From an uncultured Candidatus Actinomarina sp. (GTDB lineage: Bacteria; Actinomycetota; Acidimicrobiia; Actinomarinales; Actinomarinaceae), in assembly GCA_902576605.1 (NCBI GenBank), contig CACGVI010000004.1, forward strand, positions 1-55,570: a stretch of 55,570 bases of DNA, in the 5' to 3' direction. The notes under the pieces are model-generated. The model was given only the letters and a program-made list of their open reading frames with translations. It was not told where the DNA came from and did no database searches. Positions 1 through 55,570 of the stretch are shown here, in pieces; positions within the stretch are counted from its first letter, which is position 1, and each line of letters opens with the position of its first letter. The translations under genes were made by a program, and so were the position numbers.

Positions 1-207
1 TACGAGCTGACCGGAATCATCATGAGTATGAAAACCCTCACAACCTAGATCTTCTGCTCTTTTTATTGCTTCTTCTCTTTCTGCCTCTTCGTCATATAAT
101 TCTTCAAAATCTTCTTCATTATAATTATCTGAATTTGAGTCTTGATTTGCTGATTCTGAACCGCAGGCAATCAACAATATGAGTAATAGAATAAATTTAT
201 ATTTCAT
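1..207 (-). CDS. Lipoprotein with DUF3721-like motif (runs off the window at its 3' end)
   Basis: Manual translation MKYKFILLLILLIACGSES...EREEAIKRAEDLGCEGFHTHDDSGQLV. Lipobox LIAC; the A-x-x-LGC-x-G-x-H segment resembles DUF3721. Not in the ORF track. Confidence 0.65.
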   Translation of the reverse strand, partial: MKYKFILLLILLIACGSESANQDSNSDNYNEEDFEELYDEEAEREEAIKRAEDLGCEGFHTHDDSGQLV

Positions 208-361
208 TAGATTATGATACATATCATATTTGAAATTTAACTATATGTAATAAATATTTTCATTAAAGCCATATGATTTAAACCTGTTACTTCTTCCTTG
301 TAAGGGAAGCGTTCATTAAACAAATTAATTAATATAAATATAGAAATTAAAAGGAGTCAAA

Positions 362-736
362 ATGGAGTTACATAAAGACAGTAAGTCACTAAGAGTTATT
401 ATTGATGTGAGTTATACATCACACGATGAATTTATAGATTTTATCGAAAATGAGCAGTGTCAATTTATTGATAGCCTGAACGTAGATGGTCTTAAAAAGT
501 TTGAATGGTATGTTAATGAGGAAACAAATACCGCTACATTAATCGAAGAATTTGATAATGCTGATAGTTTTAAAGAAATCGCAACTAAAGCAATAGGAAC
601 ACCAGTTAATTTAAAATTTCGTGAAATTACAACCTTTGAAAATATGACAATTTTAGGTGATGTATCTGATGAAATGAAAGAAAACTTAGCTGCTATGGGT
701 CCAAATTTCAGAACTTTTAAAGCAGGATTAAATTAA
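362..736 (+). CDS. Hypothetical protein, possibly dimeric alpha-beta barrel (ABM-like)
   Basis: 124 aa ORF with AAGGAG Shine-Dalgarno; FEWYVNE...LIEEF pattern resembles ABM-like proteins. Confidence 0.5.
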   Translation: MELHKDSKSLRVIIDVSYTSHDEFIDFIENEQCQFIDSLNVDGLKKFEWYVNEETNTATLIEEFDNADSFKEIATKAIGTPVNLKFREITTFENMTILGDVSDEMKENLAAMGPNFRTFKAGLN

Positions 737-747
737 TTAAATAATTT

Positions 748-1155
748 ATGAAACCAAAACAAAGAAGATCTATTGGTTTAATAATAAGAAGAATTATTGC
801 AGTTTTTATACTCTTATCAACAATCTCAGGAGTAGTAGATGCAGTTGTAACAAATTCATTTAATGATGATGTAATTGGAGGTGTATTTGTTAGCTTGTTA
901 ATAATATATTATCTTGGTCGCTCCCCTAGAAAAAATAACACAAATGCTGATTCAGAAATTGAAAACAACAATAGAGATGAAATTGATATTGATTTTGAAA
1001 TGGAAGAATTGGATGAAGAGTTTGACGAATCCCTAGAAGACTCTGAACAAATTCAAACTAATTATAAGTCACCAAGGGTAAACAAACCTAATCCTGTAAT
1101 AGACAAACAAAGTTTTTTATCAAGACTTTTTCAGGGAAGGACAGATAGGTACTAA
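748..1155 (+). CDS. Hypothetical membrane protein (2 TM plus acidic tail)
   Basis: Two hydrophobic N-terminal segments followed by a D/E-rich region. Confidence 0.55.
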   Translation: MKPKQRRSIGLIIRRIIAVFILLSTISGVVDAVVTNSFNDDVIGGVFVSLLIIYYLGRSPRKNNTNADSEIENNNRDEIDIDFEMEELDEEFDESLEDSEQIQTNYKSPRVNKPNPVIDKQSFLSRLFQGRTDRY

Positions 1156-1722
1156 TTATTTTATAAATTTGTCTTCAATCTGGTCATATACTTTATTTTC
1201 AATAGTTTCCAATGATACAATAATTCTTGAATCATTTTTTTTACTTTCTTGCCATAAAGGAACCATCGCATTCCAAACTCCTTCTCCCTTATACCGTGAA
1301 TATAGCGATGCAACTATATGTACACCAATCGTTATATAACTTAGAAAAGCTGATAATTCATGGAGAGCAATAGCTAATGTCATTCCTGGAAGCCCTGCAT
1401 TCAAGATACCAGCTATTAACAATCCTGTAGTTGGTAACATTATCAAACTAAAGTAGACAAGCCTGTGTGTTGCTTTTGCGATGAATAAATGACCTTTGTG
1501 CATCTCTTCATGAGCACCAAGTAACGTTTTTGCATCTTTCATGTAGAAGAATCGAAGCATAACAATGACTAAAAAAACTATAGCGAAGAATATTTCAAAA
1601 TTTAAAAGAGAAGCGTCTTCTAATTCTTCTAAATCTTCTACTTGTTTAAATATTCCATAAGCGTAGAGAATTGAGAAAGTCCAATGTATTGTTTTAGCTA
1701 ATCGTGTATGCGAATTTTCCAT
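1156..1722 (-). CDS. Cytochrome b561-like membrane protein
   Basis: Four TM helices with heme-ligand-like His residues (IHW, THR, LHE, GVH). Confidence 0.75.
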   Translation of the reverse strand: MENSHTRLAKTIHWTFSILYAYGIFKQVEDLEELEDASLLNFEIFFAIVFLVIVMLRFFYMKDAKTLLGAHEEMHKGHLFIAKATHRLVYFSLIMLPTTGLLIAGILNAGLPGMTLAIALHELSAFLSYITIGVHIVASLYSRYKGEGVWNAMVPLWQESKKNDSRIIVSLETIENKVYDQIEDKFIK

Positions 1723-1765
1723 TAAATAAATAATACATTTCCTAAGTAAAAATTAAAGTATAGAT

Positions 1766-3112
1766 ATGGATATTTATTTTGATTTACTACTACATTCAAT
1801 TGGTTTCGCTTTGATATTTAGAACTCGAATTCCATTTCAAATTGTAAATTTTGCATTGATTATATTCTATATCTCATCAACTATCCAGTTAGTAATTGTT
1901 GGCTACAAGTGGCAATATGTACCACTTTATTTAATTATTTTTATTGTTACGACTATGCATTTCTTCAATATGGAGAGTAAATATAAAATTACAAAAGTTG
2001 TTTATTATTTTTTGATGTTTTTAATTATTGGGATTAGTGCAACACTTGTTTATATTCTTCCAATACCAAAATTTGAGATTGAAAATAAACAGTATTCAGT
2101 TGGGTATGAAGAATTTCATGTTGTAGTTTCGGACAGAGAACAACCTAAAGCGTTTTATGAGCTTAGTAATTTAACAACTGAAAGTAATAGGGAGTTGCTA
2201 GTAGACGTTTATTACCCTAGTAGTGACAAAACAGAAGCTTCCCAGCTTTTTAAAGATGTTGATACAAATTGGGGTAAAACAGTAATTAGATATTTAAACC
2301 GAACTTGGGGTATATCACTTCCTGAGTTTCTATTAAGTCATTTAAATTTGTCGTATTTAGACATTGGTACAAATTTAGAAAGACTAGATATTAAATCTCC
2401 TGTAGTTATATATACTCACGGTTGGTCAGGTGAGAAAATTTTTGCAACAGACCAGTTAATTACCATTGCTTCACAAGGATATGTCGTCGTTGCTCTAGAC
2501 CATACAGGATTAGCTATGTTCACAGAATTACCAACCGGAACAATATACAATTCTGGATCAACAGAGGATTCTTCGAAAGTTTATGATGTTATGTATGAAA
2601 TGTCATTAGATATTGAAAACACAATAAATTATCTAGAGAATAAAAATTACCACGCTGATTTCTCAGATATAAGCCTAATAGGACATTCTACCGGTGGTGG
2701 TTCAGCGCATCTGTATTGCTCACGAAATGATTGTAATTCTTTAATACTTCAAGACCCATTTTTTGTTCCATTATTAGAAGAAGTTGGAACAATAGATTTA
2801 GTAACTGATTCATACTTTATTTACAGTGAAGATTGGTACAACGGATATGAAGATATTAATGATCTAAATGAAATTGAAGTCTATAGAAGTTATGTTAAGA
2901 ATAAAAACTTTGCTCAAGGATTTTATATGACCCAGTCAGCTCATTATGATTTTATAGCTTTCGGTGCAATAAGCCCCCTAGCTAAATACACTTTTCTTAA
3001 AGGAAGAATTGATTATAAAGATTCACTAAAAGCAAATAATAGATTTAATTTAGAAAGTTTAGCGTCAAAAAAGATTACAACTGACAAAATAGTTTATGAT
3101 ATTAAAGAATAA
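1766..3112 (+). CDS. Membrane-anchored alpha/beta hydrolase (PAF-acetylhydrolase-like)
   Basis: N-terminal TMs; PVVIYTHG, GYVVVALDH, nucleophile elbow GHSTGG, C-terminal SAHYDF. Confidence 0.8.
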   Translation: MDIYFDLLLHSIGFALIFRTRIPFQIVNFALIIFYISSTIQLVIVGYKWQYVPLYLIIFIVTTMHFFNMESKYKITKVVYYFLMFLIIGISATLVYILPIPKFEIENKQYSVGYEEFHVVVSDREQPKAFYELSNLTTESNRELLVDVYYPSSDKTEASQLFKDVDTNWGKTVIRYLNRTWGISLPEFLLSHLNLSYLDIGTNLERLDIKSPVVIYTHGWSGEKIFATDQLITIASQGYVVVALDHTGLAMFTELPTGTIYNSGSTEDSSKVYDVMYEMSLDIENTINYLENKNYHADFSDISLIGHSTGGGSAHLYCSRNDCNSLILQDPFFVPLLEEVGTIDLVTDSYFIYSEDWYNGYEDINDLNEIEVYRSYVKNKNFAQGFYMTQSAHYDFIAFGAISPLAKYTFLKGRIDYKDSLKANNRFNLESLASKKITTDKIVYDIKE

Positions 3113-3389
3113 TATATTTCAAGATATTCAAGGCACTGATTTTCAAATATCAGTGTGGAAAGAGATTGCAAAAATTCCATATGGTGAAACTCGTACATAC
3201 AAGGATCTAGCCAATGCAATAGGAAAACCTAATAGTTCTCGAGCAGTAGCGAATGCCTGTGGTAAAAATCCTTATCCTTTAACAATTCCATGTCATAGAG
3301 TTATACGCAGTGACGGAAAAATAGGCGGATACAGTGGTGAGGGTGGAATAAAAACTAAAAAGAAGCTTCTTAAACAAGAACAAGAATAA
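3096..3389 (+). CDS. ogt: Methylated-DNA--protein-cysteine methyltransferase (compact, DNA-binding/catalytic domain only)
   Basis: IPYGETRTY, RAVANAC and the active-site IPCHRV motif. Confidence 0.92.
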   Translation: MILKNNIFQDIQGTDFQISVWKEIAKIPYGETRTYKDLANAIGKPNSSRAVANACGKNPYPLTIPCHRVIRSDGKIGGYSGEGGIKTKKKLLKQEQE

Positions 3390-3503
3390 TTATTTTCTTT
3401 TACCCGTTCTGTTTGTTCTCCAATCCAGTCTCCCCCTCCGTTTTAACATATGTTTTTTCTTACGGGCCTGACGTCGGGCTTCTGTAATTTCTTTATCTGC
3501 CAT
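3390..3503 (-). CDS. Small very basic protein (37 aa)
   Basis: Manual translation MADKEITEARRQARKKKHMLKRRGRLDWRTNRTGKRK; fills the gap exactly and its stop abuts the ogt stop. Confidence 0.65.
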   Translation of the reverse strand: MADKEITEARRQARKKKHMLKRRGRLDWRTNRTGKRK

Positions 3504-3553
3504 AATTTATATTTGAATAATAATCTAATTAAAACAAAATGTTACATTGTTAT

Positions 3554-4135
3554 ATGCCATTATTAATTCGTAGATATATTCAAGCCGTCACCGGAATAAC
3601 AATGATTGGTATTGGTGTTGCATTTAATTATATGGCAAATCTTGGTTTAGGTCCTTGGGGTGTATTGCATGATGGTATATCTAAAACCATTAATATAACA
3701 TATGGTCAAGCTGGTATATTAACATCACTTATTGCCCTACTGTTATGGATTCCACTAAAGCAAAAACCTGGAATAGCAACAATCTTTGATGCATTCTGGA
3801 TAGGTTTAACAGCAGATTTTATTATTAGTATTCTTCCAGATCCTCAGACACTACTTACACAAATAGCCTATCTAGTAACTGGAATAACATTAATAGGTTT
3901 AGGAACTGCAGTATATGTTGGAGGAGACTTGGGTGCTGGCCCAAGAGATGGCATTATGGTTGGTTTAGAAAGACTTGGTCTAAAAATTGGAAATGCAAGA
4001 ACATTATTAGAATTTGTCGCATTTTCAATTGGTTTTCTTTTAGGTGGCAAAATTGGTATTGCCTCGATAATTATTGTTTTATCAATAGGTAGAGTTCTTC
4101 AAGTGTTCATGCCATTTTTTGATTTGAGAAAATAA
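3554..4135 (+). CDS. YczE/YyaS/YitT family membrane protein
   Basis: LGLGPWGVLHDG and LGAGPRDG repeats typical of the family. Start placed at ATG 3554 behind TACATT; the track gives 3539. Confidence 0.85.
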   Translation: MPLLIRRYIQAVTGITMIGIGVAFNYMANLGLGPWGVLHDGISKTINITYGQAGILTSLIALLLWIPLKQKPGIATIFDAFWIGLTADFIISILPDPQTLLTQIAYLVTGITLIGLGTAVYVGGDLGAGPRDGIMVGLERLGLKIGNARTLLEFVAFSIGFLLGGKIGIASIIIVLSIGRVLQVFMPFFDLRK

Positions 4136-4183
4136 TCAAAAATACATTAATCATTATTTTTTTCAATAGTTTATTCTGTTATT

Positions 4184-4235
4184 AGGTAATAAGCCTGTTA
4201 CCTCAAAAAAGAGTTCAGGAAACTGGACTCTTTTT
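4184..4235 (+). ncRNA. Candidate 52-nt two-hairpin small RNA
   Basis: TATTCT -10 at 4172-4177, 6-nt spacer, then hairpin AGGTAAT/GTTACCT from 4184 followed by the terminator. No known family recognised. Confidence 0.3.
4205..4235 (+). terminator. Intrinsic terminator (GAGTTCAG-GAAA-CTGGACTC then TTTTT, with a 5' A-tract)
   Basis: 8-bp stem with one G-U pair, GNRA loop, U-run at 4231-4235. Confidence 0.8.
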
Positions 4236-4281
4236 CCATTTAATCTACTTTGAACAGTGCGATATGAAAATATGACATACT

Positions 4282-4365
4282 TTGAGCCACAAAAGACTAA
4301 AGAAAGTATTTTGGCTTATAATTATTTCTTTAGCTATAAGAAATTTTGTTTTTAACCAGATGTAA
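4282..4365 (+). CDS. Possible small membrane peptide (27 aa, TTG start)
   Basis: MSHKRLKKVFWLIIISLAIRNFVFNQM: basic N-terminus followed by a hydrophobic stretch. Confidence 0.3.
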   Translation: MSHKRLKKVFWLIIISLAIRNFVFNQM

Positions 4366-4375
4366 AATATAAACT

Positions 4376-4456
4376 ATGGAACCCAAAAAAATATTATTAT
4401 TAGCGTTTGCTCTTTTAATCCCGATGTTTTTCGGTCTTTTATATTTGGTTTACTAA
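4376..4456 (+). CDS. Small membrane peptide (26 aa)
   Basis: MEPKKILLLAFALLIPMFFGLLYLVY: one TM, stop 3 nt before the aldo/keto reductase ATG. Confidence 0.5.
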   Translation: MEPKKILLLAFALLIPMFFGLLYLVY

Positions 4457-4459
4457 AAC

Positions 4460-5362
4460 ATGGACATGAATATTAACAACGTTGTACCACGTATTGGTCT
4501 TGGTACATACAATATGAGTTCTCAAGAAGCTGAAGATATATCTTACAAAGCCATTTATTACGGATACAGACATATTGATACAGCTGCTGTTTATAAAAAC
4601 GAAGATGGTGTTGGAAGGGCGTTAAAAAGGATATTTTCTGATACAGAACTCAAACGTGAAGATATAACCATATCTACAAAATTATGGCCTGGTGGTTTGG
4701 TCAAATTAGATAGAGTTAAAAACAAAGAAGGAACTGTTAAATCTCTTGAAAAAAGTCTCAGAAATTTAGACCAAGAATACGTTGATTTATACTTAATACA
4801 CTCTCCTCATGCTAAAGATAAAAGAATTGAACAGTGGGAGACGTTATTGTTTTTACAAGAAACCGGTAAGACAAAGAATGTTGGTGTTTCTAACTGGGGT
4901 ATAAACCATCTTGAAGAGCTTGTGAAAGAAGGTTTACCATTACCTTCAGCAAATCAGATCGAAATACATCCATGGTCCCAAAAACCGGAACTAGTTTCAT
5001 ATCTTAAAGATAAAGGTATTGATATTATTGCATATAGTAGTCTTGTGCCTCTTGCGACTTGGAGACATAAAGATGGTGAAAATAGTCTTAAAACTGATGA
5101 AATGTATAAGGATGGTGATGATTTAAATTCACCTTTTAAAATATTGGCTTCTAAATATCAAGTTACAGAAGCTCAAATACTTCTTAAATGGGCACTTCAA
5201 CTTGGATATGCAATATTACCCAAAAGCATACAAAAAGACCGTATGCAAGAAAATTTTGACCTTGATTTCACAATTGATAAAGAAGACATGAATTTAATCG
5301 AACAATTAGATCGTGGTGGAAGTGTCACATGGGAATATGGAGATCCACTTAAAGTAAAATAA
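4460..5362 (+). CDS. Aldo/keto reductase
   Basis: IGLGTY, GYRHIDTAAVYKNE, YVDLYLIHSP, IGVSN-like VGVSN, ANQIEIHP. Confidence 0.95.
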   Translation: MDMNINNVVPRIGLGTYNMSSQEAEDISYKAIYYGYRHIDTAAVYKNEDGVGRALKRIFSDTELKREDITISTKLWPGGLVKLDRVKNKEGTVKSLEKSLRNLDQEYVDLYLIHSPHAKDKRIEQWETLLFLQETGKTKNVGVSNWGINHLEELVKEGLPLPSANQIEIHPWSQKPELVSYLKDKGIDIIAYSSLVPLATWRHKDGENSLKTDEMYKDGDDLNSPFKILASKYQVTEAQILLKWALQLGYAILPKSIQKDRMQENFDLDFTIDKEDMNLIEQLDRGGSVTWEYGDPLKVK

Positions 5363-5415
5363 TTTAAAATAAGTAGTAATTTTTAATAAATATAAATACG
5401 CAATAAAGTTACTCC

Positions 5416-5859
5416 ATGAAGAAAATTAATTCTTTTAATGATTTGGATATTTTGATAACAAATTTTATGTCTCGTTGGGGTATTACATTATTGAGATATT
5501 CACTAGGAGTAATATACATATGGTTTGGTATTTTAAAACCCTTCGGTCTCAGCCCTGCTCAAGAATTAGTCGAAAATACTGTTTATTGGTTTGATAACCC
5601 ATCTGATTTTGTTCCTATTTTAGGTTGGTGGGAAGTATTAATTGGACTAACTATGTGCATAAAACCATTAATAAGAATTTCAATTGTTCTTCTATTCATA
5701 CAAATGCCAGGAACATTTTTACCTTTAATACTTTTTCCAGATGTATGTTTTACAACCTTTCCATTTGGATTAACGTTAGAGGGTCAATATATTGTTAAAA
5801 ATTTGATTATTATTTCTGCTGCACTAGTTGTAGGTTCGAGTGTAAGAGATGAAAGCTAG
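5416..5859 (+). CDS. DoxX/DUF417-like membrane protein
   Basis: LLRYSLGVIYIWFGILK and TLEGQYIVKNLII motifs. Confidence 0.8.
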   Translation: MKKINSFNDLDILITNFMSRWGITLLRYSLGVIYIWFGILKPFGLSPAQELVENTVYWFDNPSDFVPILGWWEVLIGLTMCIKPLIRISIVLLFIQMPGTFLPLILFPDVCFTTFPFGLTLEGQYIVKNLIIISAALVVGSSVRDES

Positions 5860-5867
5860 TTTCTAGA

Positions 5868-6068
5868 ATGATTTATATACTTATCATCGCAGCATTATTA
5901 ATTATCAACTTTACAAATATTATTTCAAAGTTAGAAAACAAGGAAAATAGAAGTAACTTTGACAACCTTATAATTGAAAATTACAAAGTAATTTTTGGTA
6001 TAGCATTTCTATTCTTTACAATATTGTTTTGGAGATATAGTTGCTTTTTTCTAGATTTTAATTGTTAA
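5868..6068 (+). CDS. Hypothetical small membrane protein
   Basis: 66 aa, two hydrophobic segments, co-oriented with the upstream genes. Confidence 0.45.
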   Translation: MIYILIIAALLIINFTNIISKLENKENRSNFDNLIIENYKVIFGIAFLFFTILFWRYSCFFLDFNC

Positions 6069-6076
6069 CTAATTAA

Positions 6077-7318
6077 TTACGAGTTTTCCCTATATATCAA
6101 TCTAGTTCCTCGCTTGTTTAAGAAAAAAGCAAATATCCACTCAATTGCAACAACAAATTTAGATTTATATCCAATAAGATAAACCAAGTGGATAAGACTC
6201 CAAAATAACCATGCTACAAAACCAGATATCTCGTATTTTCCAACTACACCTATTGCCTTAAAGCCACCAATAGTTGCCATTATGCCTTTGTCCATGTATT
6301 TAAATGGTTTCCGCTTATATTTAGGAACATCTTTTATGACATTTGATGCAACATATCTTCCCTGTTGTATAGCGACAGGAGCAATACCTGGAAGTGGATT
6401 ACCCTTTGAGTTTTTAATGATTGCTGCATCACCGATGACAAAAATATTGTCATTATCTTTAATTGAACAATCTTGATTAATAACCGCCCTTCCCTCTGAG
6501 TCTGTTTCAGTATCCAGTTTTTCTATAAGGGAACTTGCCTTATTACCAGCTGCCCAAATTATATTATCTGATATTATTTCTCCCCTATTAGTGGTGACTA
6601 TCATCTCTTTAATATTTTCAACTTTTTCATCAGTTTTAACAGTCACACCAAGTTTTTCTAAGTAAACACGAGCTTTAAATGAAAGTTTTGAGCTAAATGC
6701 AGGAAGAATCCTACTTCCAGCTTCAATTAAGTAAACTCTGGAGTCTTTACTATTAAAGTTTCTAAATTCCTTATTTATATTTTTAAATGCAATTTCAGCT
6801 ATAGAGCCTGCTAGTTCAACACCTGTTGGACCACCACCAATTACTACAAAATTTAAGTATCTTTGCCTTATACCTTTATCAATTTCATTTTCAGCTTTTT
6901 CGAAAGCTTTAAGAATTTTGTCCCTAATGTCTAATGCATCATTAATGTTTTTAAGACCATTTGAGTATGCTCCCCATTCATCATTACCAAAATATGAATA
7001 GCTTGCTCCAGTACTAATTATTAATTTATCATAATCTATCTCATCACCATTTTTTAAGATTACTTTCTTACTGTCTCTTCTTATATCTACTACTTCGCCT
7101 AATTTTATCGTTACGTTTTTATCATCTTTAAATAAATTTCTTATTGGAACTGTTATATCAGCTGGTGATAAAACCGCAGTGGCAACTTGATATAAAAGAG
7201 GTTGAAATAAATGATGATTAGTTTTATCAATTAAAGTGAATTTGTTATTACTTTTGCGCGCTTTTTTTAAAAAACTTAGCCCACCAAAACCACCGCCGAT
7301 AATAACAATATGCTCCAT
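6077..7318 (-). CDS. ndh: Type II NADH dehydrogenase
   Basis: Two Rossmann motifs (IGGGFGG, IGGGPTGVELAG), HLFQPLLYQVATA, FVIGD, C-terminal WLFWSLIHL. Confidence 0.92.
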   Translation of the reverse strand: MEHIVIIGGGFGGLSFLKKARKSNNKFTLIDKTNHHLFQPLLYQVATAVLSPADITVPIRNLFKDDKNVTIKLGEVVDIRRDSKKVILKNGDEIDYDKLIISTGASYSYFGNDEWGAYSNGLKNINDALDIRDKILKAFEKAENEIDKGIRQRYLNFVVIGGGPTGVELAGSIAEIAFKNINKEFRNFNSKDSRVYLIEAGSRILPAFSSKLSFKARVYLEKLGVTVKTDEKVENIKEMIVTTNRGEIISDNIIWAAGNKASSLIEKLDTETDSEGRAVINQDCSIKDNDNIFVIGDAAIIKNSKGNPLPGIAPVAIQQGRYVASNVIKDVPKYKRKPFKYMDKGIMATIGGFKAIGVVGKYEISGFVAWLFWSLIHLVYLIGYKSKFVVAIEWIFAFFLNKRGTRLIYRENS

Positions 7319-7321
7319 AAG

Positions 7322-7921
7322 TTAATCGAATCTGGTTGGCACTAAAATAGTTACAAAATGCGTATATGAACCCATCTTTACTTCAAATTTAACTTCTTTT
7401 TTAACTTTCTCTAATACCTCACTCATGATTGTGTAAACAAAATAGAAATTTTTGGGCATAATATCTACTGCTTGAGCACGAAAAATGCCTGTTGAACATA
7501 ATTTATAATGATTAGCGTCTCTTTCAAGTCTGAAGTGAATTTCACGTAAGCATTTAGCTTCATCCGTATCATCGTGGAACCACCATTGATTGTTCATCAT
7601 CACAACAGCACGTTTAGTATCAGGAAATTTTACTAAAGAATCAACTACATTGTTTATTTTTTGTTCCATTTCAGAAGAGTAATCTCCCTGAGAGCCTCCC
7701 CTGTATTCTGTTTCAAATAATTCTTTTTCTTTTTCTGTTACTTCTAAACCACAATTTTTTTTTGCATAATATCGCAATGAATCAATATCGAAAAGATCTG
7801 TTTCAATAATTGCATTCTCTTCATCAAAATATTCTATTTTTCCAACAAAATCATTTATTGGTGATAAGGTGTTCGAGTGTTCAAACATTTCCTTTGCACT
7901 TTTGTATATAGAGATGCTCAT
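7322..7921 (-). CDS. Divergent thymidylate synthase (ThyA)-fold protein
   Basis: INNVVDSLVKFPDTKRAVV, KCLREIHFR (Cys nucleophile position), FRAQAVDIMPKN and GSYTHFV fall in ThyA motif order, but RSxD and HxY are altered. Confidence 0.7.
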   Translation of the reverse strand: MSISIYKSAKEMFEHSNTLSPINDFVGKIEYFDEENAIIETDLFDIDSLRYYAKKNCGLEVTEKEKELFETEYRGGSQGDYSSEMEQKINNVVDSLVKFPDTKRAVVMMNNQWWFHDDTDEAKCLREIHFRLERDANHYKLCSTGIFRAQAVDIMPKNFYFVYTIMSEVLEKVKKEVKFEVKMGSYTHFVTILVPTRFD

Positions 7922-7956
7922 ATCTAATTAAACCATATGAAACGTATATATGAGCA

Positions 7957-8055
7957 CTATAAATAACTGAGGACAATCGTTGTTAACTGCCAAGTAATAA
8001 AAAGTATTATTAATGCAGTTTTTATCGAAACTTTTTTGTTTTTAAAATTTTCCAT
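7957..8055 (-). CDS. Small membrane peptide (32 aa)
   Basis: Manual translation MENFKNKKVSIKTALIILFITWQLTTIVLSYL. Confidence 0.45.
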   Translation of the reverse strand: MENFKNKKVSIKTALIILFITWQLTTIVLSYL

Positions 8056-8067
8056 AGCTTTATTCAG

Positions 8068-8961
8068 TTATTTACCTGTTAATCTTAAGGCTCTTGTAGC
8101 AATTTCTCTAATATCTGACTCATATTTTTCTATCTTTGGAATGTCCATCGGGTTTATATCATATATTGCTTTAAGCCAAATTAAGGTACCAGTATCTATA
8201 GCAATATCACCAGCATGTCCTTTTTGATCAGTAAATATTGAAGTTCTTTTTGGCCCAATTAAAGTCTTTATGTCTTGTAACTTTCCTTTTTCGAACATTT
8301 TACGCAATTCATAAACTGCCATACCATGATAAAAAGTAAATACCTCTAAGTCGTTGAATTCTTTTGAGAGACTTTTTGCAAATTCTATATATGCTAAATA
8401 CCCCATATCAGTTATATATCTATGATCGTTTACATCTTTATAATTATTTGGAAAGTCGATCCATGGCATAGCAAGACCAAATTTTGTTTCCGTATTCTTA
8501 CTAAGTGCATAATCTATTATTTCTACTATTGCTTGATCACTTTGTCCTCGACTTTCAATCAATTCTTCAGAACAACATATTAAAATAACAACATCTACAT
8601 TTCCATCATCTAAATTTTTTTTAATTTCACTTTTAACAATTGGATTTTCCCACATTGCTTGTGGCACACCATTTTCACCTCCTCGAAATACTATTCGCTG
8701 ACTATGGTCTTCTATACCAGAAAACTCTGCAAGTTTTGTGAGATTTTGAGCAAATGGCATACCAAAGCTATGTCCTGCATATAACACCGTAAGGCCTTCA
8801 ATATCTACTGAATGTTTTACTGTTGTTGAGGTAATTTTCTTAGTAGAAGTTGTTGTTACATTTCTAACTTCGTTTGCTGCAGTATCTATAGCTACAGTTT
8901 CTTCACTAGAGCCACCACATGTAACTACTAAAAGTATTAAGAGTATTGATACTTTTTTCAC
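8068..8961 (-). CDS. Lipoprotein, SGNH hydrolase-like
   Basis: Lipobox VVTC, Thr-rich linker, VLYAGHSFG block-I-like motif, distal DQKGH; GTG start. Confidence 0.65.
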   Translation of the reverse strand: MKKVSILLILLVVTCGGSSEETVAIDTAANEVRNVTTTSTKKITSTTVKHSVDIEGLTVLYAGHSFGMPFAQNLTKLAEFSGIEDHSQRIVFRGGENGVPQAMWENPIVKSEIKKNLDDGNVDVVILICCSEELIESRGQSDQAIVEIIDYALSKNTETKFGLAMPWIDFPNNYKDVNDHRYITDMGYLAYIEFAKSLSKEFNDLEVFTFYHGMAVYELRKMFEKGKLQDIKTLIGPKRTSIFTDQKGHAGDIAIDTGTLIWLKAIYDINPMDIPKIEKYESDIREIATRALRLTGK

Positions 8962-9010
8962 ATTAATTATTTTAGTTTTCTGTCCCTGTGTCTGTCTTTG
9001 TTATATTAAT

Positions 9011-10453
9011 CTACCTCTCGTAAGTTCTAGATTGATTTGTAAAATCATTTATTTCTTCTCTTTCAACATTAAAGAATATTTCAAGTTGAAGTAATCGTGT
9101 ATCTATAAGTTCAAGCATTACATAGCCTTCTACAGCGTTACCTAATGCAATACTTAATACATCATTCTCCTCATAAGGCTCTCTAAACCAATCTTTTTCT
9201 GGATTATTTTCTACAAACATTCTGAAGTTAAATAATTCATATATTTGTTTTCCTGAACCTACTTTTACCTCAAGAGGTGTAGGGTCGCCTTGGATGATAA
9301 AAGTATTTTTATAAACTTCAAGAAAACCTATACCAATTTGCCAATAAGTAGGGTCTATATCATTTAATGAAAAAGACAAATGGCCATCCCAATACTTACT
9401 TCTATCAATACCTTCATAAAAATTAGTACCAACCTCAAACCAATTTCCAGATAGGGTTCCATCAACATCGTAATTAATTTTTCCGATTCTTGGCTCAACC
9501 CTTCTCATCATTTTCTTTAATAAATTTCCTCTGATGTCATCTGGAAAATAAAGGAAAGGATCATCAGTATATATTTTCCAAGGCTCTAAGCTTTCATAAG
9601 CTTCTGGGTTAATAAAGTCAAGTGGGTTATTATAGTTATAAACTCCAAAATCTAAACTTTGTTCGCCTACATATCCGATTACTTCTCCTGCTTTCACATA
9701 AGCTCCTGTAAAATCACCGTTTTGATTTCTATTTTCTTTCCATTTTTTTTCTAATTCAGGACTTAATTTTGTTACTAGATCAAAATAACTTCCAAAAGTA
9801 CAAGTATGGACCATATCTAATCTATAGTCAGTCTCTTGTTTTTGTTGTGACTCAACACCTATATCTCTGGTTTCAATATTAAAAATAAAAGCATCTTGTA
9901 TAGCAAAAACTTCGTAAGCCTCTCTTCCGCCCTCACCTTCTAAAGAATAAAAATACATATGGTCAATTGGTGTTATATGGCCTCCAACTATCTGTCCATA
10001 GGGCATTAAAAAATTTATGTCTTCAATATTCATTGGTGAATTGTTAAACATTACTGGACCAGTACCTTCGCACTTTCCTTCCCACATTCCCCGCCATTCT
10101 TCATCTCGACCTTGTTTTTCCATGGCAAAATTATCATCTCCTGTACCATCAAGACAGTCGTAGATAAGTCCCATTTCATTATCATTAGGAGTGTATCCTC
10201 CTAAAGTTGTTTTTACGCCATTTGGCCATTTATCATTGATACATTTTTTAGCTTCCTCAGAAGCCTCTTGTAAAGCTTTAACTATTTCATTGTCTTCTGA
10301 AATTTCTTGAGAATCTTTTTTCTCAATATCTGTTTCTTCAGCAACCACATTAGATGTAGATGTGATTTTTTCTGAAGATTCGTTTACATCTAAGTTAGTG
10401 TTTTCTCCACTACAAGTAATAAAAAGTAGAAGAAATATTAAATATTTTTTCAT
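9011..10453 (-). CDS. Large lipoprotein with degenerate M23/duplicated-hybrid-like domain
   Basis: Lipobox FITC; VKAGEVIGYVG resembles the M23 peptidase core; canonical HxxxD and HxH zinc motifs not evident. Confidence 0.55.
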   Translation of the reverse strand: MKKYLIFLLLFITCSGENTNLDVNESSEKITSTSNVVAEETDIEKKDSQEISEDNEIVKALQEASEEAKKCINDKWPNGVKTTLGGYTPNDNEMGLIYDCLDGTGDDNFAMEKQGRDEEWRGMWEGKCEGTGPVMFNNSPMNIEDINFLMPYGQIVGGHITPIDHMYFYSLEGEGGREAYEVFAIQDAFIFNIETRDIGVESQQKQETDYRLDMVHTCTFGSYFDLVTKLSPELEKKWKENRNQNGDFTGAYVKAGEVIGYVGEQSLDFGVYNYNNPLDFINPEAYESLEPWKIYTDDPFLYFPDDIRGNLLKKMMRRVEPRIGKINYDVDGTLSGNWFEVGTNFYEGIDRSKYWDGHLSFSLNDIDPTYWQIGIGFLEVYKNTFIIQGDPTPLEVKVGSGKQIYELFNFRMFVENNPEKDWFREPYEENDVLSIALGNAVEGYVMLELIDTRLLQLEIFFNVEREEINDFTNQSRTYER

Positions 10454-10598
10454 GATTTAATTTTAACAACTAAAGTTATAGATTTTATCGGAGTTTTAAC
10501 TAGTTTATTAGTGAAGAGCCTATGTTTATTGTGGCCAGAGGCAAAACCGAACTTCCGTCTTCTTGTTTTTCATACAAGTGCTCACGTATAATATTTAG

Positions 10599-11429
10599 AT
10601 GAAGAAAATTTATACATTTGGCCATGAACAAGTTGAACGAAAAATCACAGTAGGTGATATTATCTCAAACAAAAATAACAATATAAAAATGACTCAAGTT
10701 ACAGCAGCCAATCAAGAAGAAGCTTCAATTATCGCTGAGCAAAATATAGATATGATTATCACAGGAAGTGACTGGTATGAAGATGTTAGAAAAGGTGCAC
10801 CGAATACATTCATTACAGCTGCGTTATTTGCTGGAAGATTTATTACCAACGAAGAAATTCTAAGAGGCGCTTTCGATGTAATGATGAAAGGTGCTGACTC
10901 AGTTCTCACTCCAAGAAGTTTAGATGTAGTAGAAATGCTAGCAAAAGAAGGTATGCAGGTACAAGGTCACGTGGGCATGGTTCCATCAATGGCAACTAAA
11001 TATGGTGGAATTAGAACGGTTGGTAAAACAGCAGAGGAAGCTTTGTCAATATTGAAAGATATGAAAAGACTAGAAGATGCAGGTGCTTTTGGTGCAGAGG
11101 TTGAGTGTGTTGCAGAAGATGCATTAATTGAAATTAAAAAATATACTTCCTTAGTTATAAATTCACTTGGTTCAGGTACTGGCGGAGACGTAATGTTTTT
11201 ATTCTTTGAAGATATATGTGGTGAAACATCAGGAATAAAAATGCCTCGACATGCTAAATCCTGGGGAAATGGTCAAGAGATTAAAAGTAAATTAAGCATA
11301 GAGAGATCTAAAGCCATTAAAGGATTCAAAGATGATGTAAGTTCAGGTAAGTTTCCAAATAGTGATCATACTGTAGAAATGTTACCTGGGGAAAAAGACG
11401 TTCTTCTTGAAAGACTTGATAGCTTTTAG
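10599..11429 (+). CDS. PanB-like (ketopantoate hydroxymethyltransferase family) protein, atypical
   Basis: GHVGMVP, LEDAGAF, VECV and SLGSG match PanB, but the GDSLG and DxPF metal-binding segments are missing. Confidence 0.8.
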   Translation: MKKIYTFGHEQVERKITVGDIISNKNNNIKMTQVTAANQEEASIIAEQNIDMIITGSDWYEDVRKGAPNTFITAALFAGRFITNEEILRGAFDVMMKGADSVLTPRSLDVVEMLAKEGMQVQGHVGMVPSMATKYGGIRTVGKTAEEALSILKDMKRLEDAGAFGAEVECVAEDALIEIKKYTSLVINSLGSGTGGDVMFLFFEDICGETSGIKMPRHAKSWGNGQEIKSKLSIERSKAIKGFKDDVSSGKFPNSDHTVEMLPGEKDVLLERLDSF

Positions 11430-11433
11430 TAGC

Positions 11434-12312
11434 TTAAGTTTTATCTTTAAGTAGATTAGGAACTAGTACAGGAGTATTTCTTTTATAGCGTTGATATTCC
11501 TCTAAATGACCATACCTTTCATCAGCAATTTGCTCGAGTTTATTAATACCACTCATACGAGTTAATAAAATATATACAAAAATTGGTGATACAAGAGTTA
11601 TGTACTCAATGCCTGTTAATGTGTTTGAAGCTATAACAGCAATACCAGTCCACAGCATTATCTCTCCAAAATAATTAGGATGTCTTGATTTTGCCCATAG
11701 GCCAGTATGAATAAAGGCTTCACTAGGGTCATTTTCTTTTCTAAATACTCGTTTTTGATAATCAGATACAGATTCAATGGTGAATCCAGATAGCCACAAC
11801 GCCATACCTATCATTGCTAACAGTGGTAGTAAGTCATCTTCTGGAGATAAGATTCCAATAATTGCTGGGGATGCAGTTAGTGATACCCAGAGTGCTTGTC
11901 CCATCCAGTATTGTAAAAACCATAGAAAATGTCTTTTTGCTTGTTCAAACCGCACATCTTTACCATCATTTCTAACTCTTCTAAACAAATATATTCCAAG
12001 TCTTAAGGCCCAGACCATTACATAGAAATAAATTATTGAATCAATCATTGTTTTATTTTCAACAGAAAAATATGCGAGTGATACAGTTGCAATATATGTT
12101 AAGCTTCCAACTAAGTCATAATATTTTTCAGTTTTTAATAAAAAAGAGGGAATAAAAAAGACTATCTGAAGTAATACTGCAAAAATCAAAATAAATGTAA
12201 AGGCATTAATACCTCTTATCTCTATATCAATATTTTGACCTGCAAAATTTATTAAACCAATAAAGATGAGGAAAGCTGTAATTGCAATAATGTTATTAAT
12301 CTGTCTACTCAT
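11434..12312 (-). CDS. DUF1295 / steroid 5-alpha-reductase-like membrane protein
   Basis: GLWAKSRHPNYFGE and DYQKRVF motifs. Start placed at ATG 12312, 6 nt behind TATAAT. Confidence 0.9.
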   Translation of the reverse strand: MSRQINNIIAITAFLIFIGLINFAGQNIDIEIRGINAFTFILIFAVLLQIVFFIPSFLLKTEKYYDLVGSLTYIATVSLAYFSVENKTMIDSIIYFYVMVWALRLGIYLFRRVRNDGKDVRFEQAKRHFLWFLQYWMGQALWVSLTASPAIIGILSPEDDLLPLLAMIGMALWLSGFTIESVSDYQKRVFRKENDPSEAFIHTGLWAKSRHPNYFGEIMLWTGIAVIASNTLTGIEYITLVSPIFVYILLTRMSGINKLEQIADERYGHLEEYQRYKRNTPVLVPNLLKDKT

Positions 12313-12385
12313 ATCCAAATTATATACCTGTATTTGCCCTTACTTCTTAAACTAGTTACGACTTAACAATATTAAGGTATAGGAC

Positions 12386-12883
12386 ATGGAAGATAATTAT
12401 TACGCATCTGGTAACGAACATAAATTGTTCATAAATTACTTTGATGCATTGTATTTATTAAACATTGTATTTAAAGATAATAAGAAATACGAATTTATAG
12501 ACACTTCCCATGTAGAGTCAATCTGGAATACGATTGAATTCAAATATCATAAATTCTGTGTTATTAAAGCATTTAAATATGAACTGGGTGGATATGAAGT
12601 GCACATAGGTGACGAATATAAAGGTGTTTGTGATAATTTGATTCCAAAAGTAAATTCCAATATCACTTACAATCCTCTTTCTTATGATGACAATCCAGAT
12701 TTTAAAAAATCATACTGGAAGAGAAGAGATAATGCTCTGAACTCTTTTACAGATGGTGACGAAGATTTAAATGAACATTATTATATTGCAGGATTTACTG
12801 AAAAATTTGATTATGAACAACAGAAAATTCTTGGGTTAAATACTCCATACGTGAATTTTGTAATTAATAATGATAAAGATTAA
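12386..12883 (+). CDS. Hypothetical protein
   Basis: 165 aa ORF with normal composition and no recognised motif. Confidence 0.5.
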   Translation: MEDNYYASGNEHKLFINYFDALYLLNIVFKDNKKYEFIDTSHVESIWNTIEFKYHKFCVIKAFKYELGGYEVHIGDEYKGVCDNLIPKVNSNITYNPLSYDDNPDFKKSYWKRRDNALNSFTDGDEDLNEHYYIAGFTEKFDYEQQKILGLNTPYVNFVINNDKD

Positions 12884-12887
12884 TTTG

Positions 12888-12961
12888 TGGGAGATACAAG
12901 ATTTGAACTTGTGACCCCTTGCGTGTCGAGCAAGTGCTCTGCCGGACTGAGCTAATCTCCC
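12888..12961 (-). tRNA. tRNA-Val(GAC)
   Basis: GGGAGAT/ATCTCCC acceptor stem, anticodon arm CTTGC-TCGACAC-GCAAG, T-loop GTTCAAATC. Confidence 0.97.
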
Positions 12962-13003
12962 GTATTTAGAAATATAGCATCATTTAGATTTTTTCTAAAT
13001 TGA

Positions 13004-13207
13004 TTATTTCTCTACAGTGATAATTCTTTTGCCAAATCTCAGAAAAAGCCTTTCAACAATTTCAATAAGTAGATTCAGTACCCAAAGTCCTATATATATA
13101 GCTAAAAAAATTTGTATAAACTGCCACAAAACATACACAATAATTCCGTAAACAAATATCCATGTAATTGTAAATTTTAATGAATATATAGGTGACTGAC
13201 TATTCAT
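13004..13207 (-). CDS. Hypothetical small membrane protein
   Basis: 67 aa hydrophobic ORF, translationally coupled to the SRAP stop. Confidence 0.55.
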   Translation of the reverse strand: MNSQSPIYSLKFTITWIFVYGIIVYVLWQFIQIFLAIYIGLWVLNLLIEIVERLFLRFGKRIITVEK

Positions 13208-13851
13208 TAAAAAGGAACCTCTTCATATTTTCGTATAAGTGAATCATTATTATTTTTGGGATTATTCACTGCTCTGTCCACTTTATGAAATTCTATATCA
13301 TCATATGTATAGTCTAAAATCTGTGAATAAATCTCTTCACTAGATAAATCAGACACCCATAGCTCTCTTTGTTTTTCGGTAAGCAGCAATGGCGATCTGT
13401 TATGTATAGACTGTAGAGAGCTGACTGCTTCTCTTGTAATGATAGAGGTTTCAATATCGCCACTACTTCTATTCCAATAAAGACCTGCAGCAAATAATAA
13501 ACTTTCAGAAGTTTCAAAAAAATAATAAGGTTGTTTGATACCATCCTCTTCTTTCCACTCGTACCATCCAGAAATTGGAATTAAACACCTTGAGTTTTTA
13601 AAAGCTGAAGTAAATGTTTTCTTCTCAAGTAACGACTCATACCTTGTATTAAATAAAGGCCTAGGATTTGATTGACTCTTTAACCACTCTGGAAAATATC
13701 CCCAGTTAGCAATCACTAAATTATTATCAATTATGCACGGAGCCTGATTCTGTGGAGCTAGGTTGAAATTTTGTTCGAATTCGATTTCAGTAAAATTATT
13801 TACAAACGACAGTTCATCTTTTGCAATGTCAATATAGTATCTTCCACACAT
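13207..13851 (-). CDS. SOS response-associated peptidase (SRAP/YedK/HMCES family)
   Basis: N-terminal MCGRY (catalytic Cys2), FNTRYES, RCLIPISGWYEW, HNRSPL. Confidence 0.95.
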   Translation of the reverse strand: MCGRYYIDIAKDELSFVNNFTEIEFEQNFNLAPQNQAPCIIDNNLVIANWGYFPEWLKSQSNPRPLFNTRYESLLEKKTFTSAFKNSRCLIPISGWYEWKEEDGIKQPYYFFETSESLLFAAGLYWNRSSGDIETSIITREAVSSLQSIHNRSPLLLTEKQRELWVSDLSSEEIYSQILDYTYDDIEFHKVDRAVNNPKNNNDSLIRKYEEVPF

Positions 13852-13855
13852 ATAT

Positions 13856-14527
13856 TTATTGTAATAATGATGCGTCTATTGTGTCACCATCAGTGAATGT
13901 ATGATGTTCTTTCTTGTATATTATGTGAACATTTTGTTTTCCAAGAACACTTAGTTGATCACCATCTTTAATAAAGTATGTGTCTTTTTCCAAACAAAGT
14001 AATTTGTACTTGCCTCTATTTAAAACCTTTACAGTATTTGATATCCATGAATAAAAACTCTCACCATAGTGTGGAATAACAATTGTGTTTGGTACATAAT
14101 TCAAACCAACCCCTTTAATCATTTTCTCCCCCATAATCATTGCACCAGCACTACATCCCGCAATAATCCCTCTATTTTCTATTTCTTGTAACTCACTTGA
14201 GAAATCTGAATCTCGTATAGAGTCATACAAGTGATTTGGTGAACCACCAGAAAAAAATACAAAATTTGATTTTTTCATCTCGTCAATTACGGATTTTAGA
14301 TTTAAATCTTCTCTATTCCTTGCATCTATATGCTTATGACTAACATTTAAATTTTTGAAATGTTCAATTGCAAGATTCCTCCAATAAGAAAGTCTTTCAT
14401 CAGATTCTTTACCAGCAGCTGTAGAAAATGTAAGTACGTTTGGAATCTCATCTAAGAAATTTAAAAGTTTTCTATCAACATCAAGAATTGATGGTAAAAA
14501 CTCTCCTGAACCTGTTATAGCAATCAT
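13856..14527 (-). CDS. Peptidase S51 (peptidase E/cyanophycinase-like)
   Basis: FFSGGSP, AGCSAGAM nucleophile motif, IPHY. True start is MIAITGSGEF; the track's extra 40 residues read through tRNA-Cys. Confidence 0.85.
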   Translation of the reverse strand: MIAITGSGEFLPSILDVDRKLLNFLDEIPNVLTFSTAAGKESDERLSYWRNLAIEHFKNLNVSHKHIDARNREDLNLKSVIDEMKKSNFVFFSGGSPNHLYDSIRDSDFSSELQEIENRGIIAGCSAGAMIMGEKMIKGVGLNYVPNTIVIPHYGESFYSWISNTVKVLNRGKYKLLCLEKDTYFIKDGDQLSVLGKQNVHIIYKKEHHTFTDGDTIDASLLQ

Positions 14528-14533
14528 AGTTAT

Positions 14534-14607
14534 TGGAGGCGACGACCGGAATCGAACCGGTGTACAAGGTTTTGCAGACCTCTGCGTAGCCACTCCGCCA
14601 CGTCGCC
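14534..14607 (-). tRNA. tRNA-Cys(GCA), CCA encoded
   Basis: GGCGACG/CGTCGCC stem, anticodon loop CTGCAAA, GTTCGATTC, 3' TCCA. Confidence 0.97.
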
Positions 14608-14613
14608 ATGTAG

Positions 14614-14686
14614 AGCGGAAGACGGGATTTGAACCCGCGGCCTCCACCTTGGCAAGGTGGCGCTCTGCCAGCTGAGCTACTTCCGC
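14614..14686 (-). tRNA. tRNA-Gly(GCC)
   Basis: GCGGAAG/CTTCCGC stem, CCACC-TTGCCAA-GGTGG anticodon arm, GTTCAAATC. Confidence 0.97.
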
Positions 14687-14723
14687 GTAACTTTTATATT
14701 AATAAAAAATTTAATTAATAAAC

Positions 14724-15167
14724 TTAATTTTTTCCTGTTGAACCAAATCCACCTGTTGATCTATCAGAGATATCTAGCTCATCAACTTTTTCAAATGAAA
14801 TGCTGCCTGTAGTAATAGTTACTAATTGAGCAACTCTCTCATTTTGTGAAACGGTATACACTTCATTTGAATAGTTCATTAAAGGAACCAATAATTCTCC
14901 TGTATACCCCGGATCAATCAGGCCTGGAGCATTGATTGGAGCAACTAGATTCTTACTAGCTAGTCCAGATCTTGGTAAAACAAACCCTGCAACATTTTTT
15001 GGTAATTGAATTGCTATACCTAAATTTACAAGTACAACTTTTTGCGGTTCGATGATATACTCTCCGTCTGAATAAAGATCATATCCAATGTCATCTTCAT
15101 GACTTTTACTTGGTATTTTTCCAAATTCATTAAGAATCTTTATTTTTATATTAAAATAACTTTGCAG
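14724..15167 (-). CDS. dut: dUTP diphosphatase (non-canonical start codon)
   Basis: Manual translation shows all five motifs: IGYDL, PRSGL, PGLIDPGYTGE, RVAQL, RSTGGFGSTG. No in-frame ATG, GTG or TTG upstream; CTG at 15167 has a GAAAGGG SD. Confidence 0.92.
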   Translation of the reverse strand: MQSYFNIKIKILNEFGKIPSKSHEDDIGYDLYSDGEYIIEPQKVVLVNLGIAIQLPKNVAGFVLPRSGLASKNLVAPINAPGLIDPGYTGELLVPLMNYSNEVYTVSQNERVAQLVTITTGSISFEKVDELDISDRSTGGFGSTGKN

Positions 15168-15180
15168 TGGTACCCTTTCA

Positions 15181-16248
15181 ATGATGAATATTAGAGATTA
15201 TTTCTTAATAAATAAAACTAAAAAAGTTAATAAAATTAAAATACTTGAACTTTTAGGATTTGAAAGCGATATTTTAATCGAATCCTCCACCATTTCTGAT
15301 GGAGCAAAAGAAGAGGTTGAAGAACTTAATGAGGAAACATTTGAAACTTTATTGAACAATACTGAGGAAATATATATTCAACAGAACAGTTTAGAAACAT
15401 TTATTGCAAATTCTACTGAACCGACAAAGGCTGATCTAACTCCAACTGATACTTTTAATCCTTTAAATATAACTGAACAGATACAAAGAGTGTGGTCTGA
15501 TCTTGAGAGTAGAAGAAAATGGGTTTTACCAGCAGTAATTTCAATATCTATGGTCTTTGTAGTAACAATTGCAACAAATACATATCTAAACTACAGAACC
15601 AGTCAAGAAGCTGTTGTAGAAGAAGCTGTTGTTGTAACAAATAACTCGAATGAATTAGTTGCGCTTCTACCTGATTTAATTGAAATATCTACAAATACTT
15701 TTTACTCAAAATATGATGTTTCTAATGCAAGTGCAAATCTTCAACAAATAGAATCATCTTTAATTCAATATCGAAACAATTTAATAAATAGAACAGATAT
15801 TTCAGATATTGATATCGTCGATGAAAATTTACAAAACATATTTACATTAGTTAACGAACTTGACCTTGTTTTATCGTATAGAATTTCAATATCTGAAGTT
15901 CTTATTTACGGAGATTTGCCATCTGAAGAAGAAAATGTAGATATTGATGAAATAACTAACAATTTGTCTAATGTTATTGCTCAAAGTAAGGTCAATATTT
16001 CAAGTTTGCCAATAATAAATGAGTTCGAAAATCACAAGAAACTCGTAAATGACGCCGTTACAACAGCCGAAAATTTGCACGGTCGATATTTGGGAGCATT
16101 GAGAAATAATGAATATGATGTTGCTCAATCAATTTCTCAAGCAATTCTTTTAAACAAAGAGACAGAAAGCCGAGCTTTTGAAAATGCTTTATCAGAATTT
16201 AAAGAAAAGTCACTAATAAATTACGCTAATTTTAAGAATTTACCGTAA
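15181..16248 (+). CDS. Hypothetical single-TM protein with helical C-terminal domain
   Basis: 355 aa; acidic N-terminus, TM at WVLPAVISISMVFVVTIA. Start may be ATG 15184. Confidence 0.6.
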   Translation: MMNIRDYFLINKTKKVNKIKILELLGFESDILIESSTISDGAKEEVEELNEETFETLLNNTEEIYIQQNSLETFIANSTEPTKADLTPTDTFNPLNITEQIQRVWSDLESRRKWVLPAVISISMVFVVTIATNTYLNYRTSQEAVVEEAVVVTNNSNELVALLPDLIEISTNTFYSKYDVSNASANLQQIESSLIQYRNNLINRTDISDIDIVDENLQNIFTLVNELDLVLSYRISISEVLIYGDLPSEEENVDIDEITNNLSNVIAQSKVNISSLPIINEFENHKKLVNDAVTTAENLHGRYLGALRNNEYDVAQSISQAILLNKETESRAFENALSEFKEKSLINYANFKNLP

Positions 16249-16249
16249 A

Positions 16250-16687
16250 TTATAGTTCTGCTACTTCTTTTTCAAAGTCAGATGCATCAGAAAACTCTTT
16301 ATACACAGAAGCAAATCGTAAATATGCTACTTCGTTTGTCTCTTTTAAATATTTAAGAACAGTTTCTCCTACAATTTCAGATTTAATTTTGTTTCCTTGA
16401 TTTTTTATTTCATTATGAATGTTGTCTACAAGAGTTTTTAACTTTTTATCATTTATATCGAGGCCTCCAAATGCATTTTCTATTCCTTTGTATAGTTTTT
16501 CATAGTTAAATTCTTGTATATCACCACCTCTTTTTTGGATCATTAAACCAATTTCAGCCTTTTCATACGTTGTGAATCGTAATTCACACTTAGGGCACTC
16601 TCTTCTTCTTCTTATAGAGTTGCCTTCATTGTTTTTTCGTGAATCAACAACATTAGTTTCTTCTTTATTACAGTAAGGACATACCAT
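16250..16687 (-). CDS. nrdR: Transcriptional repressor NrdR
   Basis: MVCPYC...VVDSR...IRRRRECPKC..RFTTYE zinc ribbon, ATP cone, VAYLRFASVY. Confidence 0.97.
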   Translation of the reverse strand: MVCPYCNKEETNVVDSRKNNEGNSIRRRRECPKCELRFTTYEKAEIGLMIQKRGGDIQEFNYEKLYKGIENAFGGLDINDKKLKTLVDNIHNEIKNQGNKIKSEIVGETVLKYLKETNEVAYLRFASVYKEFSDASDFEKEVAEL

Positions 16688-16722
16688 ATATAGTGTCATT
16701 ATAGTTAACTCTAAATCTTGTA

Positions 16723-16995
16723 TCAAATATTTTCGGGTAATAACAGTACTTGATCTTCAATAAGTAATGAATTATCTAAATTATTTATCTTTTTGATGAG
16801 ATAAATAAACTCTTGATGATTTTTGTTTGTAAATTTATGTGAAATACCCCAAAGGGTATCTCCTTTTTGTATTTTATATTCAACGGTTGGTGTATTTTCA
16901 TATTCATATTGTTGATTAATTGGTTTTTTAACAAAAAATATCATTAAACTGCTAAAAAAATATAAATATATTATTAAATTGATTTTTAACTTCAT
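16723..16995 (-). CDS. Membrane-anchored LysM protein (ChiZ/YneA-like SOS division inhibitor position)
   Basis: N-terminal TM plus YKIQKGDTLWGIS LysM; divergent from lexA and upstream of nrdR. Confidence 0.8.
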   Translation of the reverse strand: MKLKINLIIYLYFFSSLMIFFVKKPINQQYEYENTPTVEYKIQKGDTLWGISHKFTNKNHQEFIYLIKKINNLDNSLLIEDQVLLLPENI

Positions 16996-17032
16996 AAAAC
17001 AATACTAGAAATTGTATACGACAAAAATTAAA

Positions 17033-17048
17033 TCGAACATTTGTTCTA
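17033..17048. promoter_or_regulatory. LexA box (TCGAAC-ATTT-GTTCTA)
   Basis: GAAC-N4-GTTC consensus between lexA and the LysM gene. Confidence 0.92.
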
Positions 17049-17070
17049 ATTTATGTTATAATTTATTTAT

Positions 17071-17655
17071 ATGAATAAACAATCAGAAATTTTAGAGTAC
17101 ATAAATCAAAAATTAACCACTGAAGGTTACTCTCCTTCAGTTAGAGAGATAGCTAAGGCTGTAAATCTTAAATCAACAAGTTCAGTACAGTACCACTTAG
17201 ATAATTTAATTAAAAAAGGTTTACTAACTAAAAAAGCAAACTTATCAAGATCATTATCAAATAATCAAAAACTAAATACATTTATGTCAATTCCAGTTAT
17301 TGGTGAAATTTCCGCTGGCACTCCACTTCTGGCTGAAGAAAATAAAATTGGAGAGATTCCTATTGTTGAAGAAAAATATAATAAGGATCTCTTTGCATTG
17401 AAGGTCAATGGTGATTCCATGATTGATGCTGGTATTCATGATGATGATATTGTTGTTGTAGATAAAAATATAGAACCAAAAAATGGAGATATCGGTGCTT
17501 TTATGATTAATGACACAGAAGCAACTGTTAAATATCTATATACAATTTCTGGTAAAAAATACCTAATTCCAGCAAATAAAAAATATGAAAATTTTGAAGT
17601 TAATGAAAATACACAACCGATTGGAAAAGTTGTTAGTTTATTTAGAGATATATAA
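17071..17655 (+). CDS. lexA: SOS repressor LexA
   Basis: PSVREIA wHTH, Ala-Gly site ISAGTP, GDSM Ser, TVK Lys. Confidence 0.97.
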   Translation: MNKQSEILEYINQKLTTEGYSPSVREIAKAVNLKSTSSVQYHLDNLIKKGLLTKKANLSRSLSNNQKLNTFMSIPVIGEISAGTPLLAEENKIGEIPIVEEKYNKDLFALKVNGDSMIDAGIHDDDIVVVDKNIEPKNGDIGAFMINDTEATVKYLYTISGKKYLIPANKKYENFEVNENTQPIGKVVSLFRDI

Positions 17656-18376
17656 CTTCTCCTGATAAGTATAAATTATCATTTTCAAATCTAATATTCA
17701 AATCACCACCTGGATACATCACATAAGAATTATTATCAATTTGATTTGTTTTATTTAGATAGTTAAACATGCATAGTGCACCTGATCCACAGGCATCTGT
17801 CTCACCTACTCCACGTTCGAAGACTCTGGCTTTGATGTAATTTCTATTAACTATCTGATATATTTCAACATTTACGCCATCTGGAAATAATTTTTCATTA
17901 GCTACTTCAGAATTCAATTTCTCTAAATCTAAACCGTCTACATCATCTACTTCTATCATAAAATGAGGATTACCAACTGAAGATTTAACACCTTCATACG
18001 TATTTACATTTATTTTTTCTTCTTCATAGGTAGGAATGGGAGTTGATACTTCAACTATATTGTCATCTACATATACTTCTAAATCCCCCACTGGTGCATT
18101 AACAGTAAACCTATCAACATCTAAATATTTGTTATCTAGTGCATATTTAGCAACACATCGTACACCGTTTACACAAAGTTCTGCATCAGAACCATCATTA
18201 TTGTAATAATGCATTTTCACAGATTTATTATCTAATGGTTCTACGAATATAACTCCATCTACTTCATATTCAGCATCGCTGACAAGTGCAATAATTTGAA
18301 TTTCTGAAACTTCCCCTTCATACTTTCCAACTATAAAATCATTACCTGTTCCAGACATGTATGCAAAATTATCCAT
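17642..18376 (-). CDS. dapF: Diaminopimelate epimerase
   Basis: GTGNDF, ELCVNGVRC, VGNPH, ERGVGETDACGSGA. Confidence 0.95.
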   Translation of the reverse strand: MDNFAYMSGTGNDFIVGKYEGEVSEIQIIALVSDAEYEVDGVIFVEPLDNKSVKMHYYNNDGSDAELCVNGVRCVAKYALDNKYLDVDRFTVNAPVGDLEVYVDDNIVEVSTPIPTYEEEKINVNTYEGVKSSVGNPHFMIEVDDVDGLDLEKLNSEVANEKLFPDGVNVEIYQIVNRNYIKARVFERGVGETDACGSGALCMFNYLNKTNQIDNNSYVMYPGGDLNIRFENDNLYLSGEVIYL

Positions 18377-19193
18377 TAATAATCTCCATCATTGAATTGT
18401 ATACAAGGTCTTCGTCATCTGTTTCAATCATATGTAATTTTGGTTCTTTTTTAAACCATGTAATTTGTTTTTTAGCTAATCTTTTTGTTTTGATATTTAT
18501 ATTGTCTTCAAGATTGTCAGATAAATTCATTCCAATAGCTTGAAGAACTGTTTTAGAAGGATTATTAATTTTGTTTATTTCTTCTACCAACCCATTATCA
18601 ATCATTTTTCTAGTTCTAATTTCAATATTATTTTTATGATTAGGATGATTCCAAAATACTCCAACTTTATCTACAGGCAGATTTACTTCTGGAAAAACAT
18701 ACTTAGATTCTTCCAACATAAAGTTTTCAATATTTCTCATTAATCTTCTTTTATTTAACTCCATATCTGGAATTGGTATTTCATTGAGTTCATGAAATTT
18801 CATCAGTTGATCAAAATTTAATTGTTCTAATTCTGATCTTATTGTTGGGTCAGTTGGTTTAAATTCATACCTATCAATTATTGCCTTTACATATAATCCA
18901 GAGCCTCCAACAGCTAATATATTTTCTTTAAATGATTTTTCTGGGATATCTTGATCAATTAGATAGTTGAGATAATCAATTATTGAAAAGTTCTGATCAC
19001 AATCTGCAATATCTAAACCGTAATATTTTACTTGAGCTTGCATTACGTCAGATGGCTTTGCAGTCAAAATATCAAGACCTTTGTAGACAGCCATAGAATC
19101 AACTGAAAGAATAGACATGTTATTATCAATTGCAATTCTGTGTGCTAAATCTGACTTTCCAGATGCTGTTATGCCTGTGAGAAAATATAACAA
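18369..19193 (-). CDS. miaA: tRNA dimethylallyltransferase
   Basis: GITASGKS, DSMAVYKGLDILTAKP, VGGSGLY, LAKKQITWF; TTG start. Confidence 0.95.
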   Translation of the reverse strand: MLYFLTGITASGKSDLAHRIAIDNNMSILSVDSMAVYKGLDILTAKPSDVMQAQVKYYGLDIADCDQNFSIIDYLNYLIDQDIPEKSFKENILAVGGSGLYVKAIIDRYEFKPTDPTIRSELEQLNFDQLMKFHELNEIPIPDMELNKRRLMRNIENFMLEESKYVFPEVNLPVDKVGVFWNHPNHKNNIEIRTRKMIDNGLVEEINKINNPSKTVLQAIGMNLSDNLEDNINIKTKRLAKKQITWFKKEPKLHMIETDDEDLVYNSMMEIING

Positions 19194-19194
19194 A

Positions 19195-20571
19195 CTAAAT
19201 TAATTCTGCTTTTAAATAAAAAGGTGTTGAGTCAATAATTTTAACTTCAACAATATCCCCAGTAGAAACATTCTTATTATCAATATGTGTAATCTGTCCA
19301 CTATCAATTTTGCCAGTTAGGACCTGATTATTTTTTTTCGATGGTTTTTCGATTAATAAGACTTGTTCAGTTCCAACAAATCTTTTTAATCTTTTTTCAC
19401 TAATATCTGTCTGGACGTCTTTTAAATGTTGAAATCTTTTCTTAATGATATCTTGGTCAACATATTTATCTTCCATATCGTATGCTTTTGTACCTGGTCT
19501 TGGCGAAAATTGAAACATATAGACTGAGTCAAATTCGACATATTTTACAATGTCCATTGTGTCTTGAAAATCATCATCAGTTTCACCAGGAAAGCCAACT
19601 ATAATATCTGTCGTCAATGAAACGTTTGGAATGATGCCTCTAATCATGTCAACTTTTTGTAAAAATTTTTCCTTATTGTATCCACGATGCATCTTTGAAA
19701 GAATATCACTACTTCCACTTTGTAATGGTACGTGTATCTGATTACACACTTTACTTAGTGACTTGACTGCATTTATAGTTTCTTCTTTAAAGTCTTTTGG
19801 ATGTGGTGATGTAAAACGAATTCTTTCAAGTCCGTCTATCTCATTAAGCTTATGTAACAATTGAGCAAAGTATGGTCTACTCTTATTATCAATTTTTAAA
19901 TCTCTACCATAGGAATTTACATTTTGTCCTAATAAAGTAATTTCTTTAATTCCTGACTCTACTAATTCTAGTGCTTCATTAATGATGTCGCTAGGTCGTC
20001 TGCTTATCTCTGGACCTCTAACTGATGGAACAATACAAAACGTACAAGAATTATTGCAACCTATTTGAATTGTTAACCATGCAGAATGTTCAGATTCTCT
20101 AATTGATGGTGCATCTGTTGGAAGATCTTCTATTTCATCAATTATTTCAGTTATAGGGCCCCAGTCTTCTGATTGATTGAGTAGATTAATGATATTTGTT
20201 AAATTGTGAGTACCAATTACGACATCTACCCATGGGGCTCTCTCTCTTACAAGTTCTTTGTCTTTCTGTGCAGCACATCCACCAACAAGTAACTTGCGAT
20301 CGATTCCTTCATTTTTCCATTTTTTTAACTGACCAAGTGTTCCATATAATCTATCATCAGCATTTTCTCTGATTGTGCATGTATTGATAAACATAATATC
20401 TGCGGAATCCTCAATGGTAGCTTTTGTCATACCATCTAGTTCAAACATGCCAGCTATTTTTTCAGAGTCATGTTCATTCATTTGGCAACCAAATGTTTTA
20501 ACAAAGTATTTTTTACCCTCACGCGAAGGAGTAAAATTCATTTTTGGCTTAATTACAACTGTTTGTTCCAC
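19195..20571 (-). CDS. miaB: tRNA 2-methylthio-N6-isopentenyladenosine synthase
   Basis: TFGCQMNEHDSE, radical-SAM CNNSCTFC, C-terminal TRAM domain. Confidence 0.97.
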   Translation of the reverse strand: MEQTVVIKPKMNFTPSREGKKYFVKTFGCQMNEHDSEKIAGMFELDGMTKATIEDSADIMFINTCTIRENADDRLYGTLGQLKKWKNEGIDRKLLVGGCAAQKDKELVRERAPWVDVVIGTHNLTNIINLLNQSEDWGPITEIIDEIEDLPTDAPSIRESEHSAWLTIQIGCNNSCTFCIVPSVRGPEISRRPSDIINEALELVESGIKEITLLGQNVNSYGRDLKIDNKSRPYFAQLLHKLNEIDGLERIRFTSPHPKDFKEETINAVKSLSKVCNQIHVPLQSGSSDILSKMHRGYNKEKFLQKVDMIRGIIPNVSLTTDIIVGFPGETDDDFQDTMDIVKYVEFDSVYMFQFSPRPGTKAYDMEDKYVDQDIIKKRFQHLKDVQTDISEKRLKRFVGTEQVLLIEKPSKKNNQVLTGKIDSGQITHIDNKNVSTGDIVEVKIIDSTPFYLKAELI

Positions 20572-20609
20572 AATTGAATTATAAAATTGTTTTTTAAATA
20601 ATCTCTATA

Positions 20610-21662
20610 TTATTTTTCAGGTGTTGCATCCTCTGACTCTTCTACAGTATCTTCTTCTGTAGCCTCGTCTGATTCAATCATGCCAACTGCCTTGTACACA
20701 TCAGTTTCTAACTGCAAAGCAATATCAGCATTTTCTCTTAAAAATCTCTTAGAATTTTCCTTACCTTGACCTAGTTGAATTTCATCATAAGTAAACCATG
20801 CACCAGCTTTTCTAACTATTCCATGATCTACACCTACATCTAGCAAGCTTCCTTCTCTAGAAATACCTTGACCAAACATAATATCAAATTGAGCTTCTTT
20901 AAATGGTGGCGCAACTTTGTTCTTTACAATTTTTGCTCGTACTCGATTACCAATCATTTCAGCTCCAATTTTAAGAGTTTCAATTCTTCTAATGTCAATT
21001 CTTACTGATGCATAAAATTTAAGCGCTCTACCACCACTTGTAGTTTCAGGAGAACCCCACATAACACCAATTTTTTCTCTAATTTGATTGATAAATATAA
21101 CAGTTGTTTGTGTTTTATTGATAGATGATGTCAGCTTTCTTAACGCCTGTGACATTAATCTTGCCTGTAAACCTACATGGGATTGACCCATTTCTCCATC
21201 AATTTCGGCTTGAGGAACTAAAGCTGCAACAGAGTCAATAACTACTACATCGACACCTTCGGAATCGATCAACATATTTGCAATCTCTAGAGCTTGTTCA
21301 CCTGTATCTGGCTGTGATACAAGTAATTCATCAACATCAACACCAAGAGCGCTTGCATAGATGGGATCAAGTGCATGTTCTGCATCAATGAATGCTGCTA
21401 CGCCACCAGCTTTTTGAGCTTCAGCAGCAATGTGTAAAGATAATGTTGTTTTACCTGAGCTTTCAGGACCATAGATTTCTATGACTCTACCTTTGGGTAC
21501 ACCACCTATACCTAATGCAAGATCTATTGATAGTGCTCCTGTAGAAATTGAAGGTATCTTTCTAACTTGGTCAGAACCAAGCTTCATCAAAGAACCTTCA
21601 CCAAATTGTTTTTCTATCTGCGAAAAAACTGTATCGAGTTTTTTTGCCCTGTCTTTATCCAT
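20610..21662 (-). CDS. recA: Recombinase A
   Basis: [38 protein letters not shown]. Confidence 0.99.
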
Positions 21663-21727
21663 TATTTTCTCCTATTTATTAACAATAATTAATAACTATT
21701 TAAACATCTCTATATGACAAATTTTAA

Positions 21728-21743
21728 TCGAACATTTGTTCGA
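21728..21743. promoter_or_regulatory. LexA box (TCGAAC-ATTT-GTTCGA)
   Basis: Near-perfect palindrome upstream of recA. Confidence 0.95.
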
Positions 21744-21749
21744 ATACAA

Positions 21750-22943
21750 CTATTTAATTAAATTTAATAGATCCCATATACAGTTATTTACTGCTCTATT
21801 TATAATATCTTCTCTATTACCGCGTAAATTATGTGTGAAATTAGTTGTTTCACCATTGATACATATGGATATAAATATTTCACCGATTTTATATTTACTT
21901 GAAGGAACAGGACCAGCTTCACCTAATACTGCTAAACCGATTGAAGAATTATATTTTTTCATAGACGCAACTGCTAACTCTTCTGTGAGTAGAGCCCAGT
22001 CTTCATTAGGTTCAGCATTCAATAGTTCTTTTTTTGAATCCATAGAATACAAAACATTGGATGCAATTAATATTTCACTTGCACCTGGATGAGAAACAAG
22101 CTCTTTAGAAAATGATCCCCCTGTAATGCTCTCTACTAGCGAAATTGTATAGTTATTAGCTTTTAATTCTCTTAATAGAACTTTCGATGCAGGGATATTT
22201 TCATAACTTAATATATTGTTACTTAAAGTTTCTTTAATTTGATTTTTAAATTCTTTTAACGCATCATCACTGACCGAATTTTTATCGATTCGTAATTTAA
22301 TTATTCCCTTGCTCGCTAAATAAGCAATATCTAAACCTTCAGGTTTAAACTTATCAATCTTTTCTGCCAAAGCAGACTCTGCTTCATTAAAAATTAAAAT
22401 GAATTCATAATCTTTTTCTACTTTTGCAAAGTTGTCTTTTAAAAATGGTACTAAATCATCTGTTACCAACGGTATGAACTCTCTTGGAGGTCCAGGAAGT
22501 ATGAATACATGTTTACTTTTGTATTCAATATAAATCCCTGGTGAAGTTCCGTTTGTGTTATTTAATTTAGTTGCGCCTGCCGGGATTTCTGCTTGTTTCA
22601 CATTTGTTGCAGGCATGGTCATACCTCTACTCTCCCATCTAGATTTCATCCAACTCAGATGATCTTCGTCTACAACAAGATTCAAGTCAAACATTTCAGA
22701 AATCACTTCTTTAGTAAAATCATCTTCTGTAGGCCCAATTCCTCCACATGTAATAATGACATCATTATTTTCAAGTAATTCATTTACAGCATCTTGTATT
22801 AATTTTTTATCATCAGGTACAGTTTTTTCAGTTGAGAGAATAAATCCATTGTTATATAGAGTTTGACCAAGCGATGCAAGATTAGTATTAACGGTATCGC
22901 CAAGTAGAATCTCTGTTCCAACGCTTAAAAGTGCAATATTCAC
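21750..22943 (-). CDS. cinA: CinA family protein (MocF domain plus PncC-like domain)
   Basis: SVGTEILLGDTVNTN, GGIGPTEDD, LPGPPRE, ESITGG; upstream of recA. Confidence 0.92.
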   Translation of the reverse strand: MNIALLSVGTEILLGDTVNTNLASLGQTLYNNGFILSTEKTVPDDKKLIQDAVNELLENNDVIITCGGIGPTEDDFTKEVISEMFDLNLVVDEDHLSWMKSRWESRGMTMPATNVKQAEIPAGATKLNNTNGTSPGIYIEYKSKHVFILPGPPREFIPLVTDDLVPFLKDNFAKVEKDYEFILIFNEAESALAEKIDKFKPEGLDIAYLASKGIIKLRIDKNSVSDDALKEFKNQIKETLSNNILSYENIPASKVLLRELKANNYTISLVESITGGSFSKELVSHPGASEILIASNVLYSMDSKKELLNAEPNEDWALLTEELAVASMKKYNSSIGLAVLGEAGPVPSSKYKIGEIFISICINGETTNFTHNLRGNREDIINRAVNNCIWDLLNLIK

Positions 22944-22990
22944 ATATTTAGGATAGCAAGGTTATTCACCAATAAGATTATCATTAAGTT

Positions 22991-23473
22991 ATGAAACGTT
23001 TTTTGCTAATTTTTATTATATTATTTATTTCTTGTTCGTATGGAGCTAGTGAAGAACAAGAAGGTGAAATACTAGAGGCTATGCCAGAATCTACAGATGC
23101 TATTACTGCTTCTTCTTTTAAGTATATCGATACATCTGAAACTATTGTTGCAGAAAATTTTACAGATAAAAAAACAATCATAATTTTCTGGGCTGATTAC
23201 TGAGGCGTATGTAGGCGGGAGTTACCTGTCGTAGAAAATGAATTAGCTAACATTTCTGATGAGTATGATGTTATTGCACTAGCGCACAGTCAGTACGAAC
23301 CAACTATGGCATGGGTGAATGAGAATCTTAAAGGCCAGCTCAGAATTGGTTTCTCTACTCCTGAGTTAAGAGACTATTTTAAAATTGTTGGTCAACCAAT
23401 TTCTATAGTGCTTGACACCAATGGTGAAATAATTTCACGTACTTATGGTGACATTGATTTAACAAATTTTTAA
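22991..23473 (+). CDS. TlpA/ResA-like thioredoxin lipoprotein with in-frame UGA (candidate selenoprotein, UxxC, 160 aa)
   Basis: Frame continues through TGA 23201-23203: IIFWADY-U-GVCRRELP...FKIVGQPISIVLDTNGEII to TAA 23473; lipobox FISC. Confidence 0.8.
23214..23230 (+). promoter_or_regulatory. Candidate bacterial SECIS element
   Basis: GGCGGG-AGTTA-CCTGTC hairpin starting at +11 after UGA, G in loop position 2, GC-rich codons in an AT-rich gene. Confidence 0.6.
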
Positions 23474-23536
23474 CTGAAAATCAATACCCAATAGTTTGAA
23501 ACAAGTATGATTGGCTTATAAGTTAGCGGAGGAAGA

Positions 23537-24673
23537 ATGACGAAAAAATCATTTATACTTTTACTAGTTTTATCTTTGGCTTTTGCTGCATGTGGCGGTA
23601 CTGCTGAAGAAGAGACTGTAGAAGAACCTGCAGTTGTTGAAGAGGCCGAAACTCTAGACGCACCAGCTACTACTGTTGCTGAAACACTAGATAAAATAAC
23701 TTTCGGTTTTATTCCAAGTGCAGAACAAGCTGATCTTCAAGACAATATCAAACCATTAATGAAAGTTTTAACTGATGGTCTTGGAATTGAAGTTGAAGGA
23801 TTTGTAACTAGTGACTTTTCAGGATTATTAGTTGCGATGGGATCTGGTCAAGCAGACATTGGTGCATTCAACACATTAGGTTATGTTAATGCATTAAATG
23901 TATTCCCAACAAGAATTGAGGCAATTGCAAAAGTTGTAAGATACGGCTCTGGTTCATACCATGCTAATTTCTGGACAACTGATCCAAGTGTCTGTGATTC
24001 ACCACCTGTAATTGGAGCATTTGAAAATATCGATGGTGTTCCAACACTAATTCTAGGTTCTGAAACAGAATCTCCAGACGTGAAAGCATTACAAGTTGGT
24101 TGGACCTTTGGTGATGACGGAAAGATTCCAGAAGTTAGAAATATTGATGGTGTTGACGTAACAGTCAGCCCAGGATATGCATGTGAAGCTGATTTAAATG
24201 TACTAAGAGGTGAAAAAGTATTATTTGTTGAAGAAGGTTCAACATCTGGATACCTATATCCTTCTTTACAGCTAAAAAATATGGGAATTGATTATCAAAA
24301 TGATATTACCCAAGTTTTTGCTGGTTCACATGATGGAGTTATTTCAGGTCTGTATAACGGTGATGCTAAGTTTGGTGTTACTTATGATGATGCTAGAAGA
24401 ACTTTAAGAAAAACCAATCCTGATGTTGGTGAAAAAGTTATAGCTATCGGTATTTCAGCTGAAATTCCAAATGACGTTGTTGCTGTAAGAAGCGATCTTC
24501 CAGAAGATATAAAATCTAAGATATATCAAATTTTATCTGATTACATGGCTACCGAAGAAGGTGCTGCTGTAATGGATGAAATTTATGGATGGACAGATGT
24601 TGTTCCTGCAGACAATTCTGAATTTGATGTAGTAAAACAAGCTGCTGAAGAATTCGGTCTTTACGACGATTAA
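23537..24673 (+). CDS. phnD: Phosphate/phosphite/phosphonate ABC transporter substrate-binding lipoprotein
   Basis: Lipobox FAAC, ITFGFIPSAE, STSGYLYP, GSHDGV, IPNDVVAVR; GGAGG SD. Confidence 0.9.
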   Translation: MTKKSFILLLVLSLAFAACGGTAEEETVEEPAVVEEAETLDAPATTVAETLDKITFGFIPSAEQADLQDNIKPLMKVLTDGLGIEVEGFVTSDFSGLLVAMGSGQADIGAFNTLGYVNALNVFPTRIEAIAKVVRYGSGSYHANFWTTDPSVCDSPPVIGAFENIDGVPTLILGSETESPDVKALQVGWTFGDDGKIPEVRNIDGVDVTVSPGYACEADLNVLRGEKVLFVEEGSTSGYLYPSLQLKNMGIDYQNDITQVFAGSHDGVISGLYNGDAKFGVTYDDARRTLRKTNPDVGEKVIAIGISAEIPNDVVAVRSDLPEDIKSKIYQILSDYMATEEGAAVMDEIYGWTDVVPADNSEFDVVKQAAEEFGLYDD

Positions 24674-24681
24674 AACATTAT

Positions 24682-24715
24682 TTTTAACCGGGTTGTTTTT
24701 ACAGCCCGGTTAAAA
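24682..24715 (+). promoter_or_regulatory. 15-bp stem-loop between phnD and phnC
   Basis: TTTTAACCGGGTTGT-TTTT-ACAGCCCGGTTAAAA, one G-U pair, no long U-run after the stem. Confidence 0.7.
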
Positions 24716-24725
24716 TTTATCTAAA

Positions 24726-25493
24726 ATGATTAAATTTGAAAATGTAAGTGTCACCTACCCAGGTGGAGTTGAAGCCCTAAAAGATTTAGATCTCGAAATC
24801 AATGAGGGTGATTTTATAATTATTGTTGGACTATCTGGAGCTGGTAAATCCACTTTGTTAAGAACCATTAATAATCTTGTTAAGCCTACAAATGGAACTG
24901 TTTTCCTCGAAGGTAAGGATGTAACTAATGCAAAGAAAAGAGACTTAAAGAACATACGTTCACAAATTGGAATGATTTTTCAAACATTTAATCTAGTCAA
25001 CAGATCTACAGTTTTAAAAAATGTATTAACAGGTAGATTAAGTACAGTATCTACTTTTAGATCTATATTTGGATTATGGCCAAAGGATCAAAAACAACTT
25101 GCTTTTGAAGCGCTCGATCAAGTAGAGATATTAGAAAAGGCTTATGTACGGGCATCTAACCTTTCTGGAGGCCAACAACAGAGGGTTGGTATTGCAAGAG
25201 CATTATCACAAAAACCTAAAGTAATGCTTGCGGATGAGCCTGTGGCATCACTTGACCCTATTACATCAAGGGTTGTTATGAATTATTTAAAGAAGATAAA
25301 TACTGAACTAGGTATAACTACAATCGTAAATTTACATTTTCTTGATTTAGCAAAAGAGTTTGGAGATAGACTAATTGGCCTTAGAGATGGAAAATTAGTT
25401 TTTGATGGAAATGTTGATGGTGTATCTGATGAAGATTTTGAAAATATCTATGGACGTTCTATTAAATCTTCTGATTTAATCGGTAATGATTAA
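24726..25493 (+). CDS. phnC: Phosphonate ABC transporter ATP-binding protein
   Basis: GLSGAGKST, LSGGQQQRV, LADEPVASLDP, VNLH. Confidence 0.95.
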   Translation: MIKFENVSVTYPGGVEALKDLDLEINEGDFIIIVGLSGAGKSTLLRTINNLVKPTNGTVFLEGKDVTNAKKRDLKNIRSQIGMIFQTFNLVNRSTVLKNVLTGRLSTVSTFRSIFGLWPKDQKQLAFEALDQVEILEKAYVRASNLSGGQQQRVGIARALSQKPKVMLADEPVASLDPITSRVVMNYLKKINTELGITTIVNLHFLDLAKEFGDRLIGLRDGKLVFDGNVDGVSDEDFENIYGRSIKSSDLIGND

Positions 25494-26268
25494 TTTACCT
25501 AAAAAACCACCTCCTTCTTATTTAGTTACAATTGGAATTCCTTTTTCAATACTTTTTACAGTATTTTCATTTCAGCGAGTAGGTTTTAACCTTCAAGATT
25601 TTAGAGAAAATTTAGCTAATAGAGCTATAGTTACAGACCCTTTATTCAACCCTAAATGGAGTTGGGCTTGGGAAAATACTGCTGATGCTATGGTAGAAAC
25701 TGTTCAAATTGCAATACTTGCCAGTATCGTTGGGTGCGCCTTAGCTTTACCTTTATCTTTTTATGCATCAAGAGCAACAAACTTAAACAAGTATTCTTAT
25801 TTTTTATACAAATCATTTTTAAATTTAGTTAGAACAATTCCTGATTTGTTTTGGGCAATGCTTTTCACTGTTGCAGTTGGTATTGGACCATTTGCAGGAG
25901 TTTTAGCACTCATTATGTTTTCTCTTGCAATAATGGGTAAGTTACTATCAGAGACTATTGACAGTATAGATCCAGGACCAATGGAGGCAGCAAAAGCAAC
26001 TGGATCTACTCATAATCAAACAGTATTTACTTCAGCATTGCCTCAAGTGCTCCCAAACTTCACCGCATATTTTCTCTATATCTTTGAATTATGCATAAGG
26101 GCAAGCGTAATTCTTGGTTTAGTTGGTGCTGGAGGTGTTGGTAGGATTATCGAGACTCAGAGAATATTTTTGAGGTTTGATAGAATTTCACCAATCATTG
26201 TCATCATTCTTGTTGTAGTTATATTAATTGAACAGTTCAGTGTCTGGATTAGAAGAAGAATATTATGA
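25486..26268 (+). CDS. phnE: Phosphonate ABC transporter permease
   Basis: RTIPDLFWA, IDPGPMEAAKATG, IRASVILGLVGAGG. Confidence 0.93.
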   Translation: MINLPKKPPPSYLVTIGIPFSILFTVFSFQRVGFNLQDFRENLANRAIVTDPLFNPKWSWAWENTADAMVETVQIAILASIVGCALALPLSFYASRATNLNKYSYFLYKSFLNLVRTIPDLFWAMLFTVAVGIGPFAGVLALIMFSLAIMGKLLSETIDSIDPGPMEAAKATGSTHNQTVFTSALPQVLPNFTAYFLYIFELCIRASVILGLVGAGGVGRIIETQRIFLRFDRISPIIVIILVVVILIEQFSVWIRRRIL

Positions 26269-27068
26269 ACATTCCAAAGCAACCAATTAGTCAGAGAATT
26301 TTAAAATATACTTTAACTACAGGCATCGTTTTTGCTTCATTATGGTCAGCAGCTGGACTCGAAATAACTATTGAAAGAATTTTAGATGCACCTAGGCAAA
26401 TTGGGATATTAGTTGGAGCAATGTTTCCATTAGACACTAGTCAAGAGGCTATAGATAGAATCATTCCAAAAGTCTTTGAATCATTATTTATTGCATGGGC
26501 TGGCACAGTAATTGGAGCAATTTTTAGCTTTCCTGTTTCATTCCTAGCAGCGCAAAATGTTGCAGTTGGAGCAGTAAGTAGAATAACTAAACAAATATTA
26601 AATGCTATTCGTGCTTTTCCAGAATTAATATTGGCTTTTGTATTTTTGCCTATCACTGGTTTAGGGGCGTTTACAGGAACGTTAGCTTTAGGAATTCACT
26701 CTATTGGAACTCTAGGAAAATTATCATCAGAAGTAATAGAAGGAATTGATGAAGGTCCTCTTGAAGCTATAAAATCTTCCGGTGGTTCAAAAATAAATGA
26801 ACTAATTTTTGGTGTAATTCCCCAAGTTATGCCCACAATAACTTCATACTGGCTTTACAGATTTGAAATAAACTTAAGAGCTTCAGCAGTTCTCGGTGTT
26901 ATTGGTGCTGGAGGTGTTGGGCAAGAGTTAATAAATCAATTAAGATTTAGAGATTTCCCTAGGGCAGGAACAGTATTAATTTGCACAATTGTCTTAGTTC
27001 TAATTGCAGATGCTATATCAGCTTCAATTAGGAATAGAATTATTCAAGGAAAAGTAGTTAAGAGTTAA
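26265..27068 (+). CDS. phnE: Phosphonate ABC transporter permease
   Basis: RAFPELILA, IDEGPLEA, YRFEINLRASAVLGVIGAGGVG. Confidence 0.93.
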   Translation: MNIPKQPISQRILKYTLTTGIVFASLWSAAGLEITIERILDAPRQIGILVGAMFPLDTSQEAIDRIIPKVFESLFIAWAGTVIGAIFSFPVSFLAAQNVAVGAVSRITKQILNAIRAFPELILAFVFLPITGLGAFTGTLALGIHSIGTLGKLSSEVIEGIDEGPLEAIKSSGGSKINELIFGVIPQVMPTITSYWLYRFEINLRASAVLGVIGAGGVGQELINQLRFRDFPRAGTVLICTIVLVLIADAISASIRNRIIQGKVVKS

Positions 27069-29441
27069 TTACTCTTCGAACCAATTTTCCTCTGCAGAAT
27101 ATTGCGTTTCTTCTTTAGTAGTATCATCTTCAGATATATCCACTTCAGGTTGATCATCTACAGAAGCTAGAAGACTAGTTTCAAATTCCTCAACAGTTAT
27201 TAAAACTTCTCTAGCTTTGGAACCTTCAGAAGGACCGACAATACCTTGTGCTTCAAGTATGTCCATCAATCTACCTGCCCTTGCAAAACCAACTCTTAAT
27301 TTACGTTGAAGCATTGATGTTGAACCGAGTTGTGAGCGTATTACAAGTTCTTTAGCAGTTGCTAATAACTCTTCGTCTTCACCGAAATCTTCAGACGATG
27401 ATGTAGAACTAGTTTTTTGTTCTTCTGTAACAGCTGGATTATACACTGCTTCTTTTTGATCTTTAACCCACGAAACAACATCTTTAATTTCACCTTCAGT
27501 TACCCAAGCACCTTGGATTCGTTCTAATCTAGGGTTTGAAGCAGTAACTACTAACATGTCGCCTAATCCGATTAATTTCTCCGCACCGGATTGATCGAGT
27601 ATAACTCTAGAGTCTGTTGTTGATGCTACTGAAAAAGCAAGTCGTGAAGGTATGTTTGCTTTCATAACACCAGTGATAACATCTACTGATGGTCTCTGTG
27701 TAGCAACTACTAAGTGTATACCAATTGCTCGTGCCATTTGAGCAAGCCTTACAATTGCAGATTCTACTTCCCTACCAGCAACCATCATAAGGTCATTTAA
27801 CTCATCTATAAATACAACTATATATGGGAACCTATCAAATTTTTCTTCATCTAAAAGACCAGCGTCATATTTTTCGTGATAACCATTGATATCTCTAACT
27901 TGACCGTCAGCTAATAAATCATATCTTCTGTCCATCTCTGAGACTGCCCATCCAAGTGCATCGACAGCTTTTTTAGGATTTGTAATAACCTTTGTAAGTA
28001 AGTGTGGAACATTGTTGTACTGACCTAACTCAACTCTTTTCGGATCGACCATAACCATTTTTACTTCATCTGGATTAGTTCTTACAAGAAGTGATGTCAC
28101 TATTGAGTTGATGCAGGAAGATTTACCAGCTCCAGTCTGTCCGGCAATCAACACGTGTGGAAGTTCAGATAAATTCAGTAATCTTGGTTTTCCTGATATG
28201 TCTAAACCAAGACCAACATTTAATGGATGTTCAACATTTGCTGCTTCCTTTGAAGAAAGAACGTCGCCAAGAGAGACCAGCTTTCTCTGCCTGTTAGGTA
28301 TCTCTATACCGATAGCACTTCTTCCTGGAATTGGTGCAAGCAAACGTACATCTGGAGTTGCTAATGCATATGCAATATCGTGAGAAAGAGAAGTGACTTT
28401 TGAAACTTTAACGCCAGGTGCTAACTCAATTTCATAACGCGTTACAGTTGGGCCAGGAACAACATTTGTAAGTTCTGCTTCTACACCATGTTCTTTTAAA
28501 AGTTGTGTTAAATCACTTGCAGTTTCTTGTAATAATTTTTTTGAAGTAGAGACAGAAGAACCATTCTTTAACAATTTAACTGGAGGCAATGTGTAAGTAG
28601 CGGATTTGCTTTGTTTTTTAGCTTTTGGTTTAGTGGTTTGAGTCTTATTGACTTTAAAATCTTTTATATCTGATACATTTGAAACTTTTTCTTTAATTTT
28701 TGAAGCTGATTTTGAAACAGTATTAGGTTCCTCATCATTAATAACTGGATCCTTGTAAATGTCCTCAAGATATATATTTCTAGCTTCTTTTCTGGCTAAT
28801 ACAAATGCATAAATGAATTTATAAATGTACTTTAATATTGCTTGGATGCCTCCAATTAAATCTTTTAATTCTATATCGGTCATATAAAGAACTGACATGA
28901 TTAATCCTAATAAAAGGATTGTATGTGTCATTTGTAGACCCACACTGTTGGTTAGTGGATAAACAATAAAGGCTGAAATATGACCTCCAGACTTTAATAA
29001 CAGTTCTGAACCAGCGCTTAATGATAAAGGTTGTGCATGGATTAAAGAATGAAACATAGAAGCTGAAAATATTTGAACCCAAAACGTTCCGACTAATACT
29101 CTTTGTGCTTTTACTGTTTCACGATCTCTAATAAGTATTGCGGATCCGTAGAAAAAGAATACTGGTAAAGCAAACACACCATAACCAAATGCCCACTGAA
29201 GAACATTGAAAACAACTTCACCAACAGGTCCACCTTGAGAGAATATTGATAATACAGTTAGCATTCCAAATGAAAACATAAAAACTGCTACAGCTTGATA
29301 AGATTGGACGAATTTAGATAAAGTACCAGAAGTTGTAGATTTAAGTGTAGTTACTGCCCTGTCTACATTTATTAACTTGTTTTGTTTAGACACCCGCTTA
29401 CGCCCATTCACCCTTTTGCGAGTGGATGTCTTTACAGCCAC
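27069..29441 (-). CDS. ftsK: DNA translocase FtsK
   Basis: N-terminal TMs, GQTGAGKS, FIDELNDLM, ATQRPS, gamma domain LQRKLRVGFARAGRLMD. Confidence 0.97.
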   Translation of the reverse strand: MAVKTSTRKRVNGRKRVSKQNKLINVDRAVTTLKSTTSGTLSKFVQSYQAVAVFMFSFGMLTVLSIFSQGGPVGEVVFNVLQWAFGYGVFALPVFFFYGSAILIRDRETVKAQRVLVGTFWVQIFSASMFHSLIHAQPLSLSAGSELLLKSGGHISAFIVYPLTNSVGLQMTHTILLLGLIMSVLYMTDIELKDLIGGIQAILKYIYKFIYAFVLARKEARNIYLEDIYKDPVINDEEPNTVSKSASKIKEKVSNVSDIKDFKVNKTQTTKPKAKKQSKSATYTLPPVKLLKNGSSVSTSKKLLQETASDLTQLLKEHGVEAELTNVVPGPTVTRYEIELAPGVKVSKVTSLSHDIAYALATPDVRLLAPIPGRSAIGIEIPNRQRKLVSLGDVLSSKEAANVEHPLNVGLGLDISGKPRLLNLSELPHVLIAGQTGAGKSSCINSIVTSLLVRTNPDEVKMVMVDPKRVELGQYNNVPHLLTKVITNPKKAVDALGWAVSEMDRRYDLLADGQVRDINGYHEKYDAGLLDEEKFDRFPYIVVFIDELNDLMMVAGREVESAIVRLAQMARAIGIHLVVATQRPSVDVITGVMKANIPSRLAFSVASTTDSRVILDQSGAEKLIGLGDMLVVTASNPRLERIQGAWVTEGEIKDVVSWVKDQKEAVYNPAVTEEQKTSSTSSSEDFGEDEELLATAKELVIRSQLGSTSMLQRKLRVGFARAGRLMDILEAQGIVGPSEGSKAREVLITVEEFETSLLASVDDQPEVDISEDDTTKEETQYSAEENWFEE

Positions 29442-29476
29442 AAATGCATTATACCATAAAAAAGGTTAGAAAAAGT

Positions 29477-30358
29477 TTAATTATTCTTAATTTTTTGGAA
29501 ATTATCCAATAATTTGTGGGCTAATCCACTAGAAATGTCACTAATAGGCATTAATGGTGATCCAACATCTTCCCACGTTTTCGTAAGTAAGTACTTAACT
29601 GGACCAGGACTTGGTTCTTCAAATAATAAATCAAAAAGAGGTAAAAGTTGATTTTGCAAGTGTTCAGCTGATTCAACCTCACCATTAAGAACATGGTTTA
29701 TTAAATCATAAATTTCGTTTCCAACAACATGCGAAGCAACTGAGACTACACCTTTTCCACCCATCTTCATAAACTCTATAGTCTCACCATCATTACCTGA
29801 ATAAATATCAACTTTACCCTTAAGTGTTTCTAACTCATTTTTAGAGAACTCCAAATCCCCTACTGCATCTTTGATAGAATGTATTCCAATATCATCAACA
29901 AGTTTTTCTAAAGTTTCAATTTCAATTAAAGTTGCTGTACGTCCAGGAATGTTATAAGCCATAATTGGTAAATCAGTATTTTTGGAAATCTCTTCAAAAT
30001 GCTTCAAAATTCCAAATTGTGACGGTTTTGAATAATACGGTGTAACAATCATTATGCCATCGACACCTATGTCATTGGCCATTTTTGTATACTCAATAGA
30101 TTCCCTAGTAGAGTATGTACCGGTGCCGGCAATTATCTTTGCTTTATCTCCAACAGAGTCTTTAGCTGTTGAATAAATAATTTTTCTATCTTCTTTTGTT
30201 AAATTTGGTGATTCACCAGTTGTTCCTGATAAAACTAGACCGTCCGATTTTTCGTGAACTAATTTTTTACAAAGTCTCCATAAAGAATCTGTATTAAGCA
30301 CCCCATTGTTATCAAAAGGGGTTATGACTGCTGTTAATAGCTTGCCGAAATCGCTCAT
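29477..30358 (-). CDS. dapA: 4-hydroxy-tetrahydrodipicolinate synthase
   Basis: GTTGES, YNIPGRT, IKDA. Confidence 0.96.
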   Translation of the reverse strand: MSDFGKLLTAVITPFDNNGVLNTDSLWRLCKKLVHEKSDGLVLSGTTGESPNLTKEDRKIIYSTAKDSVGDKAKIIAGTGTYSTRESIEYTKMANDIGVDGIMIVTPYYSKPSQFGILKHFEEISKNTDLPIMAYNIPGRTATLIEIETLEKLVDDIGIHSIKDAVGDLEFSKNELETLKGKVDIYSGNDGETIEFMKMGGKGVVSVASHVVGNEIYDLINHVLNGEVESAEHLQNQLLPLFDLLFEEPSPGPVKYLLTKTWEDVGSPLMPISDISSGLAHKLLDNFQKIKNN

Positions 30359-30360
30359 AC

Positions 30361-31110
30361 TTAGATATTAATCTTCTTAGCTATTAAATTTTCTAAACCC
30401 AGATTAAAACCTTCTAAATCGTGATAAAGATCAAGAACAACTTTTACTCCATAGAGGTAAGCTTTTCTATCGTACACTTTGTGATCTAAATTAAAAGATT
30501 CGTATTCATTTACGAAATCTACTTCTTGCTCAGCTAGAAATTTATCATCTCTTAAAGAATATATATTTTTGTTATTCACATTACTATTTTGATAGAAGTC
30601 TCCATCTTGTTCGTGAGAGTTGAGTTCTGATGGAAGAGAATTTGCTAAATCTATTGCAGTACCAGATGGTGCATCTTGTTTCTTGCTATGATGTTTTTCG
30701 GAAATAGTTACTGAATTAAAATTATCAGAAAGAGCTAATGAGAAAAGCTTTTGAAAAGCAGCACCTATAGAAAAGTTTGGTATCACTATTACTTTTCTAT
30801 TCGTTATTGTTTTTAATTTTGATAATATTTCTAAACTCACACCAGATGAACCAATTATTAAATCTGCATCTGAATTAAGTAGTGAGTCTATATTTTCATT
30901 TATTACCGAGGCAGGCGAAAACTCCAAGACAACATCTTCTTCTATATTTGTTAAATCTTTATAGATTTTATATTCCTGCCCTTCATAATTTGGATCATGA
31001 ATTGCTGTAAGAATAAAATCTTCTCTTGAGTTTATGTAATCTGAAACAAGTTGACCCATTGAGCCTGCTCCACCTGATATCAAAACAGTTTTTTGTGCAA
31101 TTTCATTCAT
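30361..31110 (-). CDS. dapB: 4-hydroxy-tetrahydrodipicolinate reductase
   Basis: GGAGSMG, PNFSIG, EKHHSKKQDAPSGTA. Confidence 0.94.
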   Translation of the reverse strand: MNEIAQKTVLISGGAGSMGQLVSDYINSREDFILTAIHDPNYEGQEYKIYKDLTNIEEDVVLEFSPASVINENIDSLLNSDADLIIGSSGVSLEILSKLKTITNRKVIVIPNFSIGAAFQKLFSLALSDNFNSVTISEKHHSKKQDAPSGTAIDLANSLPSELNSHEQDGDFYQNSNVNNKNIYSLRDDKFLAEQEVDFVNEYESFNLDHKVYDRKAYLYGVKVVLDLYHDLEGFNLGLENLIAKKINI

Positions 31111-31158
31111 CTTTGATAATTCCTTATACTTATAGTTGTTAATGATAATGATAATTAG

Positions 31159-33111
31159 ATGAATTCAAAGAAAAAAAACATCGAAGCTCAAATAGTTGAA
31201 GATTTTGAAAAAATCAGACCGGCTATTACGAGACTACTGCAAACTCAAATGAAAAATGATGATTTATCTCTTCGATATGGAAGATCAAAGTCAAACAGTA
31301 AAAATGATATTGTAATAAATCCATCAATACTTGTTAATACAATCTCTAAAACAAATCTTGATAGAGATGAGGTTATGATTGGTACAGTTGTGCACGAAGC
31401 TATACATGCAACAAATAACTACAGTTTAGACTCTGAATCTTTAAACAAACTATTCCCTGACGAACTCGATGATGTAGAAGATATTGACGATATTCTTGAA
31501 ATACTTACAGGTTCCTTTGGAAAATATGTTTTTGACATCCTTATTCATTCAATCGAAGAAAAGATCTTTGTAAAACAATATGAAGGGTTAAATTCAATTC
31601 TTGAAGATATTTATACTGAGACATTTTCAGAAATAAAAAAACTCGGTAATTTTAGTCAGTATCTTTCATTATTATTTCACTCAATAACTTCTTATATTGA
31701 TCCTGAATTTGAAAAATATAAAAAGCCTGTTGTAAGTTCATTGAATGAATCTTTACACATTTTAAAAACGTTGAACTATGAAAATGTAAATGTATCTGAA
31801 TTAATAGAGGCTACAGTTCAGATGGTTGATATATGTAGAAGATACAATATTCTTCCAGACTTAGAGAACTACACACTTGGAGAGCAAAAAGAAATTGAGG
31901 AATCGCTTGATGAAAGTGTAGTAAATGATTTGAGTAAAGTTCTTATCCCCTCCTCCAACAATGTTACAACCGGCAATACTTTGCAGAAATTTCTTGGTCA
32001 AACAGAGTCTAAATCAACTGATGATAAATTAAATCTAATGGATGATCATATATCCAAAGTAGGGGCATCAACTACAATCTATTTTCCATCAGGAAATACT
32101 GCAAAAGTAGTTGAAAATAAAATTCCAAACAATTACAAAAATTTATACCAAAACGGTCTTGAAACATATGAATCTTTACTGCAACAATGGAATTTACCTA
32201 TTTATAAAGTTACAAACAAGATAAAACCCTACTTTATACACAATCAAAAAAGAAAGAGAATTAGTGGTTTTGATCAAGGAGATTTATCTCCACACGTTCC
32301 CATCATGCTTGCGTCTGGGAGATACGAGAGAATGTTTGAGCAGAAACAAAGACTATCCAATAAGTCATATGCAATATCGCTTTTAATTGATGGAAGTGGT
32401 TCTATGATTGAAAAAAATAAAGATGAACTTTATCCTTGGTCTTTAGCCTCAGCATTAATTGGTGCTAGTTATTTATCTCAAATATGTTTTGAACTTGATA
32501 TCGATTTTGAAGTTTCTATTTTTAACAGAGCCTTTGCTTCAGAACATGCTGAAAATGAAGAAACTTATATTAAGAGAAAATTCGCAGTTTCATCAATGTT
32601 AAATCGAAACTATGGTTCTTCTGCGCAGGAGCTTTACAATACAGCAAATCATTATTTTATTAAAGAATTTAAAGACTCTTGGAGAGAAAACTATCAGCAA
32701 TTTATAGGACTAATTGAATTTTCAAGAAATTTAAGAGATTCAATTGATATTGGAATAAGCGAAGATTCAATTCCACCAGTCAGTATGTTTGAAAAGGGTA
32801 CTAACATCGATGAAATAAATATTATGCACGCATCAAAAAGATTATTAAATCATCCTTCAAATACAAAGATGTTGGTTGTACTTTCTGATGGGATGACTAG
32901 AGGGTCTCTTAATGAGCTTCAAAACAGTATTAACTTTGCGACTAAAAATGGTGTTGATGTAATTGGGATAGGAATTGGTACTAGGGGTTCTTGGAGAGAG
33001 TATATTAATAATGTTCAAATTGAAAAACCCGAACAGCTAATTCATTCCATAGTAAACATCACAAAGGATATACTTATTAAAAACATTAAATTAACATCTG
33101 GAGTTGCCTAA
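31159..33111 (+). CDS. HExxH-vWA domain protein (CobT/NorD/CbbO-like MoxR adaptor)
   Basis: VVHEAIHA in the N-terminal half; MIDAS LLIDGSGSM, KGTN, VLSDG; C-terminal VIGIGIG. Confidence 0.82.
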   Translation: MNSKKKNIEAQIVEDFEKIRPAITRLLQTQMKNDDLSLRYGRSKSNSKNDIVINPSILVNTISKTNLDRDEVMIGTVVHEAIHATNNYSLDSESLNKLFPDELDDVEDIDDILEILTGSFGKYVFDILIHSIEEKIFVKQYEGLNSILEDIYTETFSEIKKLGNFSQYLSLLFHSITSYIDPEFEKYKKPVVSSLNESLHILKTLNYENVNVSELIEATVQMVDICRRYNILPDLENYTLGEQKEIEESLDESVVNDLSKVLIPSSNNVTTGNTLQKFLGQTESKSTDDKLNLMDDHISKVGASTTIYFPSGNTAKVVENKIPNNYKNLYQNGLETYESLLQQWNLPIYKVTNKIKPYFIHNQKRKRISGFDQGDLSPHVPIMLASGRYERMFEQKQRLSNKSYAISLLIDGSGSMIEKNKDELYPWSLASALIGASYLSQICFELDIDFEVSIFNRAFASEHAENEETYIKRKFAVSSMLNRNYGSSAQELYNTANHYFIKEFKDSWRENYQQFIGLIEFSRNLRDSIDIGISEDSIPPVSMFEKGTNIDEINIMHASKRLLNHPSNTKMLVVLSDGMTRGSLNELQNSINFATKNGVDVIGIGIGTRGSWREYINNVQIEKPEQLIHSIVNITKDILIKNIKLTSGVA

Positions 33112-34100
33112 TGGGTTCACAAAAATTTATAAATCCTGATAATGAAAAGCAATCTGTTGAAATAGAAGAGTGTAAATTAAATAAAAAATTAGATGACTTT
33201 GATTCACGTAGTATTCGAATTCCTGAAGTTGATGAATTTTATGTAGATCTAGGAATGCAGTACAGGCTTGCACAAGTTATGAATTCCAAAACTAAATCTT
33301 TTAAAAATGAGATTCCTATACATATTGCATTGATGGGCCATATGGGTACAGGAAAAGATCACGATATAGAGCAATTTGCAGCAAAGCTAAAGTTTCCGTA
33401 TTACAGAATCCCTTTATCTGGTGAGGTTAGAGATGTAACACTTTTAGGATCTGTTCAGTTGTATGGAGATGGTAAGGGTGGAACTGAAAGCAGATGGCAA
33501 GATGGTGAGCTAACAAGAGCTTTAAGAGGACCAGCAATTGTTAATTTATCTGAACTTAATGCAGCAGGACCAGAGGTTTTATTTGCTTTACATTCATTAC
33601 TTGATAGACATAGGAAACTAGAACTACCAAACGGAGAAGTGCTTTCTTTAAGAGAAGATACATATATTTTTGGAACAATGAACCCAACAAGTTTGAGAGA
33701 TTATGCGGGTACCCAGTCTTTAAATAAGGCATTCGCAGATAGATGGGTGATTTGGGATAAGCCCTTTCCCAATAATGAACAGTTAGATGCTATATTTGAA
33801 AAAAGATATCCCAAACTTCAAAAAGAGTACAGAGATTTAATTATTAAATTAGCAACAGAAATAAACAATTCCTTTATGTCAGATGATATAAGTATCAACA
33901 TAGAAACTCCTATGAGTTTAAGAACAATTGTAGAAAGAATTCCTATTGGCTTGGATGTTTATATAGACTCAGCAGATCCATTAAAAGATACTTGGGAAAA
34001 TTTTGTATTACCTCATGTTAATAAAGAAGACTTAGATCATTACAAAACTTTATGGAACACGATAGTTAGAAAAGGACCTTCTATAAAACCTAAGCTTTAG
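33111..34100 (+). CDS. MoxR-type (CobS/CbbQ-like) AAA+ ATPase
   Basis: GHMGTGKD P-loop, WQDGELTRA, NLSELN Walker B, TMNP sensor I, AFADRW Arg finger; TAATG coupling to the vWA gene. Confidence 0.87.
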   Translation: MGSQKFINPDNEKQSVEIEECKLNKKLDDFDSRSIRIPEVDEFYVDLGMQYRLAQVMNSKTKSFKNEIPIHIALMGHMGTGKDHDIEQFAAKLKFPYYRIPLSGEVRDVTLLGSVQLYGDGKGGTESRWQDGELTRALRGPAIVNLSELNAAGPEVLFALHSLLDRHRKLELPNGEVLSLREDTYIFGTMNPTSLRDYAGTQSLNKAFADRWVIWDKPFPNNEQLDAIFEKRYPKLQKEYRDLIIKLATEINNSFMSDDISINIETPMSLRTIVERIPIGLDVYIDSADPLKDTWENFVLPHVNKEDLDHYKTLWNTIVRKGPSIKPKL

Positions 34101-34539
34101 AAAATTTTATTAAAGGGATATCTCTGTTTGTTCTTTTTCTGTACATTTGAAACGTTGGATAAACTTCATCTAATAAACCCCAGTAATATTCTTTTTCAGA
34201 AGACTTTATTAATTCGTAGGTAGCTTCAAAGCGTTCATTGTTTATTGTGATGTATGGATTGTCTGTTGAAAGATTATAAAACCAATCTGGTGTTTTATCA
34301 TTACCACTATAGGAAGCTGCGACTATGAAATCTTCGTTACAATTCGCATAAGTTAATGGTGTTTTTCTAAGTTGATTTGATTTACTACCTATTGTCTCAA
34401 GTAAGAGAATGTGGTCCCCTATTATTTTTTCACCTAAAAAAGAGTGATTGAATCTGATAATTTTTGAGTGAGTTTTAGAGATTAGCTTATAAAACCATTC
34501 AGGCCAGAGGTGTGCTGACTTTCCTAGTAATCTCCACAT
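34090..34539 (-). CDS. Deazaflavin (F420)-dependent nitroreductase family protein
   Basis: LLLETIGSKSNQLRKTPL, AASYSG...PDWFYNL, YRKRTNRDIP. Confidence 0.88.
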   Translation of the reverse strand: MWRLLGKSAHLWPEWFYKLISKTHSKIIRFNHSFLGEKIIGDHILLLETIGSKSNQLRKTPLTYANCNEDFIVAASYSGNDKTPDWFYNLSTDNPYITINNERFEATYELIKSSEKEYYWGLLDEVYPTFQMYRKRTNRDIPLIKFSKA

Positions 34540-34551
34540 TTATTATCTAAT

Positions 34552-34767
34552 TTAAAAATCTTCCTGATTTTCTTCTTGATCTTTAAACTTTGGATCATAC
34601 TTTTTAAAAAAATCTTTCAATTTATTTTCTAAATCTTCGGTTTCCAAATTAGCTAATTCATTTCTAAGTTTTTTAATTTGAATCTTGATATCAACGTTTT
34701 CATCTATAAGTCTTAAAACATATCTGAAACCAAATATTAAAACAGCAAATTTTAAGATTTTCTTCAT
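34552..34767 (-). CDS. Hypothetical small protein (TM plus coiled coil)
   Basis: 71 aa; hydrophobic N-terminus followed by a charged helix. Confidence 0.5.
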   Translation of the reverse strand: MKKILKFAVLIFGFRYVLRLIDENVDIKIQIKKLRNELANLETEDLENKLKDFFKKYDPKFKDQEENQEDF

Positions 34768-34837
34768 AAGTGCATCATAAATACAAACTTAATTTAAAAA
34801 AAGTTTTTTTTGATGAAATTGGCACTGGAGTTAATTT

Positions 34838-35599
34838 TTGTCCTCAAGTAAACTTAATATAGTGCAAGAAATATTAAGTAATCTGGTTGCAGAACAGCAG
34901 TTATTAGACCAATACCTACAAAGTATTCCTGTTAGAAATTGGAATACTAAAACCACCTACAAAAACTGGGATATCACTGCACATGTAAGCTATCTTGCCG
35001 CCCTTGAAGATCTTGCCCACAATTCATTAAAGAAAAAAGGTTCTGACTTTAATAAATATAAAGGACCAAAAGGTTTAGAAAAATTTGAAAAAGAAGCAAT
35101 TAAAAAGGGTAACAACATGAGACCACAAGATGTCATCGAATGGTGGCGAATGTCAAGAGCTTCTGTTATTGAAACGTTGGCTAAATCATCTCCAGGAAAA
35201 AAAATTACTTGGTGGAAGAATGAAATTGATTGTAGAACATTCGCAGTTACAAAATTAGCAGAAACCTGGGCGCATAGTTTAGATGTATATGATGCGATGA
35301 AAAAAGATTATGAAGATACTGTAAGAGTCGAACACGTAGCTCTTTTTGGATGGTTAAATGCTGAACAAGCTAGTAAAGTCAACAAAACTAAATTTCAAGA
35401 TTTAAGAGTAGAACTCATAGGTCCTGAGTATAAAGCTTGGCAATTTGGAGATGAGCAAAGTGAAAATAGTATTAAAGGAAATGCAAGTGACTGGTGTAGA
35501 GTTGTCACTGGCAGAGTTCCTAGAGGTCATAAACTTACACTTTCTACAGAAGGTGATTTTGCCAAAAAGTTTGTTAAATTTAATCATGTAAAAATATAA
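34838..35599 (+). CDS. Mycothiol-dependent maleylpyruvate isomerase family (MDMPI/DinB-like) protein
   Basis: WDITAHVSYL, ETWAHSLDV, C-terminal GPEYKAWQFG...DWCRVVTGR. Alternative GTG start at 34862. Confidence 0.82.
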   Translation: MSSSKLNIVQEILSNLVAEQQLLDQYLQSIPVRNWNTKTTYKNWDITAHVSYLAALEDLAHNSLKKKGSDFNKYKGPKGLEKFEKEAIKKGNNMRPQDVIEWWRMSRASVIETLAKSSPGKKITWWKNEIDCRTFAVTKLAETWAHSLDVYDAMKKDYEDTVRVEHVALFGWLNAEQASKVNKTKFQDLRVELIGPEYKAWQFGDEQSENSIKGNASDWCRVVTGRVPRGHKLTLSTEGDFAKKFVKFNHVKI

Positions 35600-36360
35600 T
35601 GCAAGTTTATGGTGTAGTTCACTTAAAAAGCCTCCCTGGCTCCCCATTTAACAGATTGTCTATTGATGAGATAATTGACTCGGCGCAAGAGGATGTAAAT
35701 AGTTTAATTTACGGTGGTGTTGATGGCATTATAATTGAAAATTTTGGTGACACCCCGTTTGTGAAAAAAGATATTTCAAAACGTACACTTGCTAGTTTCA
35801 CTACAGTTGTTGAAAATTTAACTATTGAACGTGATATTAAAGTTGGAATAAACGTTTTAAGAAATGACGGTATTTCAGCTCTTGCAATTGCTGAAGCAAC
35901 TAAATCACATTTTGTAAGAATCAATGTTTTAAATAACACCATGTTTACAGACCAGGGTGTTATAGAAGGCGATGCTCACGGTGTTAACCAGTTTAAATCA
36001 AGTCTCAATAGTTATGTAGAAATCTATGCAGATGTATTTGTAAAACATGCCGTACCCCCTCCTGGTTCAAAAATTGAAAACCATGCAGAGGAATTAATTC
36101 ATAGAGCTGGTGCAGATGTAGTCATTGTCACTGGAGATGGGACTGGACACGAAATAAATATTGAAGATTTACAAAAAGTAAGAAACATTGTTCCAGTAGG
36201 AAAACTAGCTATTGGTTCTGGGGTAACTTCAACAAATGTTGACGCTTATCAAGATTTGGCAGACATACTAATCGTTGGTACAAGTTTTAAATTTGATAAC
36301 GATGTTACTAAAAGGGTTGACATCAATAGAGTTGAAGAGTTAGTAAGAAAAATAAAATAA
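35599..36360 (+). CDS. btpA: BtpA/SgcQ family TIM-barrel protein
   Basis: GVVHLKSLPGSP, IENFGDTPF, GINVLRND, ADVFVKHA, IVTGDGTG. Confidence 0.92.
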   Translation: MQVYGVVHLKSLPGSPFNRLSIDEIIDSAQEDVNSLIYGGVDGIIIENFGDTPFVKKDISKRTLASFTTVVENLTIERDIKVGINVLRNDGISALAIAEATKSHFVRINVLNNTMFTDQGVIEGDAHGVNQFKSSLNSYVEIYADVFVKHAVPPPGSKIENHAEELIHRAGADVVIVTGDGTGHEINIEDLQKVRNIVPVGKLAIGSGVTSTNVDAYQDLADILIVGTSFKFDNDVTKRVDINRVEELVRKIK

Positions 36361-36409
36361 TTTTTATTACTACAATACAAATCTATTATCTAACTATTAT
36401 TTTTTTTAA

Positions 36410-37348
36410 GTGGAAGCCATACTTAATCCAGCACTTTTAATGTTCCTTTCAGGAATTCTGATTGGCATATCGTTTAAATTAATTCTTCCCAACTCTATCT
36501 CTAAATTCCTAGGATATTACTTACTACTTTCATTAGGACTTAAAGGTGGTTCAAGCCTTCAAGAAAATGGTTTTATAAATGAAGTTACAATCGCTTTAAC
36601 ACTTGGAATTATATTTGCTATTCTAATTCCAATTATTGCTTATTTTTATCTTAAAAATTTACTCAATAACGATGATGCTGCAGCACTTTCTGGAACTTAT
36701 GGATCTGTAAGCGCCGTAACTTTTGTAACAGCTATTTCATATCTTTCAACCACTGGTCAAGAATTTGATAACTATATGTCTGCAGTCTTGGTTGTAATGG
36801 AGTTTCCAGCAATTTTCATGGCACTCTATTTAGTTACACATAACAAGCAAAATAAAAGTAATAATTTGGAAACTATTAAAACAGCTTTTTTAGAAATACC
36901 AAATATTATATTGATTTCATCATTATTGATTGGATATTTTGTAAACAAGACAATTTTATCTAATTTAGATTTCATTATTGTTGAAATATTTGATTACGTT
37001 TTGTACTCATTTTTATTTGTTATGGGAACTAGGGTTGCTAAAAGAATCGGAGAACTTAAAGGTAAAGGGATAAACCTAATTGCCTTTGCTTTATGTACTC
37101 CGCTGATAGGTTCATTTATTGCTTTACTAGCATCTGTAAACTTTAATTTTTCAGTCGGTAACGCAACATTACTTATGGTGCTAACAGCAAGCGCAAGTTA
37201 TATTGCGGTACCAGCAGTTGTAAAAGATGCCATACCAAATGCGAATCCTGCTATCTACCTAGGACTAAGTTTAGGTGTAACTTTTCCATTTAATATAATT
37301 TTTGGTATACCTTTGTATAACGAATTAGCTAAATATTTTATTGGCTAA
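36410..37348 (+). CDS. sbtA: Sodium-dependent bicarbonate transporter family permease
   Basis: YLLLSLGLKGG, YGSVSAVTF, VMEFPAI, ASASYIAVPA, LGVTFPFNIIFGIPLY; GTG start. Confidence 0.9.
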   Translation: MEAILNPALLMFLSGILIGISFKLILPNSISKFLGYYLLLSLGLKGGSSLQENGFINEVTIALTLGIIFAILIPIIAYFYLKNLLNNDDAAALSGTYGSVSAVTFVTAISYLSTTGQEFDNYMSAVLVVMEFPAIFMALYLVTHNKQNKSNNLETIKTAFLEIPNIILISSLLIGYFVNKTILSNLDFIIVEIFDYVLYSFLFVMGTRVAKRIGELKGKGINLIAFALCTPLIGSFIALLASVNFNFSVGNATLLMVLTASASYIAVPAVVKDAIPNANPAIYLGLSLGVTFPFNIIFGIPLYNELAKYFIG

Positions 37349-38056
37349 TTAAAGAAGGAAGCCACCATCAATTGTTACAACTTCACCTGTAATCCATGAT
37401 GCATCGTCACTTGAAAGAAAATAAATCAAACTAGCAATATCTTCAGGTTCTCCGAGTTTTTTAAGAGCATGAAGATCTGCGCTTCCCCCCTCATTCCCTG
37501 CCCACAGCATTTCTGATAACTTAGTTTTTACTACTGCTGGTGCTATACCATTTACCCTTACGTCTGGTGCAAGCTCCATTGCTAATTGTTTTGTCATATA
37601 AATTAATCCAGCTTTTGAAATATTATAAGCACCCATGTAGTGAGAGGGCTTTATACCTCCGACTGAACAAACATTCAAAACTGATTCTTTTAATCCAGCT
37701 TTTACTGCTTCTCTAGTCCACATTAAAGGACCCATCAAATTTACGTCCCATGTTTTTTGTACTGCTGATAGATCGACATCAAGCAAGCTACCCCCAGAAG
37801 GATTTGTACCAGCATTGTTAATTAAAACATCTAAAGACCCTGTTTCATCCACGATTTTTTTGCAAGTTTCAGTTGCAGCTACAAGGTCATCTGCTCTTGC
37901 AACAAAACCCTTTAATTGTGAATTATCAGAAAGTACCGCCGCTAGATTCTCTTCTTTTCTAGATGTGATATAAACGTTCCATCCTTGATCAATGAATTTT
38001 TGAGCTGTGGATAGTCCTATACCTCTTGTTCCACCGGTTACAAGTGCAGTTTTCAT
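37349..38056 (-). CDS. Short-chain dehydrogenase/reductase
   Basis: TGGTRGIG, NNAG, YNISK (YxxxK), RVNGIAP. Confidence 0.95.
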   Translation of the reverse strand: MKTALVTGGTRGIGLSTAQKFIDQGWNVYITSRKEENLAAVLSDNSQLKGFVARADDLVAATETCKKIVDETGSLDVLINNAGTNPSGGSLLDVDLSAVQKTWDVNLMGPLMWTREAVKAGLKESVLNVCSVGGIKPSHYMGAYNISKAGLIYMTKQLAMELAPDVRVNGIAPAVVKTKLSEMLWAGNEGGSADLHALKKLGEPEDIASLIYFLSSDDASWITGEVVTIDGGFLL

Positions 38057-38108
38057 TATTTTTAAAGTATAGTAGTTATTTCTTATTTCAGTTACAGTTG
38101 AACTGCAA

Positions 38109-39341
38109 ATGGAAAATTTTCAAAAATATAGAGTATTATTAACGCAAAATCAAAACTTTCGTAAACTTTTTGCAGCTCGTTTAATCACATTAGGCGGAGA
38201 CTGGTTATTAACTGTACCACTCTTAGGCATAATATACGAGTTGACTGAAAATCCATTTATAACATCTCTTGTATTAGTAGTTCAGAGTGCACCATTATTC
38301 ATGCTTGGAAGCTTTGGTGGTTACTTAGCAGATAGATTTGATAGAAAAAAAATAATCGCAATTTCAGAGTTCTTATCAGGAATGACTGTGTTGTTAATTC
38401 TATATGCAGTCACAACTGAAAACGTAGTATTTATTTTGTTTTCATTTGGATTACTTTCAGTTGTAGGTTCTCCATACATGCCTACTTCTGATGCGGCTTT
38501 GCCTAATGTAGTTAAAAAAGAAAACTTAGCCGAAGCTAATGTTATTTTTTTCTCAAGTTGGGGTGTAATGGCTGGTCTTGGTGCTGGTCTTGGTGGATAT
38601 TTAACAACAGTAATCAGTAGAAACATGTTATTTGCAATCGATAGTTTAACTTTTGTTCTTTCTGCTTTAATTGTCTTTTCTATAAAAAAAAATTTAAGCG
38701 AAAAATCTCAAAATAAAAATCAAGAGGAAGATATTAGCTATAAAGAAGGTCTTAAATATGCTGCATCTAGAAGAGAAATTTTTTCCTTAATTATTACAAA
38801 AGCAACATTTAGTATCTCCGCTAGCGGTCTACTGTCTTTATTTACTGTACTTTCATATGATATATACAAAACTGGTGACTTTGGTACGGGGCTTATGTTT
38901 GGTGCAAGAGGTGTTGGTGCGCTTATTGGTCCAATTGCTATTAGATATTTTTTTGGAAGCACAGATGGAAAACTGTTAAATACAATTGGAATAACCATCA
39001 TGGCATGGGGTTTATTCTATTTCTTTATACCGTTTTCACTATCTCTTTACCTAACAGTGTTGTTATTAATTCTTGGACACTCTGGTGGTGGATCTCAGTG
39101 GGCATTTTCTACATATGGACTACAAGTACTCACGCCAGATAGGCTCAGGGGAAGAATTGCTGGGATTGATTACTCACTTTATTTTCTAATGAATACAATT
39201 TCAACTCTAATGATTGGATACCTTGCAACTATATATGGGGTACTTTTTGTCTTTAAACTGTTTCCAGTAATAGGATTTTTATTCGGATTTGTTTGGTATT
39301 TATCCACAAGAAATATCTGGAAGAATTTAGATAAATCCTAA
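38109..39341 (+). CDS. MFS transporter (macrolide-efflux/DHA3-like)
   Basis: 12 TM pattern; GYLADRFDRKKI motif A; LRGR in the C-terminal half. Confidence 0.9.
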   Translation: MENFQKYRVLLTQNQNFRKLFAARLITLGGDWLLTVPLLGIIYELTENPFITSLVLVVQSAPLFMLGSFGGYLADRFDRKKIIAISEFLSGMTVLLILYAVTTENVVFILFSFGLLSVVGSPYMPTSDAALPNVVKKENLAEANVIFFSSWGVMAGLGAGLGGYLTTVISRNMLFAIDSLTFVLSALIVFSIKKNLSEKSQNKNQEEDISYKEGLKYAASRREIFSLIITKATFSISASGLLSLFTVLSYDIYKTGDFGTGLMFGARGVGALIGPIAIRYFFGSTDGKLLNTIGITIMAWGLFYFFIPFSLSLYLTVLLLILGHSGGGSQWAFSTYGLQVLTPDRLRGRIAGIDYSLYFLMNTISTLMIGYLATIYGVLFVFKLFPVIGFLFGFVWYLSTRNIWKNLDKS

Positions 39342-39350
39342 ATAAGTTCA

Positions 39351-40214
39351 TCAGATGGAAAAAAGATTTTTTCCTTCAAATTTTTTTGTACCATTCACAT
39401 AGCTAAAGTACTTTCTGCATTCACAAGATTGATACTCTATGTCAATAGGATAAAACTCTCTTTTAGCTTCAGGCCAATACTCTCCTTGAAGTTCTATCAT
39501 TTTAAGGCCTACATCTTGGTGGCTATTTAAATTGAGAAAATTTTGGAGCCTATCTAAATATGGTTCTGCACCAATGCCAGTTGGAACATCAGTGGTAATT
39601 GGTATAACATCTTCTCTAAACCAGGCAATATCTATCAAAGCCATAAATATTGGGAAGTCATTATTCATCTTAAATTGCATATTTATATTGTTTGTAGCAG
39701 TAATAACATCTCTATTAGAATTTAAAACTATTTCAGCTAACTCTTCTTTTTTTTCATAAAATTTGTATGTGGCTGCATCTATTCGTCTATATAAATTTTG
39801 ATTCCAATATGAATCTTCTACTGGGTATGCTGTGAAATTCTCCCACTGCTCTAAACTAAGAAGCCTCTCTTTTAAAGCTTCTGGATTACTTAAATCATTT
39901 ATCGTTAACTGATCAATAGTTAAATCTCTGTTGCACCACCTACTAAAAAATAAAGATTGGATTAACAAAGGTAAATCCTCTTTTGCTGGTTCAGCAAATT
40001 TAATAATGGATTTACTTACTTTGTCATCCTCTCTAAAAACATTTAAAAAACGACCTTTTTGTAAAATTGGATCATCACTCCAGGGATATACTTCTCCTGA
40101 CTCTCTTTTAATACGTACTGCTTCACGTTTCTTGCAGTAATCAAAAAAGCTTTGTACTGGGTCATCTATTTCAAGACCATCTAGTGAGTGTGCATATGGA
40201 TTCTCTAAAACCAT
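39351..40214 (-). CDS. 5-hmdU DNA kinase helical-domain (aGPT-Pplase1)-like protein
   Basis: N-terminal REAVRIKRESGEVYPWSDDPILQKGRFLNVFREDDK and C-terminal DIEYQSCECRKY match remembered family motifs; no P-loop. Confidence 0.78.
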   Translation of the reverse strand: MVLENPYAHSLDGLEIDDPVQSFFDYCKKREAVRIKRESGEVYPWSDDPILQKGRFLNVFREDDKVSKSIIKFAEPAKEDLPLLIQSLFFSRWCNRDLTIDQLTINDLSNPEALKERLLSLEQWENFTAYPVEDSYWNQNLYRRIDAATYKFYEKKEELAEIVLNSNRDVITATNNINMQFKMNNDFPIFMALIDIAWFREDVIPITTDVPTGIGAEPYLDRLQNFLNLNSHQDVGLKMIELQGEYWPEAKREFYPIDIEYQSCECRKYFSYVNGTKKFEGKNLFSI

Positions 40215-40248
40215 AACATTAATTTAAACAGATTACTTCATACTTTTC

Positions 40249-41514
40249 TTACTTCACAACTGGTATTTGAAGCATATTTGTTGTGTAAGCAGCAGACTTT
40301 CTTTCCGACTTCATTCTCCAATCTTTTTTTATACCCTGTGCTCCCAGTGTTAATGTGCTTGATCCATACCTGGTATTAACCCCGTCCAGTACCTCCATGA
40401 CACGGTCTGATTGATCGTAGTTCTCATATTCGTAAAAACTGTACTGTTCGTTCTCTGCGTCAGTGATGTCTAGCAGCATTACACCAATTTTCTGGTACTC
40501 ATATCCGTACACAAAGAGTTTTCTTGTTAAGTATTTTGCTTCTTTGACAATCTTTGACGTATTGCTTGTTGGTATTGAAAAAAATGTACTCATACCGTTG
40601 CTATATCTTTTATCTGGATCAACAAATGGACTGGTTCTTAAAAATACATACAAGCCTTGTGCTCTAGAACCCTGTGCTCTCAACTTCTCACATGCTCTAG
40701 CAACATAGTTAGAAACAGCTTCCTCTAACTCACTTACTAGCATTACTTTTCTACCAAATGACTTAGAGGATATGATGTTTTTCTTATTCTTCACCTCTTC
40801 TATGCCAATACAGGAAATCCCATTTAGCTCATGATGTATCCTCTCCCCTACAATGCTGATTGTTTTTCTGACATAACGAGCATTTGCCTTCGTTAAATCA
40901 TAAGCGGTATCTACTCCAATTTTTCGAAGCCTTCTTCCCCATCTTGTCGAGATTCCCCATATCTCTTCAAGTGGTAGATCTTTTAAAATCTCATCTCTTA
41001 CACTCTGATCTCGTATATCGAAGACATTAGATGTTGTGTATTTTTTAGCTTGTCTGTTTGCTACTTTTGCCAATGTCTTTGTTGGGCCTATGCCTATAGA
41101 AACTGGAATCCCTGTCCACTGTTTAATTAATCTTCGTATCTCTTGAGCCGTCTCTTCTAAATCACAGTAGTAAAAGCTACTGATATCGAGAAACGCTTCA
41201 TCAATAGAGTAAATCTCTATATCGCTTACAAGAGATTTCAGTGAAGTCATCACTCTGGCCGACATATCACCATAAAAAGTGTAGTTTGATGAAAATACAT
41301 GAACTCTGTTTCTATTGATAAGTTGTTTGTATTTAAAGTACGGGGCTCCCATCGGTATGCCTAAAGCTTTTGCTTCATTTGATCTAGCAACAACACATCC
41401 ATCATTGTTAGACAAAACAACAATGGGCTTTCCTTCTAGCTTTGGGTTGAATACTCTCTCACAAGACGCATAAAAGTTATTACAGTCCACTAGGGCAAAA
41501 ATTTTATTATTCAC
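40249..41514 (-). CDS. umuC: Y-family DNA polymerase V catalytic subunit
   Basis: [32 protein letters not shown]-terminal [14 protein letters not shown]; GTG start with AAGGAG SD. Confidence 0.95.
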
Positions 41515-41528
41515 TTACTTACTCCTTT

Positions 41529-41546
41529 GAATACTGTACACTATTC
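41529..41546. promoter_or_regulatory. 18-bp imperfect palindrome (GAATACTGTACACTATTC), candidate operator of the umuC/umuD divergon
   Basis: Matches its reverse complement at 16 of 18 positions and overlaps TACACT (+) and TAGAAT/TACAGT (-) -10-like hexamers. Confidence 0.6.
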
Positions 41547-41569
41547 TAAGAAAAAAGAAAGACATTTTT

Positions 41570-42085
41570 ATGCCACGAGGTGGAGCAAGAAAAGGAGCCG
41601 GTAGGCCAAAAGGTCAAGGCAAGTATGGAGAGCAGACAAAAGCTGTCCGTATTCCTGTAAGTAAGATTAAGTATATCTCTGAGGTCATCAACAAAGGCTT
41701 ATATGAAGTACCAATGTATAGCAATAAAGTTGCAGCTGGGTTCCCGTCCCCTGCAGACGACTATTTAGAAGACAAAATAGATTTAAATCAATATTTGGTA
41801 AAACATCCCGCTTCTACATTTTTGGTAAGAGCATCCGGAGAGTCCATGATTAATGCTGGTATATTTCCAGACGATATCTTAGTAGTAGACAGAAGCTTAA
41901 AAGCTGAAGATGGAAAAGTAGTCATTGCTGTTGTAGATAATGAACTGACTGTAAAAAGATATCGCAAAAAAGGCAAGAGCATAATTTTAGAGCCAGAAAA
42001 TGAAACGTTTGATTCAATTGTTATTCCCCGTGAAAGTGAGGCTTTCGTTTGGGGAGTCGTTACAAATGTTATTCATAACTTATAA
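41570..42085 (+). CDS. umuD: UmuD-family S24 autopeptidase with basic N-terminal extension
   Basis: VAAGFPSPA cleavage site, GESM Ser, TVKR Lys; about 45 extra N-terminal residues (PRGGARKGAGRPKG...TKAVRIP). Confidence 0.92.
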   Translation: MPRGGARKGAGRPKGQGKYGEQTKAVRIPVSKIKYISEVINKGLYEVPMYSNKVAAGFPSPADDYLEDKIDLNQYLVKHPASTFLVRASGESMINAGIFPDDILVVDRSLKAEDGKVVIAVVDNELTVKRYRKKGKSIILEPENETFDSIVIPRESEAFVWGVVTNVIHNL

Positions 42086-42136
42086 ACTTCAAAATAAAGC
42101 TGAATGGACCGAAGATAAATTGTAAAATAATGATGC

Positions 42137-43033
42137 ATGGAAATATTAAAAACAAATTTAGAAGATTTTAAAGATATTGAAGACTGGGAATATAAAGAGA
42201 ACTTTCATACCATTAACTCACGTCACGGTGACATAAATATTCACTATGTAGATGAAAATACAGATAAAGAAGAAACCATACTCTTAATGCACGGTAATCC
42301 TACCTGGGGTTATTTGTATAGAAATATGATTGACCCACTAAAAGACAAGGGGTATAGGGTTGTTGTACCAGACTTACCAGGATTTGGGAAATCGGATAAA
42401 TTTACTTCAAGGTATCACTATACGTATGAAGAATTTGTTGATTGGATGTCCCAGTGGATTGAAGGAGTTAATCTAGAAAACATCACATTATTTTGTCAAG
42501 ACTGGGGTGGCTTGATTGGATTAAGGTTGGCAGCAAAATATGATGATAGATTTAATCGTATAGTTGCAGCCAATACAGGTTTACCAACTGGTAAAGCCCC
42601 ACTGAATACTGGATTTTTAGTCTTCAAAGAATTTATGAATATTAAAGAAGACCTTCACGTTGCAGGTCAAGTTAGAAATGGTACTAATGGACTGGATCAG
42701 TCAGCTCTAGATGCATATAACGCACCATTTCCAGATGAAACCTACAAACAAGGTGTAAGACAATTTCCGAATATTGTTCCCTCATCCCCTATGTCTCCTA
42801 GTAGAAAATTTAATGAGGAAGCATGGGAGAAATTGAAAATGTGGAATAAACCTTTTCTCTGCGCTTTTAGTGATAAAGATCCTATATTTGCTGGTGTAGA
42901 AAATTCATTTTTAAAATATATTCCAGGATGTAAAAACATGCCACATGTAACAATTGAGAATGCTGGACATTTTTTACAAGAAGATAATCCTGATGCATGT
43001 GTAAATGCAATTATTTCGATAATGGATTTTTAA
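42137..43033 (+). CDS. Haloalkane dehalogenase
   Basis: LMHGNPTWGYLYR, DLPGFGKSDK, nucleophile QDWGG, AGHFLQED. Confidence 0.9.
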   Translation: MEILKTNLEDFKDIEDWEYKENFHTINSRHGDINIHYVDENTDKEETILLMHGNPTWGYLYRNMIDPLKDKGYRVVVPDLPGFGKSDKFTSRYHYTYEEFVDWMSQWIEGVNLENITLFCQDWGGLIGLRLAAKYDDRFNRIVAANTGLPTGKAPLNTGFLVFKEFMNIKEDLHVAGQVRNGTNGLDQSALDAYNAPFPDETYKQGVRQFPNIVPSSPMSPSRKFNEEAWEKLKMWNKPFLCAFSDKDPIFAGVENSFLKYIPGCKNMPHVTIENAGHFLQEDNPDACVNAIISIMDF

Positions 43034-43722
43034 CGAGAAGCTATTCCCCAATAGTTATAACCTAAAAACTTTACTGATCCTGGAAGATACATCGTACTAT
43101 TTTCTTCAATTACAAGCCCAGATGAAGTAATTAAATTGATAATATCTCTATTAGCGTGGCAACCACCAGAAAGGCTTGGATAAAAACCACTTGTTATATT
43201 TTGTAACATTCTTGTTAAAAAATCAGGAGATATGCCATGTTCACAAAAATAATATTTTCCTCCAGGCTTTAGAATTCGATAAATTTCACTTAAAGCCAAT
43301 TCCGGGTTTGGTATAGAACATAATGAAAACGTACAAACGACTGAATCGACACTTGAATCCATTAAATTTATTTGTTCTGCTGAAGAAAGGTTGAACTCTA
43401 TTTTCAAATTAACTTTATCAGCTTTTTTTTGAGCTATTTTATTTAATTCATTTGAAGGATCTATTCCTATAACTTTATTAACCTTTTCTGAATTATAATA
43501 TTGCAAGTTTAAACCAGGACCTATGCCTATTTCTACAACATCACCGACAGCAAGTGGTACAATTTTTTTTCTTTGATATTGATTCGGTTTTGTTCCACAA
43601 AGATAATTAATAAGTTTAGGCACTACATTTTTTTCATAAAATTTATTACCTAATAGTTTTAATATTGGAAGAATTACAAAGAGTCCTATGTATGTTACAA
43701 ATTTAAATAATAATTTTTTCAT
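43030..43722 (-). CDS. Class I SAM-dependent methyltransferase
   Basis: VVEIGIGPG, ILKPGG, FCEHG...GGCH. Confidence 0.9.
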   Translation of the reverse strand: MKKLLFKFVTYIGLFVILPILKLLGNKFYEKNVVPKLINYLCGTKPNQYQRKKIVPLAVGDVVEIGIGPGLNLQYYNSEKVNKVIGIDPSNELNKIAQKKADKVNLKIEFNLSSAEQINLMDSSVDSVVCTFSLCSIPNPELALSEIYRILKPGGKYYFCEHGISPDFLTRMLQNITSGFYPSLSGGCHANRDIINLITSSGLVIEENSTMYLPGSVKFLGYNYWGIASR

Positions 43723-43769
43723 GTCATAGAATTTTTATGATAGTTATTTACAAGATACATTAAATATTT

Positions 43770-44309
43770 TTAAGCTTTTGAGAATGAAATAACTTGAGAC
43801 ATCGAAATATGATCAATGGTAGTTTTTCCATATTTTACATCTTGCACTACTCCATTTTCATCAATTAAAACATCAACAGGTAAACCTGTAAATGCACCAC
43901 TTAGACTAGTAAATGGATTAAATCCTTTAATGAATATTGCTTTCATAAATCTAAAAAAACCAACAATTGATCCTAAAAATACCCCAAATCCACTCTTTTC
44001 AACGCTGTATTTATCAAAATAAAACCTTTTTTCATCTGCAAGGATATGCATTGAAGAATCATGTTTTGTTGATGATTTTTGTAGACTTTCTAATGTGCAG
44101 TTAAATATTGCAATCGTTTCAAAATTATCTCCAAAATTTTCTTTATTATTTATAGTTTCATTAATTCTTAAGTGACAAAAGGGACATGAAGAGTACCTAT
44201 AGAAAGATACCAATGCCTTTTTACCCTTTATATTTTCTAAATCGAATACAGAACCATCAATAGCGGGTAAAGAAAGTTCATTAATGACATCACCTATTTT
44301 AATTTTCAA
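43770..44309 (-). CDS. AhpC/TSA (peroxiredoxin-like) family protein
   Basis: FYRYSSCPFCHLR CxxC motif, GLPVDVLIDENG; TTG start. Confidence 0.85.
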   Translation of the reverse strand: MKIKIGDVINELSLPAIDGSVFDLENIKGKKALVSFYRYSSCPFCHLRINETINNKENFGDNFETIAIFNCTLESLQKSSTKHDSSMHILADEKRFYFDKYSVEKSGFGVFLGSIVGFFRFMKAIFIKGFNPFTSLSGAFTGLPVDVLIDENGVVQDVKYGKTTIDHISMSQVISFSKA

Positions 44310-44383
44310 TGTATCTCCTTGATGAGAGAATTATAAGGAGTAAAATTCAGAAACACTAATTTGGTATGTTAATTTATTGTAAA

Positions 44384-44890
44384 CTAATGCCCACCTCTTG
44401 GAACACCACCATATTTCATACGAGTATCACCCATATAGGCAACTCTATCTTCAGGATTCAATGTTTTGCAATCAATTATTTCTCCCAGAAAAAATGTATG
44501 AGTGCCAAAGTCAATTTTTTGTGTTGTTTTTAACTCAAACCATACTGTTGCATTTTGAAAGATAGGTACATTATTTTTAGTTAAAAAAATGGGTTCTTTA
44601 TTAAGAAAGCCTTCCGTGTATTCAGCAGGTTTAGAAAATTTTACAAATACTTTTGTGTAATCAGGCGAAAACATATTTAAAGTAAAATATTCGCTTTGAT
44701 TCATAAGCTTGAAAGTTACGCTCTTATTATCAATACCTACGCCGATTAAAGCTGGCTCCATACTAACTTGAGTTATCCAACTTGCTGTCATACCATTAAA
44801 TTCACCATCAGCATGACTTCCAATTATTCCAAGAGGACTTGGTATTTTCCATGTAGAAACATTTATATCTTCAGGGGTTAAATCACTCAT
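44384..44890 (-). CDS. Flavin reductase family protein
   Basis: NGMTASWITQVSMEP, GTHTFFLGEI. Confidence 0.9.
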   Translation of the reverse strand: MSDLTPEDINVSTWKIPSPLGIIGSHADGEFNGMTASWITQVSMEPALIGVGIDNKSVTFKLMNQSEYFTLNMFSPDYTKVFVKFSKPAEYTEGFLNKEPIFLTKNNVPIFQNATVWFELKTTQKIDFGTHTFFLGEIIDCKTLNPEDRVAYMGDTRMKYGGVPRGGH

Positions 44891-45931
44891 TTACAAACAA
44901 CTTTTTATAAATTTTATAGTTTCAATATCTAGTGGTATTGCTACAGAAAGTTCTGTAACATTACATTTTTTCCAGTCTTCAAGCTTATCTTTTATACGTT
45001 CTTTGGAGCCAACAAGTGTTAGATCATCTATCAATTCATCAGGAAAGATTGATTCTGCTTCAGCTTTTTCTCCTTTTAGATATAATTCCTGAATCTGCGT
45101 AGCAACTTCTTCATAGCCGTATTCGCACATCAAGTTAAAATAAAAGTTTTTATCTTTAGCTCCCATACCACCTACATATAGAGTGTAATTATTTCTTGCA
45201 GGAGCTAAATATGCATCTCTCTCAGATTCGTCGCACACCTTCGCAAAAACAGGAGCGGATATATTAAATTTTTCTTTTTTGTTTGGATCACCAGATTTTT
45301 CAAAACCTTTTTCTAAAAATTGATTGAAAAATTTGTCTCCAAGCGTTGGTGAATACATAAAAGGAAGCCATCCATCTGCAATCTCAGCAGTCAATTCAAT
45401 ATTTTTTGGTCCAATAGCTGCAAGATATATTGGTATATCACTTCTAAGAGGTTGTTCAATTAGTTTTAATGGCTTTCCTAAACCAGATGCATCATCGCCA
45501 TTGTAAGGTAAGTTATAATATTCACCTTCAAATGAAGTTTTTCCTTCTCTTCGTAATATATCTTTAACTATCTGAACATACTCTCTCGTCTTTTTTAATG
45601 GCTTTCCATAAGGAACCCCATGCCAACCTTCAACAACTTGAGGCCCAGAAACACCAATCCCCAACCTAAACCTACCACCTGAAAGTTTATCAATAGTAAC
45701 AGCTGTCATTGCAGTCATAGCAGGAGATCTCCCAGGAATTTGCATGATGCCAGAGCCTAACTTTATATTATCTGTCAATGCAGCGAAATATGAAAGTGGA
45801 GTAACAGCATCGTATCCATATGCTTCCGCTGTCCAAATACAAGATATCCCTATTTCGTCTAATTCTTTAATTAAGTTTTTTTCACTTGAAATATGTGGTC
45901 CAAAATAACCGACATTTACACTTACATCCAT
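44891..45931 (-). CDS. LLM class F420-dependent oxidoreductase
   Basis: WTAEAYGYDAVTPL, GRFRLGIGVSGPQVVEGWHG, IYLAAIGPKN. Confidence 0.92.
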   Translation of the reverse strand: MDVSVNVGYFGPHISSEKNLIKELDEIGISCIWTAEAYGYDAVTPLSYFAALTDNIKLGSGIMQIPGRSPAMTAMTAVTIDKLSGGRFRLGIGVSGPQVVEGWHGVPYGKPLKKTREYVQIVKDILRREGKTSFEGEYYNLPYNGDDASGLGKPLKLIEQPLRSDIPIYLAAIGPKNIELTAEIADGWLPFMYSPTLGDKFFNQFLEKGFEKSGDPNKKEKFNISAPVFAKVCDESERDAYLAPARNNYTLYVGGMGAKDKNFYFNLMCEYGYEEVATQIQELYLKGEKAEAESIFPDELIDDLTLVGSKERIKDKLEDWKKCNVTELSVAIPLDIETIKFIKSCL

Positions 45932-45943
45932 ATGTAAAGGATA

Positions 45944-46456
45944 CTATAAATTTATATCAATAAATTCATCATGCATTAACAAACCGTGCATTTGAATATC
46001 ATGATTTTCAAAAGGAATATGATCTACTAGATGATTTTTATCTGTTACACCAATAAATGTTGAGTTCAAATGGTTAGAAAGTAGCTTATCGTAAATACCA
46101 CTACCCTTGCCAAGCCTAGTACCTTTTTTATCAAATCCAACACCAGGTACTAAAAATATATCAACATGATCAATAATTTTTAAATTAACTGGTTGAAAAA
46201 CATTAAAACTATTTTTTTCAAATGGTTCTTCATATATGCAAATTCTTATTTCTTCACCTTGAAGACAAGTAGTAGACAATACTGCATGTCCCTTTAAATA
46301 CATATTGATGTTTATTTCACTTTCTAGTGGTACATATGTGCAAACAATTTTCCCTCTGATAGTATTTTGTAATTTTTCGATGACAGTCTGAGAGTGTTCA
46401 ACATCGACCAATGAAATATTTTTTAGTTTCTTTCTTAATTCTATTTTTTCTAACAT
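45944..46456 (-). CDS. 5-formyltetrahydrofolate cyclo-ligase
   Basis: FLVPGVGFDKKGTRLGKGSGIYDKLL and HDIQM. Confidence 0.9.
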   Translation of the reverse strand: MLEKIELRKKLKNISLVDVEHSQTVIEKLQNTIRGKIVCTYVPLESEININMYLKGHAVLSTTCLQGEEIRICIYEEPFEKNSFNVFQPVNLKIIDHVDIFLVPGVGFDKKGTRLGKGSGIYDKLLSNHLNSTFIGVTDKNHLVDHIPFENHDIQMHGLLMHDEFIDINL

Positions 46457-46494
46457 AATTTATTATCTAGATAGTTCTACATTACACTTACAAC

Positions 46495-47226
46495 ATGCTG
46501 AAGAACAAATTGCTTACATGGTTCAACCTATTGATCATGGGTATATACACAATCCCAGTTACCTACTCTATTTGGTTTGTAGGTTTGTTTAATAGATTCA
46601 CGAAATTAAAGTACTACATTGCTCAAAGCTGGACAATTCCCTGGATGTGGGCTGCTAGATCAAAAGTAACCTTGATTAAAAACTTTGATTATAAAAACAA
46701 TCAGCCTTATGTTGTTATTTCAAATCATTTATCAAATTTAGATCCAATGATGCAATTTAGATATCTTAAAATTAAATGGGTATTTATGGCTAAAAAAGAA
46801 GTGTATAAACTTCCTGTCTTTAGAACTGCAGCAAAATCATTTAATTTTATAAAAGTTGATAGATCAGACAAAAACGATCGAAAAAGTATTAATGAACAGG
46901 CAAAAACCCTTTTTAGAAACGGATGGTCACTTATGGTTTACCCTCAGGGAACAAGAGCAAAAAAAGATAATTTTCTACCATTTAAAAGCGGCGCATTTCA
47001 TATTGCATTAGAAAATAATATTCCAATTCTTCCAGTCGTGATAGCAGGCACTGGAGACATATGGCCTAGAGGTAAGAAATTTATGACCAGTGGTAAGGCA
47101 ATCATTAATACATTAGAACCGATTGACATGTCAAAACATACAAAAGACTCAATTGATAAACTTGTTGATGAAACATATGAGAAAATGTCAAAAGTGTATA
47201 AAGAATTAACTGCTTCCATAAAATAA
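46495..47226 (+). CDS. plsC: 1-acyl-sn-glycerol-3-phosphate acyltransferase
   Basis: SNHLSNLD (HxxxxD), YPQGTR, FKSGAF. Confidence 0.92.
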   Translation: MLKNKLLTWFNLLIMGIYTIPVTYSIWFVGLFNRFTKLKYYIAQSWTIPWMWAARSKVTLIKNFDYKNNQPYVVISNHLSNLDPMMQFRYLKIKWVFMAKKEVYKLPVFRTAAKSFNFIKVDRSDKNDRKSINEQAKTLFRNGWSLMVYPQGTRAKKDNFLPFKSGAFHIALENNIPILPVVIAGTGDIWPRGKKFMTSGKAIINTLEPIDMSKHTKDSIDKLVDETYEKMSKVYKELTASIK

Positions 47227-47247
47227 AATAAATCTTACAATACGAAT

Positions 47248-47763
47248 ATGAACATCTTATTGGCAGCCCTTTCTATTTTTGTATTGAGATTACTTGACCA
47301 GACACTTGGTACCTTAAGAATACTTTATGTGAATAAAGGAAAACCAGGATTTGGTGCTATTTTAGGATTTATAGAATCAGCAATCTGGGTTGTTGCTATA
47401 TCTCAAGTTATCCAAGATTTAAATGATCCATTTTTAATATTTGGTTATGCACTTGGATTTGCAGCAGGAACAATAATGGGATCCTATATTGAAAATACAA
47501 TCGCTATTGGTGATATTGTTGTGAGAATATTTGCACCAAAAGATAGCGATAGTATGCAAGTTGCTGAGACATTAAGAAACAATGGATTTGGCGTAACAAT
47601 CATTAATGGAGAAGGCATGGAAGGAGAAGTTAGCATTTCTTGGTGCGTAACACCAAGAAAAAGGGTTAGAGAAGTATTAAAAATTGTATCAGAAATCAAT
47701 CCTGATGCTTACGTTACTACTGAGCCTACAAATCCTACTAAGCTAACTGGAAACCGAAAATAG
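47248..47763 (+). CDS. DUF2179/DUF5698 membrane protein
   Basis: TLGTLRI, GFIESAIW, YALGFAAG, LRNNGFGVT...GEG. Confidence 0.85.
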   Translation: MNILLAALSIFVLRLLDQTLGTLRILYVNKGKPGFGAILGFIESAIWVVAISQVIQDLNDPFLIFGYALGFAAGTIMGSYIENTIAIGDIVVRIFAPKDSDSMQVAETLRNNGFGVTIINGEGMEGEVSISWCVTPRKRVREVLKIVSEINPDAYVTTEPTNPTKLTGNRK

Positions 47764-47764
47764 A

Positions 47765-50068
47765 CTAGAGACCTTTTTCAAAATCGTCTTCAAAAGAAAC
47801 TCTTTTTCTGTTTGAAGACTTTCCCCCGTTGTCTGATTTTTTATCTCTACCGTTTCTATTACCATTTCTAGATCTGGAAGGTTTTCTATCACGGGAATTT
47901 TTTGAATCTCCGCCTTCAGCTTCTTCTGGTATTTCTAAATCTCCAACTGGTGAAAGACTTACTTTTCCATTTTCAATTGAATCTACAGTGACCTTAATTT
48001 TGTCTCCAACTGATACAACTGCTTCAGTATTATTTACTCTTTTAGATGAATGAAATCTTGATACATGTAATAATCCATCTCTACCTGGAAGAATATTTAT
48101 GAAAGCTCCATAAGTTGCAACACTTACAACTTCTCCATCATATTCTGCTCCAACTTCCGCTTCAGGTGGATCGATTATTAACATAACCATTTCTTTACCT
48201 GCTGATATTGCTTCTTCTTCAGTTGACCCAAGAGTTAAAATACCATCATCATCTATTTCGACAGAACATCCAGTTTCTTCCTCGATTTTCTTGATATTTT
48301 TACCTTTTGGACCAATGACTTCACCAATTTTGTCTTTAGGAAGTTCGATAGTTTCAAGTCTTGGTGCATTACCAGAAAGACTTTCTGCTGGTTCAGCAAT
48401 AGTGTCTTCCATAATGTCTAGTATGTGATGTCTTGCATCCATAGCTTGATTTAATGCTTTTCTTAATACATCAGCAGGCAGACCTTCTATTTTCATATCT
48501 AGTTGTAATGCAGTAATCACATTTCTTGTTCCAGCAACTTTAAAATCCATATCGCCAAGAGCATCTTCAGCACCCAAGATATCTGTGAGAGTAACATAGG
48601 TATCATCTTTAGAAATTAGCCCCATAGCAATACCTGCAACATGTTCTCTAATAGGAACACCCGCAGCCATCAATGACAAACTAGATGCACATACTGAAGC
48701 CTGAGAAGTAGATCCGTTTGAAGAAATTGCTTCACTTACGACTCTGATAGTGTATGGAAAGTCAACTTTTGGAGGAATAACAGGTACCAATGCCTTTTCA
48801 GCCAAAGCACCGTGACCAATTTCTCTTCTCTTTGGGCCTCTCATTGGATAGGCTTCTCCTGTTGAATATGGAGGGAAATTATAATGATGCATATATCTTT
48901 TTGATGTGACTGTATCAATAGTATCTAACATCTGTTCAAGCCTTGACATACCTAAGGTTGTAACATTTAAAACCTGTGTTTCTCCTCTTAAAAATAATGA
49001 AGAACCATGAACAGTTGGAAGTAAGTTTATCTCAGCAGATATATTTCTAATATCAGTTGGTGTTCGTCCATCTAATCTAGCACCACCACTTAAAACTCTA
49101 TCTCTGACTGTGTTCTTAACAATAGACTTGAAAGCTAATTTAATTGCTTTAGTATTGTCATCTTCTTCATCTAAGAATTTCTCAACAGCTTGCTCTTCAA
49201 GCTCACTTTGCTTTTCACTTCTTTCAGATCTGTCTGTTATAGCCATTGCTGTTTCAATATCTGAACCAAATACTTCACTAATTTGTGACTTTAGCTCTTC
49301 TGAGTAGTCTTCAATAATAGGCCAGTCAATCTCAGGAACATCTCTTTTAGCAACTAATTCTTTTTGAGCTTCTATTAATTTTGAAATAAATTCTTTGGAC
49401 ATATCAATTCCATCAGCAACAATATTTTCAGATGGTGCAGCACTGCCTTCATCAATTTTATTAAAAGCATTGTCTGTCGCTCCAGCCTCAACCATTACAA
49501 TATCTATTTCACCTTTAGGATTTAGGCTTCCTGCAACAACCATATCAAAAACTGATTCTTCTAATTCAGTATTTGTAGCTTGAACTACCCAGTTGTCATT
49601 AATTAAAGACATTCTCACAGCACCTACAGCTGACTCAAGTGGAACCCCTGCTAATTGAAGACCTAATGATGCAGCATTGAGAGCTAAAATATCATATTCA
49701 TTTTCATTATCAACACTTAAAACCGTTGCAATTATTTGTGTTTCACATCTAAAACCATCTTTAAAAGAAGGTCTCAAAGGTCTATCTATTAATCGACAAG
49801 CTAATATAGCTTTTTCCGTTTGCCTACCTTCTCTTCTGAAAAATCCTCCAGGAATTTTTCCAGCGGAATACATTCTTTCTTCTACATCCACTGTTAAAGG
49901 GAAAAAATCAATACCATCCCTTACACTTTTGTTAGCAACTGTTGTCACTAAAACTGTGGTATCACCTGACGTAACAACTACAGAACCGGGTGCTTGCAGA
50001 GCTAATTTACCTGTTTCAAATCCAATTTCTGCATTACCAATATTTACTTTTACATTATCGATCGACAT
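47765..50068 (-). CDS. pnp: Polyribonucleotide nucleotidyltransferase
   Basis: Two RNase PH domains (RREIGHG, GDMDFKVAG), KH domain GPKG, S1 domain. Confidence 0.98.
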   Translation of the reverse strand: MSIDNVKVNIGNAEIGFETGKLALQAPGSVVVTSGDTTVLVTTVANKSVRDGIDFFPLTVDVEERMYSAGKIPGGFFRREGRQTEKAILACRLIDRPLRPSFKDGFRCETQIIATVLSVDNENEYDILALNAASLGLQLAGVPLESAVGAVRMSLINDNWVVQATNTELEESVFDMVVAGSLNPKGEIDIVMVEAGATDNAFNKIDEGSAAPSENIVADGIDMSKEFISKLIEAQKELVAKRDVPEIDWPIIEDYSEELKSQISEVFGSDIETAMAITDRSERSEKQSELEEQAVEKFLDEEDDNTKAIKLAFKSIVKNTVRDRVLSGGARLDGRTPTDIRNISAEINLLPTVHGSSLFLRGETQVLNVTTLGMSRLEQMLDTIDTVTSKRYMHHYNFPPYSTGEAYPMRGPKRREIGHGALAEKALVPVIPPKVDFPYTIRVVSEAISSNGSTSQASVCASSLSLMAAGVPIREHVAGIAMGLISKDDTYVTLTDILGAEDALGDMDFKVAGTRNVITALQLDMKIEGLPADVLRKALNQAMDARHHILDIMEDTIAEPAESLSGNAPRLETIELPKDKIGEVIGPKGKNIKKIEEETGCSVEIDDDGILTLGSTEEEAISAGKEMVMLIIDPPEAEVGAEYDGEVVSVATYGAFINILPGRDGLLHVSRFHSSKRVNNTEAVVSVGDKIKVTVDSIENGKVSLSPVGDLEIPEEAEGGDSKNSRDRKPSRSRNGNRNGRDKKSDNGGKSSNRKRVSFEDDFEKGL

Positions 50069-50081
50069 ATAACCTCTTTCG

Positions 50082-50141
50082 TGACCAAGGTTATTAATTG
50101 TCAGCTTTCAACAAAAGCTCTCAATTAACAACGCAAGGTCA
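50082..50141 (-). promoter_or_regulatory. Long rpsO-pnp intergenic hairpin (probable RNase III processing site)
   Basis: TGACC/GGTCA, TTGTTAATTG/CAATTAATAA and AGCTTT/AAAGCT helices in one stem-loop. Confidence 0.7.
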
Positions 50142-50147
50142 AATTTA

Positions 50148-50405
50148 TTATCTTCTTAAGCCAAGCTTATCTATAAGATCACGATATCTTTGTACATCTT
50201 GATTCTGAAGGTACTGAAGTAATCTCTTTCTTTTACCAACAAGCATTAATAATCCTCTTCTTGTGTGGTGGTCTTTTTTATGTGATTTCAAATGATCTGT
50301 TAAATGATCGATTCTATTACTCAATAAAGCAACCTGAACTTCAGCAGAACCAGTATCTGTATCGGATTTACCGTATTCTTTTATAATTTCTTGGTTTGTT
50401 TTCAT
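50148..50405 (-). CDS. rpsO: 30S ribosomal protein S15
   Basis: [29 protein letters not shown]. Confidence 0.98.
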
Positions 50406-50447
50406 TCGTGATAATAATAGTAGCTGCTATATCTAATGTGAGATTAT

Positions 50448-51341
50448 TTAATTTTTATTAATATCTTCAATATCTTTAGATATTTGTTGAATTAATTCAT
50501 CAATACTTGAGAATTTTATTTCATCTCTTATAAATTTTTTAAAATGTACTGTTAAATCAGCATCGTAAATATCTTCATTAAAATCAAAAATATGTACTTC
50601 TAAACTTTGCTTGGTCCCTTCAGATACCGTAGGTTTATATCCGATATTCATAATTCCTTGATAAAGATTTCCATTTAAGAGCACGTCTACTTTGTATACT
50701 CCATTTTTGGGTATTTGAATACTCTTATCAATGTTCAAATTTGCAGTAGGAAATCCTATCTGAGAACCTCTTTGATCACCTTTGATAACAGTTCCTGTTA
50801 AAGAATACTCATAACCCAAAGCTTCATTAGCCTGTTCAACAAAACCTTCACTCAAAAATGACTTAATTAATGTTGAAGATATTTTTTCATTGTTGTATTC
50901 ATAATCAGGAATAGTATGTACTGAATCTTCACCAAAATATTTAATTAAGTAATCTACGTCACCCTCACGGTTTGCACCAAATTTAAAATCATTACCTACA
51001 TAAATATTTTTAGCTTTCATATTGTTTTTTAACATCTCACAAAAAGTTTTAGGTGAATACTTCATTACATGTTCAAAATTAATAAATACTAAATTACTAG
51101 GTTCAAATTTTTTGAATAATTCAATCTTCTCATTATTAGTTGTTAGTAACATATGTTCATTATTGAAGTATTTTTTTGGAAGTATATCAAAAGTAACTAT
51201 TTGAAATAAATTACTTGATTCTTTTGTATATTTTAATAGTTCCTGATGGCCTAAATGTACTCCATCAAATCCACCGATACACACAGCTGCAATATCATCA
51301 TGAATATAATTGTCGGAAGTAAAATTTTCATATATTCTCAT
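50448..51341 (-). CDS. ribF: Bifunctional riboflavin kinase/FAD synthetase
   Basis: GGFDGVHLGH, ISST, IGFPTAN, LEVHIFDF, IRDE. Confidence 0.95.
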   Translation of the reverse strand: MRIYENFTSDNYIHDDIAAVCIGGFDGVHLGHQELLKYTKESSNLFQIVTFDILPKKYFNNEHMLLTTNNEKIELFKKFEPSNLVFINFEHVMKYSPKTFCEMLKNNMKAKNIYVGNDFKFGANREGDVDYLIKYFGEDSVHTIPDYEYNNEKISSTLIKSFLSEGFVEQANEALGYEYSLTGTVIKGDQRGSQIGFPTANLNIDKSIQIPKNGVYKVDVLLNGNLYQGIMNIGYKPTVSEGTKQSLEVHIFDFNEDIYDADLTVHFKKFIRDEIKFSSIDELIQQISKDIEDINKN

Positions 51342-52219
51342 AAGAGTACTTTTTCTGGTTTGTAATATTTTTCATTAAAAGGTTTATAAATTGCCACAAT
51401 ATTGCTCTCGATAGATATTATATATTTTTCTTCATTTGAAAACATATTTCTAGGTAGAAGTTGACCATTCTTAATTGTTTCATGCATTTCCACATCTAGT
51501 TCAATTTTTGGCAGATTAATAACTTCTGCCCAATCTAATGACATTATTTTTGAGTTGTGATTTATAGCTTCGACATTTGTATTTAGACTTTTATGATCAA
51601 TATTTAAATTACCAACGGCTGTCCTTGTAAGAGTATCTACTATTGCATAAGTATTCAGATAATCACCTAATTGTTGAACAATGCTTCTTATATAAGTTCC
51701 CTTGCTAACAGTTATCTCAAAAGTGACTTTATTATCTAATACTTCTAAAAATTCTGTTCTTTCTACAAATATTTTTCTATCAGGAATTTCTACATCTTGA
51801 TTTTGACGTGCATATTTATATAATCGTTTTCCTTTTACTTTAATTGCTGAATAAATTGGTGGAGTCTGGATAGACTCGCCAACCAAATTAGTAAGAAATT
51901 CTTGTATTTGAGGTTTCAACTGTTCTGCACTTATATCATCATGTTTTGTAATTTCTGAGTCAATATCAAGAGTTGGAGAAGAGTAACCTAATATTGCGAT
52001 TACTTTATAAGTTTTGTTTGTGTTGTATATGTAATCAAATAATTTTGTATAACCATTAGTAGCAAGAAGCATTAAACCATCTGCGTTTGGATCTAAGGTG
52101 CCTGAGTGACCTACTTTTTTAAATTTAAAATTTTTTTTTAATTTAGTACATAGATCTTGAGAGGTCCATGTTTTTGGTTTGTCTAATAGATAAAAGTTAG
52201 ATTTGTGACTTAATTGCAT
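51338..52219 (-). CDS. truB: tRNA pseudouridine(55) synthase
   Basis: KVGHSGTLDP, PPIYSAIK, SKGTYIRS. Confidence 0.96.
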   Translation of the reverse strand: MQLSHKSNFYLLDKPKTWTSQDLCTKLKKNFKFKKVGHSGTLDPNADGLMLLATNGYTKLFDYIYNTNKTYKVIAILGYSSPTLDIDSEITKHDDISAEQLKPQIQEFLTNLVGESIQTPPIYSAIKVKGKRLYKYARQNQDVEIPDRKIFVERTEFLEVLDNKVTFEITVSKGTYIRSIVQQLGDYLNTYAIVDTLTRTAVGNLNIDHKSLNTNVEAINHNSKIMSLDWAEVINLPKIELDVEMHETIKNGQLLPRNMFSNEEKYIISIESNIVAIYKPFNEKYYKPEKVLL

Positions 52220-53138
52220 TCTTAACTTTAATTTTTATTTCTTCCATACTTAAATTTGTAGAAAATCCAGAAGCTGCTTTATGCCCACCGCCACCAAATA
52301 GCGAAGCAATCTGTTGAACATCTAATTCATTGCGAGACCTTAAGCTTCCTTTAAATGATTTATCTTGCTGCTCTTTTAACAATAAAGCCACACTTGATTC
52401 TTTCACCAATCTAATAGAATCAATTAAAAAATCTGTTTCAGAAGATTCAATGTTGTAATTGAGATAATCTTCTTGTAAGACATACGAAACAACTAATTCT
52501 TCTTCATCGTGTAATTCAATTCTGTTTAACACTTCACTTTGTAGCTTGATTGCATTCATAGGAATAGACCCATAAATGTTATCACTAATACTTGTAAGTT
52601 CAGCACCACTTAACATTAGTTTTGATGCAATTTCAAATACTTCATTATCTGTATTTGAATATTGAAATCTACCTGTATCGGTGATTAATCCTGTCATAAG
52701 GCAATTGGCGATATTTTTATCGATGTCAATATTTGCAGAAAGAATTTCTCTGAATAGCACTTGTGTAGTACTAGCCGCTTTTGAATCAATTACCTGAATA
52801 TCGCCAAAAGAAGGATTAATATGGTGATCTACAACAATGACTCTTTTAGCATTTAATGCTAAATCTTCTAAATCACCAAGTCTTTCTGAGTTTCCACAAT
52901 CAAAAACATATATATTGTCATAATTTTCTTTTGGCTTATCCATAATTAATTCAATGGGTAAGTGATTTAAATTAGAGGGAACGTTACCTTTAATATCAAA
53001 AGAGACATCGGAATCTATGCCTTTGCTGTCCAGTATTAATTTAAATGCTAAGGCAGAACCCAAAGCATCGCCGTCAGGGTTTATATGGCCTGTAATTAAA
53101 TTAGAAGAATCTTTAATATCTTCAAAAAGTTTACTCAT
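52197..53138 (-). CDS. nrnA: DHH/DHHA1 nanoRNase/pAp phosphatase
   Basis: HINPDGDALGS, VDHH, TDTGRF, GGGHKAASG. ATG start chosen over the track's TTG at 53144. Confidence 0.92.
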   Translation of the reverse strand: MSKLFEDIKDSSNLITGHINPDGDALGSALAFKLILDSKGIDSDVSFDIKGNVPSNLNHLPIELIMDKPKENYDNIYVFDCGNSERLGDLEDLALNAKRVIVVDHHINPSFGDIQVIDSKAASTTQVLFREILSANIDIDKNIANCLMTGLITDTGRFQYSNTDNEVFEIASKLMLSGAELTSISDNIYGSIPMNAIKLQSEVLNRIELHDEEELVVSYVLQEDYLNYNIESSETDFLIDSIRLVKESSVALLLKEQQDKSFKGSLRSRNELDVQQIASLFGGGGHKAASGFSTNLSMEEIKIKVKNAIKSQI

Positions 53139-53481
53139 TCTCAATAGTCCTATCTAACAGTTCGTTGATTCTTAGAACATTATTAAATGTACTATCAACT
53201 TCAAAAATGATTTTGGGTACATTTTTTGTTGTCATTTCTCTTGCTAATACTTTTTGAATCTTTGTTCTATTTTTCTCAAGTGCAGTTTTTAAAGAGCCTT
53301 CATTACCATCAAGTGTTGAAACAAATACCATTGATTTCTTTAGATCTGGTGAAGTAGAAACATGAGTAATAGTTGCTTTGTTTAGGACTGGATCAGAATT
53401 TCTTAAAAGTGCGCTTGAAATAATTTTTTGAATGAGGGGGTTTATTCGATTTATTCTTCCACCACGTGTTTGATTACTCAT
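53131..53481 (-). CDS. rbfA: 30S ribosome-binding factor A
   Basis: ITHVSTSPDLK...VPKIIFEVD; between infB and nrnA/truB. Confidence 0.88.
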   Translation of the reverse strand: MSNQTRGGRINRINPLIQKIISSALLRNSDPVLNKATITHVSTSPDLKKSMVFVSTLDGNEGSLKTALEKNRTKIQKVLAREMTTKNVPKIIFEVDSTFNNVLRINELLDRTIENE

Positions 53482-53490
53482 CGTTTTTTT

Positions 53491-55500
53491 CTAAACTTCT
53501 ACTTCTCCAAGTATCTCTATTGTGTCGCCTTCTTTAATATCTTTATAATCTGAAAGACCAATACCGCACTCAAGACCTTCGTTAACGACTTCAACATTGT
53601 CTTTAAATCTTCTTAGTGAAACAATGGTGCCTTCATAGATTACTACACCGTCTCTTAGCAGTCGTGCCTTTGCGTCGAGTTCTACTTTACCTTCAGAAAC
53701 TACAGAACCAGCAACTACACCAACTTTTGGTGCACGGAATGTAGTTTTAACTTCAACCATTCCAATAATTGCTTCTTCAGTTTTTATAGTCATTTGTCCA
53801 AGTACCGCTTCAGAAATATCGTCTAGCAATTCATAAATAATGTTGTATGTTCTTACGTCAATACCCTTGCTTTGAGCCATGTTTCTTGCCTGGCTATCAG
53901 GTCTTACATTAAAACCAATAATAAGTGACTCTGTAGCACTGGCTAAATCAACATCAGATAATACAATTCCCCCTACTGCTGAGTGAACAACTTGGATATT
54001 TACATCATCTGTTGCTAGTTTGTTTATACCATCTTTAATTGCTTCAACTGAGCCATTGGTGTCAGCTTTTAAAATTACATTTACTGTATTTAACTCACCT
54101 TCTTGTAAAAGTTTCATCATGTCACTAACTCGTGACTCAACTGAAAATGATAAGTTGTCATGCTCTTTTAATTTAGTTTTATTTTCTTCAGCTTTTGCCT
54201 TAGCCTCTTTTTGATTTTTAACAGCAACGAATTGATCGCCTGCAGTTGGTGATTCATCCCAGCCTATAATATCTATCGGAGAACCTGGTTCTACAGACTT
54301 TACTGTTTTATTATTATGATCAAACATTGACTTCACTCTACAAAATGCCTGACCAGCATAAAGAAAATCACCTTGTTTTAGAGTACCTCTTGTAACTATT
54401 ACTGTAGCAACATTACCTCTACCAACTTCCATACGTGACTCAACAATATACCCAGAAGCATTTGTATTATAATTTGCTTTTAGTTCTTCTATTTCTGCTA
54501 CGAGTGCAAGTGTTTCAAGCAAATCATCAACTCCATCACCTTTAAGTGCGGAAACTTCAACTACAGGTGTATCTCCACCTAAGTCTTCAGAAATTACTTC
54601 ATATTTTGTGAGCTCAGCTTTAATCATAGATGGATTAGCTTCAGGTAGATCACACTTATTTATGGCGACAACTATAGGTACATCTGCAGCTTTTGAGTGG
54701 TTAATCGCTTCAATTGTTTGAGGCATTACTCCATCATCAGCAGCTACTACTAAGACAACTATATCAGTGACATTTGCACCTCTTGCTCTCATTTGTGTAA
54801 ATGCTTCGTGACCAGGGGTATCAATAAAAGTAATTCCTGACTCCCCAGTATCTACTTTATAAGCTCCAACGTGTTGTGTTATACCACCAGCCTCACCATC
54901 TGCAACTTTTTCATTTCTTATATAATCCAACAAGCTAGTTTTACCATGGTCCACATGACCCATAACTGTAATTATTGGTGCTCTTAAATTTAATTTATCT
55001 GGATCGTCTTCAAAATCTTGAAATTCGATAATATCTTCTCTTGAAATTGTTACTTCATCTATCAAATCAGGAATTAGATTGTACTTTTCAAACAGCTTTT
55101 CTATATCACTATCATCTAATGGTGTATCTATAGCTTTCATTATTCCTAGACCCATTAAATCACCAACAATTTGTGTGGCTTCAACTTCTATAAGTGAGCT
55201 AATTTTTTCTGGAGATGAATTCCTGGAAACTTCAATAATCTGTACATCATCTTCGACAACTTCTTCAGATTCAGCTTCTGGTTCATCCTGAATAGCTTCT
55301 TCTTGCTCAGAGACCTCCTCAGTTTCAACTTCAGGTTGATCTTCTGGCATCAATGCTAATTTAACTAATTCTTCTTCCTCTTCAGTTAAACCAGATGATG
55401 CAGTTTTTACTTCTATACCAAGCTCTTTTGCTTGATGCAAAATGTCAGCTGATGCTAAATCAAGTTCCTTTGCGATTTGATGAATTCGCTTTTTAGCCAT
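53491..55500 (-). CDS. infB: Translation initiation factor IF-2
   Basis: MGHVDHGKTSLLD, FIDTPGHEAF, AINKCD, SLRRFKD, ECGIGL. Confidence 0.99.
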   Translation of the reverse strand: MAKKRIHQIAKELDLASADILHQAKELGIEVKTASSGLTEEEEELVKLALMPEDQPEVETEEVSEQEEAIQDEPEAESEEVVEDDVQIIEVSRNSSPEKISSLIEVEATQIVGDLMGLGIMKAIDTPLDDSDIEKLFEKYNLIPDLIDEVTISREDIIEFQDFEDDPDKLNLRAPIITVMGHVDHGKTSLLDYIRNEKVADGEAGGITQHVGAYKVDTGESGITFIDTPGHEAFTQMRARGANVTDIVVLVVAADDGVMPQTIEAINHSKAADVPIVVAINKCDLPEANPSMIKAELTKYEVISEDLGGDTPVVEVSALKGDGVDDLLETLALVAEIEELKANYNTNASGYIVESRMEVGRGNVATVIVTRGTLKQGDFLYAGQAFCRVKSMFDHNNKTVKSVEPGSPIDIIGWDESPTAGDQFVAVKNQKEAKAKAEENKTKLKEHDNLSFSVESRVSDMMKLLQEGELNTVNVILKADTNGSVEAIKDGINKLATDDVNIQVVHSAVGGIVLSDVDLASATESLIIGFNVRPDSQARNMAQSKGIDVRTYNIIYELLDDISEAVLGQMTIKTEEAIIGMVEVKTTFRAPKVGVVAGSVVSEGKVELDAKARLLRDGVVIYEGTIVSLRRFKDNVEVVNEGLECGIGLSDYKDIKEGDTIEILGEVEV

Positions 55501-55570
55501 TTACTCTTCCTCTTTTGACGCACTCTCTTCTTCGTCAGATTCCTCTATTTGTGGAGAGTCTCCAAGTCCT
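55501..55570 (-). CDS. Acidic C-terminal tail of the upstream gene (NusA by synteny), partial
   Basis: GLGDSPQIEESDEEESASKEEE-stop abuts the infB ATG; identity inferred only from the usual nusA-infB order. Confidence 0.45.
   Translation of the reverse strand, partial: GLGDSPQIEESDEEESASKEEE

Follow-up and report, generated by a model that had tools for sequence, protein, structure and literature searches.

A compact thymidylate synthase-like protein, predicted to lack a folate site, from an uncultured marine Actinomarina

Gene and genomic context

The window analyzed here is the whole 55,570-nt stretch of contig CACGVI010000004.1 from an uncultured Candidatus Actinomarina sp. It contains a gene running from ATG to TAA for a protein of 199 amino acids (aa) that resembles thymidylate synthase (TS) and is referred to below as the TS-like protein. 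The gene and its neighbors are:

6077..7318, minus strand: type II NADH dehydrogenase (NDH-2) gene, assigned by Pfam Pyr_redox_2 and NDH2_C, starting 3 nt past the stop of the TS-like gene
7322..7921, minus strand: coding sequence of the compact, predicted TS-fold protein (open reading frame (ORF) list, homologues, dN/dS, AlphaFold2 (AF2), Foldseek and profile matches)
8068..8961, minus strand: upstream lipoprotein-like ORF of 297 aa without family assignment (ORF list and Pfam)
9011..10453, minus strand: second upstream lipoprotein-like ORF (ORF list)

The TS-like ORF is a real gene, with 142 close homologues and under purifying selection (dN/dS of 0.13 in comparison with the L023 copy, which is 92% identical). 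Its position downstream of two lipoprotein-like ORFs and its co-orientation with ndh, as described in a first-pass annotation of the sequence, are correct, all of these genes being on the minus strand. NDH-2 and the TS-like gene are probably co-transcribed at this locus, a linkage that is not conserved in relatives. A functional tie to ndh was rejected, and one to the lipoproteins is not supported: NDH-2 is patchily distributed among genomes of the genus, and in G012 it and the TS-like gene are on separate contigs. The neighborhood of AKR, ndh and TS-like gene was found again in one other lineage, with the TS-like gene inverted. An Rfam search near the gene returned no riboswitch or other element, and promoter and terminator scans around it gave nothing above shuffled expectation.

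Fold and superfamily membership

When the AF2 model of the TS-like protein (pLDDT 86, pTM 0.86) was searched with Foldseek against the PDB and BFVD, the top matches all had the TS fold (probability 1.00, TM up to 0.71), led by AfhB (9iqu, 9iqc; E 6.7e-10, TM 0.70). A broad profile made from 29 diverse family sequences also retrieved TS chains from the PDB, namely AfhB (E 1.4e-12), MilA (E 3e-10) and ThyA (E 3e-4), and hhalign matched the family to RB69 gp48 with 97.5% and to Escherichia coli ThyA with 91.7% probability. Narrower queries found less: the single sequence gave only a chance match to SAICAR_synt in Pfam and nothing with phmmer in the PDB, a profile of close homologues had no match in the PDB, and Pfam PF00303 did not match the protein even at E<=10. 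In NCBIfam, weak matches were obtained to TIGR03283 (E 1.6e-5; 24.6 bits, with the cut-off at 174.6) and to the ThyA model NF002495 (16 bits against a cut-off of 327). The alignment to known TS proteins is confined to residues 86-186.

Structure prediction and profile searches together establish membership of the TS superfamily and confirm the ThyA-like fold that the first-pass annotation had read from the motifs. By the same comparisons, the nearest solved relatives are the phage dCMP 5-hydroxylase AfhB and the CMP hydroxymethylase MilA, with ThyA farther away.

Active-site residues

Conservation was scored over the 29 diverse family members. All of the ThyA motifs listed in the first-pass annotation are present in order, as checked in the translation and, for Cys124, RAQA, PKN and GSYTH, in the codons: P100-D-T-K103-R104-A105; K123-C124-L-R-E-I-H-F130; F147-R148-A149-Q150-A151 followed by P156-K157-N158; and G184-S-Y-T-H188. 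The positions that can be compared with ThyA are:

7679..7702, minus strand: family-specific loop Arg74-Gly-Gly-Ser-Gln-Gly-Asp-Tyr81, at the ThyA Trp80/Trp83 folate segment (conservation, hhalign)
7610..7615, minus strand: Lys103-Arg104, equivalent to ThyA Arg126'-Arg127' (partner-subunit phosphate binding); invariant (alignments)
7550..7552, minus strand: Cys124 codon, equivalent to the ThyA nucleophile Cys146; invariant and aligned with the catalytic Cys of AfhB, MilA, RB69 gp48 and E. coli ThyA
7469..7480, minus strand: Arg148-Ala149-Gln150-Ala151, where ThyA has Arg166-Ser167-Cys168-Asp169; Arg invariant, Gln and Ala151 at least 90% conserved
7448..7456, minus strand: Pro156-Lys157-Asn158, equivalent to ThyA Pro175-Phe176-Asn177; Lys and Asn invariant
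7358..7372, minus strand: Gly184-Ser-Tyr-Thr-His188 (His207 equivalent), then Phe-Val190 at the place of ThyA Leu-Tyr209 (alignments)

The nucleophile is thus kept, as had been claimed. Three residues before it, Glu121 occupies the position of ThyA Leu143, as an acidic residue likewise does in the hydroxymethylases and hydroxylases. Lys103-Arg104 sit in an SKRAV motif that is identical in MilA. The RSxD motif does read RAQA, each residue aligning with its ThyA counterpart (R148 with R166, A149 with S167, Q150 with C168, A151 with D169); the same site is R-S-Q-N in AfhB and RB69 gp48 and R-A-N-D in MilA. Within the loop RGGxQGDY, G79 is invariant and conservation reaches at least 90% at G75, G76, Q78 and Y81. 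AF2 models this loop with low pLDDT, and Tyr81 aligns with the Tyr94 equivalent of RB69 gp48.

Taken together, the equivalents of Cys146, Arg126/127 (as Lys-Arg), Arg166, Asn177, His207 and Tyr94 are kept, and Ser167, Asp169, Tyr209 and the Trp80/Trp83 folate segment are lost, with Leu143 changed to Glu. The protein therefore appears to be without a folate site while keeping the catalytic Cys and the contacts to a uracil nucleotide. This revises part of the first-pass annotation, which had the dUMP and folate signatures both lost: the losses are real and mainly concern folate-related positions, but the dUMP contacts are mostly kept, and the change of Ser167 to Ala and the missing Tyr209 also occur in MilA and/or AfhB and so are not peculiar to the family. 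Similarly, only the Tyr of the H-x-Y described as absent is missing, as the His is retained in H188-F-V190. That the TS-like protein is no ordinary ThyA is supported by the missing PF00303 match and by the loss of Ser167, Asp169, Tyr209 and the folate-binding segment.

The position of Asn177 has been described as the selector between uracil and cytosine, with Asn specifying uracil (PMC13326640); the same authors call D169N diagnostic of 5-hydroxy-dCMP synthases and also list N177D. Asn158 occupies this selector position in the TS-like protein, where AfhB, RB69 gp48 and MilA have Asp, and uracil rather than cytosine is therefore the expected base.

Distribution in Actinomarina, phages and protists

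The TS-like gene is carried by only 6 of 61 Actinomarina genomes. The first-pass annotation had raised the matter of a separate thyA or thyX, and ThyX was found in all five other carriers, in 53 of the 61 genomes of the genus and in each of the 11 high-quality genomes; in the window's own metagenome-assembled genome (MAG), which is 63% complete, neither ThyA nor ThyX was found. Given its restriction to six genomes and the presence of ThyX in all five other carriers, the TS-like protein is not the housekeeping TS but the product of an accessory gene beside ThyX. Its neighbors differ among Actinomarina lineages and include NDH-2, nucleoside hydrolase, MFS and hydrolase genes. In six Actinomarina loci, a nucleoside hydrolase of the IU type is found 3-4 nt upstream; it is the recurrent neighbor in relatives. 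In another lineage the TS-like gene is convergent with a hydrolase/PfkB cluster.

The family comprises about 155 clusters at 50% identity, and its members, which diverge to 27-40% identity, are also found in uncultured phages and in protists, the latter with mitochondrial-type presequences. Homologues are annotated as "hypothetical", as "thymidylate synthase" (one JGI entry) or, wrongly, as "acetolactate synthase small subunit". Six phage contigs share a conserved cassette of a thymidylate-kinase-like gene, a gene for a 290-aa protein and the TS-like gene; one complete phage of 168.5 kb with this cassette encodes no other TS (neither ThyA nor ThyX). No family member was found in 50,697 GenBank phage records of cultured phages. 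In the tree, the Actinomarina clade is sister to a phage clade, which points to a probable exchange of the gene between Actinomarina and such phages.

The 290-aa phage partner is a putative Fe/2OG oxygenase, as an HxD...H...R pattern is invariant in it and 2 of 6 members match Pfam PhyH weakly; a PDB profile search gave no match and AF2 from 4 sequences reached a pLDDT of 39. It is absent from all 61 Actinomarina genomes (0/61), and the 297-aa lipoprotein at 8068-8961 was rejected as its counterpart, having no similarity to it. A faint "Mom" label on the phage contigs was likewise discarded as a sign of Mom-type modification, since it falls on a gene that PHROGs assigns to a major head protein. 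P0184, a single metagenome sequence, joins two TS-like domains to a 2OG oxygenase that resembles thymine-7-hydroxylase. In the PDB, this oxygenase matches thymine dioxygenase best (E 7.4e-24, ahead of the next match by only about 10 bits), and an aldehyde dehydrogenase gene lies directly upstream of this fusion.

Proposed function and alternative explanations

Our best guess is that the TS-like protein carries out a reaction at C5 of a uracil mononucleotide that does not depend on folate, a proposal made because the folate elements are gone and Glu stands at the Leu143 position as in the water-using hydroxymethylases. The first-pass annotation had suggested a neofunctionalized pyrimidine-modifying or folate-independent enzyme; the nearest characterized relatives (AfhB, MilA and T4 gp42) are indeed non-methylating, C5-modifying enzymes, one of them folate-independent, whereas "neofunctionalized" itself is inferential. 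The protein would be a compact homodimer-type enzyme binding a uracil 5'-mononucleotide, most likely dUMP or C5-substituted dUMP. Arg148 and the partner-subunit Lys103/Arg104 would grip the phosphate, Asn158 would read the base, and Cys124 would add to C6 and so activate C5, where a one-carbon substituent would be made or broken independently of folate. In the cell, the likely direction would be removal, converting 5-hydroxymethyl-, 5-formyl- or 5-carboxy-dUMP to dUMP, a reaction that would supply the resident ThyX with dUMP as part of pyrimidine salvage or sanitation.

As an overall explanation, an enzyme that makes or breaks a C5 one-carbon substituent without folate, likely by removal to dUMP, is put forward tentatively, as a possible rather than a probable account. 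A role at the nucleotide level is suggested by the thymidylate-kinase-like gene in the same phage cassette, and a connection with thymine methyl oxidation by the P0184 fusion, the aldehyde dehydrogenase upstream of it, and the HxD...H...R pattern and weak PhyH match of the partner. The IU-type nucleoside hydrolase beside the gene in six Actinomarina loci and the hydrolase/PfkB cluster in another lineage offer a salvage setting. The phage cassette, with its dNMP kinase, putative oxygenase and TS-like protein, may rewire the thymidine/uridine nucleotide pool. The most specific form of this idea is speculative and, in our estimation, unlikely to be right in full: the family would be a folate-independent TS-fold lyase that, after addition of Cys to C6, cleaves the C5-carbon bond of oxidized thymidylate, and together with the Fe/2OG oxygenase it would carry out a nucleotide-level "thymidylate demethylation", running opposite to thymidylate synthase. 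In phages, the lyase and the phage's own dNMP kinase would reshape the dT/dU pool, and surface-ocean Actinomarina and protist organelles, using the lyase alone, would salvage or sanitize oxidized thymine nucleotides. It counts against removal that Actinomarina has no evident source of an oxidized substrate, the phage partner being absent and a PF03171 oxygenase not being found in the window's own MAG. A TS-fold enzyme that cleaves a C5-C bond through Cys has, to our knowledge, no precedent beyond a side reaction of DNA C5-methyltransferases, and none among TS homologues.

A flavin hydroxylase as the closest solved relative also speaks against removal of a one-carbon substituent and favors a flavin- and O2-dependent 5-hydroxylase like AfhB or RB69 gp48. 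Made uracil-specific, such an enzyme would convert dUMP to 5-hydroxy-dUMP, the phage kinase would channel the product into DNA, and the copy in cells would be a moonlighting enzyme or a remnant of phage origin. AfhB tops both the structural and the profile matches and shares a similar compact size, R-x-Q, G-x-Y-T-H and the Glu at position -3; Asn158 for Asp would switch the substrate to uracil, and the kinase cassette parallels RB69, in which thymidylate kinase lies three genes from gp48. Against this, the diagnostic D169N is a conserved Ala here, N177D is missing as well, and the N-terminal half, the expected seat of the cofactor, cannot be aligned to AfhB. A standalone maker of a mutagenic nucleotide is also hard to rationalize in a free-living Actinomarina and in protists with presequences, and we know of no phage that uses 5-hydroxy-dU as a base. 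We consider hydroxylation somewhat improbable for these reasons.

A genuine but very divergent TS, converting dUMP to dTMP with unusual folate binding or another C1 carrier in the manner of the short archaeal TS and serving as a second TS beside ThyX, would fit the weak NCBIfam matches, the retained Asn177, Cys146, Arg166 and His207 equivalents, the JGI annotation, the thymidylate kinase of the cassette and the complete phage that lacks ThyA and ThyX. This is nonetheless quite unlikely: scores are far under the curated cut-offs, PF00303 does not match, the protein lacks Asp169, Ser167, Tyr209 and Trp80/83, its Glu at L143 is the signature of non-methylating homologues, the gene is patchy in the genus and accompanied by ThyX in all five other carriers, and fusion to an oxygenase of the thymine-oxidizing type would be counterproductive for a TS. 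Least probable, and very unlikely, is reuse of the scaffold by a non-catalytic or differently catalytic nucleotide binder, such as a protein that senses dUMP/dTMP, a regulator, or an enzyme on a non-nucleotide substrate. Known TS enzymes have nothing that matches the N-terminal half or the RGGxQGDY loop, and the genomic neighbors vary, but the catalytic constellation (Cys, the Tyr94-like Tyr81, the phosphate Arg/Lys and Asn177) is conserved down to 27-40% identity, and the tight phage linkage to a dNMP kinase points to an enzyme acting on nucleotides.

The TS superfamily was long held to be strictly folate-dependent. Flavin-dependent dCMP hydroxylases, reportedly described in 2025-2026, indicate that the TS scaffold can switch its cofactor. 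The TS-like family is a second, separate branch, predicted to lack a folate site and carrying a different signature (Asn177, Ala169). Its hosts are of three kinds: a streamlined actinobacterium abundant in the sea, large phages that are uncultured, and protists. From its reaction one could learn of a new chemistry of nucleotide modification or de-modification, a new phage DNA base, or a new step of pyrimidine salvage or sanitation in the surface ocean, and solving its function would also improve the annotation of its homologues.

Comparison with known systems

The best structural and profile match is the group of flavin-dependent 5-hydroxy-dCMP synthases AfhB (phage HY126, 9iqu/9iqc), RB69 gp48 and DLP3 gp80. 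The TS-like protein shares with AfhB and RB69 gp48 a compact predicted TS fold of similar size without a classical folate site, the catalytic Cys, Arg166, Gln at 168, Glu at L143, G-x-Y-T-H and the absence of Tyr209, and its phage cassette shares with RB69 the association with a thymidylate kinase gene. Of the features of this group, L143E and the catalytic Cys are therefore present, whereas D169N and N177D are not, the residues being Ala151 and Asn158. The TS-like protein further differs from AfhB in having Ala for Ser167 and in its N-terminal 85 residues, which include the RGGxQGDY loop and are not alignable, and its gene, unlike those of the AfhB group, stands alone in a free-living bacterium and in protists.

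The hydroxymethylases MilA (5b6d/5jnh) and T4 gp42 (dCMP hydroxymethylase, 1b5d) share the TS fold (Foldseek E of about 1e-6) and an acidic residue at the L143 position, here Glu121, and MilA also has SKRAV, Ala for Ser167 and no Tyr209. Both enzymes keep Asp169 and the folate site, have Asp at N177 (cytosine) and measure 246-325 aa, whereas members of the TS-like family have about 200 aa, Asn177 and no Asp169, and the folate segment is replaced. Of the two hallmarks of pyrimidine nucleotide hydroxymethylases (T4 gp42, MilA and the dUMP hydroxymethylases), a folate site that includes Asp169 and an acidic residue at L143, the TS-like protein thus has just the second. ThyA (EC 2.1.1.45) has in common the fold and Cys146, Arg166, Arg126/127 (Lys/Arg), Asn177 and His207; the TS-like protein differs from it in lacking Ser167, Asp169, Tyr209 and Trp80/Trp83, in having Glu for Leu143 and in residing together with ThyX. 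The short archaeal TS family TIGR03283 (about 200 aa) is alike in length but matches only weakly.

By a purely functional analogy, the fusion P0184, with its thymine-dioxygenase-like oxygenase, may recall fungal thymidine salvage by thymine-7-hydroxylase and iso-orotate decarboxylase, and nucleoside hydrolases, which catalyze a step of that pathway, are also recurrent neighbors of the TS-like gene in Actinomarina. Fungal thymidine salvage acts on free bases, and its decarboxylase has an amidohydrolase fold; unlike that decarboxylase, the TS-like protein has the residues for binding a nucleotide phosphate and a predicted TS fold.

Gene reality and fold

In Candidatus Actinomarina, a marine actinobacterium whose streamlined genome measures ~1 Mb, the thymidylate synthase (TS)-like ORF is a real gene. 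It has 142 homologues of ~199–203 aa in marine metagenomes, and its dN/dS is 0.13 (dS 0.31, unsaturated) relative to a copy with 92% identity in a single-cell genome of Candidatus Actinomarina. A scan of 185,579 species genomes recovered six related loci, all in Actinomarina or Actinomycetota MAGs. The four motif blocks on which the first-pass annotation had based its proposal of a divergent ThyA-fold protein were all found, in the order claimed.

The TS-like ORF (from the ORF list of the window) and its motif codons (read in the window DNA)
7322-7921, minus strand, TS-like ORF, ATG to TAA, 199 aa
7550-7552, minus strand, Cys124 codon
7469-7480, minus strand, Arg148-Ala-Gln-Ala151
7448-7456, minus strand, Pro156-Lys-Asn158
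7358-7372, minus strand, Gly184-Ser-Tyr-Thr-His188

The encoded protein has a TS fold. As a single sequence it matched nothing in Pfam or the PDB, and in NCBIfam it gave weak matches to the short archaeal TS family TIGR03283 (E 1.6e-5, 24.6 bits, where the cut-off is 174.6) and to ThyA (E 0.0065). Foldseek searches of the PDB with a confident AlphaFold2 model (pLDDT 86, pTM 0.86, 17 homologues in the alignment) returned TS-fold proteins exclusively, led by the dCMP hydroxylase AfhB of phage HY126 (9iqu, E 6.7e-10, TM 0.70) and its FAD complex (9iqc), followed by the CMP hydroxymethylase MilA and the T4 dCMP hydroxymethylase (about 1e-6) and then ThyA (about 2e-5); in BFVD, the model retrieved phage TS homologues. 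A broader 29-sequence profile gave the same ranking from sequence alone (AfhB, E 1.4e-12; MilA, 3e-10; ThyA, 3e-4), and hhalign probabilities were 97.5% for RB69 gp48 and 91.7% for E. coli ThyA, so that the fold proposed in the first pass is borne out by profile search and structure prediction alike. Alignment to known TS proteins is confined to residues about 86–186, and the N-terminal half is family-specific.

Active-site residues

Correspondence of E. coli ThyA positions with the TS-like protein
Arg126'/127': Lys103-Arg104; identical SKRAV motif in MilA
Cys146: Cys124
Leu143 (C-3): Glu121; acidic in most family members
Arg166: Arg148
Ser167: Ala149; Ala also in MilA
Cys168: Gln150; Gln in AfhB
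Asp169: Ala151; Asn in AfhB, Asp in MilA
Asn177: Asn158; Asp in AfhB and MilA
His207: His188
Tyr209: Val190; Met in AfhB, Val in MilA
Tyr94: Tyr81, mapped through the aligned Tyr of RB69 gp48

Among members down to 27% identity, Lys103, Arg104, Cys124, Arg148, Lys157, Asn158, Gly79 and Gly184 are invariant, and Gly75, Gly76, Gln78, Tyr81, Gln150, Ala151, Pro156 and Arg197 are at least 90% conserved. An invariant RGGxQGDY loop stands in place of the folate segment with Trp80/Trp83. The first-pass annotation had rightly read the RSxD motif as RAQA; of the H-x-Y motif that it called absent, Tyr209 is lost but His207 is kept (His188-Phe-Val190). Its inference of a neofunctionalised pyrimidine-modifying or folate-independent enzyme was broadly right but overstated the loss of dUMP-binding residues. 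In this superfamily, Asn177 selects uracil and N177D cytosine, methylation is associated with a hydrophobic Leu at position 143 and water-using products with an acidic residue there, and D169N is diagnostic of flavin-dependent 5-hydroxy-dCMP synthases (PMC13326640).

Distribution and neighbourhood in Actinomarina

The TS-like gene is accessory and not the housekeeping TS. It occurs in six of 61 genomes of the genus (G000, the window's own MAG, and G002, G012, G019, G074 and G075), whereas ThyX is encoded by 53 of the 61 and by all 11 high-quality genomes. A search for a separate thyA or thyX found neither in the 757-kb, 63%-complete G000, but ThyX is present in all five other carriers. Canonical ThyA was found in 1/61 genomes, at G021:C34:6426-7214 (locus L009) in a fragmented 140-contig MAG that also encodes ThyX; either contamination or a rare acquisition may account for it.

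Two ORFs precede the gene on the same strand, and their shared starts look like a lipobox; neither has a Pfam family, and a single 531-aa ORF takes their place in a related genome (L023). Rfam matches in the window were confined to three tRNA genes.

Neighbouring features in the window
8068-8961, minus strand, lipoprotein-like ORF, 297 aa, N-terminal 'LL..TCGG/TCSG'
9011-10453, minus strand, lipoprotein-like ORF, 480 aa, same N-terminal motif
12888-12961, minus strand, tRNA gene
14537-14607, minus strand, tRNA gene
14614-14686, minus strand, tRNA gene

The TS-like stop codon lies 3 nt ahead of the start of a type II NADH dehydrogenase gene (NDH-2, ndh), a proximity to which the first pass had wrongly attached relevance: NDH-2 is patchy across the genus and in G012 sits on a different contig. 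The linkage is lineage-specific; the AKR-ndh-TS-like neighbourhood is retained in one further lineage, where the TS-like gene is inverted. The commonest neighbour is an inosine-uridine (IU)-type nucleoside hydrolase, 3–4 nt upstream on the same strand at six loci. A third lineage has the gene in convergent orientation to a hydrolase–PfkB kinase–PRAI–hydrolase cluster, adjoined by an HhH-GPD glycosylase; an MFS transporter and alpha/beta hydrolases are further neighbours. This circumstantial setting suggests nucleoside or nucleotide salvage. Elsewhere G000 (~0.76 Mb) carries four IU nucleoside hydrolase genes (C1:132013-132900; C7:15462-17413, 36964-37881), many for so small a genome, which suggests heavy nucleoside scavenging; two of them are adjacent and divergent.

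Phage cassette and wider family

Six diverged phage-like contigs (L030, L011, L033, L038, L049 and L051) carry the gene in a cassette that runs from a thymidylate-kinase-like gene (227–247 aa), sometimes through a small ORF, to a conserved 287–293-aa protein (53–76% identity between contigs) and the TS-like gene, where stop and start codons often overlap. A nucleotide kinase is its partner in phages. One copy (L030:6246-8597) lies on a 168.5-kb IMG/VR contig, 100% complete by CheckV, in which neither ThyA nor ThyX was found. His138-x-Asp140, His211 and Arg220/226 are invariant in the 290-aa protein; because its matches to PhyH were weak (2/6 members, best E 0.0013), its AlphaFold2 model reached pLDDT 39 and a PDB profile search returned no match, we only infer a putative Fe/2OG oxygenase. 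It was found in none of the 61 Actinomarina genomes searched. Cultured GenBank phages yielded neither the TS-like family nor the cassette, a candidate new nucleotide-modification module. L033 further carries genes for a TnpB/Cas12f-like OrfB_IS605 protein and for a protein with an mCpol domain (L033:4121-5134, L033:1-14).

In a maximum-likelihood tree of 50 sequences, the Actinomarina proteins formed one clade (SH-aLRT 96) nearest to phage P0114, P0116, P0120 and P0122 (SH-aLRT 89–92), and this joint group, supported at 100%, sat on a long branch; phage L038 and P0137 were placed elsewhere. The topology is consistent with an exchange of the gene, in either direction, between Actinomarina and phages that infect it.

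Searching 1.84 billion representatives with a profile expanded the family to 155 clusters, including phage sequences, EukProt proteins of Mantamonas plastica and Paulinella micropora, and other eukaryotic members with N-terminal extensions resembling organellar presequences. Public annotation is inconsistent; JGI labels phage P0120 'acetolactate synthase small subunit', and other members go under 'thymidylate synthase' or 'hypothetical'. One 744-aa protein on a JGI metagenome contig (P0184, L054:1274-3508) joins a tandem pair of TS-like domains, of which the second is degenerate, to a DIOX_N/2OG-FeII_Oxy oxygenase whose best solved relative is thymine dioxygenase (thymine-7-hydroxylase, T7H; 5c3p, E 7.4e-24; runner-up 6e-21); the end of an aldehyde dehydrogenase gene lies 36 nt upstream of the fusion. 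The link to a 2OG oxygenase is firm in this fusion and weak in the cassette.

Possible functions

We tentatively rank first a folate-independent reaction that would install or remove a one-carbon substituent on C5 of dUMP and that in the cell would run towards removal (5hm-, 5f- or 5ca-dUMP to dUMP). This reading is favoured because of the water-accessible site of the Glu143 type together with Asn177, the fusion to a T7H-like oxygenase and the aldehyde dehydrogenase beside it, the salvage-type neighbours, and use of the protein by itself in cells and organelles. A uracil-specific flavin/O2 5-hydroxylase, a somewhat less likely second, would suit AfhB as the closest known relative, but failure at both published signature positions counts against it. 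Less probable again is a true but aberrant TS, for which the thymidylate-kinase neighbour and the lack of another TS in the complete phage speak, and against which stand the lost folate residues, Glu143 and the co-resident ThyX. A non-catalytic or unrelated role comes last and seems improbable.

Whichever reaction applies, the protein is a compact TS fold with its nucleophile and nucleotide-binding constellation intact, a uracil-type selector and no folate site. Its family is an as yet uncharacterised branch within the TS superfamily, and the chemistry is likely new. By the published rules, the family's residues would read as uracil nucleotide, non-methylating, with neither the folate-type Asp169 nor the hydroxylase-type Asn169.

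Follow-up and report, generated by a model that had tools for sequence, protein, structure and literature searches.

A probable lipid-anchored, thioredoxin-fold selenoprotein in Candidatus Actinomarina

In this work we describe a gene of an uncultured Candidatus Actinomarina that very likely encodes a genuine bacterial selenoprotein, namely an exported, lipid-anchored thiol:disulfide oxidoreductase of the TlpA/ResA/Etrx type with about 145 residues. The gene was noticed in a stretch of 55,570 nucleotides, hereafter the window, which is one contig (C4) of an assembly that totals 758 kb over 25 contigs, is 63% complete and has a GC content of 33%. Our reading is built on the conservation of an in-frame UGA, the alternation of selenocysteine (Sec, U) and Cys among orthologues, covariation in a hairpin behind the UGA, the presence of Sec machinery, purifying selection downstream of the UGA and the fold of the protein.

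We propose that the UGA at codon 71 would be bypassed as a stop, with Sec being inserted during translation. The hairpin GGCGGG/AGUUA/CCUGUC would serve as the SECIS element that recruits SelB with Sec-tRNA(UCA). In the finished enzyme U71 would be the attacking nucleophile and C74 the resolving residue, and the two would together form a selenenylsulfide. Electrons may then pass from cytoplasmic thioredoxin via CcdA to this protein, and from there to oxidised targets at the cell surface, as in the pneumococcal CcdA-Etrx pathway. The features discussed below are collected in Table 1.

Table 1. Features of the candidate selenoprotein gene and of its downstream neighbours, in positions of the window
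Feature	Coordinates	Strand	Description	Basis
Predicted selenoprotein gene, complete	22991..23473	+	160 codons + TAA; lipoprotein, TlpA/ResA-like thioredoxin-fold oxidoreductase	Frame, Pfam, profile and fold matches, 30 full-length orthologues
Predicted signal peptide with lipobox MKRFLLIFIILFIS-C15	22991..23035	+	Cys15 is the predicted lipidated first mature residue	Sequence pattern only
In-frame UGA, predicted to be read as selenocysteine U71	23201..23203	+	Predicted attacking residue of UxxC	Column conservation; position of the first CxxC Cys in TlpA-like proteins of known structure; TGC/TGT in Cys-form orthologues
Predicted redox motif U-G-V-C	23201..23212	+	U71 and C74	C74 invariant across orthologues
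Candidate SECIS hairpin	23214..23230	+	5' arm GGCGGG 23214-23219, loop AGUUA 23220-23224, 3' arm CCUGUC 23225-23230	Pairing, covariation, rare codons
G134-Q135-P136	23390..23398	+	cis-proline loop of the thioredoxin fold	Invariant across orthologues; lines up with the GQP/GIP of TlpA-like proteins of known structure
PhnD-type (Phosphonate-bd) lipoprotein of an ABC transporter	23537..24673	+	Downstream neighbour	Pfam
ABC transporter ATPase	24726-25493			Pfam
ABC transporter permeases	25486-26268 and 26265-27068			Pfam

The gene and its in-frame UGA

The reading frame runs from an ATG at 22991 to a TAA at 23471-23473, and the TGA of codon 71 is its lone internal stop, in the context IIIFWADY-U-GVCRRELP. 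When genes are called with translation table 11, all that is reported is a 70-aa ORF ending at 23203. The original prediction had pointed out that this short ORF halts exactly where TlpA/ResA proteins have their first catalytic Cys, and that the frame stays open beyond it, through a GQP, as far as the TAA. Both observations hold: TlpA-like proteins of known structure have the first Cys of their CxxC at the position of codon 71, and no other stop interrupts the frame. The host, which had been described only as a streamlined actinobacterium, is indeed one, Ca. Actinomarina.

The same architecture is found throughout the genus. Of 36 congeneric species genomes, 32 hold an orthologue whose frame is interrupted by a single TGA, and for comparison we extracted 30 of these orthologues (47-87% identity), many of them from single-cell genomes. 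TGA is the sole codon of its column in all 30, within the motif FWADY-U-[GS]-x-C-R, and the frames are complete with lengths of 146-171 codons. Outside the genus, six high-GC homologues from other families of the Acidimicrobiia (L071-L076) have TGA at the aligned position, within the motif FWAEW-U-x-x-C-R-R-E-L-P-V-V. The site is Cys in more distant orthologues: L070, from an Actinomycetota MAG and 40% identical, has TGC; P0007/L077 has TGT; and P0004, available as a protein sequence only, is also a Cys form. As read from these alignments, the pattern is classical Sec/Cys alternation, a signature that the original prediction had proposed to look for.

The sequence behind the UGA evolves like a coding sequence. 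Codons 72-160 have a median dN/dS of 0.24, compared with 0.34 for codons 40-70, which indicates that the downstream part is under purifying selection at least as strong as that acting before the TGA. With 30 species sharing the codon, the UGA is not confined to a single assembly, and it is not followed by decay.

The hairpin behind the UGA

The hairpin starts 11 nt past the TGA and consists of a stem of 6 bp, G-U pairs included, and a 5-nt loop. In many species it is lengthened by an extra A-U pair (23213 with 23231 in the alignment). The apical loop starts 16 nt after the UGA and contains G-U. Under the rules for bacterial SECIS elements, which go back to work on fdhF and to bSECISearch and which Zhang and Gladyshev reportedly set out in 2005, the apical loop lies 16-37 nt from the UGA and a G is found among the first loop bases; the geometry of this hairpin fits these rules.

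The composition of the hairpin is unusual for its surroundings, with a GC content of 65% against 34% for the whole gene. Its codons are uncommon in this genome: AGG accounts for 16% of Arg codons, GTC for 8.9% of Val codons and GAG for 23% of Glu codons, and the hairpin also uses CGG, which at 0.8% is rarer in the genome than any other Arg codon. Furthermore, of 175 ordinary ORFs in the genome that end in TGA and are at least 100 aa long, none has a comparable hairpin 8-14 nt downstream. The original prediction had described both the hairpin, from +11, and the GC-richness of its codons, and these descriptions are confirmed.

The alignment of orthologues gives evidence that the pairing itself is maintained. 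A stem-loop can form at the same place in all 24 distinct Actinomarina sequences. Over 7 pairs, 92.9% of the cells are paired, and shifting the 3' partner by 1-3 columns lowers this value to 43-61%. At pair 25-37, 17 sequences have C-G and 7 have G-C, and two neighbouring pairs switch between A-U and G-U. The observed covariation score was reached by 0 of 500 shuffles, in a set of related sequences where much of the covariation comes down to a few clade-level events. The exchange of C-G for G-C comes with two coupled amino-acid changes, R/Q to E (CGG/CAG to GAG) and V to L (GTC to CTC), and this shows that selection acts on the RNA pairing, not on the protein alone. Compensatory change of this kind is what the original prediction had suggested searching for in orthologues.

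Beyond the genus, the same element recurs in the high-GC Acidimicrobiia homologues as GACGGG-AGUUG-CCCGUC. The consensus xACGGG-AGUUG-CCCGUx is nearly invariant from genomes with about 33% GC to high-GC genomes. Where the site is Cys the hairpin is gone: in the two Cys forms for which DNA was read (L070 and L077) it is absent, with an MFE of about -2.7 kcal/mol. A scan of 23100-23350 with Rfam returned no family for the hairpin, only a chance CRISPR-DR match (E = 3.2). According to a 2026 preprint, Rfam models likewise miss the SECIS elements of Actinomarina (10.64898/2026.04.03.716425).

Probable decoding of the UGA in Actinomarina

The window holds no selA, selB, selC or selD, as the original prediction had stated, and a search of the genome and its relatives for these genes succeeded in part. 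On another contig of the same assembly (C1) there is a tRNA-Sec with anticodon UCA, which scores 75 bits with Rfam and which ARAGORN calls SeC(tca). The same contig holds a Sec-type selD (374 bits), itself with one in-frame TGA, in the motif GSGUACK. The assembly, being 63% complete, yielded neither selA nor selB. Of 22 congeners, 18 have a selA that passes its cut-off and directly adjoins a selB-like gene; this gene of the genus is full-length at about 560 aa and scores 183-216 bits, under the TIGR00475 cut-off of 242. The tRNA-Sec was found in 36 of 41 genomes of the genus.

These results agree with those of the preprint, in which 84 complete Actinomarina genomes have universal selC, selA and selD and a divergent selB (10.64898/2026.04.03.716425). 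According to the same study, selA lies on the border of a hypervariable region, a position that plausibly explains why selA is missing from fragmentary assemblies such as this one. It predicts about five selenoproteins per Actinomarina genome, and no thioredoxin is named among them. In our sample of the class, TGA-bearing homologues occur only in selA-positive genomes (G037, G042 and G047), and none was seen in the eight genomes of the sample without selA.

A crude genome-wide scan for read-through returned 30 candidates, most of which are adjacent genes in one frame or noise. One of these, on C10, was rejected as a deoC-like gene followed in the same frame by an aldehyde dehydrogenase. Only four look real: selD, the gene studied here and two others, one Trx-like on C2 and one CMD/AhpD-like on C8. 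The Trx-like gene (G000:C2:58162-58737) has the motif FYSDYULGC and a hairpin of its own, with the loop AGUUG.

Is the TGA nevertheless a true stop, in a pseudogene, in a split gene or through an assembly or sequencing error, so that the product is a 70-residue lipopeptide only? We consider this highly improbable. The same TGA is seen in 30 species, in six distant homologues and in more than 100 metagenome contigs, and its sources include independent single-cell genomes and MAGs. There are no further stops or frameshifts, and the selection on the downstream codons has been described above. The resolving Cys, the cis-Pro and the rest of the fold are all encoded past the TGA, and a 70-residue product would be without any fold. 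That said, the ORF obtained with table 11 is what a true stop would give, and selA and selB were not seen in the genome's own assembly. Sec decoding is generally inefficient, and for this reason some termination at the UGA is likely in vivo.

Public gene calls would seem to point to a standard amino acid instead, be it Trp as in table 4 or the result of near-cognate read-through. W stands at the site in all 121 close full-length homologues of metagenomic origin in the databases, and at 33% GC the genome is AT-rich, like those of table-4 organisms. These W residues are an artefact of calling TGA under table 4 on short AT-rich contigs. Dense, long table 11 ORFs cover the window and give no hint of a reassigned TGA, tRNA-Trp(CCA) and tRNA-Sec(UCA) are separate genes, and in-frame TGA is limited to a handful of genes, at redox motifs (GSGUACK in selD, UxxC and CxxU). 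Trp in place of the catalytic Cys would inactivate a CxxC enzyme, and orthologues have Cys there. In addition, the TGA and hairpin are carried by high-GC homologues that certainly use table 11. Decoding as a standard amino acid is thus scarcely credible.

Fold, possible role and comparison with known systems

The read-through protein matches the Pfam families Redoxin, Thioredoxin_8 and AhpC-TSA with E-values of about 1e-6; for Redoxin the score is 27.4 bits against a cut-off of 26.6. Searched against the PDB, a profile of the orthologues matched only TlpA-like thioredoxin-fold proteins, with the redox motif and the GQP aligned. An AlphaFold (AF2) model has a mean pLDDT of 78; the 10-residue blocks of residues 41-150 have values of about 81-94, and confidence is low over the signal peptide and linker. 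Its best superpositions on PDB structures, with TM-scores of 0.6-0.73, are with ResA, Etrx1/Etrx2 (4hqs, 4hqz, 2yp6), DsbE/CcmG, Mycobacterium tuberculosis DsbF (3ios), StoA and TlpA. With a CxxC-type motif and a cis-Pro loop, the protein as modelled belongs to the TlpA-like thioredoxin-fold family (cd02966). Orthology with ResA, TlpA or DsbE was rejected, the scores being far below the thresholds of the models (NF002854, 33.7 against 170 bits; NF047696, 28.3 against 230; TIGR00385, 25.2 against 123).

All 30 Actinomarina orthologues start with a signal peptide and a lipobox, lipoboxes are also found in the six high-GC homologues, and C15 and S16 are invariant among orthologues. By this pattern, a lipid anchor should hold the mature enzyme to the cytoplasmic membrane, on its outer side. 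The invariant lipobox and the TlpA/ResA fold thus lend support to the membrane-anchored, exported UxxC oxidoreductase of the original prediction.

The neighbourhood says little about function. Of 30 Actinomarina species, about 27 have the PhnD-type transporter next to the gene, and the homologue in another genome (G055) lies between trpD and cbiMQ, without this transporter; such differing neighbourhoods offer no consistent functional clue. CcdA, a membrane electron conduit for extracytoplasmic thioredoxins, is present in 28 of 36 congeners; a search of the incomplete assembly that holds the window did not reveal it. ResB (PF05140) was detected in none of 37 genomes of the genus, this one included, in a search whose controls were positive, and the ccdA of one congener (G010) has no resB, resC or other cytochrome-maturation genes as neighbours. 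A ResA-like role in System II cytochrome c maturation was rejected on these grounds. A CcdA without ResB needs another extracytoplasmic client, which makes a surface reductase likelier than a cytochrome c maturation factor. By analogy, then, the protein may act in the reducing direction, as a CcdA-fed, Etrx-type surface reductase for repair or defence against oxidation, a proposal in which we place moderate confidence.

A selenoprotein working in the opposite direction, either as an oxidase of the TlpA fold like M. tuberculosis DsbE/DsbF or as a Prx-like thiol peroxidase of the surface, strikes us as rather unlikely. The AhpC-TSA and Redoxin matches and the presence of DsbF among the fold matches would suit this role, as would the DsbB-family gene in the genome and the failure to see CcdA in the same assembly. 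Furthermore, marine UxxC 'Prx-like' selenoproteins have been catalogued without a known function (PMC2398784). However, the DsbB-family gene adjoins a different paralogue of 208 aa, which contains Cys and is its more obvious oxidative partner, the CcdA of 28 congeners is in want of a client, and the best fold matches are the reductases ResA, Etrx and TlpA.

We tentatively suggest a wider picture. The gene could belong to an ancient selenolipoprotein family spread across the Acidimicrobiia, in which a SECIS kept nearly letter for letter constrains the protein sequence C-R-R/E-E-L-P, and in Actinomarina, where ResB has been lost, it could be the main client of CcdA in a selenium-dependent pathway of surface repair or antioxidant defence. 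If true, such a pathway would help explain why a whole Sec machinery is found in a 1.1-Mb genome.

The annotation itself is of importance for the users of sequence databases. Table 11 cuts the protein to 70 residues and table 4 puts a Trp in its active site, and one of the few selenoproteins of a very abundant, tiny, free-living ocean bacterium is thus either invisible or wrong in public records. The correct reading would name one of the roughly five proteins that warrant keeping selA, selB, selC and selD in a genome of 1.1 Mb, and would provide a concrete bacterial SECIS for the Actinomarina lineage that Rfam models have missed. It also suggests that a photoheterotroph of the sunlit ocean carries out selenium-dependent redox chemistry at its surface.

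The novelty implied by the original prediction was too high. Selenoproteins of the TlpA-like/redoxin type with UxxC were on record from marine metagenomes as early as 2005, and those with UxxC and a thioredoxin fold are the commonest class there; the catalogued families include 'Thiol-disulfide isomerase-like protein' (now cd02966), 'Prx-like 3' (pfam08534) and 'Redoxin family protein' (PMC1088965, PMC2398784, PMC13188914). The use of Sec by Actinomarina is already reported in the preprint (10.64898/2026.04.03.716425). Our gene resembles the catalogued families in its TlpA/redoxin-type thioredoxin fold, in having a predicted Sec for the first Cys of CxxC, in coming from marine surface bacteria, in a SECIS placed just after the UGA and in its many Cys homologues. 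It differs in that those papers give no assignment to Actinomarina, no lipobox and no Acidimicrobiia-wide hairpin. The motif strings of the gene were not found in the supplements of the GOS paper or of the Actinomarina preprint, and no sequence-level tie to a catalogued family emerged. What is new here is the identity as a TlpA-fold selenolipoprotein, its spread in the Acidimicrobiia with a nearly invariant SECIS, the way in which Sec and Cys track the presence and absence of the hairpin, and the mistranslation in databases; the general knowledge of selenoproteins is unchanged by this gene.

A further ResA-like selenoprotein family is NF041054, 'ResA-like WAxxUGC motif-containing protein', which shares the W-A-x-x-U-G start of the motif. 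Membership was rejected at 21.1 bits against 300: the NF041054 model spans 354 positions, and the motif here is WADYUGVC (WAxxUGxC). At the RNA level the E. coli fdhF-type SECIS is the natural comparison. The hairpin described here likewise follows closely on the UGA, after 11 nt, and has G-U in its apical loop. Its stem of 6-7 bp is much shorter, no bulged U is evident, and the loop is AGUU(A/G) where fdhF has GGUC.

Among characterized enzymes, ResA of Bacillus subtilis, TlpA of Bradyrhizobium and CcmG/DsbE of E. coli share with this protein a motif of the type W-x-x-W/Y-C-x-x-C, the cis-Pro loop and an extracytoplasmic, membrane-anchored location, and an electron supplier of the CcdA/DsbD type exists in the genus as well. 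The attacking residue is Cys in these enzymes, whereas it is predicted to be Sec here. A closer parallel may be found in Streptococcus pneumoniae, where, as Saleh et al. are said to have described in 2013, the lipoproteins Etrx1 and Etrx2 are fed by CcdA and reduce the surface protein MsrAB2. These have Cys, not Sec, and neither ccdA nor msrAB was seen next to the gene here; the analogy is one that we infer from function. Etrx1 and Etrx2 are, like the protein proposed here, lipoprotein-anchored thioredoxins of the TlpA fold from a host without c-type cytochrome maturation, and they are among the top matches to its predicted structure.

Sec-position residues and selenium genes in relatives

Public databases misrepresent the UxxC selenolipoprotein. 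All close full-length homologues (121 of 121; P0003, P0005, P0009 and P0153-P0271) carry Trp at the Sec position (FWADYWG...), and these entries are table-4 gene calls from short AT-rich contigs. Further entries are fragments of 50-80 residues that end at the TGA, and no public-collection entry among these homologues bears a protein name.

Among the most contiguous congeneric assemblies are G009:C1, a single 1.01-Mb contig, and G010:C5, a 912-kb contig. Both hold tRNA-Sec and the TGA form of the gene, and neither assembly has a match to selA or selB. In Actinomarina, selA is positioned at the edge of a hypervariable region (10.64898/2026.04.03.716425); the absence of the two genes from these assemblies is likely due to this edge being missing. 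Within the window, the tRNA-Sec model gave weak, sub-threshold matches at the tRNA-Cys and tRNA-Gly genes.

Genomic neighbours and possible redox partners

Roughly 27 of the 30 Actinomarina species have a PhnD-type transporter next to the selenoprotein gene. Gene order is extensively shuffled between species of the genus, and this adjacency is retained despite the shuffling described in the preprint (10.64898/2026.04.03.716425).

CcdA, a membrane electron conduit for extracytoplasmic thioredoxins, is kept in 28 of 36 congeners, and ResB has no detectable match in any of the 37 genus genomes, source genome included. An unannotatable ORF of 191 aa that follows ccdA in congener G010 could encode a CcdA partner. 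In the source genome, a Cys-containing TlpA/Redoxin-like paralogue (208 aa) directly adjoins genes for a DsbB-family protein (172 aa) and a rhodopsin (219 aa). This paralogue and the DsbB-family gene are likely an oxidative-folding pair, separate from the UxxC selenoprotein.

Coordinates of the features discussed (G000, source genome; L010 and L085, its loci; L086, a G010 locus)
Feature	Location	Strand	Remarks
tRNA-Val(GAC)	window 12887-12961	-	
tRNA-Cys(GCA)	window 14534-14607	-	
tRNA-Gly(GCC)	window 14613-14686	-	
PhnD-type (Phosphonate-bd) lipoprotein, ATPase, two permeases	window 23537-27068		63-nt gap 3' of selenoprotein gene
selD	L010:1501-2418 = G000:C1:61358-62275	+	single in-frame TGA; GSGUACK
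Second UxxC thioredoxin-like candidate	G000:C2:58162-58737	-	FYSDYULGC; Pfam Thioredoxin match; outside window
Cys paralogue and neighbours	L085:5168-7014 = G000:C5:49167-51013	-	
CMD/AhpD-like candidate	G000:C8:22619-23191	+	CxxU, NECEYUIRAH; Pfam CMD E = 5e-9; outside window
ccdA of G010	L086:7530-8237		
191-aa ORF	L086:8240-8815		2-nt gap after ccdA

selD and further selenoprotein candidates

The selD gene of the source genome is a selenoprotein gene too; its hairpin, CUCUCC-CAA-GGAGAG, begins 10 nt 3' of the TGA. We also found two candidate selenoproteins elsewhere in this genome. The thioredoxin-like candidate is followed by the hairpin AAAUUCAU-AGUUG-AUGAAUUU, whose apical loop, AGUUG, is common to the studied UxxC gene. 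This candidate is membrane-anchored. The CMD/AhpD-like candidate is followed by the hairpin UCUCC-GGUC-GGAGA, and the loop of this hairpin, GGUC, matches the apical loop of E. coli fdhF.

Follow-up and report, generated by a model that had tools for sequence, protein, structure and literature searches.

A kinase-less HMUDK_hel protein encoded by a core gene of Actinomarina

Until now, the HMUDK_hel domain (PF18723) was familiar solely from thymidine-hypermodification clusters of phages, in which its presence is unexplained. A gene for such a protein, lying directly behind umuC in DNA from an uncultured Candidatus Actinomarina sp. (GCA_902576605.1 CACGVI010000004.1:1-55570), raises the question of what the domain does in a bacterial cell. 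The whole stretch of DNA analysed, 55,570 nucleotides long and with a GC content of roughly 27-37%, is referred to here as the window. A first-pass annotation had recognised the family under its older name, aGPT-Pplase1, and had suggested that the gene, together with a ThyA-like gene, dut and a SRAP gene, might serve the host in making, sensing or repairing modified pyrimidines.

The gene occupies positions 39351-40214 on the minus strand, where an open reading frame beginning with ATG encodes a protein of 287 residues without a kinase domain; its description draws on the reading frame, Pfam, sequence alignment, an AlphaFold2 model and dN/dS. At 63.6 bits (E 2.4e-17; cut-off 25), the protein's match to PF18723 (formerly aGPT-Pplase clade 1) is far beyond chance. 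The HMMER alignment covers mainly residues 20-72, though at a loose threshold it yields two stretches. The family assignment made in the first-pass annotation is thus upheld; gp50 of Pseudanabaena phage Pam3, which is itself labelled 'aGPT-Pplase1', also matches PF18723. At E <= 10, PF18723 was the only Pfam family of note and no kinase or P-loop family appeared, nor is a Walker A motif visible in the sequence, in agreement with the earlier description of a stand-alone protein lacking a P-loop. No match was obtained with PF00730 (HhH-GPD) or, even at E <= 10, with PF18724 (ADDT, aGPT-Pplase2), a profile that is matched with 97 bits by gp46 of phage PaMx11. Searches of NCBIfam and PADLOC-DB 2.0 returned no match and 0 families, respectively, while PHROGs returned phrog_2396, a family labelled as of unknown function. 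Close homologues, named from Candidatus Actinomarina, are called 'putative DNA base hypermodification protein' by NCBI, and cellular homologues have been touched on in passing in the literature (PMC5889632, PMC9599517).

An alignment of 30 family members, drawn from Actinomarina, metagenomic bacteria and phage-like proteins and reaching down to 22% identity, is collinear over its full length. Nine residues are invariant (R30, D48, R61, D64, Y130, G215, C264, E265 and K268), all of which are kept in the window protein, and G213 is nearly so. Two motifs that had been quoted from the sequence at the outset are both present and fall within this conserved framework. The N-terminal family signature, PWSDDPILQKGRFLNVFREDD (residues 44-64; 40023..40085, minus strand), was seen in two family alignments, with P44, W45, D48, F56, N58, R61 and D64 invariant or nearly so. 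The C-terminal motif, DIEYQSCECRKY (residues 258-269; 39408..39443, minus strand), can be written D258-x-E260-x3-C264-E265-x2-K268-Y269. The N-terminal pattern FxN[IV]FR[EQ]DD retrieved 169 relatives from genome contigs, of which the best 80 were examined; the Actinomarina loci among these come from single-cell and metagenome assemblies.

The AlphaFold2 model (pLDDT 95.3, pTM 0.91) is almost entirely helical. In it, the conserved G213-I-G215 (39570..39578, minus strand) precedes a helix at residues 217-227, and the alignment, the model and the fold matches make it a probable helix-hairpin-helix hairpin. With this model, Foldseek found nothing in the PDB at E <= 0.001, and PDB searches with the protein sequence and with its profile gave nothing meaningful. 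In an exhaustive VIA search, the best solved structural match was PaMx11 gp46 (8z2m; Z 8.4, rmsd 4.3, 206 residues), followed by Qng1 (7u07, Z 8.0; 7ugk, Z 7.7) and then by a run of DNA glycosylases of the helix-hairpin-helix type; all of the first sixteen entries fall into a single fold class, though a Z of about 8 is modest for helical proteins and can mirror a merely common arrangement of helices. Seven matches at E <= 0.001 were found in BFVD, the top seven having TM scores of 0.57-0.72 on the query. The best was the 5-hmdU DNA kinase fusion of phage SP10, followed by 'helical domain' proteins of phiRSL1, PhiW-14 and a Nodularia phage, such that ranks 1-3 and 7 are annotated as 5-hmdU DNA kinase or helical-domain proteins. 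The protein is therefore predicted to adopt a helix-hairpin-helix, DNA-glycosylase-like fold. Enzymes of the HhH-GPD type carry a catalytic Asp about 20 residues beyond their hairpin. Judged from sequence spacing in the 30-sequence alignment, there is no family-invariant Asp 15-25 residues past the hairpin in the PF18723 proteins and no invariant acidic residue between G215 and D258.

The window protein is acidic, with a pI of 4.8, as are the marine members in general (4.7-5.2), whereas the phage proteins range from 6.7 to 8.8. Such a pI is unusual for DNA binders, though it is not disqualifying, gp46 having a pI of 5.7.

A possible location for an active site emerged when the 30-sequence PF18723 alignment was compared by hhalign with a profile of four aGPT-Pplase2 (ADDT) proteins. 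The sole local match, a weak one (E 0.046, probability about 1%), aligns D258-x-E260-x3-C264...K268 with E241-x-E243-T244-x2-C247...K250 of gp46, pairing E260 with E243 and C264 with C247; T244 of gp46 is a Tyr in the window protein. The structural match to gp46 (Z 8.4) spans the helix that carries this motif. In the crystal structure of gp46 with DNA, E243 and T244 hold a metal at the O4 of thymine and C247 clamps the flipped base (PMC11472151), and in the YuA enzyme the metal-binding Glu/Thr pair is essential (PMC13458397). As the motif residues are among the PF18723 invariants and are accompanied by the G-x-G hairpin at residues 213-215, the comparison suggests a base-binding, probably catalytic, pocket homologous to that of gp46.

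Beyond Actinomarina and Marinimicrobia, the closest relatives are proteins of about 487 residues in which HMUDK_hel is joined to an AAA_28 P-loop kinase. This architecture is seen in about 100 of the 120 listed clusters (at 90% identity), on contigs of up to 248 kb from organisms of 54-63% GC labelled Myxococcota or Proteobacteria. The kinase part is C-terminal, spans about 190 residues and matches AAA_28 with 79-89 bits. Within the helical domain, the fusions share 80 invariant columns; 73 of these are conserved in 90% or more of the Actinomarina copies, and 77 in the Marinimicrobia copies, which indicates that the constraints on the domain are the same whether or not a kinase is attached. 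The fusion is the usual form of the mostly marine cellular branch; low-GC streamlined lineages (Actinomarina, part of Marinimicrobia and others) keep the helical domain only. A separately encoded kinase partner was sought and not found: the kinase part of one fusion, P0121, had no match in 65 Actinomarinales genomes, and a search of the window's own genome for AAA_28 gave sub-threshold matches only. When a model of a fused protein was used for fold searches, its kinase domain returned generic relatives of the NMP-kinase fold, and so does not separate DNA from nucleotide substrates.

The gene is present as a single copy in 57 of 63 Actinomarina species genomes, and in all 12 of those that are at least 90% complete. 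These genomes are about 1.0-1.1 Mb in size, and their copies are always of about 290 residues and lack the kinase part. Values of dN/dS against congeners are 0.09-0.26 for the HMUDK_hel gene and 0.03-0.07 for umuC. It is thus a core gene under purifying selection in Actinomarina. In Marinimicrobia (SAR406), copies of 54-63% identity are found in 20 of 201 sampled genomes, in three unrelated contexts: after lptF/G, beside genes for inositol-phosphate synthase and a nucleotidyltransferase, and after those for GDPD and Old Yellow Enzyme. Further stand-alone copies, on marine contigs of 30-45% GC, have yet other neighbours. Elsewhere in the Actinomycetota, four other carriers of PF18723 among 401 sampled genomes, a count that includes an unpublished genome (G219), have distant, canonical versions, that of one of the other three lying within an island with the order HTH/ImmA-ThyA-like-PF18723-methyltransferase (L046). 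The neighbours in Actinomarina and Marinimicrobia are chromosomal housekeeping genes, and neither the window protein nor the fused P0121 found a close relative of the marine clade in IMG/VR, which makes it less likely that the gene came recently from a phage or that a phage contig was wrongly binned. The gene belongs, instead, to a cellular and mostly marine branch of PF18723. A literature search turned up no account of a core-gene clade without the kinase, nor of the AAA_28 fusions.

What, then, is to be made of umuC? This gene (40249..41514, minus strand), which encodes the catalytic subunit of Pol V, is identified by matches to Pfam IMS, IMS_C and DUF4113 and to NCBIfam NF002955 (421 bits). 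A spacer of exactly 34 bp (40215..40248, minus strand) separates its stop codon from the start of the HMUDK_hel gene, as the first-pass annotation had stated. When scanned, the spacer showed no promoter-like and no terminator-like site, and the two genes may be co-transcribed. On the other side of umuC, a divergent control region (41515..41569) containing an imperfect palindrome, GAATACTGTACACTATTC (41529-41546), leads to a umuD-like gene on the plus strand (41570..42085; Peptidase_S24; NF007621, 160 bits), the product of which is an S24 peptidase that begins with a basic extension of 47 residues. Around the palindrome, the core sequence is the same in each of the 22 Actinomarina loci that were compared, with slight variation in the flanks. 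The 18-mer has no second copy in its own genome at up to three mismatches, and so does not place the operon in a wider SOS regulon. Beyond the HMUDK_hel gene lies a convergent gene for an MFS transporter (38109..39341, plus strand; MFS_1, MFS_3).

Comparison of the locus across 58 Actinomarina species genomes reveals that the arrangement in the window, umuD<>umuC>gene<MFS, is real but is found in only 29 of them. In about 24 species the order is carB-pyrF-pyrD-(PRTase-like ORF)>gene<rpiB<fumC, and in a further 4 the gene follows an operon for a nucleoside ABC transporter of the Bmp/PnrA type and again converges with rpiB. Five of the species with the pyr context were checked (L049-L053); in these, an intact umuDC lies elsewhere, has an identical operator core and is directly abutted on the umuC side by the MFS gene. 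Conversely, the pyr site is empty in the genome of the window, where rpiB is the immediate neighbour of pyrD and the PRTase-like ORF. With clean empty sites at both loci, the arrangement reflects a lineage-specific relocation of a single gene between two convergent operon ends. When a maximum-likelihood protein tree is rooted on the fused and outgroup forms, the branches at the base of Actinomarina are those with the pyr context, which is likely to be ancestral in the genus, and copies with the umuC context fall into two distinct clades. The umuC adjacency is thus derived and polyphyletic on this tree, which is a gene tree and not a species tree, so that recombination within the genus could also give the pattern. 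The adjacency represents one or two events rather than 29 independent observations and, being derived and polyphyletic, speaks only weakly for a functional link with translesion synthesis; beyond probable read-through transcription, it says little about function. The relocated gene may be read through from umuC but is not an obligate partner of Pol V. The pyrimidine-operon and nucleoside-transporter contexts, like the resemblance to Qng1, fit a nucleotide-level substrate about equally well.

The proposed association with a ThyA-like gene fares no better. The two genes do not travel together: the ThyA-like gene was found in 4 of 27 well-covered Actinomarina genomes, whereas the HMUDK_hel gene is in 57 of 63, and it was seen in none of 5 Marinimicrobia genomes that carry a 60%-identical HMUDK_hel copy and not found in the 4 other Actinomycetota genomes with PF18723. 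In the window, the ThyA-like ORF (7322-7921) lies 31.4 kb from the HMUDK_hel gene, close to the 32 kb first estimated and, as recognised then, without an operon link. The SRAP gene (13258-13851) and dut (14733-15119) are generic housekeeping genes that lie about 25 kb from the HMUDK_hel gene. It would therefore be wrong to treat the ThyA-like gene and the surroundings of umuC as one 'modified-pyrimidine' system. A missing thymidylate synthase was also rejected as a reason for the gene, as ThyX, which supplies ordinary dTMP, is present in 25 of the 27 genomes; PF00303 had no match in any of them. With this profile and with the kinase part of P0121 (65 genomes), neither a source of 5-hmU nor a partner kinase was found in Actinomarina. 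UDG and 2-3 HhH-GPD glycosylase genes are present, so that the HMUDK_hel gene fills no obvious repair gap, and the idea that it substitutes for a missing uracil or HhH glycosylase was discarded.

We lean slightly towards the view that the protein has an AADT-like metal/Cys pocket in which a 5-substituted uracil or thymine is bound in the flipped state and probably processed, as part of a housekeeping role in DNA. Homology and the phage context are the two grounds from which we infer the processing of a 5-substituted uracil. The substrate would be a uracil of the hydroxymethyl or phosphomethyl type, that is, an oxidised thymine; the kinase step of the fused relatives, lost or separate here, is the reason for proposing such a group. 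It would be flipped out of DNA, a free nucleotide being less likely, and would meet a metal-binding Glu followed, four residues on, by a base-clamping Cys, as in the phage amino-acid:DNA transferases. Such a role would be one of repair or sanitation rather than of hypermodification of the host genome. It is unlikely, if far from negligible, that the protein instead resembles Qng1 in activity, as an N-glycosidase or transferase whose substrate is a free pyrimidine nucleoside monophosphate, modified or not, in salvage or pool sanitation, with the fused AAA_28 domain performing a nucleoside-kinase step. The two Qng1 structures match the model as well as the DNA enzymes do, the protein is acidic, and the likely ancestral place at the tail of the carB-pyrF-pyrD-PRTase-like operon, together with that behind the Bmp/PnrA operon in 4 species, both convergent with rpiB, would suit such an activity. 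These contexts, however, are not conserved beyond Actinomarina, the Marinimicrobia neighbours being lptF/G, inositol-phosphate synthase and GDPD/OYE. The kinase of the fusions belongs with the small-molecule kinases (NMP-kinase, NadR or dNK type), but phage DNA kinases share an NMP-kinase-like fold, so that the type of kinase does not tell the two readings apart. The invariant G-x-G hairpin suits binding of the DNA backbone, and the studied members of the wider superfamily branch (AADT, 5-HMUDK) all act on DNA (PMC8989533, PMC11472151).

A host modified-pyrimidine system that includes dut, SRAP and the ThyA-like gene and is functionally tied to umuC, for instance in translesion synthesis past a modified thymine, is very unlikely. 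The 34-bp same-strand spacing with no terminator-like site, the retention of the arrangement in 29 species and the position of PF18723 genes beside thymidylate-synthase homologues in phages and in the actinobacterial island L046 could all be taken as pointing to it; they are met by the derived and polyphyletic nature of the umuC context, by the five loci checked at which umuDC is intact, with the same operator and against the MFS gene, in the absence of the HMUDK_hel gene, by the generic nature and distance (about 25 kb) of dut and SRAP, and by the mismatched occurrence of the ThyA-like gene (4/27 against 57/63 in Actinomarina, 0/5 in Marinimicrobia and not found in the 4 other Actinomycetota carriers). 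Domains for 5-hmU kinase and thymidylate synthase occur among validated anti-phage systems of E. coli, and aGPT-Pplase among predicted ones (PMC13092281), and the L046 layout of HTH/ImmA, ThyA-like, PF18723 and methyltransferase genes would be in keeping with defence. Yet it is highly improbable that the window protein senses or attacks phage DNA containing 5-hmU or hypermodified thymine, given a single-copy core gene under strong purifying selection that has no PADLOC match and no effector partner, sits among housekeeping neighbours rather than in defence islands, and is retained in streamlined genomes of about 1 Mb. Hypermodification of the host's own thymines, which the family name and the NCBI label would imply, is barely credible: no 5-hmdU DNA kinase was found, the AAA_28 matches being sub-threshold, nor was a PF00303 dUMP hydroxymethylase or ThyA; the window protein itself does not match PF18724, and ordinary dTMP is provided by ThyX.

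PF18723 has a cellular role unrelated to restriction evasion, as it is a core gene in streamlined groups and is widely fused to a different P-loop kinase, AAA_28, in other bacteria, in both cases without the phage partner genes. The streamlined bacterial groups concerned, in which the domain is a core and strongly constrained component, are two of the most abundant in the ocean. One can go further and propose that the cellular HMUDK_hel proteins, AAA_28-fused or, in Actinomarina and SAR406, kinase-less, constitute an undescribed housekeeping pathway for oxidised thymine (5-hydroxymethyluracil), although we regard this as quite doubtful. Hypermodifying phages convert leftover 5-hmdU to thymine through phosphomethyl-intermediate chemistry. 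In the cellular pathway, the lesion would be flipped into the AADT-like metal/Cys pocket and reversed or replaced via a phosphomethyl intermediate. If this were true, the hypermodification enzymes of phages would have branched off from a cellular enzyme of repair or sanitation. New here are the sister clade of fused proteins, both empty sites, the failure of the ThyA-like gene to co-occur and the gp46-like motif; the cellular proteins, being small and easily expressed, offer a route to the activity of the whole family, including gp55 of phage M6 and gp50 of PaMx11.

Among known systems, there is a resemblance to Qng1/DUF2419, the queuosine-5'-monophosphate glycosylase, and to the HhH-GPD glycosylases (AGOG, Mag1, AlkA, EndoIII and OGG1), with which the window protein is predicted to share an overall helical fold of the helix-hairpin-helix type (Z 5-8). 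It differs from the HhH-GPD enzymes in having no Pfam HhH-GPD match and no family-invariant Asp after the hairpin. With PaMx11 gp46 (PUGT), a 5-phosphomethyl-dU glycinyltransferase of PF18724 (ADDT, formerly aGPT-Pplase2), it has in common the [DE]-x-E-x3-C...K motif in a C-terminal helix. gp46 belongs to another Pfam family, however, and has no detectable sequence similarity to the window protein outside the motif; its substrate is 5-phosphomethyl-dU made by a kinase of a kind not found in the Actinomarina searches.

Several phage proteins belong to PF18723 itself. PaMx11 gp50, M6 gp55, gp42 of Stenotrophomonas phage Sonora and Pam3 gp50 match the family with 141-177 bits, are also stand-alone proteins of about 290-340 residues, and have the family-invariant residues in common with the window protein, to which they are about 24-27% identical; for PaMx11 gp50, BLASTP gives E 6e-11 over the N-terminal signature. 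Their genes always stand directly after that of a P-loop 5-hmdU DNA kinase (PF18748), beside a thymidylate-synthase homologue and an AADT, as in the orders gp49-gp50-gp51 of PaMx11, gp41-gp42 of Sonora and gp49-gp50 of Pam3. None of these three partners was found near the window gene. Whereas the phage hypermodification system has an adjacent or fused 5-hmdU DNA kinase and a dUMP hydroxymethylase homologue, the window ORF and its neighbours lack a kinase domain, and PF00303 is absent from the 27 Actinomarina genomes. M6 gp55 is dispensable for the kinase and transferase steps in vitro, the kinase activity residing in the P-loop protein alone (PMC8989533). The top BFVD match, gp186 of Bacillus phage SP10 (E 3.3e-7, TM 0.72 on the query), is, unlike the kinase-less window protein, a 637-residue fusion of kinase and helical domain, in which the kinase domain alone is active (PMC8989533).

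Outside Actinomarina and Marinimicrobia, the nearest counterparts are the marine, chromosomal two-domain proteins (such as P0121, P0123 and P0300), named 'nucleotide kinase domain-containing protein' by NCBI. These possess the AAA_28 kinase that the window protein lacks and come from DNA of 54-63% GC, against 30-45% for the stand-alone forms, while sharing 52-55% identity with the window protein across the helical domain.

The control region shared by umuC and the divergent umuD-like gene (window 41570-42085) has an invariant core. Across the 22 Actinomarina loci compared, the spacer between the two genes (window 41515-41569) is 54-59 bp long, and its core, CTTTGAATACTGTACACTATTCTAA, is unchanged in all 22, despite umuC identity falling to 77% among the same loci. 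Within this core lies an imperfect palindrome, GAATACTGTACACTATTC (window 41529-41546), and no further copy of it was found elsewhere in the window's genome when up to three mismatches were allowed. The UmuD-like protein carries a basic N-terminal extension of 47 residues, beginning RGGARKGAGRPKG. The arrangement fits a dedicated self-repressor better than a general SOS box.

Outside the window, the same genome (G000) has an empty site at its pyr locus (G000:C5:28460-31917), where pyrF and pyrD are followed by an ORF of 129 aa that carries a weak PRPP-binding (Pribosyltran) motif, and convergent rpiB lies 8 bp beyond. In about 24 other species the helical gene occupies exactly this pyr/rpiB junction. 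In four Actinomarina species a Bmp/PnrA-type nucleoside ABC transporter operon is found immediately 5' of the helical gene (for example L020 3326-7857, in genome G003); in G000 the permease genes of this transporter (G000:C5:19745-21716) precede the pyr genes by ~7 kb. The compact ThyA-fold gene (window 7322-7921, minus strand) is accessory within the genus, having been found in just four of the 27 genomes that are at least 85% complete (G000, G072, G002 and G049), at 60-92% identity.

Stand-alone copies of the helical gene are also found in 20 of 201 sampled genomes of Marinimicrobia (SAR406; loci L139-L170). These belong to another phylum, are 54-63% identical to the Actinomarina protein and are spread over three unrelated gene contexts, which suggests that the gene has passed between co-occurring ocean lineages.

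In a large set of bacterial proteins of ~487 aa (P0121, P0123 and P0280-P0397; loci L181-L188 and L200), PF18723 is joined to an AAA_28 P-loop kinase in one polypeptide. At L200 the two parts are split, and a helical gene of 295 aa precedes a kinase gene of 228 aa. The predicted structure of one fused protein, P0300, has a pLDDT of 88 and a pTM of 0.83. An actinobacterial locus, L046 (G287:C2, about 5283-10578), encodes in order an HTH protein, an ImmA/IrrE peptidase, a papain-like ORF, a divergent thymidylate-synthase-like protein, a canonical PF18723 protein (302 bits) and a TylF-like methyltransferase. It resembles a prophage or an island of the defence type, a setting unlike that of the helical gene in Actinomarina. 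The AAA_28 kinase of the bacterial fusions is NadR/NMP-kinase-like, and the phage 5-hmdU DNA kinase (PF18748) belongs to a separate family.

Follow-up and report, generated by a model that had tools for sequence, protein, structure and literature searches.

A UmuDAb-type UmuD as the probable repressor of its own divergent mutagenesis cassette in Candidatus Actinomarina

Introduction

How is a pair of mutagenesis genes kept silent when the DNA between them holds no LexA box, while lexA and recA of the same genome have perfect ones? This question is raised by a divergent umuC–umuD cassette in a 55,570-nt stretch of DNA (hereafter the window; positions 1 to 55,570 of contig CACGVI010000004.1, assembly GCA_902576605.1) from an uncultured Candidatus Actinomarina sp. 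S24 repressors of error-prone polymerases are described in just two families, UmuDAb in Moraxellaceae and HdiR in Streptococcaceae (PMC8565304), and the literature that we searched treats them as lineage-specific solutions. A preliminary description of the window had proposed that its UmuD, which has an extended N terminus, represses its own cassette through a palindrome and without LexA. The co-occurrence of this N-terminal module with the palindrome, together with homology to UmuDAb, supports the proposal. We consider it quite likely, from these sequence comparisons, that the window UmuD is a UmuDAb-type protein, in which an S24 self-cleaving core is joined to a conserved DNA-binding module of ~44 residues in a LexA-independent, self-repressing circuit.

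Results

A 55-bp control region between umuC and umuD

The umuC gene (40249–41514, minus strand) encodes a Y-family polymerase of 421 aa, the catalytic subunit of Pol V, with matches to Pfam IMS, IMS_C and DUF4113 and a score of 420.9 bits against the NCBIfam UmuC model. The umuD-like gene (41570–42085, plus strand) encodes 171 aa that match Pfam Peptidase_S24 and NCBIfam PRK10276. Coordinates and profile matches agree with the head-to-head arrangement originally described, in which 55 bp (41515–41569) lie between the umuC and umuD starts. This region must contain both promoters. Since a strict scan for sigma-70 −35/−10 elements gave no match in the spacer, promoter placement relies on TANNNT hexamers and geometry; the −10-like hexamers reported to overlap the palindrome on both strands are present (plus strand, TACACT and TATTCT; minus strand, TAGAAT). 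The start codon of umuC is GTG here and ATG in some sister genomes, and a Shine-Dalgarno element, AAGGAG (41522–41527, minus strand), can be read from the sequence 7 nt 5′ of the GTG. Because this element touches the operator described below, any umuC transcript would be expected to start within or beyond that operator.

The 18-bp palindrome first noticed in the spacer (GAATACTGT/ACACTATTC, 41529–41546), in which 8 of 9 positions pair (16/18), forms the core of a 22-bp element, TTGAATACTGTACACTATTCTA (41527–41548). This element consists of a 4-bp core, GTAC, two 5-bp A/T-rich spacers, ATACT and ACTAT, and the arms TTGA and TCTA, with one arm mismatch. A repeat search extended the dyad to 27-nt arms with 78% complementarity. 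When the 758-kb assembly was scanned with a weight matrix built on sites from other lineages, the operator scored 26.0 bits and the second-best site 13.6 bits. The match thus exceeds chance, and it is the sole strong site in this assembly, which is 63% complete and may miss others.

The spacer contains no GAAC-N4-GTTC sequence with up to one mismatch. Exact GAACATTTGTTC boxes are found at 17035, ahead of lexA (17071–17655, whose product carries PF01726), and at 21730, ahead of recA (20610–21662, minus strand). Our motif scan therefore agrees with the earlier remark that the cassette lacks the box that precedes both of these genes. Since the spacer has no box, we rejected LexA control of the cassette.

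An S24 core preceded by an additional module

Peptidase_S24 (PF00717) spans aa 48–164 of the umuD product (1.7e-29). The protein scores 160.5 bits against the PRK10276/NF007621 UmuD model, for which the cut-off is 110, and 101.8 against the LexA model TIGR00498, below the cut-off of 110.95; its N terminus has no match to PF01726, the LexA winged-helix DNA-binding domain. The predicted self-cleavage site, Ala56-Gly57 (VAA/GFPSPADD; 41735–41740, plus strand), is invariant in our alignments A1–A3 and aligns with A83-G84 of UmuDAb and C24-G25 of E. coli UmuD. The catalytic residues Ser92 (41843–41845, plus strand) and Lys129 (41954–41956, plus strand) are likewise invariant and align with S119 and K156 of UmuDAb. 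The part that precedes the cleavage site is 56 aa long, compared with the ~24-aa arm of a typical UmuD. This is the sole umuD in the assembly, although at 63% completeness a second could be missed, and apart from it the S24/S26-type genes are limited to lexA and one that is signal-peptidase-like.

The extra N terminus ahead of the Ala-Gly site has the sequence given in the preliminary description. We delimit within it a module of aa 1–44 (41570–41701, plus strand) that comprises a Gly/Arg basic arm, RGGARKGAGRPKGQGKYGE, an extended TKAVRIP segment and a helix at aa 30–42. Across the family, G9, G11, R12, T23, R27 and P29 are invariant and G4, G5, R7, A10, E21 and S31 nearly so. The possibility that the extension is a start-codon artefact was rejected, since it is conserved as protein across phyla even though the DNA varies. 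The module had no match in Pfam (at E values up to 10), PHROGs or PDB sequence profiles. In AF2 monomer models of the window UmuD and of UmuDAb, the module region (pLDDT 44–76) has a single helix and no strand; the helix at aa 30–42 is the sole element predicted in the window module, at modest confidence, and none of the known DNA-binding folds appears there. The ribbon-helix-helix N terminus that had been suggested gains no support from these monomer models, or from Pfam and PDB, which gave no match.

The module is homologous to that of UmuDAb

In the operator of UmuDAb, verified by gel shift, a GTnAC core is separated by 4-bp A/T-rich spacers from TTGA/TCAA arms, and this core matters most (PMC11332147; PMC4807011). 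We obtained UmuDAb genes by scanning metagenomes with this published operator. The scan yielded 64 loci, 37 of which adjoin a UmuD-like gene, and 28 of these 37 have a complete 203-aa ORF with E24, K40, A83-G84, S119 and K156 as published. The recovered proteins carry the module HGGARxNAGRK...EPTKVIRVPESQV. With BLASTP, the window UmuD aligns with them at 37% identity over 191 aa, module included, such that RGGARKGAGRP..YGEQTKAVRIPVSKIKYI of the window pairs with HGGARENAGRK..FNEPTKVIRVPESQVNFI of UmuDAb. Since the recovered genes share its N-terminal module, the window UmuD is, on this alignment, a homologue of UmuDAb and not merely an analogue. The preliminary description was thus right to point to Acinetobacter UmuDAb, but as a precedent, which is too weak a term for a protein with the same module. 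When a UmuD from an Acinetobacter plasmid served as query, only its close relatives, of 190–197 aa, were retrieved.

In alignment A3, with UmuDAb numbering, G10, G11, R13, G17, T26 and P32 are invariant and R18, E24, R30 and S34 nearly invariant. E21 of the window protein aligns with E24, and the E24K mutation abolishes repression by UmuDAb (PMC4807011). Both E24K and K40P/R41P are derepressing in UmuDAb (PMC11332147, PMC4807011); the former hits a near-invariant residue of the module and the latter lies in its sole helix. The two operator forms are bridged by a Thioglobus site, with GTTAC and 5-bp spacers, and a site on an A. baumannii plasmid, with GTTAC and 4-bp spacers.

UmuDAb is described mainly as a regulator in Acinetobacter, where DdrR raises its operator binding (PMC11332147, PMC4807011). 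As a DdrR query we used an 82-aa candidate, identified solely by its divergent position upstream of umuDAb in one locus. With tblastn, this candidate had no match better than E = 5 in the present assembly and none in family loci outside Acinetobacter (L041–L120). DdrR appears to be specific to Acinetobacter, and we therefore regard it as accessory to the wider family rather than as part of its definition.

Module and operator occur together across phyla

UmuD proteins with the N terminus GGxRxGAGR(P/K)...TKxIRVPxS occur in members of at least five phyla, and plasmids of Legionella and Acinetobacter also encode them. Their hosts belong to Actinomycetota, Alpha- and Gammaproteobacteria, Planctomycetota and KSB1, with a variant in Bacteroidota, and include PS1/OCS116, SUP05, methanotrophs and planctomycetes; the plasmids are the conjugative pLPL of L. 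pneumophila and a mobilizable plasmid of A. baumannii. The LexA boxes described in these groups differ from one another. When the homologues that share the N terminus were searched for an upstream palindrome, as had been proposed, TTGA-N4/5-GT(n)AC-N4/5-TCAA preceded 28 of 49 extended umuD genes and none of 30 short ones (Fisher p = 2e-8, for loci that are phylogenetically non-independent). For this count we used species-representative genomes and scored an operator as present when at least 11 of 12 positions matched within 200 nt upstream.

Among the 62 loci outside Ca. Actinomarina with an adjoining umuC, it lies downstream of umuD and in the same orientation in 61. In a maximum-likelihood tree of the C-terminal domain (117 columns, with a poorly resolved backbone and automatic extended/short labels that are wrong for at least two rows), extended and short forms interleave, such that at least five changes are forced and the extended forms are not recovered as a single clade. 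Phages are not the main carriers; of the 80 UmuD loci retained from viral contigs, only ~4 match from the N terminus.

A fixed cassette and a conserved operator in Ca. Actinomarina

Including the present genome, umuD was found in 36 of 37 Ca. Actinomarina genomes sampled, and umuC adjoins it head to head in all 36 loci examined. The cassette is a fixed, syntenic core feature of the genus, to which the head-to-head arrangement is peculiar. The portability that had been claimed for the cassette holds for the family, which occurs on plasmids and in several phyla, but not for this genus. The operator is present once per genome in 40 of 41 Ca. Actinomarina genomes, with no mismatch in 38, and 91% of its columns are invariant, compared with 5–18% of third codon positions of the genes on either side. 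Since the site is nearly identical across the genus although UmuD identity drops to 74%, this conservation points to strong selection on the operator. A global regulon in Ca. Actinomarina was rejected because there is one operator per genome.

An impression that the cassette is less AT-rich than its surroundings was confirmed by computation, as GC is 0.377 for umuC and 0.386 for umuD and 0.334 for the genome. The GC3 of umuC is 0.336 (z = 4.1, the highest among 643 genome ORFs of at least 150 aa) and that of umuD 0.291 (z = 2.6), compared with 0.211 ± 0.031 genome-wide, so that the GC3 of the cassette is foreign-like. Probably an ancestor of the genus gained the cassette horizontally and umuC was reversed later, so that a single operator serves both genes.

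Discussion

By analogy with UmuDAb, we infer binding, RecA-stimulated cleavage and a dual repressor/UmuD′ role for the window UmuD. Judging from homology, the intact protein would bind the 22-bp operator as a dimer. The anatomy of the spacer suggests that a filled operator should shut both divergent promoters, because it abuts the ribosome-binding site of umuC, stops 21 nt short of the umuD start codon and holds the only −10-like hexamers on either strand. Upon DNA damage, RecA filaments would stimulate the Ser92/Lys129 dyad to cut at Ala56-Gly57, as shown for UmuDAb. As in UmuDAb, the cut would part the DNA-binding module from the dimerizing core and so derepress umuC and umuD. The C-terminal product (aa 57–171) would be a normal UmuD′ and, since no other umuD is found in the assembly, would presumably join UmuC as Pol V. 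Fresh full-length UmuD could then close the operator again. Such a circuit would run in parallel with the genome's canonical LexA regulon without drawing on it.

Several other explanations can be envisioned. It is unlikely, but conceivable, that the window UmuD represses via the operator and is a regulator only, its C-terminal fragment being no UmuD′ or UmuC acting without it, or that it needs a partner in the role of DdrR. The description of UmuDAb mainly as a regulator whose operator binding DdrR boosts (PMC11332147, PMC4807011), and the lack of a DdrR homologue in this assembly, would fit such a reading. However, this is the sole umuD-like gene of the assembly, a full-length umuC lies beside it in every genome of the genus examined, and its C-terminal domain passes the UmuD cut-off and misses that of LexA; as for a partner, family members outside Acinetobacter likewise lack DdrR. 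There is a slight chance that the palindrome is instead a bidirectional promoter core, or the site of another host factor, and that the N-terminal extension has another role, such as contacting RecA, the clamp or DNA during translesion synthesis. The TANNNT hexamers on both strands of the site and the lack of a predicted known DNA-binding fold in the module are consistent with this idea. Yet the dyad also precedes co-oriented umuDC genes, which lack a divergent promoter, in distantly related phyla and on plasmids alike, and no host factor is common to all these lineages. Moreover, UmuDAb, which has the same module, binds such sites in vitro and is derepressed by mutations in the module (PMC11332147, PMC4807011), and short UmuDs lack the site.

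It is very improbable that LexA controls the cassette as it does ordinary umuDC pairs, through a box that is degenerate or unusual here. The genome does have lexA and recA with Cheo-type boxes, and a GAAC-N4-GTTC site with one mismatch occurs at 41301, within umuC. Against this, the site lies 213 nt into the umuC coding sequence, one-mismatch boxes are frequent by chance (24 found versus ~15 expected), none occurs in the spacer, and the element that is conserved is another motif, common to the LexA-less Legionella and Acinetobacter.

Taken together, our findings permit a wider reading that we advance tentatively, as somewhat less probable than not: that the UmuDAb design is an old, horizontally mobile cassette, carried by conjugative plasmids and by members of at least five phyla, with an unclassified module of ~45 residues and, in Actinomarina, a bifunctional protein. 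The design would then be no invention of Acinetobacter or Moraxellaceae. The module, as modeled, would consist of a Gly/Arg-rich GRP arm, TKxIRVP and a single helix, and would not be the LexA-like winged helix of threading models, which puts in question the winged helix assigned to the N-terminal domain of UmuDAb. A dimer of the module would read TTGA-N4/5-GT(n)AC-N4/5-TCAA; it might, for example, place a two-stranded ribbon at the GT(n)AC center and its basic arms in the A/T-rich spacers. The Actinomarina protein would be a repressor before cleavage and UmuD′ afterward, in a self-limiting mutagenesis circuit parallel to LexA, with a single operator for the two divergent genes.

Although the UmuDAb design itself is known, its family-wide distribution appears to be unreported. 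The presence of module and operator in a genome that ranks among the smallest of free-living marine bacteria and retains LexA, as well as in other phyla and on plasmids, suggests that self-repression is a common, transferable means of silencing Pol V. It would explain how umuDC genes are transferred between hosts with incompatible LexA boxes, and bears on plasmid-borne mutagenesis genes. Many natural variants of operator and protein are now at hand for learning how the module reads DNA, and the single-operator divergon is a compact part, supplied by nature, with which expression can be made damage-inducible and self-limiting.

Comparison with known systems

The window protein resembles E. coli UmuD in its homologous C-terminal domain (PDB 8gmt/1umu, E = 1e-45 to 1e-42 against the family profile), in its UmuC partner and in the logic of cleavage from precursor to UmuD′. 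However, the alignment of E. coli UmuD begins at profile position 45, its 24-residue arm lacking the module, and E. coli umuDC is co-oriented with LexA boxes, whereas the window genes are divergent and have none.

With LexA, HdiR, the non-canonical LexA of Bacteroidetes, Francisella FddR and phage CI, the window UmuD would share a DNA-binding N terminus, an Ala-Gly linker and a dimerizing, catalytic S24 core, a design that includes RecA-stimulated inactivation. The LexA/HdiR/FddR/CI group uses winged-helix or CI-type helix-turn-helix domains, whereas the window module has no LexA_DNA_bind match; this genome encodes its LexA separately, under another box. At the level of sequence only, the module recalls ribbon-helix-helix proteins (Arc/MetJ/CopG) and AT-hooks, with a GRP-containing basic arm and an alternating TKxIRVP followed by a helix, and its site, like those of ribbon-helix-helix repressors, is a dyad whose center counts most. 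The module has a single helix before the cleavage region, no strand predicted in the monomer models and no profile match; we regard the resemblance as a lead rather than a finding.

The closest parallel is UmuDAb of Acinetobacter baumannii and A. baylyi, a self-cleaving repressor that controls error-prone polymerase genes without LexA, although the two systems differ in several respects. The window protein has 171 aa and a short linker, compared with 203 aa, and its operator is 22 bp long with GTAC and 5-bp spacers, compared with 21 bp, GTnAC and 4-bp spacers. Its divergent partner is umuC itself, without ddrR, and its host is an actinobacterium with a ~1-Mb genome that keeps canonical LexA and has this UmuD as its only one. 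UmuDAb depends on the co-repressor DdrR for full repression, and as the window cassette has no DdrR homologue, repression here may be weaker or use another partner. Nevertheless, in both proteins the S24 core is of the UmuD type, with a Ser/Lys dyad and an Ala-Gly site, and is preceded by a homologous N-terminal module (GGxRxxAGR..., ExTKxIRVPxS and one helix). Both also have an upstream operator in which TTGA/TCAA-type arms flank a GT(n)AC core, and a small local regulon, made up of the protein's own gene and polymerase genes.

The umuC/umuD gene pair

Two genes lie head to head, 55 bp apart: umuC, which runs from 41514 to 40249 on the minus strand with a GTG start preceded by AAGGAG, and an S24 (umuD-like) gene of 171 amino acids, which runs from 41570 to 42085 on the plus strand. 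The S24 protein scores 160.5 bits against the NCBI UmuD model (cut-off 110) and misses the cut-off of the LexA model (101.8 versus 110.95); its residues 1-47 are without any Pfam domain. Besides lexA, the sole other S24/S26-type gene in the assembly (758 kb, 63% complete; the window is its contig C4) is signal-peptidase-like. Since the assembly contains no other umuD-type gene, a functional Pol V would have to draw its UmuD from this protein.

The genome has a size of about 1 Mb and 33% GC. The impression in the preliminary description that the cassette is less AT-rich holds up on computation: its GC exceeds the genome's, above all in third codon positions, where umuC ranks first of the 643 ORFs with 150 or more amino acids (z = 4.1) and umuD has z = 2.6. 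The gene adjoining umuC (39351-40214, minus strand) has genome-typical GC3 and was detected beside umuC in 19 of 36 genus loci; its sole match is a partial one (53 residues, 63.6 bits) to PF18723, a helical domain of phage 5-hydroxymethyl-dU DNA kinases.

An exact GAACATTTGTTC box stands before lexA (at 17035) and another before recA (at 21730), whereas the umuC/umuD spacer lacks a LexA box even with one mismatch allowed; the box search thus confirmed both parts of what had been noted from the sequence. The lexA gene (17071-17655) adjoins a divergent nrdR (16250-16726), with the LexA box between the two. A third exact GAAC-N4-GTTC box, GAACATACGTTC at 24950-24961, lies outside promoter regions, inside an ABC-transporter ATPase gene (24726-25493), and could be an internal LexA site or have arisen by chance.

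A conserved probable operator in the spacer

The control region between umuC and umuD contains a 22-bp operator, TTGAATACTGTACACTATTCTA (41527-41548), within which the previously described 18-bp palindrome (41529-41546) is real, with 8 of 9 positions paired. When control regions from the genus are aligned, 20 of the 22 operator columns are invariant, compared with 5% of flanking third codon positions in umuD and 18% in umuC. A genus-wide pattern search found one operator per genome in 40 of 41, with zero mismatches in 38 and always at umuD. Scored with a weight matrix derived from the sites of other lineages, the operator reaches 26.0 bits and the next best site in the assembly 13.6 bits. This column conservation, the one site per genome and the lack of a second strong match mark the operator as a local control element that is present once and under strong selection. 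Dyad symmetry reaches well past it (41514-41561; 27-nt arms, 78% complementary), and the purine-rich ribosome-binding regions of the two genes are approximately mirror images around its centre.

Module and operator across phyla

Homologues sharing the N-terminal module of the protein (residues 1-44) are abundant. Their motif is [RH]GGxRxGAGR[PK]..[FY]GExTKxIR[IVL]PxS, after which come a helix, a linker that differs in length between homologues and LPLY..VxA|GFPSPADD. Among 44 such extended sequences, G9, G11, R12, T23, R27 and P29 are invariant and G4, G5, R7, A10, E21 and S31 nearly so. In one-per-species genomes, the hosts include the PS1 clade, OCS116, Puniceispirillales, Rickettsiales, Legionella, Thioglobus (SUP05), Cycloclasticus, Methylococcaceae, Thermoguttaceae and other planctomycetes, KSB1 and, as a variant, Flavobacteriales. 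The module had zero matches in Pfam, PHROGs or the PDB. AlphaFold2 monomers of the window protein (pLDDT 75.9) and of UmuDAb, the self-cleaving UmuD-like repressor of Acinetobacter (pLDDT 72.7), contain a single predicted helix (residues 30-42 and 33-46, respectively) preceded by residues without regular structure; neither model has a three-helix winged helix or the ribbon of the ribbon-helix-helix-like fold suggested in the preliminary description.

One dyad design precedes most extended umuD genes, as in PS1 (TTGAATAGTGTACATTATTCAA), Cycloclasticus (TTGATTTATGTACACTAATCAA), L. tunisiensis (TTGATTAATGCACATTAATCAA), KSB1 (TTGATTACTGTACATCAATCAT) and Thioglobus (TTGAATAATGTTACAATATTCAA). We scored the 200 nt upstream of each gene for TTGA-N4/5-GT(n)AC-N4/5-TCAA. 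At a threshold of 11 of 12 matches, sites precede 28 of 49 extended genes and 0 of 30 genes for UmuD with a short N terminus (Fisher p = 2e-8, for loci that represent many lineages and are phylogenetically non-independent), which bears out the expectation that homologues with the module share an upstream palindrome. Many of the remaining extended genes have visibly related but more diverged sites. Described LexA boxes differ among these phyla (GAAC-N4-GTTC, GTTC-N7-GTTC and CTGT-N8-ACAG), and Legionella is reported to lack LexA. Acinetobacter and other Moraxellaceae are likewise reported to lack it (PMC8565304). The cassette is the sole feature common to all loci, and this comparative evidence makes its own protein the probable binder of the dyad.

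Relationship to UmuDAb

The UmuDAb operator, as described by the Hare laboratory, has TTGA/TCAA arms, a five-base GTnAC core and A/T-rich spacers between them (AACTTGAA-N11-TTCAAGTT in A. baylyi), and was verified by gel shift and in vivo mutations, with the core most important (PMC11332147, PMC4807011). The window operator has the same architecture. To ask whether UmuDAb has the module, metagenome contigs were scanned with ACTTGAA-N3-GTNAC-N3-TTCAAGT, yielding 64 loci, 37 of them with an adjoining UmuD-like ORF. The operator lies 44-68 nt upstream of the start, in agreement with published distances, and 28 of 29 distinct complete ORFs encode exactly 203 amino acids. These proteins start M(P/S)KKxEFEHGGARxNAGRKAQFxEPTKVIRVPESQVxFIKNWL, have E24, K40, A83-G84, S119 and K156 at the positions published for UmuDAb (PMC4807011) and are 37% identical to the window protein over 191 residues that cover the module. 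Of the published derepressing changes, E24K affects a near-invariant module residue and K40P/R41P falls within the module's single helix, both in keeping with this homology. Module and operator also occur together on a mobilizable A. baumannii plasmid (192-aa UmuD; TTGATTATGTTACATATTCAA) and on the conjugative plasmid pLPL of L. pneumophila Lens (168-aa UmuD; ATGATATTTGTACGTAAATCAA). From the homology of both protein and operator, we assign the window protein to the UmuDAb family.

Although UmuDAb has been set apart from other Acinetobacter UmuDs by its N-terminal domain (PMC4807011), "ordinary" Acinetobacter UmuDs of 190-197 amino acids, plasmid and chromosomal (locus L123, 1450-2028; proteins P0272-P0390), carry GGxRxGAGRK...TKVIRVPES and a UmuDAb-type operator. 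A metagenomic 178-aa UmuD-like protein of another lineage (L149, 3288-3821, minus strand) has a variant arm, WGGKRSGAGPK, and is encoded behind a perfect palindrome, ACTTGAATATGTAACATATTCAAGT.

Discussion

How might the operator control both genes? On the left it shares one base with the umuC Shine-Dalgarno, and on the right 21 nt separate it from the umuD ATG. Since the upstream side of each gene is filled by the other, both promoters must lie in or around the operator, within which the sole -10-like hexamers (TANNNT) are found, two reading towards umuD (TACACT, TATTCT) and one towards umuC (TAGAAT). The spacer contains no E. coli-type -35/-10 pair; actinobacterial promoters without one are not unusual. 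A bound dimer would shut off both genes, acting as a roadblock or by promoter occlusion. RecA would then stimulate a cut at A56-G57 and so part the DNA-binding module from the core that dimerises, resulting in derepression and a 115-residue UmuD' for UmuC. Judged from anatomy and homology, this sequence of binding, shut-off, cleavage and UmuD' supply is the most likely mechanism.

The portability proposed in the preliminary description applies to the family, which is mobile at large, but not to the cassette within Ca. Actinomarina, where it is fixed: a umuD homologue with 74-100% identity is present in 36 of 37 genomes sampled (this one included), and each of the 36 loci examined has umuC in the head-to-head position. 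The cassette's immediate neighbours differ among the species groups of the genus, and the distance to lexA is kept (about 24 kb where both share one contig). Across 80 species loci, umuC is beside umuD in 67, co-oriented downstream in 61, divergent in 5, all from Actinomarina, and convergent in 1, the only other exception to co-orientation: a Legionellaceae locus (L054, 313-2113) in which umuC lies tail to tail downstream of extended umuD. On pLPL (L121, 451-3025), a gene for a YedK/SRAP-type SOS-response-associated peptidase is directly upstream of extended umuD-umuC. On viral contigs, about 4 of 80 UmuD loci (L191, L207, L209, L240) match the query from its N terminus, and extended UmuD seems rarer in phages than on plasmids and chromosomes. 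The branching of a C-terminal domain tree neither shows nor excludes a single origin of the extension.

UmuDAb has been treated as a Moraxellaceae feature, with its N-terminal domain modelled as LexA-like (PMC8565304, PMC4807011, PMC11332147), and the literature searched held no description of the module or operator outside Acinetobacter. Their family-wide distribution, a by-product of our analysis, is of more interest than the window locus. The mechanism is already known in kind, and the locus is an added member. It differs from UmuDAb in local twists: a divergon with a single operator, coexistence with LexA, no DdrR (the UmuDAb co-repressor; a candidate picked solely by its position beside umuDAb has no homologue outside Acinetobacter-type loci) and a 22-bp operator with a GTAC core.
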